Below, piece by piece: positions 1 to 41,200 of a stretch of DNA of 41,200 nt. How positions within the stretch are numbered: position 1 is the first letter of the stretch; every line of letters starts with the position of its first letter. The DNA comes from a virus: UHGV virus genome UHGV-0210649. One strand, 5' to 3'. The notes beneath the pieces are model-generated. The model saw nothing but the letters and a program-made list of their open reading frames with translations. It had not been told where the DNA came from and made no database searches. The translations under genes and the position numbers were made by a program.

Positions 1-1008
1 ATGCCGAATACTATTGTATTAGCAAAAACCTATGTACCTCTTTTGGATGAGGTATATCAGAGAGAATCTGTAACCAGTGATCTGACTGGTGATCCGGCAA
101 TGGCAAGAGAAGGAGCAAACGCAAAGGAGATCGTATATCCTCATATTGCTGTAACCGGACTTGGTGATTATGACCGTAACAGCGGTTACACACAGGGAAC
201 CGTAGATTTTAACTGGGAATCTACAAAATACAACTATGACCGCGGCGCCAAGTTGTCTGTAGATGTAATGGACAATCAGGAAACCTATAACCTTGCTTTT
301 GGTATGGCAGGTGCGGAACTGATGCGTACCAAGGTGGCACCGGAAGCAGATGCGTTTACTTTTGCTACACTGGCAGGAATTGCCGGTATTTCCAAGGGAG
401 AAGCAAAGACTATTTCTACAGCAGAAGCGTTCCTTACTGAACTTCTGGAAGCAAAGAATACAATGGACAATGATGAAGTGCCGGAAGAGGGCAGAATTTT
501 GTATGCTACTGCGAATCTGCTTAATGCTCTTCTCATGATGGATACCTATAAGTCCAAGGAGATCCTTGCGGCATATACCATCAAAAAAGCTGTACCGCAA
601 GGCAGATTTTACACTTCCATTGATCTTCTGGATGGTAAGACACCCGGAGAGGAAGCAGGTCATTACCGCAAGGGCACAATCAAGTATGCAAAGACTACCG
701 ATACCGCAGTGGTAAGTGGAAAGGATTACTATACCGAAAGCAGTGGTGTGTACAGCAAGGTGGATAGTCCACAGACATCCGCAATCGGTACTTATTATGA
801 GATGGTGCAGGAAGCTGCAAAGCCTATCAACTTTATGATTATCCATAAGCCTGCCATCATCAAACATGATAAGCACGTGGTTTCTAATATTATTCCCGCA
901 GCATCTAACCCGAATGCAGACGCTGATATCATCAAGTATCGTAAATATGGTCTTGTGGATGCCTACAAGAATAAGGTGGCCGGTATTTACTTAAGCCATC
1001 AGGCGTAG
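1..1008 (+). CDS. Major capsid protein
   Basis: 335 aa, follows the scaffold gene across the circular junction; motifs GLGDYDRNSGY, YDRG, VDVMDN.ET, V.PE.DA and INFMIIH..A are typical of Firmicute phage capsids. Confidence 0.88.
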   Translation: MPNTIVLAKTYVPLLDEVYQRESVTSDLTGDPAMAREGANAKEIVYPHIAVTGLGDYDRNSGYTQGTVDFNWESTKYNYDRGAKLSVDVMDNQETYNLAFGMAGAELMRTKVAPEADAFTFATLAGIAGISKGEAKTISTAEAFLTELLEAKNTMDNDEVPEEGRILYATANLLNALLMMDTYKSKEILAAYTIKKAVPQGRFYTSIDLLDGKTPGEEAGHYRKGTIKYAKTTDTAVVSGKDYYTESSGVYSKVDSPQTSAIGTYYEMVQEAAKPINFMIIHKPAIIKHDKHVVSNIIPAASNPNADADIIKYRKYGLVDAYKNKVAGIYLSHQA

Positions 1009-1018
1009 GAGGTAGCTT

Positions 1019-1201
1019 ATGAGAACAGTAGGAATGGGCGCGCTGCCCGATAATGAAGAGGATAAGAAGCTGCTTAAGGAGATTGCAGATCTGAAAGCCG
1101 AGAATACTGTGTTAAAACAGGAACTTGCAGATCTGAAAGCAAAGAAGCCTTCCCAAAAGGGCAAGGCAGAGACAGCAGCTGATGATCCCGTGACAGAGTA
1201 G
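1019..1201 (+). CDS. Small coiled-coil protein after the capsid gene
   Basis: RBS AGGAGG, 60 aa, position. Confidence 0.6.
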   Translation: MRTVGMGALPDNEEDKKLLKEIADLKAENTVLKQELADLKAKKPSQKGKAETAADDPVTE

Positions 1202-1217
1202 GAACGGAGGGAGCAGT

Positions 1218-1604
1218 ATGTCTTACATAACGTGGGAGCAGTACGGCTCCCTTTGCAATAGCATTACAGACGAGACAGAGTTTAATTGTCTTTCCAAACT
1301 GGCAGAAATTAAGCTGAACGCCATCACGCATATGAGGGCGAAGCGGTTTGAGAACGAGTACAGTGAGGAAACAGCCACAGACTTCCAGAAGCAGGTCCAT
1401 ATGCAGATTCAGGACACGTTCTGTCAGCTGATCGACCTTATGAGTGTACAGGAAAGCTCCGGCATGGGTACTGGTATTACTTCCGTCAGCAATGACGGAT
1501 ATTCAGAGTCTTACAAGGTTACCACGGCGCAGGAGAAGGAAGCACAGCTTACTTCTGTGATACGTTCCGGTCTGTCCGGTACGGGATTGGCAGGTGCATT
1601 ATGA
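1218..1604 (+). CDS. Head-tail adaptor/connector
   Basis: MSYITWEQY N-terminus, SVSNDGYSESY motif, position after capsid. Confidence 0.75.
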   Translation: MSYITWEQYGSLCNSITDETEFNCLSKLAEIKLNAITHMRAKRFENEYSEETATDFQKQVHMQIQDTFCQLIDLMSVQESSGMGTGITSVSNDGYSESYKVTTAQEKEAQLTSVIRSGLSGTGLAGAL

Positions 1605-1855
1605 TCTGTAATAAGAAATCGTATCCGGAGTTAAGCAAAGATTGTGAGAACTGCTCGGAAAGGGATGCTTGCTTTAGCGGGCACGCAGTCGGCGTTGCAA
1701 CGTTACCCCTTCTTGAAAATTCAGCAGCTCCTCTTTTGAGAGAAACGATGCAAATTAATGTAGACGGTGTAATGACAACGGTTTACAAGGATGAAATAGA
1801 AAAAGAAATCTATAAGGCACTTCGTGAGCCGTTTATGCTGAATTATGGAGCGTGA
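1601..1855 (+). CDS. Hypothetical protein with N-terminal Cys cluster
   Basis: ATGA overlap with the upstream gene; 84 aa. Confidence 0.5.
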   Translation: MICNKKSYPELSKDCENCSERDACFSGHAVGVATLPLLENSAAPLLRETMQINVDGVMTTVYKDEIEKEIYKALREPFMLNYGA

Positions 1856-1859
1856 TAAT

Positions 1860-2303
1860 ATGAGTGTATTATTTACGGACACCATGACGGTCTATAACTA
1901 CCATCGGGATCCGGATACCGAAAAGGAAATCTGGCTCCGGTCAGTAGTAAAAGGCGTACAGTGGAGTCATAACAAGACTGAGGTTACTACTTCCGGCAAT
2001 GTGCAGACAGAAAGCAAGGTGGAGAGTATCACCATTGATTTCCAGCGTAGTTATGGGAATAAGCCTTATCTGTCACCTACGGAGTATGCGAAACTGCCCG
2101 AAGAGGAAGCAGAAAATTACTGGACACTGAATGCAAAGACGGGACAGGATGTGATTGTCCTGGGTGTGTCAGATAAGGAAATCAGCCGGCCTTATAAGTT
2201 GTCGGATCTGCAGAAGGACTTCCTGTATGCGGTCACCGTCACAGCAGTATCGGATAACCGGAACCGTCCACGGCTTAAGACCATTAAGGTGGTGGGAAAG
2301 TGA
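1860..2303 (+). CDS. Head closure / neck protein
   Basis: T.TVYN...W.R.V.KGVQW pattern; synteny; start moved to ATG 1860 after GGAG. Confidence 0.65.
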   Translation: MSVLFTDTMTVYNYHRDPDTEKEIWLRSVVKGVQWSHNKTEVTTSGNVQTESKVESITIDFQRSYGNKPYLSPTEYAKLPEEEAENYWTLNAKTGQDVIVLGVSDKEISRPYKLSDLQKDFLYAVTVTAVSDNRNRPRLKTIKVVGK

Positions 2304-2662
2304 GTAAAGCAAATTATAATTGCACATTTAATCTGGATGATTGTATTAAGACGCTTGGCCTTGAAGAAAAAGGAAGGGTGCAGCAATTTGTTACATCGGA
2401 ATTTAAGAAGAACGTGGATCCGTATGTACCGAAAGATGAAGCAGAAAAGTATGAAAATCCTGGAAGATTGATTGATAGCTGTCATATAGAAAACGGTACG
2501 GATGTTGTATGGAAAACTCCGTATGCCAGACGGCTTTATTATCACCCGGAATACAACTACCAGGGCGCACCTATGAGGGGTGGATACTGGGCAGATCGAT
2601 ATATGCAAAATGGCGGCCAGCAAGAAATTGAAGATGGAGTTCGGAGGATGGTGAAGAAATGA
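2300..2662 (+). CDS. Neck/tail completion protein (Minor_capsid_2-like)
   Basis: PYVP...G.L, TPYARRLYY and RGGYW..R motifs. Confidence 0.75.
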   Translation: MSKANYNCTFNLDDCIKTLGLEEKGRVQQFVTSEFKKNVDPYVPKDEAEKYENPGRLIDSCHIENGTDVVWKTPYARRLYYHPEYNYQGAPMRGGYWADRYMQNGGQQEIEDGVRRMVKK

Positions 2663-3078
2663 CCGTATCAGAAGCAGTAATTAAGTGGCTGAAATCATTT
2701 AATCCAGCGGAATACGGGAAGATGGGGAAGATAGACACGGATATCCAGTCGGCAGAGGTAGAAACCTATTCTGTGATGAAAGAACCGGTCAGAAATATAA
2801 AATCTTATATTTCCGGTCGAAAGATCATTACCGATCATTATATGATCCAGGCAAGACTTGCAAGCCAGACCAATACAGACCGTATTGATAATAATGGCTT
2901 CGGTGAAGCATTGGAAGACTGGGTATCACAGCAGAATAAAAATAAGAACTTTCCGGACATAACGGATGCAGCAGTTACGCAGGTATCCGTAACGACTCCG
3001 TTTTGTATCGGATCAACGGCAAAAGGGAACAGCATCTATCAGATGACTGTATCCATCAAATATGAAAAGGAGAGATAA
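2659..3078 (+). CDS. Tail terminator-like protein
   Basis: Directly before the tail tube gene; C-terminal IYQMTVSIKY. Confidence 0.6.
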   Translation: MTVSEAVIKWLKSFNPAEYGKMGKIDTDIQSAEVETYSVMKEPVRNIKSYISGRKIITDHYMIQARLASQTNTDRIDNNGFGEALEDWVSQQNKNKNFPDITDAAVTQVSVTTPFCIGSTAKGNSIYQMTVSIKYEKER

Positions 3079-3080
3079 TC

Positions 3081-3563
3081 ATGTCTGAAATGAGAGATAT
3101 GCTTCGGCACTATTTTAATATCGGAACACCGGAAGATCCTAAGTGGGTGTTACTTGGTGATGGTATTACATCGTTGACCGAAGAATTTAACCCGGAATCT
3201 GAAACAAAGCAGTATATCAATCAGAAGAATGGCACCACTAATTTGAAATCTTATACTCCGTCTATGAGTGTAGAAAGAGAGTACATCAGTGACGATCTGC
3301 AGAAGTGGATGGATGAAAAGATTAAGATGCTTCCGGTCGGATCCGCAGCAATCAGTGAGTATGTCCGCATTAATCTGATGGATACACCGACAGAAGCAGG
3401 AGCATATCCGGCAGTTAAGAGAAAGTGTACCTACCAGTTTGATTCTGTTGGCGGTGATGCCGGATCTGAACTTGTAAGTGCTATGACACTTGGCGGTGTA
3501 GGTGACGGAGTTCAGGGTACCTTTGTGGTAACCGAAGGATCCGAGGCTTTTACAGCAGCGTAG
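3081..3563 (+). CDS. Major tail (tube) protein
   Basis: LGDGITSLTEEFNPE.ETKQYI...SYTP and GG.G..GTF motifs; synteny. Confidence 0.8.
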   Translation: MSEMRDMLRHYFNIGTPEDPKWVLLGDGITSLTEEFNPESETKQYINQKNGTTNLKSYTPSMSVEREYISDDLQKWMDEKIKMLPVGSAAISEYVRINLMDTPTEAGAYPAVKRKCTYQFDSVGGDAGSELVSAMTLGGVGDGVQGTFVVTEGSEAFTAA

Positions 3564-3577
3564 AAATGGAATAAGAG

Positions 3578-3602
3578 GGGAATATCCATATTGGATGTTC
3601 CC
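3578..3602 (+). terminator. Hairpin after the tail tube gene
   Basis: gggaatatcca-tat-tggatgttccc; no strong U-tract, so an attenuator or stability hairpin is possible. Confidence 0.4.
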
Positions 3603-3626
3603 TGTCATTCATAAGGGAGAATAACA

Positions 3627-4184
3627 ATGGTAAGAGAGTTTAAGGCAGGACAGGTACAGGATGAGCATATTGTAAAAGTGTATCTGAATGACAGTGATGA
3701 TTACATTTACATCGATGACCGGGACACTTCTGTGGTTGACCGGTTTGCAGAGTTCATTAAATGGCTCGAGGAAAAAGATAAGGATATCGATACCAGACAG
3801 AAGGAATTGGAACAGCAGTACGGCAAGGATATCATTACTCATGACGAAGATGGTGAAGTTGATGATATCAATGTAGATGCACTGGTTGCTTTTTGCAAGG
3901 TTCGTAGGGAAATCTATCTGGAAGCGACGGATCAGATCGATAGGATTTTGGGGCAGGATGCAATTAAGAAATTTTTCCGTGTATCCTATGAGATTAATCC
4001 GGATTTTGTGCCGGATGACGAGTGCCTGTATGATTTTATTGAAGCCATTACGCCTGTTCTGAATCAGGTATTTGAAGGTCGTGCAAAGCGTATTTCCGAG
4101 AAGTATAACCGTGATCGAAAAGGCGGAAAGAGAAGCAAATACCGTAACAGACAGGAATTGATTCAATCCTATATGGGGAAATAA
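3627..4184 (+). CDS. Tail assembly chaperone
   Basis: Acidic helical protein between tail tube and tape measure. Confidence 0.65.
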   Translation: MVREFKAGQVQDEHIVKVYLNDSDDYIYIDDRDTSVVDRFAEFIKWLEEKDKDIDTRQKELEQQYGKDIITHDEDGEVDDINVDALVAFCKVRREIYLEATDQIDRILGQDAIKKFFRVSYEINPDFVPDDECLYDFIEAITPVLNQVFEGRAKRISEKYNRDRKGGKRSKYRNRQELIQSYMGK

Positions 4185-4187
4185 TAT

Positions 4188-4766
4188 ATGTTCAATGTGA
4201 TGCTTGATGAACTCCCAGATATGTGGGAAGGTTTTCCGATAGACACAGACTTCCGGATCGGGGTGCAGATCTCACAGATCATGGAGGATAAAGATCTGTC
4301 GGATAATGAAAAGTGGGCTACTTCCGCAGAGCTTTTGTTCCGCGGTATCCGGCCGGATCCACCGTATTATTATGACGCTATCATGTGGTTCCTGCAGGAA
4401 TGGAATCATGATAATAATAAGAAGTCTAAGGACCGTACCAGAGTCCTTGATTATGATATTGATCAGTGGCGGTTATACAGTGCCTTTAAAGCTCAGTACG
4501 GGATAGATCTGAACACGGTTAATATGCATTACTGGCAGTTCATGGGTATGCTTACGACACTGAATGAGTGTGCATTTACCAGAGTGGTGGATGTTCGTCT
4601 TAAGAAGCTTAGGTCAAATATGACGAAAGAAGAAAAGCAGATCTTAAATGACCAAAAGACAATTTATGGTTTGGAACAGCCACAGGAGCAGATATCGGAA
4701 GATGAAAAAGTAAAGAAGAGGGAAGCATTAGAACTGTTTGAAAAAATGAGAAAAGCCCAATCGTAG
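4188..4766 (+). CDS. Gp15-family (A118-like) tail assembly chaperone
   Basis: I.TDFR, DYDID...YSAF..QYGIDL and MHYWQF motifs. Confidence 0.8.
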   Translation: MFNVMLDELPDMWEGFPIDTDFRIGVQISQIMEDKDLSDNEKWATSAELLFRGIRPDPPYYYDAIMWFLQEWNHDNNKKSKDRTRVLDYDIDQWRLYSAFKAQYGIDLNTVNMHYWQFMGMLTTLNECAFTRVVDVRLKKLRSNMTKEEKQILNDQKTIYGLEQPQEQISEDEKVKKREALELFEKMRKAQS

Positions 4767-4808
4767 CGCCTAAGAGCCAGTTACTTATTAAAGTGATTGG
4801 CTCTTTCT
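4764..4808 (+). promoter_or_regulatory. AG(A/C)GCC tandem motif plus 15-bp hairpin upstream of the tape measure gene
   Basis: tagcgcctaagagcca (4764-4779) overlaps the hairpin aagagccagttactt-atta-aagtgattggctctt. Confidence 0.65.
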
Positions 4809-4826
4809 CGTTAAGTGAGGCTTAGT

Positions 4827-7607
4827 ATGGCAAATTATGATGCAGAGGTAAGGGTATCAACCAAAGTAGATACCAGTCAGATGCAGCGATTACAGTTGCA
4901 GATTGACAAGGCAGTACAGAAAGTAGATGCCCTCACACAGAAATACGATGAACTGAAAAACAAAAGACTACCGACAGAAGCCTATACGGAGCTGGAGAGT
5001 AAATTGGCATCTGCAAAAGCAGAGCTTACTGCATTGATAGACCAAGAGGAAAAATTCAAGTCTATTGGAGCTACTACAGGTGTGGCATGGGACACGCTCA
5101 TACAGAAGGAAGCCGATGCACAGTTAAAAATAGAGTCGTTGAATGCAGAAATGCAAAAACTTGTTGATACAGGAAAGGACTTCACGATCGGTGCAGATCC
5201 AAATGAGATCAACGATGCAGCTAATGATCTTTCAAGAGCAAGGTCAGAACTCCGGATGTTGGTAACAAAACAGGGAGAGCTACAGGCAAAAAGCTATAAA
5301 GTAAGTGACAGTTTAAAAAAAGTCGGCACGGCTGGGAAAAAAGCTTTTTCAAGTATAAATGGACATATCCGTAAGTCTTCCGGAATGCTCGGAGGTTTTG
5401 CTTCAAGACTTAAAAGCATAGCACTTAGTTTATTGGTATTTAACTGGATTACGAAAGGCTTTAATGCAATGGTGTCCGGTATGAAGGATGGTTTTAAGAA
5501 CCTGGTACAGTATTCGGACGAATACAGCCGATCTATATCGTCTTTGCAGTCTGCCAATCTTCAATTAAAAAACAGTTTTGCAGCGGCGTTTGCTCCTATT
5601 GTGCAGATGGTGATTCCATATCTTGTACAACTGATCGGATATGTAACTACTGCCATGAATACACTTGCACAGTTTATAGCAATTCTGTCCGGAGCTGCTA
5701 CATGGACTAGGGCATCAAAAGTTCAACAGAATTATGCAGCATCACTTAAAGGAACCGCTGCTGCAGCAAAGAAAGCCGCTGGAGCATTGGCATCTTTTGA
5801 TGAAATTGAAGTGCTGAGTAAAAAAGATAGTTCCGGTGGAGGTTCTGGTGGAATAGATCCAGGGCAGATGTTTGAAGAGATTCCGGTTGATCCTAAATTG
5901 AAGGAGTGGCTGGATTCTATTCTTAATAAGCTAAAGCCTCTTCTTGAATATTTGAAACAGCTGGGCGGATTGTTCATGGACGGATTCCGGGATGGATTGG
6001 GAGATTATGAATACCGCCTGGATATTATCAAAGAAGGTTTACAAAAAATTAAAGATGCGTTGATTAATATATGGACGGATCCTGCAGTTTTGGAAGCTGC
6101 ACAGGCTTATGTCGAATCCTTAGTTTATATGCTCGGATCATTGTCTGGATCCATAGTAAGTATAGCTTTAACGCTGGCAGCGGCTTTTATAGGTGGACTT
6201 GGAGATTACATGGAAAAAAATGTAGATCGTATCAAAGATTACATTATTTCTATGTTTAACATCGGGACAGAAATTAATAATTTATTATCCAGTCTGTTTC
6301 AAAGCATTGCTTATATATTTGAAGCATTTGCAAGCGAAAGTGGAATTCGTTTTGTATCGGCTTTTATTGGTATTATTGCAGATACCTTTATGGGACAGAC
6401 GGAACTGCTGCTTAAATTAGGAAGAGACATATTAGAGATAATCATTACTCCGATTACTGAAAATGAAGAGGCGTTCAGAACAGCACTTGAAGGTTTGCTT
6501 TCTGCTGGTGCCGAGGCATTAGAAGGTTTTAAGCAAATGGTAGACAGCGTGTTCGATAATCTGAATAAAGTCTATGATGAGCACTTTAAACCATTCTTTG
6601 ATAGCATTGCACAAGGATTATCTACAATTGTAAACAGCTTTCTGAATGTGTGGAATGAACATGTATCGCCAATCTTACAGGAAATCGGAAGCCGCTTAAA
6701 CGATTTGTTTTCGCAGTATTTAAGTCCATTCATCAATTCAGTTGTAGAACTCTTGGGTAACCTGGTGACTGTATTAAAAGGACTTTGGGAAGATATCGTT
6801 GTACCATTTATAGATTTACTGGTTACTTACGTCTTTCCCATAATAGCTGACTATTTTGATGTATTAATTACGGCCATTATAAGTGGTATAGAAATATTGC
6901 TTGAGGTATTCACAGGACTTATTGATTTTATTAATTTCCTGGTTGAGCAATGGAATTTAAATTGGGAAGCAGCTCAGGTTATATTTGATGGTTTCTGGAA
7001 TTATATGAAGAAAGCATTTAATACGCTTAAAGATCTGGCAACAGGATTTTTGGAAACAATTAAGCTTCTTATTGATAAAGATTGGAAGGGAGCATGGGAA
7101 AACGCAAAAAAAATATTTACGACATTTAAGGAAAATGTAAAGGGCGTAATTAGTTCCATCAAAGATTTTCTGCAAACTTTTTTTGATTGGGTTGCTTCTA
7201 TGGTAGAAATCTGTATTACCAAAATCAAGGCTATTGGAGAATCGATCGGTCAAGGGATCGGAGGATTCTTTGGAGGCGGAACATCAATAAGCAAACAAAG
7301 TATAGATGGTTCACAGGTAAGAGCAATACAGGATATACCTCACCTGGCAACAGGATCTGTAATTCGCGGTGGTAATCCATTCATGGCGGTACTCGGAGAT
7401 CAGAAGTTCGGGCAGACCAATATAGAGGCACCGTTATCAACGATAGAGGACGCAGTGAGAAATGTAATGGCAGATAATTCTTATTCCGGCGGGGATGCGA
7501 CAATTAATCTCAACTATGACGGAGAAACATTTGCCAGGTTATTCTTACCGGATTTCTTTGCCGAGGCACACAGACAGGGATACGATTTTGATTTTCAGCC
7601 GGAATAG
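4827..7607 (+). CDS. Tape measure protein
   Basis: Long helical ORF with LASFDEI motif, aromatic periodicity and C-terminal IPHLATG. Confidence 0.9.
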   Translation: MANYDAEVRVSTKVDTSQMQRLQLQIDKAVQKVDALTQKYDELKNKRLPTEAYTELESKLASAKAELTALIDQEEKFKSIGATTGVAWDTLIQKEADAQLKIESLNAEMQKLVDTGKDFTIGADPNEINDAANDLSRARSELRMLVTKQGELQAKSYKVSDSLKKVGTAGKKAFSSINGHIRKSSGMLGGFASRLKSIALSLLVFNWITKGFNAMVSGMKDGFKNLVQYSDEYSRSISSLQSANLQLKNSFAAAFAPIVQMVIPYLVQLIGYVTTAMNTLAQFIAILSGAATWTRASKVQQNYAASLKGTAAAAKKAAGALASFDEIEVLSKKDSSGGGSGGIDPGQMFEEIPVDPKLKEWLDSILNKLKPLLEYLKQLGGLFMDGFRDGLGDYEYRLDIIKEGLQKIKDALINIWTDPAVLEAAQAYVESLVYMLGSLSGSIVSIALTLAAAFIGGLGDYMEKNVDRIKDYIISMFNIGTEINNLLSSLFQSIAYIFEAFASESGIRFVSAFIGIIADTFMGQTELLLKLGRDILEIIITPITENEEAFRTALEGLLSAGAEALEGFKQMVDSVFDNLNKVYDEHFKPFFDSIAQGLSTIVNSFLNVWNEHVSPILQEIGSRLNDLFSQYLSPFINSVVELLGNLVTVLKGLWEDIVVPFIDLLVTYVFPIIADYFDVLITAIISGIEILLEVFTGLIDFINFLVEQWNLNWEAAQVIFDGFWNYMKKAFNTLKDLATGFLETIKLLIDKDWKGAWENAKKIFTTFKENVKGVISSIKDFLQTFFDWVASMVEICITKIKAIGESIGQGIGGFFGGGTSISKQSIDGSQVRAIQDIPHLATGSVIRGGNPFMAVLGDQKFGQTNIEAPLSTIEDAVRNVMADNSYSGGDATINLNYDGETFARLFLPDFFAEAHRQGYDFDFQPE

Positions 7608-7622
7608 AAAGGGGATGTTGAA

Positions 7623-8012
7623 ATGCTATATACACAAGGAATTTATATTGATGACATGTATTTTGATGTCCCCCTTGTTTCGGTAAAGCGAGAAGCAAAG
7701 GTTTTGGATAAATATGCCGAGCGTGAGGAAGATACAGGAGATTTATTAAGAGAACTGATCGGAGTATATCTCAATTACACCATGAATTTCGGAACTATTG
7801 ATGATGATGATCTATATGAGCGTCTTTTTGATAAACTGACGGAGCCAGTGGCTTTTCACGATGTGACATTACCATCGACCAAGAAATCATATTCATTCCG
7901 GTGTTATGTATCGTCCGTATCAGATGAAATGGAAAAAATCCTTGATGATACCGTGAAGTTTAAAGGGTTAACCTGTAAATACATAGCAAAGGCGCCGTGG
8001 AGGACACCATGA
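7623..8012 (+). CDS. Distal tail protein (Dit-like)
   Basis: Directly after the tape measure gene; 129 aa; G.L.RELIGVY.NY motif. Confidence 0.65.
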   Translation: MLYTQGIYIDDMYFDVPLVSVKREAKVLDKYAEREEDTGDLLRELIGVYLNYTMNFGTIDDDDLYERLFDKLTEPVAFHDVTLPSTKKSYSFRCYVSSVSDEMEKILDDTVKFKGLTCKYIAKAPWRTP

Positions 8013-9736
8013 GAACGACAGGATTTTATGCAAAGTATGGGCTGTATGATACGACAGCCCGTGAAGACAGTACTTTGACAACGGCATATAACCAGTCTTT
8101 CGGGGATATTTCAAAAGCGAAAGAGGATATTTCCGCACCGGACTACGGCACTTTGGAACAGGATTACTTCCTACTGGACGGGACCCATCCGGAGATGCCG
8201 GACAATCCGGATGATGTGGTTTTCTTCTCTTCGGAGATGTCCGGAGCAGACGGAACCTTTACCGATAATCCACTGCTTATCATCCTGTTTACCGAGAATC
8301 ACACATCTGCCTGTCTGACTTTCCACTTTGTGGGAGATTATCCACTGGAAATGAAGATCCGGTGGGTGGATGGCAACGGCAATTACATTGAGTATGCAAG
8401 CTATGAGGTGGACAGTAATAAGTTTGTTGCCTGGAAGCAGGTGGAGAACTACCGCCGGCTGGAAATCGAATTTACCAGGGCAAAGCCATACCGGTATGTG
8501 AAGTTCCGGTACATAGAATATGGTACCGACATCATCTGTGGTGTAGATGGTTATCCGGTGAAGGAAGCCAAGCTTGTAGAGGAATGTGATCCGATATCCA
8601 ATAAAATCGCCATCAATAAGCTGACCTTTAAGCTGATTGATGAGAAGAATGATTTTGATATTGGAAACATGAGTGGCATCCACAAGGTATTTCAATCAGG
8701 GCAAAAGGTGATGGCCTATGAAACAATAAATGGCGAAGCACAGCTGCTTGGGGCATTCTTTTTGGACAATTATTCGACTACAAAGAATATATCAACGATT
8801 TCACTTGTGGATTATAAAGGTTTGTTAAGCAAGCATACCTTCCGGGGCGGAAAGGTTTATACCGGAGAGCCGGCGGGTGAGGTCATTGATCAGATCATGG
8901 CAGCAGCCGGGATTACGGCTTATACAGTGGATGAAGCAACCAGAGCCGCACCGCTTTATGGATGGCTGAAAATACAGGATTGCAGAAAGGCACTCCGGGA
9001 AGTCCTATTCGCCTGTGGATCTGTGATCGATAGCAGCAGGAGTGAAACGGTGAATATTTATAAGCCGTCCAGGGTGATCCATACAACGATTCAGAGGTCG
9101 CGGAAGTTTTCCACCACACCGAAGAATCAGAGTTACATATCCGATGTGGCGGTAAAGTTCCCGGTGTATTCACCGGATGAGGAAAGCAAGGCGATCTTTA
9201 AAAGCACGTATGTTCCCGGGATCTACACGGTGGATTTATCCTCACCGTCAGCAGAAATGACAATTACAGGTGGCACAATCACGGAGCAGACCAATAATTA
9301 TGTGACATTTACCGTGGCAGAAGAGGGAGAGGTTGTTATATCCGGACGGAAGTACAGTAAGGAGGATTTAACGGTAACGGCATCGGTTGAAAAGGTAGAT
9401 GCCGGAGAAAGCCGAGAAACCAAGAGCTTTACCTGTACGGTACTCAATGCTTCACGGGCTGCAGAGCGGGCACAGGCAATTCTCGATTATTACGATCTAC
9501 GACTCAATCTGAAAATCAAGTTCCTGAATGAAGGGGATAAGGTTGTGGACTGGGCGGAAGTATTTAATGCAAACCGGCAGTTTGGAAGCTACGTGGCAGG
9601 CATTGAAAAAATGACTACGGACCTTACCGGTGGTTATATCTCAACTGCGGAGCTCCGGGGATATTACAAGCTGGTAAATGACTTCTACTATACCGGAGAA
9701 ATCATTGCCGGAGAAGAGTTTGGAGGGTATTTATGA
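8009..9736 (+). CDS. Baseplate hub / tail tip (Tal-like) protein
   Basis: About 575 aa after Dit; ATGA coupling at 8009. Confidence 0.65.
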   Translation: MRTTGFYAKYGLYDTTAREDSTLTTAYNQSFGDISKAKEDISAPDYGTLEQDYFLLDGTHPEMPDNPDDVVFFSSEMSGADGTFTDNPLLIILFTENHTSACLTFHFVGDYPLEMKIRWVDGNGNYIEYASYEVDSNKFVAWKQVENYRRLEIEFTRAKPYRYVKFRYIEYGTDIICGVDGYPVKEAKLVEECDPISNKIAINKLTFKLIDEKNDFDIGNMSGIHKVFQSGQKVMAYETINGEAQLLGAFFLDNYSTTKNISTISLVDYKGLLSKHTFRGGKVYTGEPAGEVIDQIMAAAGITAYTVDEATRAAPLYGWLKIQDCRKALREVLFACGSVIDSSRSETVNIYKPSRVIHTTIQRSRKFSTTPKNQSYISDVAVKFPVYSPDEESKAIFKSTYVPGIYTVDLSSPSAEMTITGGTITEQTNNYVTFTVAEEGEVVISGRKYSKEDLTVTASVEKVDAGESRETKSFTCTVLNASRAAERAQAILDYYDLRLNLKIKFLNEGDKVVDWAEVFNANRQFGSYVAGIEKMTTDLTGGYISTAELRGYYKLVNDFYYTGEIIAGEEFGGYL

Positions 9737-10128
9737 TATTTATATATGACCGTAGCCAAGCAGATATTGAGAACAGGACAGAAAAGGGATATATCAATGC
9801 TTCTGACCTTGTGCGTGTGGAAAGCAACACGGAACAGATTGCCGGATGTATCGCAGTTCCGGTATCGGTAAATAAGGTATGGAACAATGGAGATTTACCA
9901 AGAGTATCTGACTTCAAGAGGATTCGTGACAATGTGGAACGTATAAGGAACGGATTCGTGATTTTACCGACAACTCCGGAAACACCGAAACAACCTCTGA
10001 ATACATGGCAGAAGTGGAATGCCATTGAACATATCTTACATGATGTGCACCAGATATATGATAGCAACCTTAACAACCATAATTATTGTGGAGAGATATC
10101 CGCAGGAGAAGAGATAGGAGTGATTTAG
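9733..10128 (+). CDS. Baseplate/tail-associated protein
   Basis: KGYINASDL.RVE.N and N.IE.IL motifs; synteny. Confidence 0.6.
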   Translation: MIFIYDRSQADIENRTEKGYINASDLVRVESNTEQIAGCIAVPVSVNKVWNNGDLPRVSDFKRIRDNVERIRNGFVILPTTPETPKQPLNTWQKWNAIEHILHDVHQIYDSNLNNHNYCGEISAGEEIGVI

Positions 10129-10129
10129 T

Positions 10130-10780
10130 ATGGCATTTGTAACAAAAACTTGGAAAGACCGTATGGTAGAATTCGCCGGCCGGAGAAAACTGAAAAATGT
10201 ATCTACCAATGAATCGGTGCTGTATGATGTAAGCCGTTCAGAGGGAACGGTGATGCAGGCAGGGGATAGTTTTAGTGCTACGAATATGAATGATTTGGAG
10301 CAGAGAATCAAGACGGAATTTGACAATGTAAACAGTAGTTTAATGGACTTAGGTGGGTTCAAACCTGTGATAGATGAATCAACAGGAGAAATCACAGGCT
10401 ATAAAACAAAGGCAGGTGCTGATACAGTGTTCCCTTTTAGAGGTGGTTTTAATGGCGCAGACATATATATGTCTGGCACAAATTTGGGTAACTTATCAAA
10501 GACAGAGCTCGCATCTAAAGGACAATATTTTTATGGTTTTGAGTATGATGATTCCGCTAAAAAATTCACTGTGTTATATGATGGAACATATTCTTATATG
10601 TTATCAACTACATCAAGTTATACGAGTTTATATATCAATGATAAATTAATAGAATATGCGACACACAATGGACAGGCAACCATATATAACACAATAGAGC
10701 TCAAAAAGGGAGATACTGGTTATATAATTTCAAATAACGCTGGACAATTTGCTCAGGGTTATTTAAGGAGAATTGCCTAA
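10130..10780 (+). CDS. Tail fibre/receptor-binding protein: constant N-terminus (~67 aa) plus the currently expressed variable cassette A
   Basis: F..KTWKDR...GT..Q.G..F.A.NMNDLE.RI anchor, then the NSSL crossover site and a low-GC variable C-terminus. Confidence 0.8.
   Translation: MAFVTKTWKDRMVEFAGRRKLKNVSTNESVLYDVSRSEGTVMQAGDSFSATNMNDLEQRIKTEFDNVNSSLMDLGGFKPVIDESTGEITGYKTKAGADTVFPFRGGFNGADIYMSGTNLGNLSKTELASKGQYFYGFEYDDSAKKFTVLYDGTYSYMLSTTSSYTSLYINDKLIEYATHNGQATIYNTIELKKGDTGYIISNNAGQFAQGYLRRIA
10329..10341 (+). repeat. Inversion site 1, TAAACAGTAGTTT (expression site, encodes NSSL)
   Basis: Exact 13-mer found four times, each at a cassette start. Confidence 0.85.
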
Positions 10781-10782
10781 GT

Positions 10783-11195
10783 TTACCCAAATGCTAGAAT
10801 AACCACTGGATATCCACTCCACGATCCAAGAAATTCTGCTTTGAAACCAGTATCATTAATTTCGGCAATACGATATGCTCCTTGTACCCAAGACCCAATT
10901 TCATATGGCGTATCAAAATATCCGTTGTAGTAACATTTGTTTGTAATTCCGTCATAAATAGCAACACTATTTCTATTTCCTGCTGCTACACAAAACAATA
11001 TTATTTTAGGCTTAAATCCAACCGTGTATTGAGTTAAGGCACTTGTTCCTGTAATTGTGGTATAAAATCTCTTTAAATCACTCTTAAAAGGGATGAATGT
11101 ATCGGCACCTCGACTAGAGCTAGTATTAATCCCATACTTTCCATCGTGATAATCCATATATATTTGGTTATTGTTAGCTTTCAAACTACTGTTTA
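10783..11195 (-). CDS. Silent tail-fibre C-terminal cassette B
   Basis: Begins NSSL at site 2, contains GADTFIPF, no RBS; stop converges with cassette A stop (10780/10783). Confidence 0.8.
11183..11195 (-). repeat. Inversion site 2 (inverted)
   Basis: aaactactgttta on the + strand. Confidence 0.85.
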
Positions 11196-11246
11196 ACACA
11201 CATAAAGCACCGGTCGCTTAGTGCCGGAGAAAGGAGCAATGCTCAC

Positions 11247-11657
11247 ATGAAAAAAATAAGATTAGTCGATCAGACAGAAATTGAAATTTACAACATCACG
11301 CAGTCGGGAGATACCCTGCAGATTGATATCCTCAATGGGGACGCAACCGCATTGGAAGAGACCTTCAAGGATGCGGACAACCTTTCCGTGATCCAGTATT
11401 ACGTTGAAGAGGATCTGATGATTGCCTATGCGCGGTTCGATCAGTTGCAGTCCTACGTGAAGAGAATGTCCCAGGTACTTGCCGTGGACTACACCATCGA
11501 GGATGAGACTACAGACAGCGGTTTTGCAGAAACCAAGGCGGATGTTCTTACTGTTACACTGGCAAAACTTCCAAAGATCGTGGATGTGGCTAATCAGACA
11601 GATCAGAACACTGCAGACATTGACTATATTGCTATGGAAACGGGGGTAAATGTGTAA
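11247..11657 (+). CDS. Tail-fibre-associated protein
   Basis: RBS AAAGGAG; C-terminal ADIDYIAMETGV as often seen in genes preceding XkdX. Confidence 0.6.
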   Translation: MKKIRLVDQTEIEIYNITQSGDTLQIDILNGDATALEETFKDADNLSVIQYYVEEDLMIAYARFDQLQSYVKRMSQVLAVDYTIEDETTDSGFAETKADVLTVTLAKLPKIVDVANQTDQNTADIDYIAMETGVNV

Positions 11658-11815
11658 TGGCAGCAAAGAAGCATTCAAAGAATTTTCAGAAAGTAAAGAA
11701 CTATTATAATCGCGGCTTATGGGATATTGACAGGGTATACAGTGCTGTAGGCAAGTGGATCACAGAAGCAGAGTATAAGGAGATTACTGGTTTTACATAT
11801 CCGGATAAAGAGTAA
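11657..11815 (+). CDS. XkdX-family small protein (absent from ORF track)
   Basis: MAAKKHSKNFQKVKNYYNRGLWDIDRVYSAVGKWITEAEYKEITGFTYPDKE; TAATG coupling. Confidence 0.8.
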   Translation: MAAKKHSKNFQKVKNYYNRGLWDIDRVYSAVGKWITEAEYKEITGFTYPDKE

Positions 11816-11817
11816 CA

Positions 11818-11852
11818 CTTAAGAGCCAGTAGAGAACGCTCTTTACTGGCTC
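11818..11852 (+). promoter_or_regulatory. Partial TAAGAGCCA motif plus 13-bp hairpin upstream of the lysis genes
   Basis: gagccagtagaga-acgc-tctttactggctc. Confidence 0.55.
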
Positions 11853-11876
11853 GATTATGAAAGAAAAGAGGGGAAG

Positions 11877-12221
11877 ATGATGCCGAATCCTATCATTGTG
11901 TACATACAGGCTCACTGGGTGGAGTGGCTGTTTGCTGCAGCCATCGGATTACTTGGCTTTATGTACAGACGTATCATGAACCAATTGAAAGAAGAAAAGC
12001 GAAAGAATGATGCTCTTATGCTGGGAGTACAGTGCCTTTTGAGAGAGAGCATAGTGTCCAATTACAACAAATATCAGGACAAAGACTATTGCCCTATTTA
12101 TGCCAAGGAATCCATCAAACGGGTATATGAGGCTTATCACAATCTCGGTGGGAACGATGTGGCTACAAAGCTGTATCATACCATGCTGGATATGCCGGAG
12201 GAACCAAAGGATGAGCAGTAA
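11877..12221 (+). CDS. Membrane-anchored lysis-module protein (holin/antiholin-like)
   Basis: One N-terminal TM segment; GVQCLLR and Y.AYHNLGGN motifs. Confidence 0.65.
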   Translation: MMPNPIIVYIQAHWVEWLFAAAIGLLGFMYRRIMNQLKEEKRKNDALMLGVQCLLRESIVSNYNKYQDKDYCPIYAKESIKRVYEAYHNLGGNDVATKLYHTMLDMPEEPKDEQ

Positions 12222-12516
12222 GAAACCAAGATGCGGAAGACACCCGACCTATACGAAAAAGATGATGTCCCGGATTATCAATATTGCCTTGGTAGATATG
12301 CAGTTTCCGTTTATCCTGGCTTTATTGGGGAAGAATGCGATTGCAGAAACACTGGGAGGTATTATTGCGAGCGAAGTGATCGGAGTATTTCTGGTCTACT
12401 GTGCAAAATCCTTTTTCGAGACACGGGAGTCTGAAAAAGTAAGAATGGAAGAAATGAAAATGGAAACAGGTTCGGAAGAACCGGAGTCAGAAGAAATGGA
12501 GGAAATTGAGTTATGA
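12211..12516 (+). CDS. Two-TM lysis-module membrane protein
   Basis: Likely start ATG 12211 (MSSKKPR...); two hydrophobic segments, acidic tail. Confidence 0.55.
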   Translation: MSSKKPRCGRHPTYTKKMMSRIINIALVDMQFPFILALLGKNAIAETLGGIIASEVIGVFLVYCAKSFFETRESEKVRMEEMKMETGSEEPESEEMEEIEL

Positions 12517-12818
12517 CATTACAGATTTTTTTAACAGGACTATTATTGGTGAGTATTTTGACAAGTCTTGTTACCGAAGCCATTAAGCGGATTTTGGAAG
12601 AGCAGAAAAAGCAGTATTACAGTAACACCCTTGCAGGTATTGTGGCGGTTGTCATTGCGGTTCTGGTGGATATCGGATACACCGTATTAAATAACATGGC
12701 CTTTGATGTAACCTGGGTGGTATATCTGATTGCTTTGATTGGCCTGTCCTGGTTATGTGCGATGGTTGGCTATGATAAAGTGATTCAGGCACTGTCACAG
12801 ATCCGGAGCAAATCATGA
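12513..12818 (+). CDS. Holin (3 TM)
   Basis: Three hydrophobic segments, L.TEAIK and SWL.AMVGYDKV.Q motifs; upstream of endolysin. Confidence 0.75.
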   Translation: MTLQIFLTGLLLVSILTSLVTEAIKRILEEQKKQYYSNTLAGIVAVVIAVLVDIGYTVLNNMAFDVTWVVYLIALIGLSWLCAMVGYDKVIQALSQIRSKS

Positions 12819-12955
12819 GCCGGTTATTAGAGGTTCTCGTTGTTGTTGGAGTGGTTATTTATCTTGCACTGGCGCTGATTGGAGTAAGTAAGACCGAGCC
12901 GGTGAAATACCGGGATGTGAGGCATCAGATTGAAAGTGAGGCCATGATCTTATGA
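12815..12955 (+). CDS. Small TM peptide (46 aa)
   Basis: MSRLLEVLVVVGVVIYLALALIGV...; ATGA overlaps at both ends. Confidence 0.5.
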   Translation: MSRLLEVLVVVGVVIYLALALIGVSKTEPVKYRDVRHQIESEAMIL

Positions 12956-13080
12956 AAAGGGTAGTTGAGGCAATTAAGAGCATTTTATTAATAATGGCAG
13001 TCCTGATAGGGATTGTATATGTGATCACAATCCCCATCGGGTGCCTGATCTATGCAATTGTGAATGGAGGGTTTATGTGA
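12952..13080 (+). CDS. Small TM peptide (42 aa)
   Basis: MKRVVEAIKSILLIMAVLIGIVYVITIPIGCLIYAIVNGGFM; TGATG overlap with endolysin. Confidence 0.5.
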   Translation: MKRVVEAIKSILLIMAVLIGIVYVITIPIGCLIYAIVNGGFM

Positions 13081-13775
13081 TGGCAACACAGACACAGGTA
13101 AAAGCATTTATTGAAAGAATCGCACCGATCGCACAGGCAAAGTCTAAAGGGAGGGCATTGCCGTCCGTGTGTATTGCACAGGCCTGTTGTGAGTCTGCAT
13201 ATGGGACAAGTCCTAAGATGATCCGGGCAAATGCTGTATTCGGTATCAAGGTTGGTAAGTCAAAGGCACATTTCGGCGCAGCATGGCATGATAAGGCATA
13301 CAGCACACGTACAAAAGAGTGCTATGACGGTAAGACATACACTAATATCACGGACCTGTTCAGGGCGTATGACAGTATCGATGATGCAGTGGAGGATTAT
13401 TATGATATGCTCGGTACCTGTAAGAGGTACAAGGCATGTGTCAATGAAAAGAATCCACAGAAGTGCATCACTGCTATTAAAAATGGTGGGTACGCAACAG
13501 CTCCTGATTATGTATCAACGATTATGAGTATTATTAATAAGTATAATCTGACAAAATACGATTGCCTTACACTTCGAAAAGGATCTTCGGGATCCGTGGT
13601 GAAAGAGTTGCAGACCTTACTTATTAAGGCTGGATACAGCTGTGGTAAATACGGATCAGACGGTAAGTTTGGTGACAGCACTCTGGAAGCAGTGAATGCA
13701 TTTCAGGCAGACAGGGGGCTTGCAGTTGACGGTGTTGTGGGGACAAAGACATGGGCAGAATTGTGCAAAGATTAA
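13080..13775 (+). CDS. Endolysin: GH73 glucosaminidase/muramidase plus C-terminal PG_binding_1 domain
   Basis: IAQA..ES.YG, N.FGIK, FRAY, GYATAPDY; LRKGSSG..VKELQ..L...G...DG.FG..T..AV..FQ...GL.VDG.VG..TW. Confidence 0.92.
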   Translation: MATQTQVKAFIERIAPIAQAKSKGRALPSVCIAQACCESAYGTSPKMIRANAVFGIKVGKSKAHFGAAWHDKAYSTRTKECYDGKTYTNITDLFRAYDSIDDAVEDYYDMLGTCKRYKACVNEKNPQKCITAIKNGGYATAPDYVSTIMSIINKYNLTKYDCLTLRKGSSGSVVKELQTLLIKAGYSCGKYGSDGKFGDSTLEAVNAFQADRGLAVDGVVGTKTWAELCKD

Positions 13776-13878
13776 TTGATGGTGTATTGGAGGTATTGTG
13801 CCTGATACTTCTTACAATAGCAGTAGGAGTGTTGTTTCCTATTGCCGTAGTTTTTAAATGGTTGGATAAATAACAGGG

Positions 13879-13904
13879 ATCCCGGCGTTATGCCGGGATT
13901 TTTG
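13879..13904 (+). terminator. Intrinsic terminator ending the late/lysis operon, just before inversion site 3
   Basis: atcccggc-gttat-gccgggat followed by tttt. Confidence 0.75.
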
Positions 13905-13908
13905 CGTA

Positions 13909-13921
13909 TAAACAGTAGTTT
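13909..13921 (+). repeat. Inversion site 3
   Basis: taaacagtagttt. Confidence 0.85.
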
Positions 13922-14270
13922 GGCTGATGGTAACCTGTCCTTTTCTATTGGTGAGGACGGCGATCCATATGCTACATATAAGGTAGGTGCTGATACAGTC
14001 ACAAAAAAATTGGGTGAACCAACATTAATAGGCACTTTTTCCGGAAGGGTTAATTCTGGCTATAACGTAGCGATTTTCAACCTTACATCATATAAAAACT
14101 ATAAGAACCTTACGCTTGACGATATGCTAATCGTAATTCAAAAGTATGGACACGCTAGTAATGCTGCGGTTGCTGAATCATTTTCATGGACATACGATCA
14201 AAGCACTGGAGTATTATCTGTATCTCATAGTGCAATGCATAATATGACGATAGATGTATATATTAAGTAG
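13909..14270 (+). CDS. Silent tail-fibre C-terminal cassette C
   Basis: Begins NSSL at site 3, contains KVGADTV; insulated by the upstream terminator; no RBS. Confidence 0.78.
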
Positions 14271-14348
14271 TTAATTCATCATAATGGTTGTAAAAATTTT
14301 AGAATAACCTAATTTCCCAATAGTGCAATTATACATAAACCATCTTAT

Positions 14349-14686
14349 TTATAACGGAGTGTATGTTACAGATACTATTGATGCTGATTGTGCAGTCCAC
14401 GTTTGATCTCCTTGCCAAATGTTATAGCTGCTATTACCAAAAGACTGTCCAACAGCAGGAGTATAAGTGATGTTGCCATCAATACATTGAATAGTTATTG
14501 TGCCATCTTTTGTTGCCTGAACACCTGCATAATTTTGTCCTACTACTCGAATAACAATAACTAATTTGAAATTCCCGCCGCTAAAAGGGAAAACTGTATC
14601 TGCACCTACCTTAGTTTTATATCCGGTTATCTTGCCTGTTGAATCATCAACAATAAATTGTGATACACCGCCCAAACTACTGTTTA
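14349..14686 (-). CDS. Silent tail-fibre C-terminal cassette D
   Basis: NSSL-GGVSQFIVDDSTGKITGYKTKVGADTVFPFSGG, similar to cassette A (DESTGEITGYKTKAGADTVFPFRGG). Confidence 0.8.
14674..14686 (-). repeat. Inversion site 4 (inverted)
   Basis: aaactactgttta on the + strand. Confidence 0.85.
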
Positions 14687-14700
14687 TATCTTTATATAAT

Positions 14701-14747
14701 GGAGTAGTAAATTATGTATTACTACAGTGTGCGATAAATACTACTCC
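14701..14747. other. Candidate attP for the serine integrase
   Basis: 47-bp imperfect inverted repeat GGAGTAGTA...ACT-AC-AGT...TACTACTCC ending 4 bp from the integrase stop. Confidence 0.6.
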
Positions 14748-14751
14748 TAAA

Positions 14752-16104
14752 TCAGTAAAAATGAAAACCGCATAGTTTGCGGGTTTCCGGATCCACCTGA
14801 ATATCTTTAATATATTTTTTCCAGAAGATTTTCTTATTTTCAGCATCCAGTGAACGATATAAGTTGATCCAGTCACCCTGAAAGAAGGAGACCAGATTCT
14901 CACGTTTTTCAATAGTATTCTCGATGTCGCATACAGTGGATAGCTCCATTAATTTCTTTTCAAGCAGTTCATATTGACTTTCGTAATAAGAATCCGTGAT
15001 ACGGCCTTTCTGGTACATCAAATTCAATCGTCCCATTTCGTCATGAATTACCTTCGCATTATTTCCGGATTCCTGTTCGGAGGCAGCCATGCTTTTCAGC
15101 TTCTCAATGTCGCGCTGCAGAAAGATCAGGACATTTTCAATCAGATAATTTTCTACGGTCTTTTCCAGTATGGACGCTCCGCCATGCCGGTTAAATTTAT
15201 TCCCACAACGATATTTTATGTAGATGCTCTGACCGCCGTTTTTCAGGTTCTGTTTCTTTCGGTAACCAGTGAAGTTGTTTCCGCAGATCGGACATTTAAT
15301 CAGTGATGTAAAAATGTAAGGCTCATATTGTCCGGTATTCTGCTTAGTAGTTCCTATTGTGCGGATCTGCTCGTATTGTTCTCTGGTAAGGTACGGTTCA
15401 CACCAGTTTGGATTGCCACGGAATGAGCCGGAATACTTCTCGTTTTTAAAGAGACGGTCTATAACGTTGTCAGAGGGGGCATTTTCGCCGTATTTCATAT
15501 TTAGGTAACGAATTACGTCACGAATGGAAAAAGTCTTAAAATAACGCTCATACGCGCTCACAACGATATGCGAGACGGATTCATCCTTTTGTACATATCC
15601 TTCAACCACCTTATAGCCATATGGAGCCATGCGTCCACTGATCACTTTTCCCTGGGCTTCCTTATGCCGGAATACTGCTTTGATTCGTTCGGAGGTACGG
15701 TCACATTCATTCTGTGCAACTGCAAGCATAATATTAATCTTAAGCTGGCCATCAGCGGTGGAAGAGTCATAGTCCTCATAGATGGTTTTCCAGTTACAGT
15801 GGTGTGCATCTAAGATTTCCTGTGTATTGTGGTAGTCCTTCACATTACGGAACCATCGGTCTAATTTGGTTACCAGGATCAGATCCACCTTATTCGCTTT
15901 CACATCATCCAGAAGCCGCATAAGGTCCTTACGGTTCTTCATTTTCTTCCGGGCGGTAATGCCCTCATCTTCGTAGTAACCGACAATAACATATCCGTGA
16001 TCTTTTGCGTATTGCGTGAGATCGTCTTTCTGTGTGGCGAGGGATAAGCCCTTTTCCACCTGCAGGTCGGTAGACACACGATCATAAATGGCACAACGGA
16101 TCAT
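14752..16104 (-). CDS. int: Large serine recombinase (integrase)
   Basis: AIY.RVST..Q catalytic motif, KLDR..RN, PYGY, zinc ribbon (CPICG...YRC), coiled coil; start at ATG 16104 after GAGGAGG. Confidence 0.95.
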   Translation of the reverse strand: MIRCAIYDRVSTDLQVEKGLSLATQKDDLTQYAKDHGYVIVGYYEDEGITARKKMKNRKDLMRLLDDVKANKVDLILVTKLDRWFRNVKDYHNTQEILDAHHCNWKTIYEDYDSSTADGQLKINIMLAVAQNECDRTSERIKAVFRHKEAQGKVISGRMAPYGYKVVEGYVQKDESVSHIVVSAYERYFKTFSIRDVIRYLNMKYGENAPSDNVIDRLFKNEKYSGSFRGNPNWCEPYLTREQYEQIRTIGTTKQNTGQYEPYIFTSLIKCPICGNNFTGYRKKQNLKNGGQSIYIKYRCGNKFNRHGGASILEKTVENYLIENVLIFLQRDIEKLKSMAASEQESGNNAKVIHDEMGRLNLMYQKGRITDSYYESQYELLEKKLMELSTVCDIENTIEKRENLVSFFQGDWINLYRSLDAENKKIFWKKYIKDIQVDPETRKLCGFHFY

Positions 16105-16290
16105 TATATCATCCTCCTCATACATTTTATGGCAGCAGGGCATAAAAATGCCCGGTGCTTGTATTTCACCGGGAAAAATGATACAATTTCACTTGCGAGG
16201 TGACTGTATCGGATTTCCCGATATGGTTCCTAATCTGCTCCGGTGTTGGCGTACCGGGGCAGATTTTAATTATAGGCGATCTATCCGAAG

Positions 16291-17055
16291 TTACTTAAGT
16301 AATTTTTCAACATACTTATCTCTTAAGGACCAAAAAACAGGTGTTACATTGTAGGTGCTCATAGTGCTAATAATCTGAGAAGGTATTTTTTTCCCATTGT
16401 CCTGCATAAAGACATATAATTCTGAATTTTGCGGTCTTTCTTGTACTGTGTCTTCCCATAAAAAAATAATACTATTTGTTTGTTGCTGATCTATATTATT
16501 AACAACTTTTATAATACGTTCTGAGGCGTTTTTGGATTTTGGGATGGCAAAATCATAATTAGTTGTAAGACCGCTTTTCCCTGGAAAAGATACATCTGGT
16601 GTATAACGGATGTCTTTTTCGTCTAAAAATGTTTGAACATCTTCCAGAAAGAGTGATTGTACATTATTTTTGGCTGTATAAAACATATCGCTTATTTTTA
16701 TCATACATTGAGAAAGCATATGTTTTCTTTGCGGAAGATTATCTTTGGAACAAATTGTATATAATTCTCCGTCATCGGATTTTTTAATTCCATGAGCTGC
16801 AAGAATTCTATTAAAAATGGCAGTTCGTTTTTGACTTGAAAATAAATTAAAACCGGATAACTCCAATTCATTAATAGTTTCTCCGTCATCCGTTAACAGA
16901 TATTTATCTCCATCAAGTTTTATAAAAATTTCGGTACAATCGTTATTTCTGTTTAAAAAGGGCAAGGTTATTCTGTAAACATTATCACTTACCTTATATT
17001 CATCAGTATTATCATAGAGCCATTTTATATATTCGTCTTTAAATTTCATATTCAT
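16291..17055 (-). CDS. DUF1828/DUF1829-type protein
   Basis: ITLPFL.R.ND, LTDDG.T..EL..SG, F.EDV..FL, GKSG....YDF.I. Confidence 0.7.
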   Translation of the reverse strand: MNMKFKDEYIKWLYDNTDEYKVSDNVYRITLPFLNRNNDCTEIFIKLDGDKYLLTDDGETINELELSGFNLFSSQKRTAIFNRILAAHGIKKSDDGELYTICSKDNLPQRKHMLSQCMIKISDMFYTAKNNVQSLFLEDVQTFLDEKDIRYTPDVSFPGKSGLTTNYDFAIPKSKNASERIIKVVNNIDQQQTNSIIFLWEDTVQERPQNSELYVFMQDNGKKIPSQIISTMSTYNVTPVFWSLRDKYVEKLLK

Positions 17056-17498
17056 TACATCACACCCTGAATGTTTATGTTTGTTAAATCTATATTACAT
17101 AAATTACAAAAGTCTGTAAATACAGTTGAAAAATCATTTACATTTGAGAAAAATTTTCCATATTCGCCTGATAAATCATAAGTAATATTTCCGCAGGTTT
17201 CATCAAAAATATGGATATGGTTTCTGGATGATTTGGAACCATCTGCATACATATGAGGAACACAGTCTAGTTCTAGTCGAATCATCATTGTATTACTATT
17301 AGCATGTCTCTCCTGAACCTTCTTCTTTGTTAAAGTTATAGAACTTTTGCGATCTGTATCTAGTAAAAAAATATCACGGGTAGTATTAGATAAAATGCGG
17401 AGAGTTTTTCCTTTCTCTCCGGCAGTAGGAAGTTCTATATTATTTGTTTCGAAATATTTCTTTAAATTTAAAAGTTCTTTGAATTCATCATTGGTCAT
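17055..17498 (-). CDS. DUF6978-like protein, partner of DUF1828/1829
   Basis: IRL.L....H...DG......HIHIF.E...F..FC..CNI; translationally coupled. Confidence 0.6.
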   Translation of the reverse strand: MTNDEFKELLNLKKYFETNNIELPTAGEKGKTLRILSNTTRDIFLLDTDRKSSITLTKKKVQERHANSNTMMIRLELDCVPHMYADGSKSSRNHIHIFDETCGNITYDLSGEYGKFFSNVNDFSTVFTDFCNLCNIDLTNINIQGVM

Positions 17499-17563
17499 TT
17501 GTACCCCTCTCCCAAAACATCAGTTCGATGAAGTGACGTTTTTTTTATAGAGATACGTTTTAA

Positions 17564-18073
17564 TTATCTATTCTTTTCAACCATCCGGCGCATAAGTTCT
17601 GTATGTTTTTCAGCCTCACTTAATGAATCGAACCATGCATCATATTCTCGTTTATAATTAATTCGGTGAATCCTTTCCTCACGTTCGTATTCACTGTCGT
17701 AGAATGCCTGTTTATGCTCTTTATGGTTTTTATAAAAATATATAGCAGGAGCAATTACAATGATCGAATACCCTAATACAAGACGTCCGATTAAAATACT
17801 GAATATCATATATACTAAAAATAATAGTGCCACAATGATTATATATATGTAAGCCTCGCGCTGAAGAAAAGAATCGTCTTTTGGAATAAATTCTATCAAT
17901 TCTGGTTCAATGTATTCATTACGCGCCTCTGGTGCAGAATAATAATTATTTATGGTATTTACAGTATTGTTATTACCTTTTATATTTGTTGTTCCTTCTC
18001 TTGGCAGTTCGCTACCGCAGTAATTACAAAATCTTCCTTCTGTAACTTCGGCTCCACAGTTTTCACATTTCAT
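17564..18073 (-). CDS. Zinc-ribbon membrane protein (lysogeny accessory)
   Basis: MKCENCGA...FCNYCG followed by two TM segments. Confidence 0.7.
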   Translation of the reverse strand: MKCENCGAEVTEGRFCNYCGSELPREGTTNIKGNNNTVNTINNYYSAPEARNEYIEPELIEFIPKDDSFLQREAYIYIIIVALLFLVYMIFSILIGRLVLGYSIIVIAPAIYFYKNHKEHKQAFYDSEYEREERIHRINYKREYDAWFDSLSEAEKHTELMRRMVEKNR

Positions 18074-18299
18074 TGAGATTCCCCCCTTTATCTTTGTGTG
18101 CTTCCAATTCTATTATATTTGAATTGCTTTTCTCAAAATCGTTGCTTTGGATGTGGTTTATGGCGTGAAGGTAACATTCTAACTGCCGTTCGTGGGAAAG
18201 GCGGGAATTGAGCAGTATAGTGTAACTATCGTCCACATTTTTTATTACCTGTTCACCTATAAGAACATCCATATCTATAAGCTGTGTATTAATATCCAA
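18063..18299 (-). CDS. Short ImmA/IrrE-like protein
   Basis: D.SYTILLNSRLS.E.Q...YLHAINHI...DF; directly downstream of the repressor. Confidence 0.65.
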   Translation of the reverse strand: MDINTQLIDMDVLIGEQVIKNVDDSYTILLNSRLSHERQLECYLHAINHIQSNDFEKSNSNIIELEAHKDKGGNLNEM

Positions 18300-18350
18300 A
18301 ATTCATCACCCATTACACATATAACATTTTGTATGTACCATAATTAGTAC

Positions 18351-18716
18351 TTATATGTCTTCACCTGTTTCTTGCTTGTATAGATTCTTCATAAATTCCA
18401 TATGTGCTTTGAATCTTTCCGGCGGCATATTTCTTTTCATGTCGAAGAGGGAACGCATATCTGGATCCTCAAACATTTCCTGTGCCATTTTTGCAGTTTC
18501 TTCATTGAGATAGTAGCCAGAGGTTTCTTCTCCAGTCATGAGATAATCCAAACTTACTTCAAAATAGTCTGCAATTTTCTGTAACTTATCTCTTTTTGGC
18601 TCGCTTCGGCCAGATTTCCAATCAGAAAATGTAGATTTTGTAATACCAGTTGCCCGGACCACATCAGCGTCTTTAACCCCTCTTAAATCCCTTAACTTGC
18701 AATAAATTTCGTACAT
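18351..18716 (-). CDS. CI-like XRE-family repressor
   Basis: N-terminal HTH_3; divergent from cro; followed by the ImmA-like gene. Confidence 0.88.
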   Translation of the reverse strand: MYEIYCKLRDLRGVKDADVVRATGITKSTFSDWKSGRSEPKRDKLQKIADYFEVSLDYLMTGEETSGYYLNEETAKMAQEMFEDPDMRSLFDMKRNMPPERFKAHMEFMKNLYKQETGEDI

Positions 18717-18734
18717 ATAAACACCTCATAAAAT

Positions 18735-18900
18735 AAAGTTTTAAAATTCGTACAAAAAGCATTGACAAGTAATGATTTTCGTGCTAACATAAATACATAA
18801 AGTTCGGGAATCAAAACGCCTGCAAATTGTAGTTATATGATATCTGGTAAATTGATTATAACTGATTTCCGAACTAAACGCAACAATAAAGTTCGGAAGG
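18735..18900. promoter_or_regulatory. Genetic switch region with repeated operator-like AGTTCGG(A/G)AATC sites
   Basis: agttcgggaatc (~18801), gatttccgaact (~18864, inverted), agttcggaagg (~18890), and degenerate copies near 18737 and 18775. Confidence 0.6.
18762..18790 (+). promoter_or_regulatory. Sigma-A early lytic promoter (PR-like)
   Basis: TTGACA-17 bp-TAACAT with TGn extension. Confidence 0.75.
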
Positions 18901-18908
18901 AGGATAAA

Positions 18909-19097
18909 ATGTATAAAAATTATGTGGAACTAAGAGACAAAAAAGGAGTAACTGACTATCAAGTATCAAAAGATACGGGCATTACGAAGTCTACATTTTC
19001 TGATTGGAAAGTTGGGCGCAGTAAACCTAAGGCAGATAAGTTAAAGCTTTTAGCTGAATACTTTGGTGTGGATATTGGTTATTTCTTGAAAAAGTGA
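18909..19097 (+). CDS. Cro-like XRE HTH protein
   Basis: 62 aa from ATG 18909 after GGAGG; HTH only. Confidence 0.85.
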   Translation: MYKNYVELRDKKGVTDYQVSKDTGITKSTFSDWKVGRSKPKADKLKLLAEYFGVDIGYFLKK

Positions 19098-19318
19098 AAA
19101 GCACGGAAAGGAGAAAAGTGGAACAAAAAGAGTTTATTGAAATACCAATAAGGCAAGATATAAACGTAGAAGGGGCGTTAGGAATTAAAAAGTCTGCAAC
19201 AGAAAAAACGCTTCAAAGTATTGATGCTACCTTGAAGCGCATTGAAGTCATTCTTCTGGATCAGCAGAAAAGCCAATCTTATGCTTTGGACGGTCGGCAT
19301 CCTTCTTTACCGAAGTGA
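19094..19318 (+). CDS. Hypothetical early protein
   Basis: ORF; a start at GTG 19118 after AAGGAG is likely. Confidence 0.45.
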   Translation: MKSTERRKVEQKEFIEIPIRQDINVEGALGIKKSATEKTLQSIDATLKRIEVILLDQQKSQSYALDGRHPSLPK

Positions 19319-19625
19319 GCAAGAAGTTTAGTTGACTAACATGTTGGATAAGAGTTGCTTCTTTACCTTGATAAAAGCCTTTGAAAATCATTAAGACAGG
19401 ACTTTCGTAACTAATATAAGTCACATTTAAAAGTACGCTGGTACCGAAGGAAGTTAATAATATACCCACTTCGTGTTCGGAGTCTAGGGAATTTTCAAAT
19501 TCCTGAATATAATCTCTTAATATTTCGAATTGGCTAGAAGAAGTAGTTCCGATAGGAACAACCTGATCATTTGCCACTGCACGAAGCGCAGAGGCCTCTT
19601 GTAGGCTCGTATTTAATATATCCAA
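19248..19625 (-). CDS. DUF6173-like protein, antisense within the early operon
   Basis: I.EFE.SLD.EHEVG..L.SFG...LIQHVSQLNFLL...KIGF; TTG start after GAAAGGAG. Confidence 0.65.
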   Translation of the reverse strand: MDILNTSLQEASALRAVANDQVVPIGTTSSSQFEILRDYIQEFENSLDSEHEVGILLTSFGTSVLLNVTYISYESPVLMIFKGFYQGKEATLIQHVSQLNFLLTSVKKDADRPKHKIGFSADPEE

Positions 19626-19852
19626 ATATTTTCTCCTTTCATATTTACTCGAGCGCTGGCACGCTCTGTAAGGAGATTGTATCACAAATAAAGATGAAAC
19701 AACAGAAAGGAGAGAGATGGAAAGAAAGGAGATAACGATGCCAAGGGTAAGAATGAGTGAAGCCGAGGAGCAGATGCATTTGCCTGGCAAAAAGAAGTAA
19801 AGCCGTACAAGCGGTGAAACATATCAATTAATAAAGAAATGGAGGTATTTAT

Positions 19853-20011
19853 ATGAGTGATATACCTAAATTAACTCCGGAGCTTGAACTTGATATGAAA
19901 AGAACATTGCTGATGCTTGCAGCTAAGCAAAGTGGTGTAAAGATCACAAATGTCTATGTAAAAAACAAGGATGGAACGATAACGGACGAGGTAAAAAAAT
20001 ATGTGATCTAG
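19853..20011 (+). CDS. Small hypothetical protein (52 aa, absent from ORF track)
   Basis: GGAGGT RBS; MSDIPKLTPELELDMKRTLL... Confidence 0.55.
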   Translation: MSDIPKLTPELELDMKRTLLMLAAKQSGVKITNVYVKNKDGTITDEVKKYVI

Positions 20012-20054
20012 GACCCGGAAGGGTCCACAGAGAGGACAAGCAGGAGGGAGAACA

Positions 20055-20477
20055 TTGAGAAAGAGAATTCTGTCAGTGTTACTGGTATTGCTGATGCTGT
20101 TGCTGCTGATTCTATACAGCTTGCCGGCTGAAGCATCGGAGAAGTACCCGGTAAGGAAGATGCGTGTCACGTGTTATACCTATCCGGAAGGAAGCATTAC
20201 GGCATCCGGCTGTGAGGTGCGTGAGGGCATCGTTGCAGCGAAGAAGAACTGGATGAATGCCTTAGTTGTCCTGTATGACATGGACATGAATTTTATCGGG
20301 TATTTTGAAGTCAAAGACACCGGCTTCGGGATCGACAAGGACGGGGACGGCATCGGGAGTATCCAGGAAGGGACAAGCATAGACGTGTTCCGGAGCAGTC
20401 TGGAACGGTGTCATGAATGGACAGAAAGGTATGGTGATTACTGTTATGTGCAGATCATTACAGATGCAGAAGGGTAA
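20055..20477 (+). CDS. Secreted/anchored 3D-domain-like (double-psi barrel) protein
   Basis: Signal peptide; VTCY...TASG...G.VAA...VKDTG...IDVF. Confidence 0.65.
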   Translation: MRKRILSVLLVLLMLLLLILYSLPAEASEKYPVRKMRVTCYTYPEGSITASGCEVREGIVAAKKNWMNALVVLYDMDMNFIGYFEVKDTGFGIDKDGDGIGSIQEGTSIDVFRSSLERCHEWTERYGDYCYVQIITDAEG

Positions 20478-20580
20478 AAATAATAGCCCCGATACTTTGG
20501 CGAGCCGGGACTATTAAAACAGCAAAAAACGGAAATTTTATGCCTGTCTTTATGTTAAGGCAGGAGAAAGGAAATGTCAA

Positions 20581-20856
20581 ATGGATAAAAATAAAATGGT
20601 ACAGGAAATGACAGACATATTTTACGACAGATATATTCAGTCACCTGAAAAAATACAGGATATTACCAATAGGATTGCAAAGGCAATAGGGCCGATGGAT
20701 CCTATTGATCTGCCGGCAGTTGTATATGCTTTGGAAGTGCAGGCAAAGGCGCTGAGGAAACATCCCAATTTTGTAGATCTCACTGATGTATTGAAACTTA
20801 GATATAGTGTTACCGCATTATCTATAAATGTAGGAGGAGAACATGAAGGGGATTGA
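20581..20856 (+). CDS. Hypothetical protein
   Basis: 91-aa ORF with AAAGGA RBS. Confidence 0.55.
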   Translation: MDKNKMVQEMTDIFYDRYIQSPEKIQDITNRIAKAIGPMDPIDLPAVVYALEVQAKALRKHPNFVDLTDVLKLRYSVTALSINVGGEHEGD

Positions 20857-22453
20857 GTGCCCGATCTGTCACGGCAGATGTGATCCGGGAGAAATGATCG
20901 GCGGTGTCTGCCTGGAATGTCGGGAAAAGGAAGAGCAAAGACAGACCAGTGAGGATAAGTTATCTAAGGTTATGAATAGTGGTTATAAACAGCTGACTTT
21001 CGATTTTAAGGAGGAACGTGGATTGAAAATTACAAAGTTAAAAATCAGAAATCTTTTTGGCATTAAGGAGTATGAGGCAGGTGGAGAGAGTGTAGAGCTT
21101 TCAGGTACAAATGGCGTTGGAAAATCATCGGTGATTGATGCCATTAAGTATGCACTTACCAATAAATCAGATCGTAAGTATATTGTCCGTAATGGGGAAA
21201 CAGAGGGAGAGGTGCTGATCGAGACAGACAGCGGACTCAGGATCAACCGTAAGGCACGTACCAATCAGGCAGATTATAAGAGCGTAAAAAATAATGGTGT
21301 TGAGGTTGGCAGCCCGGAGACCTTTTTAAAGGACATTTTTACGGAGTTGCAGCTTAACCCGGTAGAGTTTATGAGCATGACAGAGAAGCAGCAGAACGCC
21401 ATTATTCTTGACATGATTGAGTATGACTGGGACATGAACAAGATCCGTGAGTGGTTCGGTGAGATTCCAGCGTGGGTGTCTTACGATCAGAACATCCTGT
21501 GTGTGCTTAATGACATTCAGTCGGAAAACGGTGAATATTTTAAGTCCAGACAGGACATTAACCGTGAAATCCGCAATAAGAAAGCATTTGTCGAGGAAAT
21601 TGCAGCAACTATTCCGGCAGGCTACAGCCTTGAGAAATGGGAAAATGCAAGTGCAGGAGAGATCTACCAGAAGATTGAGCGCATCCGCAAGGAGAACGAA
21701 GAGATTCAGAAAGCCAAGTCGTTGTTGGATGAAAGAGATAGCAAGGTGCGGAAGTTTGAAGCTGACAGGGAAATCAACAAAGCTGCGCTTACAACCGAAT
21801 TTGGAAACCGGAAAGCACAGATTGATAAGGACATCGTACAGTTACAGGAGCAGATCAAGGCACTGGATACAGAACGGGCAGGACTGGATGAGAGACTTGC
21901 AGACAAGTTGGCAATCATTGAGCAGGAGTACAAAGCCAATGTTGCTAAGTATGACGCAGAGGTAGAGTCTTACAAGGACTACCGCGACAAAGAGGTCGAG
22001 GATGTGTCGGAGCTGGTATCACAGGCAGAAGAGATTGAGAAAATGAAGTCGCACATCAATGAGTACCGCCGGATGCAGGATCTGCAGAAAAACATCGAAG
22101 ATTTGTCCGGGCAGTCACAGACCCTTACAAACCGGATTGAAAAGGCACGTACTCTTCCGGGCGAAATCCTCGCTGACTGCAAAATCCCGATTGCCGGTCT
22201 GACTGTAAAAGATGGCACACCGCTTATCAACGGATTGCCAATCTCCAACTTGTCTGATGGAGAGAAACTGGATCTTTGCATTGATGTGGCAATCCAGAAC
22301 CCCAAGGGGCTTCAGATCATCCTTATCGATGGGGTTGAGCGGCTATCAACCGAATGGAAGAATCGCCTGTACGCAAAGTGTAAGGAAAAAGGATTGCAGT
22401 TTATCGCAACTAGAACAACGGATGATGAAGATATGTCTGTTGTGGAATTATAG
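20843..22453 (+). CDS. SMC/SbcC-like AAA ATPase with in-frame N-terminal Cys4 segment
   Basis: Walker A GTNGVGKSS, coiled coil, LSDGE signature, ILIDGVE Walker B; internal AAGGAGG plus TTG at 21023. Confidence 0.85.
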   Translation: MKGIECPICHGRCDPGEMIGGVCLECREKEEQRQTSEDKLSKVMNSGYKQLTFDFKEERGLKITKLKIRNLFGIKEYEAGGESVELSGTNGVGKSSVIDAIKYALTNKSDRKYIVRNGETEGEVLIETDSGLRINRKARTNQADYKSVKNNGVEVGSPETFLKDIFTELQLNPVEFMSMTEKQQNAIILDMIEYDWDMNKIREWFGEIPAWVSYDQNILCVLNDIQSENGEYFKSRQDINREIRNKKAFVEEIAATIPAGYSLEKWENASAGEIYQKIERIRKENEEIQKAKSLLDERDSKVRKFEADREINKAALTTEFGNRKAQIDKDIVQLQEQIKALDTERAGLDERLADKLAIIEQEYKANVAKYDAEVESYKDYRDKEVEDVSELVSQAEEIEKMKSHINEYRRMQDLQKNIEDLSGQSQTLTNRIEKARTLPGEILADCKIPIAGLTVKDGTPLINGLPISNLSDGEKLDLCIDVAIQNPKGLQIILIDGVERLSTEWKNRLYAKCKEKGLQFIATRTTDDEDMSVVEL

Positions 22454-22463
22454 GAGGACAAGT

Positions 22464-23135
22464 ATGGATAGTACAGAAATCATAGTACAGGAACAGAAAT
22501 ACGAACTGTCATCCGGTACATTTGCTACAATCGAGAATTTTAAGGATATTTATGACATCGGTAAGATGTTTGCATCATCAACACTGGTGCCGCAGGCATA
22601 TCAGGGTAAGGCTATGGACTGCACCATTGCAGTAGATATGGCAAACCGTATGGGAGTATCCCCCATGTTTGTAATGCAGAATCTTTATGTCGTGAAAGGA
22701 AAGCCGTCATGGAGTGGACAAGCCTGCATGAGCATGATCAAGGCAACTCCAATTTATAAAAATGTCCGTCCGGTTTACTTCGGTGAGCCGGATACGGATT
22801 CATGGGGCTGTTATGTAAGAGCAGAGGATAAAAAAACAGGAGAGATCATTAATGGTGCAAAGGTTACCATTCAGATGGCAAAGGAAGAAGGGTGGTATTC
22901 CAAAAAAGATAAATATGGTAATGAAACCAGCAAGTGGCAGACCATGCCGGAATTGATGCTTGCATACAGAGCAGCTTCTTTTTTTGCAAAAGTATATATC
23001 CCCAATTCCATTATGGGATGTGCCGTTGAGGGTGAAGTCGAAGACATATCAGAGCCAGCGAGAGTTGCGACAGATGAACCACTAATGAGTATTCCGGAAG
23101 AAGTGAGACAGGAAGCAGAGGAGGTATTTAAGTGA
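22464..23135 (+). CDS. RecT-like single-strand annealing protein
   Basis: S.LVP..YQGK..DC.IA..MA.R.G.SP..VMQNLYVV.GKPSW; W.TMPE.ML.YRA; RBS AGGAGG. Confidence 0.75.
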   Translation: MDSTEIIVQEQKYELSSGTFATIENFKDIYDIGKMFASSTLVPQAYQGKAMDCTIAVDMANRMGVSPMFVMQNLYVVKGKPSWSGQACMSMIKATPIYKNVRPVYFGEPDTDSWGCYVRAEDKKTGEIINGAKVTIQMAKEEGWYSKKDKYGNETSKWQTMPELMLAYRAASFFAKVYIPNSIMGCAVEGEVEDISEPARVATDEPLMSIPEEVRQEAEEVFK

Positions 23136-23935
23136 TATTAACAGAGGAAAATTATTATACAAGGGAAGCGGACATGGAATACCTGTCCGTCTCCCAGTAC
23201 AAAAAGTTTGCAGGATGTCTCGGCAGGATGGGATGCGAAGCCAAGGCAATGGCAGAGCTTAATGGAGAGTGGGAAGACGATAAGAGTACGGCGCTGATGG
23301 TCGGCTCCTACGTGGATGCACACTTTGAGGGTACGCTTGATATCTTCAAGGCGCAGAATCCTGACATCTTTACAAAACAGGGAGCCTTAAAAGCAGAGTA
23401 CCGGAGAGCGGAAGAGGTCATTAACCGTATTGAGCGTGATCCGTATTTTATGGCACATATGGCAGGAGAGAAGCAGGTCATCATGACCGGCGAGCTGTTC
23501 GGGGCAAAATGGAAGATCAAGATGGACTCTTACTTTCCGGATCGGTTGATCGTGGATTTGAAAACCATGAAGTCTCTCGGAGAGCGTTTTTACTCTGCTG
23601 ACTTTGGCAACATGGATTTTGTCCGGAACTGGGGTTATGACATCCAGGGCGCGATCTATCAGAAGATCGTGGAGATCAACACCGGAAAGAAGCTGCCATT
23701 TAAGATCGCGGCGGCATCCAAAGAGGAATATCCGGATATCGACATCATACAGGTGGAACAGAGCCTTTTGGATGCAGCACTGGCAGAGGTTGAGAAGAAT
23801 GTCCCCAGAATACTGGCAATAAAAAAAGGCGAATATGATCCGGTACGGTGCGAAAAGAGAGACTGCAATTATTGCAAGCACACGAAGATACTGACACACT
23901 CCATCTGGTCGGATGAACTGCTGGTGAACTTATGA
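23132..23935 (+). CDS. PD-(D/E)XK exonuclease (DUF3799/RecE-like)
   Basis: LSVSQYK, WKIKMD, IVDLKT, GYDIQGAIYQ. Confidence 0.82.
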   Translation: MILTEENYYTREADMEYLSVSQYKKFAGCLGRMGCEAKAMAELNGEWEDDKSTALMVGSYVDAHFEGTLDIFKAQNPDIFTKQGALKAEYRRAEEVINRIERDPYFMAHMAGEKQVIMTGELFGAKWKIKMDSYFPDRLIVDLKTMKSLGERFYSADFGNMDFVRNWGYDIQGAIYQKIVEINTGKKLPFKIAAASKEEYPDIDIIQVEQSLLDAALAEVEKNVPRILAIKKGEYDPVRCEKRDCNYCKHTKILTHSIWSDELLVNL

Positions 23936-24243
23936 GGGACTCTATCATCGTAAACATGAAATATGCGGACTATGACCTGATCGACGGTACACCCAACGTA
24001 GAGCGGCATCACTGCTTAATGGGACCGGACAGGGCAAAGGCTGATGAAGATGGTCTGTGGGTGCCGTTGACCAAGGAACATCATACGGCTGGAAAGACAA
24101 GCGCACATCAATGTAAAGAGATGAGAGTGCTTTTGCAGATGCTTGCACAGGTTTCATACGAAAGAGATAGATGTGCGGAGGGAATGAGTAAAGAAGATGC
24201 AAGAGAAACTTTTAGAAAAAGATATGGGAAATCGTACTTGTAG
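23932..24243 (+). CDS. His-rich HNH-like phage protein
   Basis: ERHH...G..R.KA.EDGLWVPL..EHH...H; F.KRYGKSYL. Confidence 0.55.
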   Translation: MRDSIIVNMKYADYDLIDGTPNVERHHCLMGPDRAKADEDGLWVPLTKEHHTAGKTSAHQCKEMRVLLQMLAQVSYERDRCAEGMSKEDARETFRKRYGKSYL

Positions 24244-24640
24244 GACATTTACCATTCAAGGTGCCTTTTGCGGAGATAAGTGTTTTCCATCACTTAATCA
24301 GTACATAGCGGAGCTTGGACGGAATCCTCGTTGTGGTGCGAAGTATAAAAAGCAATATGTCATGATAGCCACAAACGCGATACGGCGTGATTTGGGGCGG
24401 TTTCAGACAGACAAGCCGGTTATTCTGCATTATACCTTTGCAGAACCACGGAAAGGGGTAAAGAGGGACTACGGTAATATCTTTGCACTTGCAGATAAGT
24501 TTATTGAGGATGCACTTAGAGATTGTCGGGTGATACCGGATGATAACCCACATTATGTTAGAAATTTTACACATGAATTTATATACACGGATGGAGATCC
24601 ATTTATTCGTGTTGAGATTGAAGAGGTTGAAACACCTTAA
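24197..24640 (+). CDS. RusA-like Holliday junction resolvase
   Basis: PSLN.Y, KRD..NI....KFI.DAL....I.DDN, I.VEIEE. Confidence 0.75.
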   Translation: MQEKLLEKDMGNRTCRTFTIQGAFCGDKCFPSLNQYIAELGRNPRCGAKYKKQYVMIATNAIRRDLGRFQTDKPVILHYTFAEPRKGVKRDYGNIFALADKFIEDALRDCRVIPDDNPHYVRNFTHEFIYTDGDPFIRVEIEEVETP

Positions 24641-24753
24641 GAAACTATTAACCACGCTAAGATCTGATGGCAGCATACCACGGGAATGCCAGGAGATTAC
24701 CCTACCTATCAGCTCCCCCCAGTTGGTAGGTAGGAATGAAGTAAGGTGAAATA

Positions 24754-25101
24754 TTGGAAATTAATATTATAGATCTTATTCCGGTAGGAAAAGAAAACGC
24801 AATTAAGAGAGAACAGCTTACAAGACTTTGCTTTCAATATGGGTTGATCGCAGATGTAAAGGATAAAGACAGAGCCATGAGAGAGCTTATTGGTGAAGCA
24901 AGGAAGGAACATTCCATTATCAATATGTCGCATGGTGATGGTTACTATCAGCCACGTACGGATTCTAAGGAAGAGATGTCCGAACTGAATGCTTTTATAC
25001 AGCAGGAGAAAAGCCGAGGAGGTAAAATCTTCGAACACGTCGCACCTGCAGAAGCTCAATATGAAGATTTTATACGTGGAAGATTTGAAAGGGTGACGTG
25101 A
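24754..25101 (+). CDS. Hypothetical winged-helix-like protein
   Basis: IP.G.ENAI.R..L...DR.MR.LI..AR...I.N...G.GYY. Confidence 0.55.
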   Translation: MEINIIDLIPVGKENAIKREQLTRLCFQYGLIADVKDKDRAMRELIGEARKEHSIINMSHGDGYYQPRTDSKEEMSELNAFIQQEKSRGGKIFEHVAPAEAQYEDFIRGRFERVT

Positions 25102-25103
25102 TC

Positions 25104-25955
25104 ATGGCAGGCAGACAAAACAAAGTAGGATTGGATTACTTTGAATTGGATTGCCACATGGATGAAAAGGTTAGATTGGTACAGGCTGAATATGGACTGA
25201 AAGGCTTTGCGGTTTTCGTCAAACTACTCCAGGAAATATATGGAGGGTATGGTTATTACTGTGAATGGACTCAAGACAGGGAGCTTCTGTTTGCGTCAGA
25301 AAATGGTTTGAATGGCGGTTCCCAACAACTCTTAGGAGATATAGTGGAAGCCTGTATCAGAAGGAACATTTTTTCAGAGAGACTTTTTAAAGAGTACGGT
25401 ATTCTTACGTCCTCCGGGGTGCAGAAGCAATACCTGAAAGCTACAGTCAAGCGGGAAGTTGTAGAACTGAAAAAAGAGTACCTTTTAATTAGTGTACCTG
25501 TAAATAGGAAAAATGTGGTAATTAATTCAATTTCTTCCGGAATAAATGACATTTCTGATACCGGAAATGCACAGAGTAGAGTAGAGAAGAGTAAAGTATA
25601 TCCCCCTATATCCCCCAACGGTTTTAATTGCTTCTGGGAGATATACCCGAAAAAGGTACGGATTCTGAAAGCGGAAGAGGCATACAGGCAGGTCTTGTTT
25701 GATGATAGTTCTGTTGATGAGGAAGATCTTAAGGATGCCGCTGGCAATTATGCGGAGTCTGTGCGGATTCTGGATACACAGGAGATATACATACTCAATC
25801 CGGAAAACTTCCTGTTAAGAGGGGCATATACAGATTACCTGCCGGGTAACTACAAGAAGCCACAGAGCAGTAAGAAAGTTCAGTTTAACCAGATGATGCA
25901 TGGCAATTATGATTATGCAGCACTGGAAAAGCAAATGTTAGGAGTGGATCAATGA
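25104..25955 (+). CDS. Replication initiator (DUF4373/Lin1244-like N-terminus)
   Basis: K.GLDYF.LD, YG..G, GYY..W, ILTS.GVQK.Y; C-terminal F..FW..YPKK. Confidence 0.78.
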   Translation: MAGRQNKVGLDYFELDCHMDEKVRLVQAEYGLKGFAVFVKLLQEIYGGYGYYCEWTQDRELLFASENGLNGGSQQLLGDIVEACIRRNIFSERLFKEYGILTSSGVQKQYLKATVKREVVELKKEYLLISVPVNRKNVVINSISSGINDISDTGNAQSRVEKSKVYPPISPNGFNCFWEIYPKKVRILKAEEAYRQVLFDDSSVDEEDLKDAAGNYAESVRILDTQEIYILNPENFLLRGAYTDYLPGNYKKPQSSKKVQFNQMMHGNYDYAALEKQMLGVDQ

Positions 25956-26395
25956 AGCGAAAAGAAAATAAGGATCTGATGATGCAGATGCTTCGTGACG
26001 GAGTGCCATACAAGGAGATCGCAGAAGCAACAGGCTACAAGGTGACCTCCTTACACAGATACGCACAGGACATTGAAGAGCGGAAAGAACATCAGAACAC
26101 CGGTGTCAAAAGCTATAAGGACCTGATTATACGATGGTTTGAGCAAGGAAAGACAGCAGAAGAGATCGGGGAGCTGATTGGCTACAGTCCGGTTACGGTA
26201 AAAAACAAATACAACGAGTGGAAGCGTGAGGAGAAGTGCAGAGACGAACCGGAGGAGATTGAAGAGGTTGCTTTTCCTGAGAAGCAGTTGAGCTTTGTGG
26301 AGCGGAGAAAAGTTAAAACTTATCCAGCAACATACGGAAATAAACGGTGGATTGATATAACAGATGGGTATTTGGATAATTACGTGCCCGGATGA
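25952..26395 (+). CDS. Tandem HTH protein
   Basis: Two EIAEATGY/EIGELIGYS HTH-like repeats. Confidence 0.6.
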   Translation: MKRKENKDLMMQMLRDGVPYKEIAEATGYKVTSLHRYAQDIEERKEHQNTGVKSYKDLIIRWFEQGKTAEEIGELIGYSPVTVKNKYNEWKREEKCRDEPEEIEEVAFPEKQLSFVERRKVKTYPATYGNKRWIDITDGYLDNYVPG

Positions 26396-26476
26396 TTTAG
26401 ACCATGATAAAAACATGACAGAAAGGAGTGAGAGGTTTGCTGGCCAGCGAAAAAGACGTCTTTACTCCTGAAAGAG

Positions 26477-27592
26477 ATGAAAGAAGAATTTAGAAGCCGG
26501 GTGTATACAGATAGACCAGATTATGCTGATTTTGAACCAGCAGCAAAGTTTAATGCCATACAGAGCATTATAGCAAAGAGATTGAGAGAGCATCCAAACG
26601 CTATATGCTCATACTCTGGCGGTTCGGACAGCGATATTATGATCGACTTGATTGAGCGGACACGAAAGATTTTCAATTTACCGTCGGTAAAGTATGTATT
26701 CTTTAATACTGGACTTGAAATGAAAGCCACAAAAGATCATGTTAGGGATACCGCAGAAAAATATGGTGTGGAAATCGAAGAGTGCAGGCCAAAGATAAAT
26801 ATTGTACTGGCAACAAGAAAATATGGGGTGCCGTTTGTATCAAAAATTATGTCTGCTGGATTATCTGGGTGGCAAAAGAAGAAGGTACCGTTATCAATCG
26901 CGCAGGAGTACGATCAGGCAGAGGATAAACAGGCAAAGCGGGAAGAACTGAGAGAAAGATACCCCAATTGTGAAAGTACAATTAACTTTCTCTGTTGCTG
27001 TAACTCCGCAGGAGAACCAAGACCCAATATCCAGTTGGTTATCAATTCATCGAAGTATATGCGGGATTTTATAGAAGAATATCCACCGGACTTCCCGATA
27101 AGCGCAGACTGTTGCGTTCATTGCAAGAAAAATGTTGCACATAAGGTACAAAGGGATTACGAGATGGTTATTACCGGCGAGCGCAGGGATGAGGGCGGTA
27201 TGAGATCTGTGCCGAGGAAAGATAATACAGCCTTATGCTTCACGGAAACATCTAGTGGGCAGTATCGTTTGAGACCACTTTATTATGTGAGCGATAAGGA
27301 TAAAGAATGGTACAAAAATTACTATGAAGTACGGTATTCTGATGCATATGAAGTATATGGATTGACTCGTACCGGATGTTGTGGATGTCCTATATCTTAC
27401 AAGGCTATTGATGATCTGGAACTGATCCGACCATATGAGCCGAATGTAGTAAAGGCTGCATGGAACATCTTTGGTAAAAGCTATGAATACAGGAGAAAGT
27501 ATAACGAGTATAAGCAGATGCGGATGAACCAAGACAAGGAATCGGCTGCTAATGTGGAAGGGCAGATGAGTATAGAGGATTTTATAAAATAA
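26477..27592 (+). CDS. PAPS reductase-family (PP-loop) protein
   Basis: SYSGGSDS, FFNTGLE, CC..CKK, TGERRDEGG.R, RTGCCGCP. Confidence 0.88.
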   Translation: MKEEFRSRVYTDRPDYADFEPAAKFNAIQSIIAKRLREHPNAICSYSGGSDSDIMIDLIERTRKIFNLPSVKYVFFNTGLEMKATKDHVRDTAEKYGVEIEECRPKINIVLATRKYGVPFVSKIMSAGLSGWQKKKVPLSIAQEYDQAEDKQAKREELRERYPNCESTINFLCCCNSAGEPRPNIQLVINSSKYMRDFIEEYPPDFPISADCCVHCKKNVAHKVQRDYEMVITGERRDEGGMRSVPRKDNTALCFTETSSGQYRLRPLYYVSDKDKEWYKNYYEVRYSDAYEVYGLTRTGCCGCPISYKAIDDLELIRPYEPNVVKAAWNIFGKSYEYRRKYNEYKQMRMNQDKESAANVEGQMSIEDFIK

Positions 27593-27647
27593 CAGAAAGG
27601 AGCCGAACCTCCGGCCGGATCAATGATATATCGGGTTCCTTTTGAAA

Positions 27648-30170
27648 ATGAATTATAAAGAATTTTTAGAATCAAAAATAGAACTTGCAACAGAGAGCGG
27701 ATTCATAGTGGATCCTGCAGATATTAATCCGGCATTAAAGCCACATCAGAGGGATGCGGTAAGGTGGGCATTAAAAGGTGGCAGGCGTGCATTGTTTGAG
27801 TCGTTTGGTCTGGGAAAGACCATACAGGAAATTGAATTCTGCTATCAGGCAGTTAAGCATTGCGGTGGCAGGGCATTGATTGTACTTCCACTTGGAGTAA
27901 AACAGGAATTCACGCGGGATGCAGTAGAGATTCTTGGATATGATCAGCCGGAGTACTGCCGGACGATGGAAGAGGTGGAAAAGTGCCGGTCCCGGATTGT
28001 TTTGACGAATTACGAGAGAGTACGTGACGGAGACATCCGGCCAGAGTATTTCGCGGCAACCTCACTGGATGAAGCCAGTGTTTTACGGAGTTTTGGAAGT
28101 AAAACCTATCAGACGTTCCTTGATAAATTTAAAAATGTTCCATACAAGCTAGTTGCTACCGCAACTCCTTCCCCAAACCGGTATAAGGAGCTGATTCATT
28201 ATGCTGGGTACCTAGAGGTGATGGATACCGGACAGGCCTTAACAAGATTCTTTCAAAGAGACAGTACCAAGGCAAATAACCTGACCTTATATCCCAATAT
28301 GGAAGATGAGTTCTGGATGTGGGTAAGCAGCTGGGCGTTGTTTGTAACGAAACCATCTGATCTTAACCCAGAGTATTCTGACGAAGGCTATGATCTGCCG
28401 CCTCTGGATGTGAGGTGGGTGGAAATACCGGTACACTATGGAGATACTGCAGATCGTGACGGGCAGATACAGTTGTTTCAGGAAGCAGCAGAGGGGTTAA
28501 AAGAAGCGGCAGCCGTTAAGCGGGAAAGTATCGACCAGCGCGTGGCTGAAATGAAACGGATTGTTGAGGAATCACCGGAAGATCATTTCCTATTATGGCA
28601 CGATCTGGAAAATGAACGGAATGCAATCAAGAAAGCATTGCCAGAAACAGTAGATATTTATGGATCTATGAATTATGACGAACGAGAGAAGCGAGTGATT
28701 GATTTTTCTAATGGAAAGTGCCGGTTGTTTGCAACCAAGAAGTCACTGTCAGGATCCGGTTGCAATTTTCAAAGATATTGCCATAAGGAAATCTTTTTAG
28801 GTATCGATTATGAATTTAATGATTTCATACAGGCAGTGCACCGGTGTTACCGATTTTTACAGAAAGAACCGGTTGTGATCTACATCATTTACATGGAGAA
28901 TGAGCGGCAGATCAAGGAAGCATTGATTGAAAAGTGGAAAAATCATAATTACATGGTTGCGAAGATGATTGAGATTGTAAAGAAGTACGGATTGAACTCT
29001 GCCAATAAGGTGGAACGACTGGAAAGGAAAATGGGAGTGGAAGGAAGCAGAGAAGAACGGACAGTAAAGGGAACCTATTACACAGCGGTTTATGGGGACT
29101 GCGTAGAAGAAACACGGGAAATGGAGAGTAACAGCGTTGATCTGATCCATACCTCGATCCCGTTCGGAAATCATTATGAGTACAGTGCCAATTATAATGA
29201 CTTCGGACATAACCAGAATACGGAACGTTTCTTTGAACAGATGGATTACCTGACACCGGAACTGCTCCGTATTTTAAAACCGGGAAGAGTGGCAGCTATT
29301 CATGTTAAAGACAGGGTGCTCTTCGGTAATGTGACCGGAACCGGCTTTCCTACGATGGAACCCTTTCATGCAGCCTGCATCAGCCATTATATGAAGCATG
29401 GTTTCCAATATTTTGGAATGATAACGGTAGTAACGGATGTGGTTCGTGAAAATAACCAGACTTATCGATTGGGATGGTCGGACTGCTGCAAGGACGGAAC
29501 CAAGATGGGAGTGGGGTGTCCGGAATATATCCTGCTTTTCCGGAAACAGCAGACAGATCACTCAAAGGGATTTGCGGATGAGAGGGTAACCAAGTCAAAA
29601 GAAGAATATACCCGTGCACAATGGCAGATCGATGCTCATGGATACTGGCGAAGCTCTGGAGATCGGCTTGTCAGCAAAAAGGAACTGGAAAGTATCTCAG
29701 TTGATAATCTGCAGTCTGTATACCGGAAATATAGCCGTGAGAATGTATACAGTTATGAGGAACATGTAGCACTTGCAAAGAAACTGGATGAAGATGGAAA
29801 ACTTCCGGCAACGTTTATGGTCGTTGCTCCGGGATCATGGAACCAGATGGAAGTGTGGGACGATATTAACCGGATGCGTACTCTGAATACCACGCAGAGC
29901 CGTAGAAGGGCACAGATGCACGTCTGTCCGTTGCAGTTGGACATCGTAGAGCGGATCATTAACCGTTATAGCAATCCGGGAGAAGTTGTTTTGGATCCTT
30001 TTGGTGGTCTTATGACAGTACCCATGACCGCTGTAAAGATGAACCGCATGGGATATGGCATTGAACTGAATCCGGATTACTTCCGGGATGGCGTGGGTTA
30101 TCTGCAGGCTGCAGAAAACGAGATTGATGAGCCTACGTTGTTTGATTTCATGCCGGAGGTGATGCCATGA
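27648..30170 (+). CDS. SNF2-like helicase fused to an N6/N4 DNA methyltransferase
   Basis: FGLGKT, LDEAS, TATPSPN, QAVHRCYRF; then GDC, SVDLIHTSIPF, H.CPLQ, VLDPFGG, GIELN. Confidence 0.9.
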   Translation: MNYKEFLESKIELATESGFIVDPADINPALKPHQRDAVRWALKGGRRALFESFGLGKTIQEIEFCYQAVKHCGGRALIVLPLGVKQEFTRDAVEILGYDQPEYCRTMEEVEKCRSRIVLTNYERVRDGDIRPEYFAATSLDEASVLRSFGSKTYQTFLDKFKNVPYKLVATATPSPNRYKELIHYAGYLEVMDTGQALTRFFQRDSTKANNLTLYPNMEDEFWMWVSSWALFVTKPSDLNPEYSDEGYDLPPLDVRWVEIPVHYGDTADRDGQIQLFQEAAEGLKEAAAVKRESIDQRVAEMKRIVEESPEDHFLLWHDLENERNAIKKALPETVDIYGSMNYDEREKRVIDFSNGKCRLFATKKSLSGSGCNFQRYCHKEIFLGIDYEFNDFIQAVHRCYRFLQKEPVVIYIIYMENERQIKEALIEKWKNHNYMVAKMIEIVKKYGLNSANKVERLERKMGVEGSREERTVKGTYYTAVYGDCVEETREMESNSVDLIHTSIPFGNHYEYSANYNDFGHNQNTERFFEQMDYLTPELLRILKPGRVAAIHVKDRVLFGNVTGTGFPTMEPFHAACISHYMKHGFQYFGMITVVTDVVRENNQTYRLGWSDCCKDGTKMGVGCPEYILLFRKQQTDHSKGFADERVTKSKEEYTRAQWQIDAHGYWRSSGDRLVSKKELESISVDNLQSVYRKYSRENVYSYEEHVALAKKLDEDGKLPATFMVVAPGSWNQMEVWDDINRMRTLNTTQSRRRAQMHVCPLQLDIVERIINRYSNPGEVVLDPFGGLMTVPMTAVKMNRMGYGIELNPDYFRDGVGYLQAAENEIDEPTLFDFMPEVMP

Positions 30171-30505
30171 TTCAGTGCGATGGGCAGCTAAGTTTTATGG
30201 ATTTGCTCACTGCAACAACGAATGATTTTAAACCGGGAGACTGGATTGAAAAAGAGAATGTCGGTGAGCAGCTTACCTTTGACCAGATCACGCAGATGGT
30301 AAATCAGTTGATCATTATGGATATGAGCACTGTGTCCCACGAGTGGTATAAGGTTGTGATGGTCGAGCGGATTGTTATGGTCGAAAATAACACGCAACGC
30401 AGGCTTGTGTATTACGACGGGGGAAAACAGCGTGGGATGGTCAATGAGATGTATTTTGACGAGACAATGCGATTCCCGGCAAGGGCGTACAGGTTAAAAG
30501 GATAG
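30167..30505 (+). CDS. Hypothetical protein
   Basis: ATGA coupling; GQLSFMD motif. Confidence 0.55.
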   Translation: MIQCDGQLSFMDLLTATTNDFKPGDWIEKENVGEQLTFDQITQMVNQLIIMDMSTVSHEWYKVVMVERIVMVENNTQRRLVYYDGGKQRGMVNEMYFDETMRFPARAYRLKG

Positions 30506-30531
30506 CAGACCGAGCAACTCTTCATAGAAAT

Positions 30532-30564
30532 AGAAAGAGCCGCCCCTGGGTGGCGACTCTCTCT
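30532..30564. terminator. Hairpin between convergent genes
   Basis: agaaagagccgcc-cctgggt-ggcgactctctct. Confidence 0.5.
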
Positions 30565-30565
30565 A

Positions 30566-30709
30566 TTAACGTGAAAGAATATAGAACGCTTTCACGTCGT
30601 CACCGTTGGTATCTTGATATTCTTCAACCGCGGATGTGATGGCAGTACCATCAGGGTTTTCTGCGGCTAGGCGAAAAATATCAGTGATATCTAACTGTAA
30701 CCTTTCCAT
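30566..30709 (-). CDS. Small acidic protein (47 aa), autonomous antisense cassette, absent from ORF track
   Basis: MERLQLDITDIFRLAAENPDGTAITSAVEEYQDTNGDDVKAFYILSR; RBS GAAAGGAG. Confidence 0.65.
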   Translation of the reverse strand: MERLQLDITDIFRLAAENPDGTAITSAVEEYQDTNGDDVKAFYILSR

Positions 30710-30793
30710 ATAATCATCTCCTTTCTACAAAAATAATGGTTTTCCCAGAAATATGTACACAAAAGAAGAAAATCAGATTATACGGACAAATAA

Positions 30794-30822
30794 ATTATAC
30801 ATCTCAATAAAATAATTATCAA
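30794..30822 (-). promoter_or_regulatory. Sigma-A promoter for the 47-aa gene
   Basis: TTGATA-17 bp-TATAAT on the minus strand. Confidence 0.6.
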
Positions 30823-30877
30823 ACTGTAAAGAACATCATTGGTCGATAAATATCGACAAAATTAAAGGAGGAGCAAT

Positions 30878-31609
30878 ATGTCAGTAAAGCCAATATTATT
30901 CAATACAGAAATGGTTCGGGCAATTCTTGAAGGTAGAAAGAGCTGCACGAGACGAATGGTAAAACCCCAACCAGATGAAAAGCATACATACCCGCTCGGT
31001 TTTGTTACCGACAGTACAGAAAAGAAAGAGGTAGGATGCTTTGGATTTGGTATTGATGAGTACGGCGGTTCTATTCAGTATGTAAAGCCGCCGTATGAGC
31101 CGGGAGACATCCTCTATGTTCGAGAAACCGTATGGCAGAAAATAGGGTTTTATTTGGACGTTGATGGAGAGACAAAACCGTCATGGTATAACGAATTTAG
31201 GTATGTCGTTTCAGATAAAAAGCCGGAAACAGGGTGGAATTATAGTTGGGCTAAACGTCCATCTATCCATATGCCGAAAGAAGCAGCGCGTATCTGGCTC
31301 AAGGTTACGGATGTGAGAGTGGAACGGTTGCAGGAGATTGACGAGTATGGAGTGTGGGATGAAGGATTTAAATTTAAACCGCCATGCTTAACCAGAGTAT
31401 CAGCAGATGGACATACTTGCGAGTTAGATGGTCCATGTATGAGCAGTATTAAATATTGCGACATGACTATGGGAGAGTTGTTTGGTAGGGAATTGTGGAA
31501 CAGCACCATTAAGAAATCCGACCTTGACCGTTACGGATGGGATGCAAACCCGTGGGTGTGGGTCGTAGAATTTGAGCGGTGTGAAAAGCCAGAAGATAAT
31601 CAAAATTAA
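30878..31609 (+). CDS. Conserved phage protein (ASCH/PUA-like)
   Basis: KPILFNTEMVRAIL.GRK..TRR, GDILYVRET, PSIHMP..AARIWL.VTDVRVERLQ, NPWVWV.EF. Confidence 0.7.
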   Translation: MSVKPILFNTEMVRAILEGRKSCTRRMVKPQPDEKHTYPLGFVTDSTEKKEVGCFGFGIDEYGGSIQYVKPPYEPGDILYVRETVWQKIGFYLDVDGETKPSWYNEFRYVVSDKKPETGWNYSWAKRPSIHMPKEAARIWLKVTDVRVERLQEIDEYGVWDEGFKFKPPCLTRVSADGHTCELDGPCMSSIKYCDMTMGELFGRELWNSTIKKSDLDRYGWDANPWVWVVEFERCEKPEDNQN

Positions 31610-31623
31610 AGGAGTGGCAAGAG

Positions 31624-31866
31624 ATGAAAATTGAATGTTTGAATTTAAGGCCTTGCAAATGTAAAGGAGAAAATTATCTGTTTCATTGTTGGGAACATTT
31701 TTCAGAGATTGTGGAACCATCACCATTGAAGGGTGGACATTGTGGTGGAGTAATTGGTTGTACTTTTGGAATTGTGGAAGATGAAAACGGAAAAGTTTTT
31801 CGTGTTCCTGCATATGAAATTACATTCACTGATAATAAGTTTAGAGAATATTGTTTTGTAGATTAA
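31624..31866 (+). CDS. Hypothetical protein
   Basis: LFHCW...GIVEDENG.V...I.F.D. Confidence 0.55.
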   Translation: MKIECLNLRPCKCKGENYLFHCWEHFSEIVEPSPLKGGHCGGVIGCTFGIVEDENGKVFRVPAYEITFTDNKFREYCFVD

Positions 31867-31894
31867 AATTAAAGTTTAGTGGAGGAATGACAAT

Positions 31895-32329
31895 ATGAAA
31901 AGACTTACAGTTTATAAGCCGGCATCAGATATGAACATGGTAGAGCTTGCACATAATTGCTGCTATGTAAAGGATAGAAATGCAAGATACAGAGATTTTG
32001 AAATGGATATGGATGCCAGAGATTTTGCAAGAAATCTCATGACCACATTAACAGGAGACGACCTGCCGACAGATGATGATGATTTTGATGAAGAGATAAT
32101 GGAAAATCTTCAATATGATCCATTTGAATCTGTAACGGGACTGATTGCTTTATTCTACAGAAATTTGTGGGCAATGGCAGATTTAAGGGAAACACTTAAA
32201 TCTTACGAAGATGCGAAAGATAAGATAGAATCCAGGATAAACGATATTAAAAATTCTTCTGATTTTCCGCATAATTTTAAAGGTCAAATGGTAGAAAATC
32301 TGGAATGGGTTTTAAAACAACTAAACTGA
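31895..32329 (+). CDS. Hypothetical protein
   Basis: RBS GGAGG; 144 aa. Confidence 0.55.
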   Translation: MKRLTVYKPASDMNMVELAHNCCYVKDRNARYRDFEMDMDARDFARNLMTTLTGDDLPTDDDDFDEEIMENLQYDPFESVTGLIALFYRNLWAMADLRETLKSYEDAKDKIESRINDIKNSSDFPHNFKGQMVENLEWVLKQLN

Positions 32330-32349
32330 AATTTAGGGAGGAAAAGCAA

Positions 32350-32598
32350 ATGGTACATAATCTGAAAATATTAGATGATTTTGCGGATGCGGTTTATATG
32401 AAAGATAAGACATTTGGAATCAGGGAGAATGACAGAGGATTTCAAAAGGGGGATTATATTAGATTCCAGGCGATAGGAAAAGATGGACTTCCGATCAAGC
32501 ACGGTATAAATGATAAGGAGTATAGAATCACTTATGTTTTAAGTGGATGGGGTTTGAAGAATGGATATGTAGCTTTGGGACTTGAAGAAGCAGACTGA
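32350..32598 (+). CDS. DUF3850/ASCH-domain protein
   Basis: H.LKI...F..AV....KTF.IR.NDR.F.KGD; ITYVL...GL..GYV.L. Confidence 0.75.
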   Translation: MVHNLKILDDFADAVYMKDKTFGIRENDRGFQKGDYIRFQAIGKDGLPIKHGINDKEYRITYVLSGWGLKNGYVALGLEEAD

Positions 32599-32818
32599 AA
32601 TAAGAGGATATAATAACAAAACGCCCTGCCGGGACGAATCCACAACAGAACGTTTGTTTGGGATAAACAAATAATACCATGACAGGAAATATCTGTCAAT
32701 GGTCTGTTACATAAAAATTGCGGTACACCCACCGACCAAAGTAGATTGTACCGCATCACGTCTAAGGATATTATAGCAGATGCGCTGTCCTTAGGCAAGA
32801 GAATGTGGAGGATGTCCT

Positions 32819-33835
32819 ATGACAGCAAAAGAGAAGGTAAGAAATGACGTTTTGTTACAGATGAGAAACCATGTAGATGCAATGACGTTGGATGTATTGG
32901 AGGATGTGATTACCAGAGTCCTTGCAGGGGTTGAGGTTGTGGAGATCGAGAGTCTTCCGACAACGATAGACGATAGCAATGCTTATGTCTGGGAATTGTT
33001 TATGCTAAAGAAAGCACCGAAGCTGTCTGAAAAGACCGTGAAGCGATACCAGGATATTGTAATGCGCTTTATAGATCAGTGCCATAAATCATTTCTGAAA
33101 GTGACCAGTATGGATGTAGAACTGTATCTGTCTAAGATCAGCAGAGACAATAATGAGACTTCACTGGATGGCCAGCGCCGGTGCTTATCCGCTTTCTTTA
33201 CCTGGATGCGTAAATCACACCTGATCGTGGAAAATCCCTGTGATGCAATTGAGCCATATAAGACCATCGAGAAACCTATAGACCACATGGAGCCGGAAGA
33301 GGTAGAGCAGCTTAAGACCGGCTGCAAGAATAAGCGTGATCGGGCGCTGATCGAGTTCTTACGTTCTACGGCTGTGAGAGTCGGAGAGGCGGAACAGGTG
33401 CGTGTCTGCGATATTGACTGGCGTACTGGTGAAGTGTCTGTATATGGAGAGAAGTCCAGACGATACAGGACAGCGTTTTTGGATAGTGTAGCAATTAAGT
33501 ATGTAACGGACTGGATCAAGACACGTGGGATTCAGTTTAACAGTAAAGAGGCACTGTTTACGGCGATCAGAGGCGATAAGCATAAGGGCATTAACCGGCA
33601 GAGCATCCGATCATCTGTTTATGCGATCAAAAAGCGGGCACAGATGGAGAGGCGCGTGTATCCGCACCTGTTCCGGAAGACTACCGCAACCAATATCACT
33701 AAGAGAGGCGGCTCCGTGCATGATGCCGGAGAGTATATTGGCCATAAGGACAACAGTACGGCTGCGAGGTTCTATACCTTTGTGGGGAAAGACCATACAG
33801 AGGAGATTTTTAAAAAGTATGTGGCTATTGTGTGA
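32819..33835 (+). CDS. Tyrosine recombinase (XerC/D-like), the second recombinase
   Basis: RDRALIEFL.STAVR.GE (R), GEK (K), HLFRKT (HxxR), IGH, ARFY (Y). Confidence 0.92.
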   Translation: MTAKEKVRNDVLLQMRNHVDAMTLDVLEDVITRVLAGVEVVEIESLPTTIDDSNAYVWELFMLKKAPKLSEKTVKRYQDIVMRFIDQCHKSFLKVTSMDVELYLSKISRDNNETSLDGQRRCLSAFFTWMRKSHLIVENPCDAIEPYKTIEKPIDHMEPEEVEQLKTGCKNKRDRALIEFLRSTAVRVGEAEQVRVCDIDWRTGEVSVYGEKSRRYRTAFLDSVAIKYVTDWIKTRGIQFNSKEALFTAIRGDKHKGINRQSIRSSVYAIKKRAQMERRVYPHLFRKTTATNITKRGGSVHDAGEYIGHKDNSTAARFYTFVGKDHTEEIFKKYVAIV

Positions 33836-33885
33836 TATAGAAGATGAAGATATAATCATAATATCAATGACATGGAGGAAATTAT

Positions 33886-34386
33886 ATGTTAAAAACGTTA
33901 CAAGTGTTGTGTGATAATGGGCTGATAGTTGGAATTATTAGTGGAATAATTAGCAGTATTATAGTGACACAGGGATATAGAATGCTGGATAAAAAGAGAG
34001 AACGTTTTCTTTATTTAAACAGAATTTATATTTATATAAAAGGATTGCGTTCAAAGTTATCGTTGTATGAAAATGGAGAAATCAGCGATGAATATATAGT
34101 GAATATATACAATTATTTAGTGCAAACAGAATTACCCAAAAAAGAGTCGTGGGTTCGGCTTCATTCTAAAGAGAAAAAAGTAACAAACGATTTTAAAAAG
34201 TTGTTCGAAAATACTCAAAGAAAAGTGTATGAATGCAAATTTGATATAGATAGCATCAAATCAGAGAAAAACGATCTGCGGAGCAGTGTAGACAAGTTGA
34301 AAAATGAAGTGATAATATATGCGATGGAAGCATTTAGAATAGAAACAGAACTTGCGAGTATTGTAAGTGAATACTACAAATATTGA
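33886..34386 (+). CDS. Low-GC membrane-anchored accessory protein (moron)
   Basis: N-terminal IVGIISGIISSIIV TM segment; AT-rich. Confidence 0.6.
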   Translation: MLKTLQVLCDNGLIVGIISGIISSIIVTQGYRMLDKKRERFLYLNRIYIYIKGLRSKLSLYENGEISDEYIVNIYNYLVQTELPKKESWVRLHSKEKKVTNDFKKLFENTQRKVYECKFDIDSIKSEKNDLRSSVDKLKNEVIIYAMEAFRIETELASIVSEYYKY

Positions 34387-34406
34387 TTGTTTTTATGGAA
34401 CATATG

Positions 34407-34435
34407 TTGCAAGTAGAACAAATAACAGATATAAT
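34407..34435 (+). promoter_or_regulatory. Sigma-A promoter upstream of terS (candidate late promoter)
   Basis: TTGCAA-17 bp-TATAAT. Confidence 0.7.
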
Positions 34436-34447
34436 TTAATTATATAG

Positions 34448-34501
34448 TAGCGCCTAAGAGCCAATATGTGGAGAAATCCATGTATTGGCTCTTTTTGTTT
34501 T
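34448..34501 (+). terminator. Leader terminator carrying the AG(A/C)GCC tandem motif, between the promoter and terS
   Basis: tagcgcctaagagcca; hairpin aagagccaatatgtgga-gaaa-tccatgtattggctctt followed by tttgtttt. Confidence 0.78.
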
Positions 34502-34523
34502 ATCAGAGAAAGGAAGTGAGATA

Positions 34524-35369
34524 GTGGAGAATTACCAGAAAGCAGAGCAGGACTATAAGGCAGGAATGAAATATAAAGACATAGCAGAAAAGTATGGGAC
34601 CACTATCAACACTGTCAAGAGTTGGAAAAAGAGGTATGCATGGAGTAGAGAAGAGGGTGCACACAAAACAGAAAAAGTGTGCACACAAAAAAGTAAGGGC
34701 GCACACAAGAAGGCAGCACTTATAGATGATGGTACGAAAGGGACATTAAAGAACGATGACTTAACGCCGGAACAGCAGATGTTCTGTATATATTACAGTA
34801 GAACTTTCAATGCAACGCAGAGTTATATTAATGCGTATAGATGTCAATACAGCACGGCACTCACAAATGGGCCTGCGTTACTCGGAAATACTCGGATAAA
34901 AAATGAAATTGAACGTTTGAAAGAAGTCAAGCGTCAGCAGATAGTAGCCGGTGCAGATGATATTGTGGAATTGCAGATGCGGATTGCCTTTGCTGATATG
35001 GGTAATTATCTATCGTTCGGGCAAAAAGAGATTACGGATCCTGATACAGGAGAGAACTTCATGGTAAGTACGGTTGATTTGAAAGAATCCGGGAATACAG
35101 ATACACAGTTAATCCATGAGGTAAAGCGTGGTAAAGATGGCGTGTCTGTAAAGTTGGCAGATAAGCAAAAAGCGATTGACTGGCTTACAAAATACTTCCT
35201 GATGCATCCGGAGAGTAAATATAAAGCAGAATATGAGCGCAAGCGTGCAGAGGTCAAGGATAATGCAGGAGAGGAGATCCTTAAGAATATGCAGACTATA
35301 GCAGACATATTAAAGAATCCGGCAGCCAATCGCAGGATAGAAGATTTTGAGGAGAAAGAAAATGAATAG
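34524..35369 (+). CDS. terS: Terminase small subunit
   Basis: G.KYKDIAEKYG.TINTVKSWK.RY.W HTH; LT..Q..FC.YY...FNATQSY..AY; GVSVKL.DK.KA; GTG start at 34524. Confidence 0.9.
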   Translation: MENYQKAEQDYKAGMKYKDIAEKYGTTINTVKSWKKRYAWSREEGAHKTEKVCTQKSKGAHKKAALIDDGTKGTLKNDDLTPEQQMFCIYYSRTFNATQSYINAYRCQYSTALTNGPALLGNTRIKNEIERLKEVKRQQIVAGADDIVELQMRIAFADMGNYLSFGQKEITDPDTGENFMVSTVDLKESGNTDTQLIHEVKRGKDGVSVKLADKQKAIDWLTKYFLMHPESKYKAEYERKRAEVKDNAGEEILKNMQTIADILKNPAANRRIEDFEEKENE

Positions 35370-36711
35370 ACCGGCGCCGTTCAGTGAACGACAGTATCAA
35401 TACTTCCTCAGGTGTATGGATAGCTGGTTTAATGTGGCAGAGGGAGGCAAACGTGGTGGTAAGAACGTGTTACAGACACTTATATTCTGCTCTCTGTTGG
35501 AAACCCATAAGAATAAAATCCATTTGGTTGCGGGAGTATCAAATGCAACGGCAAAACTGAATATTTTAGACTGCGATGGATACGGCCTGCTGAATTACTT
35601 TGAGGGAAGATGCCGAGAGGGGAAGTATAAGGACCGTGATTGTGTGTATGTACAGACCAAGACCGGAGAGAAGGTTGTCCTTGTGTCCGGTGGAGGTAAA
35701 GACGGAGATGAGAAGCTGATAAAGGGTAATACCTACGGCATGGCGTATGTGACGGAGGCAAATGAATGTCACCAAAAGTTTCTAAAGGAGGTATTTGACC
35801 GTACATTGTCCAGTACGGATCGGAAGGTATTTCATGATCTAAATCCTAAGGAAGAAGAGCATTGGTACTATACGGATATTCTTAAATTCCATGAGGATCA
35901 GCAGGAACTACATTCGGATTATGGATATAATTACGGCCACTTTACGCTGGTAGATAACATGAGCATGTCGGATGAAAAGATAAAAGCTGTGCTGCTTACA
36001 TACAACAAAGGAACAGTCTGGTACCGCCGTGATATTAAGGGAGATCGAGCAGTTGCAGAGGGAACTATCTTTCAGAGATTTGCAGATAATAATGAACCAT
36101 ACTTATATGATGATGCAGATATATTTGAGGAGTATACAGAGGATGGAGAAGTAAAGTACAGGCTGAAAAAGACACCGTTCAAGATAACGATGGGTGTTGA
36201 CTTCGGTGGTAATGGTTCTATGACAACATTCGTTCTCAAACTGTACTTTAACAGATACCATGACTTGCGGACGGCAGAAGAGGATCATATCCCACTATCA
36301 AAGGACATTGATGCGGATAGGATATGCGATAAATTTGTGGAGTTTTATCGTATGTGCATAGAGAAGTACGGGCGCGTTGATTGGGTGTTTCCAGATAGCG
36401 CCAGTACAACTATGATAAACAGTTTGAGGAGTGCTGCCAAGAAAGCAGGACTCCCATATCGGAATATCAAGGGATGCCGGAAGAATGAAATCTCGGACCG
36501 CCCAAAGACGGAAGATAAGCTATTTAATACTGGCAGACTTAAGATTAATCGACGATGTGAATACCTTCGGAAAGCGATAGGCAATTTGAAGTGGGACGAA
36601 GATCATCCGGATCGACCGGAGGATAAGAACATCGGTAACTGCAACGACTGGTGGGATGCAGAGTGCTATACATGGCTTGATTTTGTGGAACTGATAGATT
36701 TAGACAGATAA
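35362..36711 (+). CDS. terL: Terminase large subunit
   Basis: EGGKRGGK Walker A, YVTEAN Walker B, DLNP, GVDFGG nuclease motif, D.WDA. Confidence 0.92.
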   Translation: MNRPAPFSERQYQYFLRCMDSWFNVAEGGKRGGKNVLQTLIFCSLLETHKNKIHLVAGVSNATAKLNILDCDGYGLLNYFEGRCREGKYKDRDCVYVQTKTGEKVVLVSGGGKDGDEKLIKGNTYGMAYVTEANECHQKFLKEVFDRTLSSTDRKVFHDLNPKEEEHWYYTDILKFHEDQQELHSDYGYNYGHFTLVDNMSMSDEKIKAVLLTYNKGTVWYRRDIKGDRAVAEGTIFQRFADNNEPYLYDDADIFEEYTEDGEVKYRLKKTPFKITMGVDFGGNGSMTTFVLKLYFNRYHDLRTAEEDHIPLSKDIDADRICDKFVEFYRMCIEKYGRVDWVFPDSASTTMINSLRSAAKKAGLPYRNIKGCRKNEISDRPKTEDKLFNTGRLKINRRCEYLRKAIGNLKWDEDHPDRPEDKNIGNCNDWWDAECYTWLDFVELIDLDR

Positions 36712-36721
36712 GGAGAATGAC

Positions 36722-38122
36722 ATGGAACAGTGTGTAAAGAATTTTTTGCAGAAAAAAGGGTACACGGTTAACGACAAGGCCATGACAGTGATACAGGCTT
36801 GCGATGACTGGTACAGCAACCGTGTGATTGAGGACTTTCATAAGCGTAAGACGCTCAATGCGATTCCGTATGAGTTATCACGGCTTAATTTTGGTAAGCG
36901 GTGCTGCTCGGATGATGCGAACCTGTGTGAGGTGTTGGAGATTAATGCCGGTGATGGAGAACAGGGGAATTTTGTCAATGAGGTATTGAACAAGAGCGAG
37001 TTTAACACCCAGTATCGTAAGCAGTTGGAAAAGACCTCGGCAGATGGTACAACAGCCTGTTACATCAGGCTGGATAATGCGACCTTTATGGATAACAACT
37101 CTGTAAAGGGTGGAATCATTAAGCTGAATTATGTGGAAGCGGATGCGTTTATGCCGTTGACTGTGGAAAACGATATCGTAATAGAAGCAGCCTTTTCCGG
37201 ATCCGGATTGAGCAAGGGAAAGAAGCAGACCACGCTTGTACTGTTTACGTTGGGGGATAATGGATTATACACTGCCGAGACACACGTATTTGATGATAAG
37301 GGTAATGAGTTAACCGATCAGGAAACGATTGTGCAGCTCGGAGATGTGAAGCCATTCGCAGTAATGCGTAATGCAGAGGTAAATAACCTGGATGATATGA
37401 CCGGGTATGGTCTGCCTAAGCTGTGGGATGCCATTCCGGCGCTTAAGGTTGTGGATCTGTGTTATAACGTCCTCTTTTCCGATCTGGATAAAGCGGAGAA
37501 GATTATTCTTGTAAATGAACTGCTATGTGAATTTGACGAGAATGGCAAGCCTAAAATGACCCCAGAGCAGAAAAAGCTCTTTGTCCTTGTTGGTGAAAAA
37601 CTACCAGATCCACAGGATAAAGCGTTGATACAGGAATACAACCCAGAGATACGTATAGACCAGGTTACCAAAGCCTTTGAGCTGGCATTATCCCTGTTAT
37701 CCATGTCCTTTGGCTACGGTACCAAGAAGTACAGCTTTGAGAATAATGGACAGATTACTACAGCAACCGAGTATGTTGGAGAACGTCAGGATCAGATGCA
37801 GGAGCTCAACCGTCAGAGACAGGAAGCAATCCGGTACATACAGGATATCTGCAGGGCAGTGATGTGGTTTGCCAATACCTTTCAGGGCAAAGCATTCAAC
37901 CTGGATCAGGAGATCCTTGTAGATTTCGATGATAGCTATATCACAGATCGGGAAGCTGAATTGGAGAGAAAGAGAAACGATGCACTTGCATTTGATATTC
38001 CGGAACTGACAGTTTGGTATCTCATGGATGCATACAGCCTGTCAGAAGAGGAAGCAAGAGAACTGGTAGAGGCTAAAGTGGAAAAGGAAGAGCAGGACAC
38101 AGGCGGAGAGGAAGAGGATTAA
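36722..38122 (+). CDS. Portal protein (A118-like)
   Basis: Follows TerL; I.EYNP.IR, TATE, V.FDDSYI.D motifs. Confidence 0.88.
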   Translation: MEQCVKNFLQKKGYTVNDKAMTVIQACDDWYSNRVIEDFHKRKTLNAIPYELSRLNFGKRCCSDDANLCEVLEINAGDGEQGNFVNEVLNKSEFNTQYRKQLEKTSADGTTACYIRLDNATFMDNNSVKGGIIKLNYVEADAFMPLTVENDIVIEAAFSGSGLSKGKKQTTLVLFTLGDNGLYTAETHVFDDKGNELTDQETIVQLGDVKPFAVMRNAEVNNLDDMTGYGLPKLWDAIPALKVVDLCYNVLFSDLDKAEKIILVNELLCEFDENGKPKMTPEQKKLFVLVGEKLPDPQDKALIQEYNPEIRIDQVTKAFELALSLLSMSFGYGTKKYSFENNGQITTATEYVGERQDQMQELNRQRQEAIRYIQDICRAVMWFANTFQGKAFNLDQEILVDFDDSYITDREAELERKRNDALAFDIPELTVWYLMDAYSLSEEEARELVEAKVEKEEQDTGGEEED

Positions 38123-40035
38123 TGCTGTCAGAAGAACAACTTGAAATCATATCTGAAACCATTGCGCCCCTGTTCCAGTATTTAGAGCATGAGGTAATTG
38201 TGGATATTGCCCGCAGGATTGCAAAGACGCTTACTTATAGCCGTACTGCAGAGCTGCAGGCAATGTCTATGGCAGACCTCGGCTATAGTCCGGCACGGAT
38301 TCGGAAAGAAGCTATGAAGATTCTCAATGCGGATCCGGAGTATCGTAAGGCCGTAGCGAAGAATACATTGGAATATAAGCGCGAGATCCGGAATACGATT
38401 AATGATATTACCAGGGAAGCATACAAAGCCAATGATGATATTGTGGCAGGTGCCGGTAATATGGCATGGATCAGTGACCTTGCCGTGTGGAAGAGTGTTG
38501 GTAAGGAGTTAAAGGATCATTCTTTTTTACAGCAGCTTGTGGATGCATTTGCAGCACAGACTGCCGGAGAACTTAAGAACATGACACAGAGTACCGGATT
38601 TAAAACCATGAGCGGATATGAGGGCATAGAGAACGCATACCGCAGGGAATTGGATAAGGCTGTGATTAAGATCTGCTCCGGAACATTCTCCCAGGATAAA
38701 GTGATCCGTGATGTGGTGCATGATCTGGCACAGAGCGGGTTGCGGTCCATTGATTATGCATCTGGTTATAGTATGCAGCTTGATACGGCAGCCAGACTGT
38801 CGATCAGAACTGGATGCCATCAGCTGGCAGGAAAGATACAGGATAAAAACATTGAACAGACAGGAGAAAACCTTGTATATGTATCGAAGCACCGTGGCGC
38901 ACGTAATAAGGGGATAGGCCATGCCAACCATGAGCAGTGGCAGGGCAGGGTTTATTACATCAAAGAGGGGCAGGATTACCGGGAAGAGGCGGACCGTATC
39001 GGACAGGATAGTATTACAGACCTGTGGAGAGCAACCGGTTACAGTGCAGATGGTGCACATGAGGACGATCCGGAGGGACTTTATGGGTATAACTGTCGGC
39101 ACAACCATTATGCATGGTTTGAAGGGGCTTCCAGTTTCCCAAAGAATCATGATGAAAAGGATTCGGCACCGGTAACCATCAATGGAAAAACCTATGATTA
39201 TTATGCTATGACGCAGAAAATGAGGTCTATGGAGCGGAATATCCGGGCATTAAAAAGGGAAAAGGAAGCTCTTACTACACTGGGAGCGGACACAACAGAG
39301 ATTAATGCCAGGATCAAAAGTAAGACAGCGGAGTATAAAGAGTTTTGTAAGGCTTGTGGTGTGCCGGTAGCTACAAGTAAGCTCCGGTATGAATGCGGCA
39401 CGTCTGACTTAAAGAATACCAAGGCGTGGAAAGGAATGCAGAACATAGAAGGGGAGAATGGTTATAAAGAGTATCGTGTTATCGGGGATAACGGTAAGGC
39501 GGTATCGCTTGGAGAAAAGGTGACCTTAAGTACAATGATCGCTAAAATGCCGTCAACAGTACGAAGTGCTTTATCGGATGTTACATTCCATCTTAATAGC
39601 AGTGTTGGAGGTGGATACTGGTACGGCCATAATGAGATTTATCTACCGAGTAACGTAACAGATCGGGAGTTTTACCATGAGGTAGGACATTGCCTGGAAG
39701 AAAAGCTGTTTAATAAAAAAGAAGTGGATGCTTTAAAAAAGAATTTGGTACAAGGTCTTACTAAAGATGATATAATAATAAAAACAGGTATGGATAGTAC
39801 TGGAAATACCATGAAAATATTTGTATTAAACAGTCCGAGATTTATAAAGGAATACCAGGGAAGGTTATATGTGGAATCCGTAAAAGAAGCTCTGAATTCA
39901 GATGGCAGCATAAACACGGATGTACTCGGAGAGGTAGTATCTGTTGCTGTGGAGCATTATTTTATGACACCGAGAGCTACGAAGAAATATTTCCCGGATA
40001 TGTATAGAATCGTGGAGGAAACCTTGCATGAGTGA
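38122..40035 (+). CDS. Minor capsid protein (Phage_min_cap2/MuF-like) with C-terminal HExxH metallopeptidase-like extension
   Basis: VS.H.GAR...H..WQG.VY, GL.G.NCRH, Q..R..ER.IR..KR; then FYHEVGH near aa 517-523. Confidence 0.82.
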   Translation: MLSEEQLEIISETIAPLFQYLEHEVIVDIARRIAKTLTYSRTAELQAMSMADLGYSPARIRKEAMKILNADPEYRKAVAKNTLEYKREIRNTINDITREAYKANDDIVAGAGNMAWISDLAVWKSVGKELKDHSFLQQLVDAFAAQTAGELKNMTQSTGFKTMSGYEGIENAYRRELDKAVIKICSGTFSQDKVIRDVVHDLAQSGLRSIDYASGYSMQLDTAARLSIRTGCHQLAGKIQDKNIEQTGENLVYVSKHRGARNKGIGHANHEQWQGRVYYIKEGQDYREEADRIGQDSITDLWRATGYSADGAHEDDPEGLYGYNCRHNHYAWFEGASSFPKNHDEKDSAPVTINGKTYDYYAMTQKMRSMERNIRALKREKEALTTLGADTTEINARIKSKTAEYKEFCKACGVPVATSKLRYECGTSDLKNTKAWKGMQNIEGENGYKEYRVIGDNGKAVSLGEKVTLSTMIAKMPSTVRSALSDVTFHLNSSVGGGYWYGHNEIYLPSNVTDREFYHEVGHCLEEKLFNKKEVDALKKNLVQGLTKDDIIIKTGMDSTGNTMKIFVLNSPRFIKEYQGRLYVESVKEALNSDGSINTDVLGEVVSVAVEHYFMTPRATKKYFPDMYRIVEETLHE

Positions 40036-40195
40036 TAGCAGCTATTGGAATAAAAAAATTATTGATCTGCCGTGGACAGAAGAGAACCAGGAACTTTTTG
40101 CCGCTCATGTAGATATGGAAAAGGAAGAGGAGCGGTTAAAGCAGGAGGAAAATGTGGAAAATAATGGGACACGAAAAAAGGATAATAATTTATAG
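40028..40195 (+). CDS. Small acidic protein (55 aa), candidate immunity partner
   Basis: Overlaps the minor capsid stop; RBS GGAGG; MSDSSYWNKKIIDLPWTEENQELF... Confidence 0.55.
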   Translation: MSDSSYWNKKIIDLPWTEENQELFAAHVDMEKEEERLKQEENVENNGTRKKDNNL

Positions 40196-40203
40196 ATATA
40201 TCA

Positions 40204-40232
40204 TTGAAACGAAACATTAGTTCTGCTATAAT
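40204..40232 (+). promoter_or_regulatory. Sigma-A promoter of the zinc-finger gene
   Basis: TTGAAA-17 bp-TATAAT with TGn extension. Confidence 0.75.
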
Positions 40233-40252
40233 ATCCTCATGGAGGGTTACAT

Positions 40253-40420
40253 ATGTTGCCAAAAGGATATTATTGGTGCAGATGCCCTCGATGTGGAAAT
40301 CCTAAGATGCAGGTATTACGGAATGATACCGCACTTGTCAATTTCCCGGGGTACTGCAAAAAGTGTAAAACAGAATCATTAATGACAATAGAGCCTAAGC
40401 GCCAAATAGTAAATTCGTAG
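40253..40420 (+). CDS. Cysteine-rich KTR / Com-like zinc-finger protein (55 aa, absent from ORF track)
   Basis: MLPKGYYWCRCPRCGNPKMQVLRNDTALVNFPGYCKKCKTESLMTIEPKRQIVNS; W..CP.CG...R.DT.L.NFP.YC.KCK.E pattern; RBS GGAGG. Confidence 0.8.
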   Translation: MLPKGYYWCRCPRCGNPKMQVLRNDTALVNFPGYCKKCKTESLMTIEPKRQIVNS

Positions 40421-40450
40421 ATCGAATTGCTGTTTGGCGTTTTTTTTATT
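40389..40450 (+). terminator. Terminator with the AG(A/C)GCC tandem motif overlapping the 3' end of the zinc-finger gene
   Basis: tagagcctaagcgcca; hairpin gcgccaaatagtaaattcg...cgaattgctgtttggcgt followed by a run of T. Confidence 0.78.
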
Positions 40451-40459
40451 GTCAGATCA

Positions 40460-40531
40460 GGCGGGATAGAGCAGTGGTAGCTCAATGGCTTCCTTAGTCA
40501 TGAGTCGGTGGTTCGATTCCATCTCCCGCAA
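40460..40531 (+). tRNA. Atypical tRNA or tRNA-like element, anticodon CCT (nominally Arg-AGG), Met/fMet-like body
   Basis: GCGGGA/TCCCGC acceptor stem, GAGC/GCTC D arm, ATGGC/GTCAT stem with TTCCTTA loop, GGTGG-TTCGATT-CCATC T arm; no encoded CCA. Confidence 0.7.
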
Positions 40532-40581
40532 TTTCCCATATCGCAGAAAGTGCGATTCAAAAAATATTTTAGGAGGATGAA

Positions 40582-41187
40582 ATGAAGAACATTTTTGAAA
40601 TCATGAAAGAGTATGGACTTGAAGTGCCGGAAGATAAAAAGAAGGACTTTGAAAAGGCTGTGCTCGAAAACTACAAGACCATGACGGATTATGACAATCA
40701 GACCAGGAAGCTGGACGCAGCGAATGATACGATCAAAGCGAATGACACCGCCATGAAAGACTTACAGGATAAGTTAGACGGATTCAAGGATGTAGATGTA
40801 TCTGGTCTGAATCAGAGAATCAAGGATCTGGAAACAGAAAAGACGAATATCCAGAAGGATTATGATGCCAAGATTGCAGATCGTGATTTTAATGATCTTG
40901 TGAAAGAAAGCATTGCTGCTGTCAATGGTAAGAACCCTAAAGCAATCACTGCTTTACTGGACGTGGAAACCTTAAAGGCATCCAAGAACCAGAAAGAAGA
41001 CATTGCGACAGCACTGAAAGCATTGACCGAGAAAGAGGATAGCAAGATGCTCTTCGGGGAGCCGGAACCTAATCCGGTAGGAACAGGATATTTAATTGGA
41101 CGGGTGAGAGGCGGCAATAGCACAAGCGCAGATGAAGCTGCCATGAGAGCGGCTATGGGACTTCCACCTGTAAGTGAGACGAAATAA
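40582..41187 (+). CDS. Capsid scaffolding protein (GP20-like)
   Basis: Coiled coil, KNPKAITALLD...L, LF; directly precedes the capsid gene on the circle. Confidence 0.85.
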   Translation: MKNIFEIMKEYGLEVPEDKKKDFEKAVLENYKTMTDYDNQTRKLDAANDTIKANDTAMKDLQDKLDGFKDVDVSGLNQRIKDLETEKTNIQKDYDAKIADRDFNDLVKESIAAVNGKNPKAITALLDVETLKASKNQKEDIATALKALTEKEDSKMLFGEPEPNPVGTGYLIGRVRGGNSTSADEAAMRAAMGLPPVSETK

Positions 41188-41200
41188 GGAGGAAAACTAA

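Follow-up and report, generated by a model that had tools for sequence, protein, structure and literature searches.

A Cys_rich_KTR zinc-ribbon protein as a candidate RNA-binding antiterminator of late genes in a Lachnospiraceae phage group

The window that we analyzed, 41,200 nucleotides of UHGV virus genome UHGV-0210649, comes from a prophage of a gut bacterium (Lachnospiraceae phage group) and encodes a 55-aa Cys_rich_KTR protein that, judging from sequence analysis, is probably a site-specific RNA-binding antiterminator, possibly one triggered by the SOS response. The same pairing of gene and tandem-repeat site recurs in dozens of relatives. The features concerned are listed below.

4764..4812, plus strand: site T3, a tandem repeat starting from the gp15 stop codon and preceding the tape measure gene
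11820..11860, plus strand: site T4, degenerate, after xkdX, with one repeat and a hairpin without a U-run, preceding the lysis module
34398..34409, no strand assigned: SOS-box-like GAAC-N4-GTTG (7/8 match) overlapping the -35 of the terminase promoter
34407..34435, plus strand: predicted sigma-A promoter of the late operon, TTGCAA-17-TATAAT, a consensus match
34449..34502, plus strand: site T1 in the leader of terS, with repeat 1 (AGCGCC) at 34449-54 and repeat 2 (AGAGCC) at 34457-62
34524..40035, plus strand: terS, terL, portal and minor capsid genes, downstream of T1, the portal being named from gene position
40204..40232, plus strand: predicted sigma-A promoter of the KTR gene, TTGAAA-17-TATAAT with TG
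40212-40223: SOS-box-like AAAC-N4-GTTC in the KTR promoter spacer
40253..40420, plus strand: 55-aa Cys_rich_KTR zinc-ribbon protein (PF14205), candidate antiterminator
40390..40448, plus strand: site T2, AGAGCC-TA-AGCGCC in the last KTR codons, preceding tRNA, scaffold and capsid genes
40460..40531, plus strand: tRNA-Arg(CCT), immediately 3' of T2
40582..41187, plus strand: scaffold gene

An earlier sequence-only reading of this DNA had proposed that the small CxxC...CxxC gene encodes a KTR- or Com-type zinc finger. The first half of that assignment was borne out, because the product of ORF 40253-40420 matches Pfam Cys_rich_KTR with 49.1 bits against a cut-off of 25.5, and the profile was matched by 50 of 50 aligned relatives. 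CxxC-20-CxxC is invariant in the alignment, which points to a four-Cys zinc ribbon with putative zinc binding, and W, the four Cys, P and T are likewise invariant. The predicted structure is all-beta with four beta strands (pLDDT 85). Searches of the PDB by sequence (best E 0.023) and by Foldseek with the model gave no match, and the matches to the model in a viral structure library are uncharacterized cysteine-rich proteins. The link to Com proved weak at the sequence level: profile searches with the window protein returned no match to Com families, and hhalign gave only a weak match (probability 47.6% over 33 columns), the connection being an indirect one through phage Cormatin, whose KTR-like protein matches the same PHROG as Com (phrog_6417). 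Neither a function for KTR proteins nor a tandem-GAGCC site was found in the literature searched, a scope that excluded subscription-journal papers on Tn916 regulation.

The same reading had described a motif at the 3' end of the small gene and a near-identical 16-mer at 34448 and 4764. All three, the first of them at 40389, are exact plus-strand matches to TAGMGCCTAAGMGCCA, which recurs with three mismatches at 11813 on the same strand, compared with a mean of 0.56 and a maximum of 3 in 100 shuffles. A relaxed tandem pattern finds those three places only in the window, and none on the minus strand. At each of them, the second copy of the tandem (A)G[A/C]GCC forms the base of a hairpin that is followed by a U-run. 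The shared sense-strand register claimed for all four sites also holds, with the second repeat at the 5' arm base in four of four (11820 included). Repeat 2 of T1 lies at the base of a 17-pair hairpin with a U-run after it, and the T2 hairpin spans the KTR stop codon, with a U-run behind. Two of the supposed terminators need qualification. The T3 hairpin (4774-4803) stands, with a U-run that is weak (TTTCTCGTT). T4 retains the half site and the hairpin, which is not a terminator here because the U-run and the first repeat are missing; the equivalent position in relatives carries a full site with a U-run. The "holins" said to follow 11820 are putative, no library having given 11877-12221 that name. 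The terminator behind the lysin gene is without the repeat.

A further correction to that reading is the tRNA gene immediately behind the KTR terminator; a tRNA is found 3' of T2 in 21 of 38 relatives. Gene order suggests that the window is circularly permuted, such that the late operon would continue after the scaffold gene at position 1 (major capsid). Like the earlier reading, we recognized no late activator among the window proteins scanned: no ArpU, RinA or sigma family scored over its own cut-off (58 window proteins in one scan, 18 in another), ORF 25952-26395 gave weak HTH/sigma-region-4 matches, and profile searches of the window proteins returned no match to a Q-family protein.

Co-occurrence of gene and motif in relatives had been proposed as a check. 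We collected 49 phage clusters by portal protein, the portal seed coming from phages with KTR. With a site definition that has the hairpin and the U-run built in, the strict pattern detected sites away from the gene in 31 of 38 clusters with KTR versus 0 of 11 without it. A relaxed pattern, set post hoc once the misses had been seen, detected them in 38 of 38 versus 1 of 11. One minus-strand site was present in 1.0 Mb, the sites otherwise lying on the sense strand. On a quick portal tree the presence of KTR is scattered, with at least six changes forced by well-supported branches, and sites 5-6 kb from the gene are present or absent along with it across these repeated changes.

The 87 distinct sites show constraint at the RNA level, and their stems covary. 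An A precedes repeat 1 in 86 of them, although it was not part of the search pattern. At stem position 2, an A-U pair occurs in 81 sites and a C-G pair in 6. The inner stem, 17-45 nt long, varies in sequence (mean z -4.2), and 4 of 10 stem pairs show compensatory changes. Repeat 1 is unpaired or weakly paired, and the ribosome-binding site lies outside and downstream of the hairpin. The conserved site overlaps the 5' arm of a predicted intrinsic terminator upstream of late genes, a feature of the class of RNA-binding antiterminators; Rfam returned no family for it, either at the gathering threshold or by E-value. We rejected a protein-level explanation of the motif because, among relatives, all three reading frames are used across the repeat at the ends of KTR genes, and in L194 and L216 it lies entirely 3' of the stop codon.

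Sister phages provided a natural exchange. In 5 of the 11 clusters without KTR, an unrelated protein of 42-63 aa fills its slot, with no match in Pfam, PHROG, NCBIfam or the PDB, and in those five a gut-2-type RNA replaces the repeat at the 3' end of the gene for that protein. The terS leader carries this RNA instead of the repeat in four of the five, and it is found in 0 of 48 representatives with KTR. Rfam gut-2 (RF02990) sits on the same terminators in phages without KTR, with two AAUUGG-loop (hexaloop) hairpins in contrast to a GAGCC repeat, and with an unrelated alpha/beta protein rather than a zinc ribbon as its partner. This concerted swap of protein and RNA strengthens the pairing of KTR with its site.

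In the mechanism that we favor, two copies of KTR would bind the tandem (A)G[A/C]GCC in nascent RNA and block the basal pairs of the predicted hairpin, allowing RNA polymerase to read on into the late genes. Both the pair of protomers and the choice of read-through over added termination are inferred, and the sequence does not reveal the sign of the effect. Folding indicates that holding both repeats single-stranded has a median cost of 15 kcal/mol (91 sites) and in 68 of 91 shifts the stem away from the U-run by 6-8 nt. As a circuit, T1 would lie no more than about 20 nt behind the consensus late promoter and would be opened by KTR expressed from the promoter of its own gene, read-through from T1 would run through the KTR gene to give positive feedback, and T2-T4 would gate the capsid, tail and lysis genes.

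Every co-occurrence datum fits equally well if KTR binds the same RNA sites and instead enforces termination in a Nun- or TRAP-like manner, silencing leaky sigma-A late promoters in the lysogen. The near-consensus promoter of the KTR gene means that it could be expressed in the lysogen. However, the predicted hairpins appear strong enough to terminate without help (about -20 kcal/mol, with 5-8 U in 8 nt), and enforcement would therefore call for another factor to open them, none of which was found among the window proteins. Binding of a repeat within the 5' arm would also compete with the stem. We consider this alternative unlikely.

The co-occurrence check also had a negative side, because complete phage records hold intact sites and no KTR gene. 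When 15 near-complete records found by motif were searched whole, 13 were without a clear KTR gene; a strong match was present in 2, only a weak match to another zinc ribbon in 7, and none in 6. G176, for example, has no KTR gene and retains two promoter-proximal sites whose pairing is intact. The weakly matching zinc ribbon of the seven records has no site of its own, and we did not accept the Com-like zinc ribbon of the group of ~60 kb phages as partner of their orphan site because of the weak match and the missing site. Such records could mean that the repeat is recognized by some trans-acting factor, from the host or elsewhere, and that the KTR gene is a linked passenger or helper moving together with its terminator. 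Against this, the sites 5-6 kb away come and go with KTR on the portal tree and are replaced along with it in the gut-2 exchange. Moreover, likely host genomes often carry KTR genes (36 of 68 in the nearest genus), and the orphan sites could be served by these in trans. We regard a separate reader of the repeat as improbable and prefer binding by KTR itself.

Both sigma-A promoters that had been proposed were recovered as predictions. The one at 40204-40232 matches the consensus at 11 of 12 positions and is the best match in 33800-41200, and the one at 34407-34435 lies 12 nt before the 34448 copy of the 16-mer. Promoter-like sites in the scanned region are not above shuffles in number (21 versus 18.2). 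Across relatives, the -10 and -35 of the KTR promoter are present in 24 of 38 compared with 25 of 690 background windows, and 31 of 36 homologous upstream (terS-leader) sites have a TATAAT-like -10 box no more than 40 nt away.

Zinc ribbons can bind DNA. Given that most upstream sites fall 3-34 nt past a -10 box, KTR might bind the direct repeat as DNA and act at initiation or load on RNA polymerase in the manner of lambda Q. We regard this as very unlikely, because a -10 box is near only 3 of 16 gp15/tape-measure sites and 4 of 34 sites at the gene 3' end, the spacer varies between 2 and 4 nt with orientation fixed and repeat 2 always pairing in the terminator stem, and several sites per operon speak against one processive modification. 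Least probable of all is that no protein binds, with translation of an upstream ORF modulating the hairpins (attenuation) or the repeat serving as a recombination point for module exchange. In favor of such readings, stop codons lie within or just ahead of T2, T3 and T4, and in transposon regions multiple KTR copies are interspersed between cargo genes (5 in 12 kb of G034). Against them, T1 leaves no room for an upstream ORF, translation explains neither why the repeat is conserved nor why W, the four Cys, P and T of the protein are invariant, and the sites are confined to terminators on the sense strand.

We scored SOS-like boxes with the consensus GAAC-N4-GTTC/T given in PMC4234289. A 7/8 match is present in 10 of 38 KTR promoters versus a shuffled mean of 0.95, with none at 8/8 and with five of the ten being close kin; the window as a whole has 19 such matches. 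The box at the terS promoter was set aside as not enriched (3 of 37 relatives, where shuffles reach 4). In likely host-genus genomes, recA carries two SOS boxes in 4 of 5. We speculate that the KTR promoter is kept silent by host LexA and released upon DNA damage, which would be the trigger of the circuit.

The closest known parallel is Mu Com, a CCCC zinc finger and translational activator of mom, whose SELEX motif is NGAGNNCC(N)2-3GAGNNCCNN (both from PMC6483171). Com and KTR are both small four-Cys zinc ribbons (~60 aa), both sites are bipartite GAG..CC with a gap of 2-3 nt, and both lie inside the protein's own gene shortly past the last Cys: the Com site begins 23 nt past the start of the last Cys codon, and the KTR site 27 nt past it in 26 of 34. 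Judging from Com, which recognizes a comparable bipartite motif at the corresponding position of its gene, KTR would bind RNA. The cores differ, being GAGNNCC in that source but GAGCC at the KTR site, where the two central bases are missing. Com, as described there, opens a translation-inhibiting hairpin of one gene, whereas KTR hairpins are predicted terminators with U-runs at 3-4 sites per genome. Com-style translational control was rejected as the main role because the ribosome-binding site lies outside the hairpin, which does not mask the start signals of the next gene.

ANTAR (EutV), BglG/SacY with CAT-RAT, and HutP each bind an RNA element and stop a terminator from forming (PMC3369931 and PMC12591593). 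As at the KTR site, the element is doubled and overlaps or lies in the terminator in these sources, although the proteins are unrelated, signal-activated and tied to metabolic operons. At the KTR site there is a short direct repeat, and an alternative antiterminator hairpin is absent. No window protein matched an ANTAR domain in Pfam, and the KTR site is not a dual hairpin; CAT or HutP domains, RAT stem-loops and NAG repeats were not found in the window with Pfam and Rfam. The available part of the 2025 antiterminator review (PMC12591593) yielded no mention of zinc, phage, KTR or transposon.

T1 further resembles the lambda Q and N/nut arrangements, with a promoter directly followed by a terminator before late genes. 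At lambda pR'/tR', a promoter is followed at once by a terminator guarding the late genes, and Q, which contacts both DNA and RNA polymerase, has a processive action. The KTR system differs in having its own site on each terminator and an unrelated protein.

If the antiterminator reading is right, it would explain how late genes are switched on in gut Lachnospiraceae phages without a recognized late activator, by terminator-by-terminator RNA-binding antitermination with a zinc ribbon, a route not found in the literature searched. Pfam Cys_rich_KTR, with its members located behind tet(M), tet(O) and tet(S), would then have a first function and a binding site, the orphan gut-2 RNA would have a partner protein, and the 55-aa protein with its 14-nt site could be a compact transcription switch for Gram-positive bacteria. 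More tentatively, and with the odds somewhat against the whole, these phages may use swappable antiterminator cassettes of a small protein and its cognate RNA (zinc ribbon with GAGCC, or alpha/beta protein with gut-2), each an SOS-triggered positive-feedback switch; the zinc ribbon would be Tn916 Orf6, gating tet read-through into the regulation module of conjugative elements, and phage and transposon might cross-activate in one cell.

A Cys_rich_KTR gene lies between tet(M) and an orf9-like repressor in Tn916-like DNA, and the available part of PMC7288454 and the other literature examined give no function for it; we equate it with Tn916 Orf6 by position in that source, rather than by direct comparison with Tn916. 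In pTet, a gene of the same family as the window protein follows tet(O). Where a transposon KTR gene follows tet(M/O/S), it finishes with a related repeat-terminator, AGAGCC-AGACGC-NN-AGACGC-AGAGCC followed by a hairpin and U-run, and the EPDAKTQSR tail of the family is therefore the RNA site read in frame. The site is retained in 14 of 29 transposon-type genes, nearly always at the end of the KTR gene itself, in contrast to the several sites along the phage operon. The Cys_rich_KTR family comprises 1231 representative proteins at E up to 0.001, and 474 plasmid records.

The 55-aa Cys_rich_KTR (PF14205) zinc-ribbon protein (KTR; ORF 40253-40420, + strand) and its tandem AG[A/C]GCC repeat RNA form a real, conserved protein-plus-RNA module. 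Judged from sequence, its most probable role is late antitermination in phages, of a new kind that would belong to the already known RNA-binding antiterminators. The window is a temperate phage genome that appears circularly permuted, wherein a serine integrase and immunity region are followed by replication genes, terS, terL, portal, minor capsid and scaffold, and major capsid, tail, tape measure and lysis genes run from position 1. Where portal relatives come from named genomes, most are Lachnospiraceae prophages. Besides the serine integrase (14752-16143), a tyrosine recombinase gene (32819-33835) lies near the early-region end, and in relatives its homologues are repeatedly found upstream of terS.

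The sequence-only reading of a CxxC...CxxC gene with its own sigma-A promoter holds: the ORF scores above the Cys_rich_KTR cut-off in a profile search, and its predicted promoter is near-consensus. The predicted KTR model has four beta strands, and searches with the protein and its model found no solved relative. A tRNA-Arg gene (40460-40531) lies behind the KTR terminator; this slot carries a tRNA, mostly Arg or Met, in 21/38 relatives, and the tRNA is swapped among close relatives. The 16-mer containing the tandem repeat has exact matches at 4764 (gp15/tape-measure junction), 34448 (terS leader) and 40389 (KTR gene end) and a match with three mismatches at 11813, versus a shuffled-sequence mean of 0.56. 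All four are on the + strand with the second AG[A/C]GCC at the 5'-arm base of a hairpin, confirming the recurrence, strand and register claimed earlier. The tandem repeat is present at every strong hairpin-plus-U site between late genes of the window (three) and absent from the lysin-gene 3' terminator. The reported half copy at 11820 does carry a single repeat on a hairpin but lacks a U-run. Between the presumed holin and endolysin, two short ORFs (12231-12434 and 12513-12818) look irregular, one having overlapping alternative frames.

The predicted co-occurrence of gene and motif was borne out among related phages. Across 75 loci with KTR relatives (grouped into 20), 16 tandem sites distant from the gene lay on its strand, with none on the opposite strand and none in three shuffles per locus. 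Measured from the gene, these sites lie approximately 5.5 kb upstream, in the terS leader, and 5 kb downstream, at the gp15/tape-measure junction. A full site precedes the lysis genes in three phage records read nearly whole, which hold one chance-like tandem match elsewhere. We also collected 140 loci by portal, using a seed alignment built from KTR-positive phages; these formed 69 clusters at 90% identity, of which 49 were evaluable and 20, lacking the scaffold gene or 3 kb of upstream sequence, were excluded. Strict-pattern sites away from the gene were present in 31/38 KTR-positive versus 0/11 KTR-negative clusters, the misses being TGAGCC variants or other spacers. With a relaxed pattern set post hoc (G[ACT]GCC-N2-5-G[AC]GCC), the counts became 38/38 versus 1/11, the sole negative-cluster match being GC-rich and without the usual layout. 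Own-gene sites were found by this pattern in 35 of the 38 positive clusters, and its minus-strand matches amounted to one site in 1.0 Mb. On a quick portal tree, well-supported branches force the KTR label to change at least six times, so its distribution does not reflect a single inherited event.

In 5 of the 11 KTR-negative clusters, the KTR slot between minor capsid and scaffold holds an unrelated protein of 42-63 aa (a helix plus two strands) that matches nothing in the library. Its 3' terminator bears a different element, which Rfam names gut-2 and which four of these five clusters also carry in the terS leader. Gut-2 has two hairpins with AAUUGG loops, of which the second overlaps the terminator.

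L270:13594-13722 and 7714-7761, swap protein and gut-2 example
L354, L374, L388, L359 and L397-L403, further loci with swap protein and gut-2

The layout resembles the dual-hairpin ANTAR target described in an excerpt of PMC3369931. No gut-2 element was found in 48 KTR-positive representatives, and the swap family changes at least four times on the portal tree. That gene and distant leader change together fits the prediction for a cognate protein-RNA pair. The swap protein is thus a candidate partner of the orphan gut-2 RNA, and the two a candidate second antitermination system.

Constraint at the RNA level was assessed with 87 distinct sites, after two doubtful calls were dropped. Beyond what the pattern requires, 86/87 sites have an A just before repeat 1, and 86/87 have a purine just after repeat 2. 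Stem position 2 is A-U in 81 sites and C-G in 6, the spacer between repeats is 2-4 nt, and the inner stem is variable in both length and sequence but still folds (mean z -4.2). Note that hairpin and U-run features are partly circular, because the site definition demands them. RNAalifold analysis of 22 terS leaders revealed compensatory changes in 4/10 pairs and a fixed GAGCC/GGCUC stem base. All three reading frames of KTR genes are represented among the repeats, some of which instead lie past the stop codon, and a -10 box lies no more than 40 nt ahead of 31/36 upstream sites. In L257 (+3572 from portal) and L262 (+3395 from portal), insertions that separate portal from minor capsid end with a new promoter-like sequence plus a repeat terminator, which suggests that the leader travels as a unit.

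Keeping both repeats single-stranded would cost a median of 15 kcal/mol (91 sites); in 68/91 the stem would then stop 6-8 nt before the U-run, a shortfall that would suffice to block release in intrinsic termination. The likely circuit would run from promoter through the terS-leader terminator, packaging genes, KTR (with a promoter of its own), the KTR-end terminator, capsid, the gp15/tape-measure terminator, tail and the degenerate pre-lysis site to lysis. Read-through at the first terminator would also transcribe KTR, giving positive feedback. A consensus promoter on an activator calls for a brake in the lysogen. A box resembling GAAC-N4-GTTC (SOS-box consensus from an excerpt of PMC4234289) at 7/8 occurs in 10/38 KTR promoters versus 0.95 in shuffles, often in the promoter spacer, as at window 40212. 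Such boxes are also found in the recA promoters of 4/5 genomes of the nearest genus. Such a brake is speculative, since five of the ten promoters are close kin.

Starting from the motif, co-occurrence stood only in part. KTR was in the fetched flanks of 28 of 100 stretches; of the other 72 loci, 50 were taken forward to a search of the entire record, and the 49 records so searched gave 6 strong KTR matches, 14 weak matches to other zinc ribbons and 29 none, with 2, 7 and 6, respectively, among the 15 records at least 90% complete. G176, which has contractile-tail-type genes, keeps two intact promoter-proximal sites with no KTR gene in the whole record. It is one of a set of near-complete phage records (G170, G176, G193 and G202; L235-L246) that have promoter-proximal repeat terminators and no KTR gene. 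Orphan sites may be relics carried with terS or lysis modules, may be served in trans, or may be read by another factor.

By analogy, KTR may resemble Mu Com in recognition. An excerpt of PMC6483171 gives the Com SELEX motif as NGAGNNCC(N)2-3GAGNNCCNN. The Mu site lies inside com, 23 nt after the last Cys codon begins, and KTR genes have theirs 27 nt after that point in 26/34. Direct profile similarity between KTR and Com is weak. Phage Cormatin encodes a KTR-like protein that matches the same PHROG as Com, with the repeat and a terminator immediately ahead of HNH and terminase genes. We rejected filing KTR as Com because, unlike with Com, the hairpins leave ribosome binding sites exposed. One group of ~60 kb phages has a Com-like zinc-ribbon gene (L247:18308-18502; phrog_6417, E 3.5e-5) directly upstream of the likely portal gene; this zinc-ribbon gene lacks its own tandem GAGCC site.

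Two phages have the Rfam SpF41 sRNA immediately ahead of terS (L329:7729-7835 and L348:7724-7836), and a third has it between leader site and packaging genes (L398:4633-4747); in all three the gated site is displaced 1-2 kb upstream. A skipping-rope RNA (L348:13253-13349), which a 2026 preprint reportedly describes as a tRNA mimic, lies shortly upstream of the KTR gene.

PF14205 also occurs in 51/151 related genomes and in 474 plasmid records, and KTR genes sit after tet(M), tet(S) and tet(O). One between tet(M) and an orf9-like gene occupies the place of Tn916 orf6, an identity by position only (excerpt of PMC7288454). Transposon-type genes carry a terminal four-hexamer version of the repeat on a terminator in 14/29 evaluable copies. 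One locus (L406; G034:C33:1-12000) packs five KTR genes into 12 kb with cargo genes between, three with a terminator site, in a cassette-like array.
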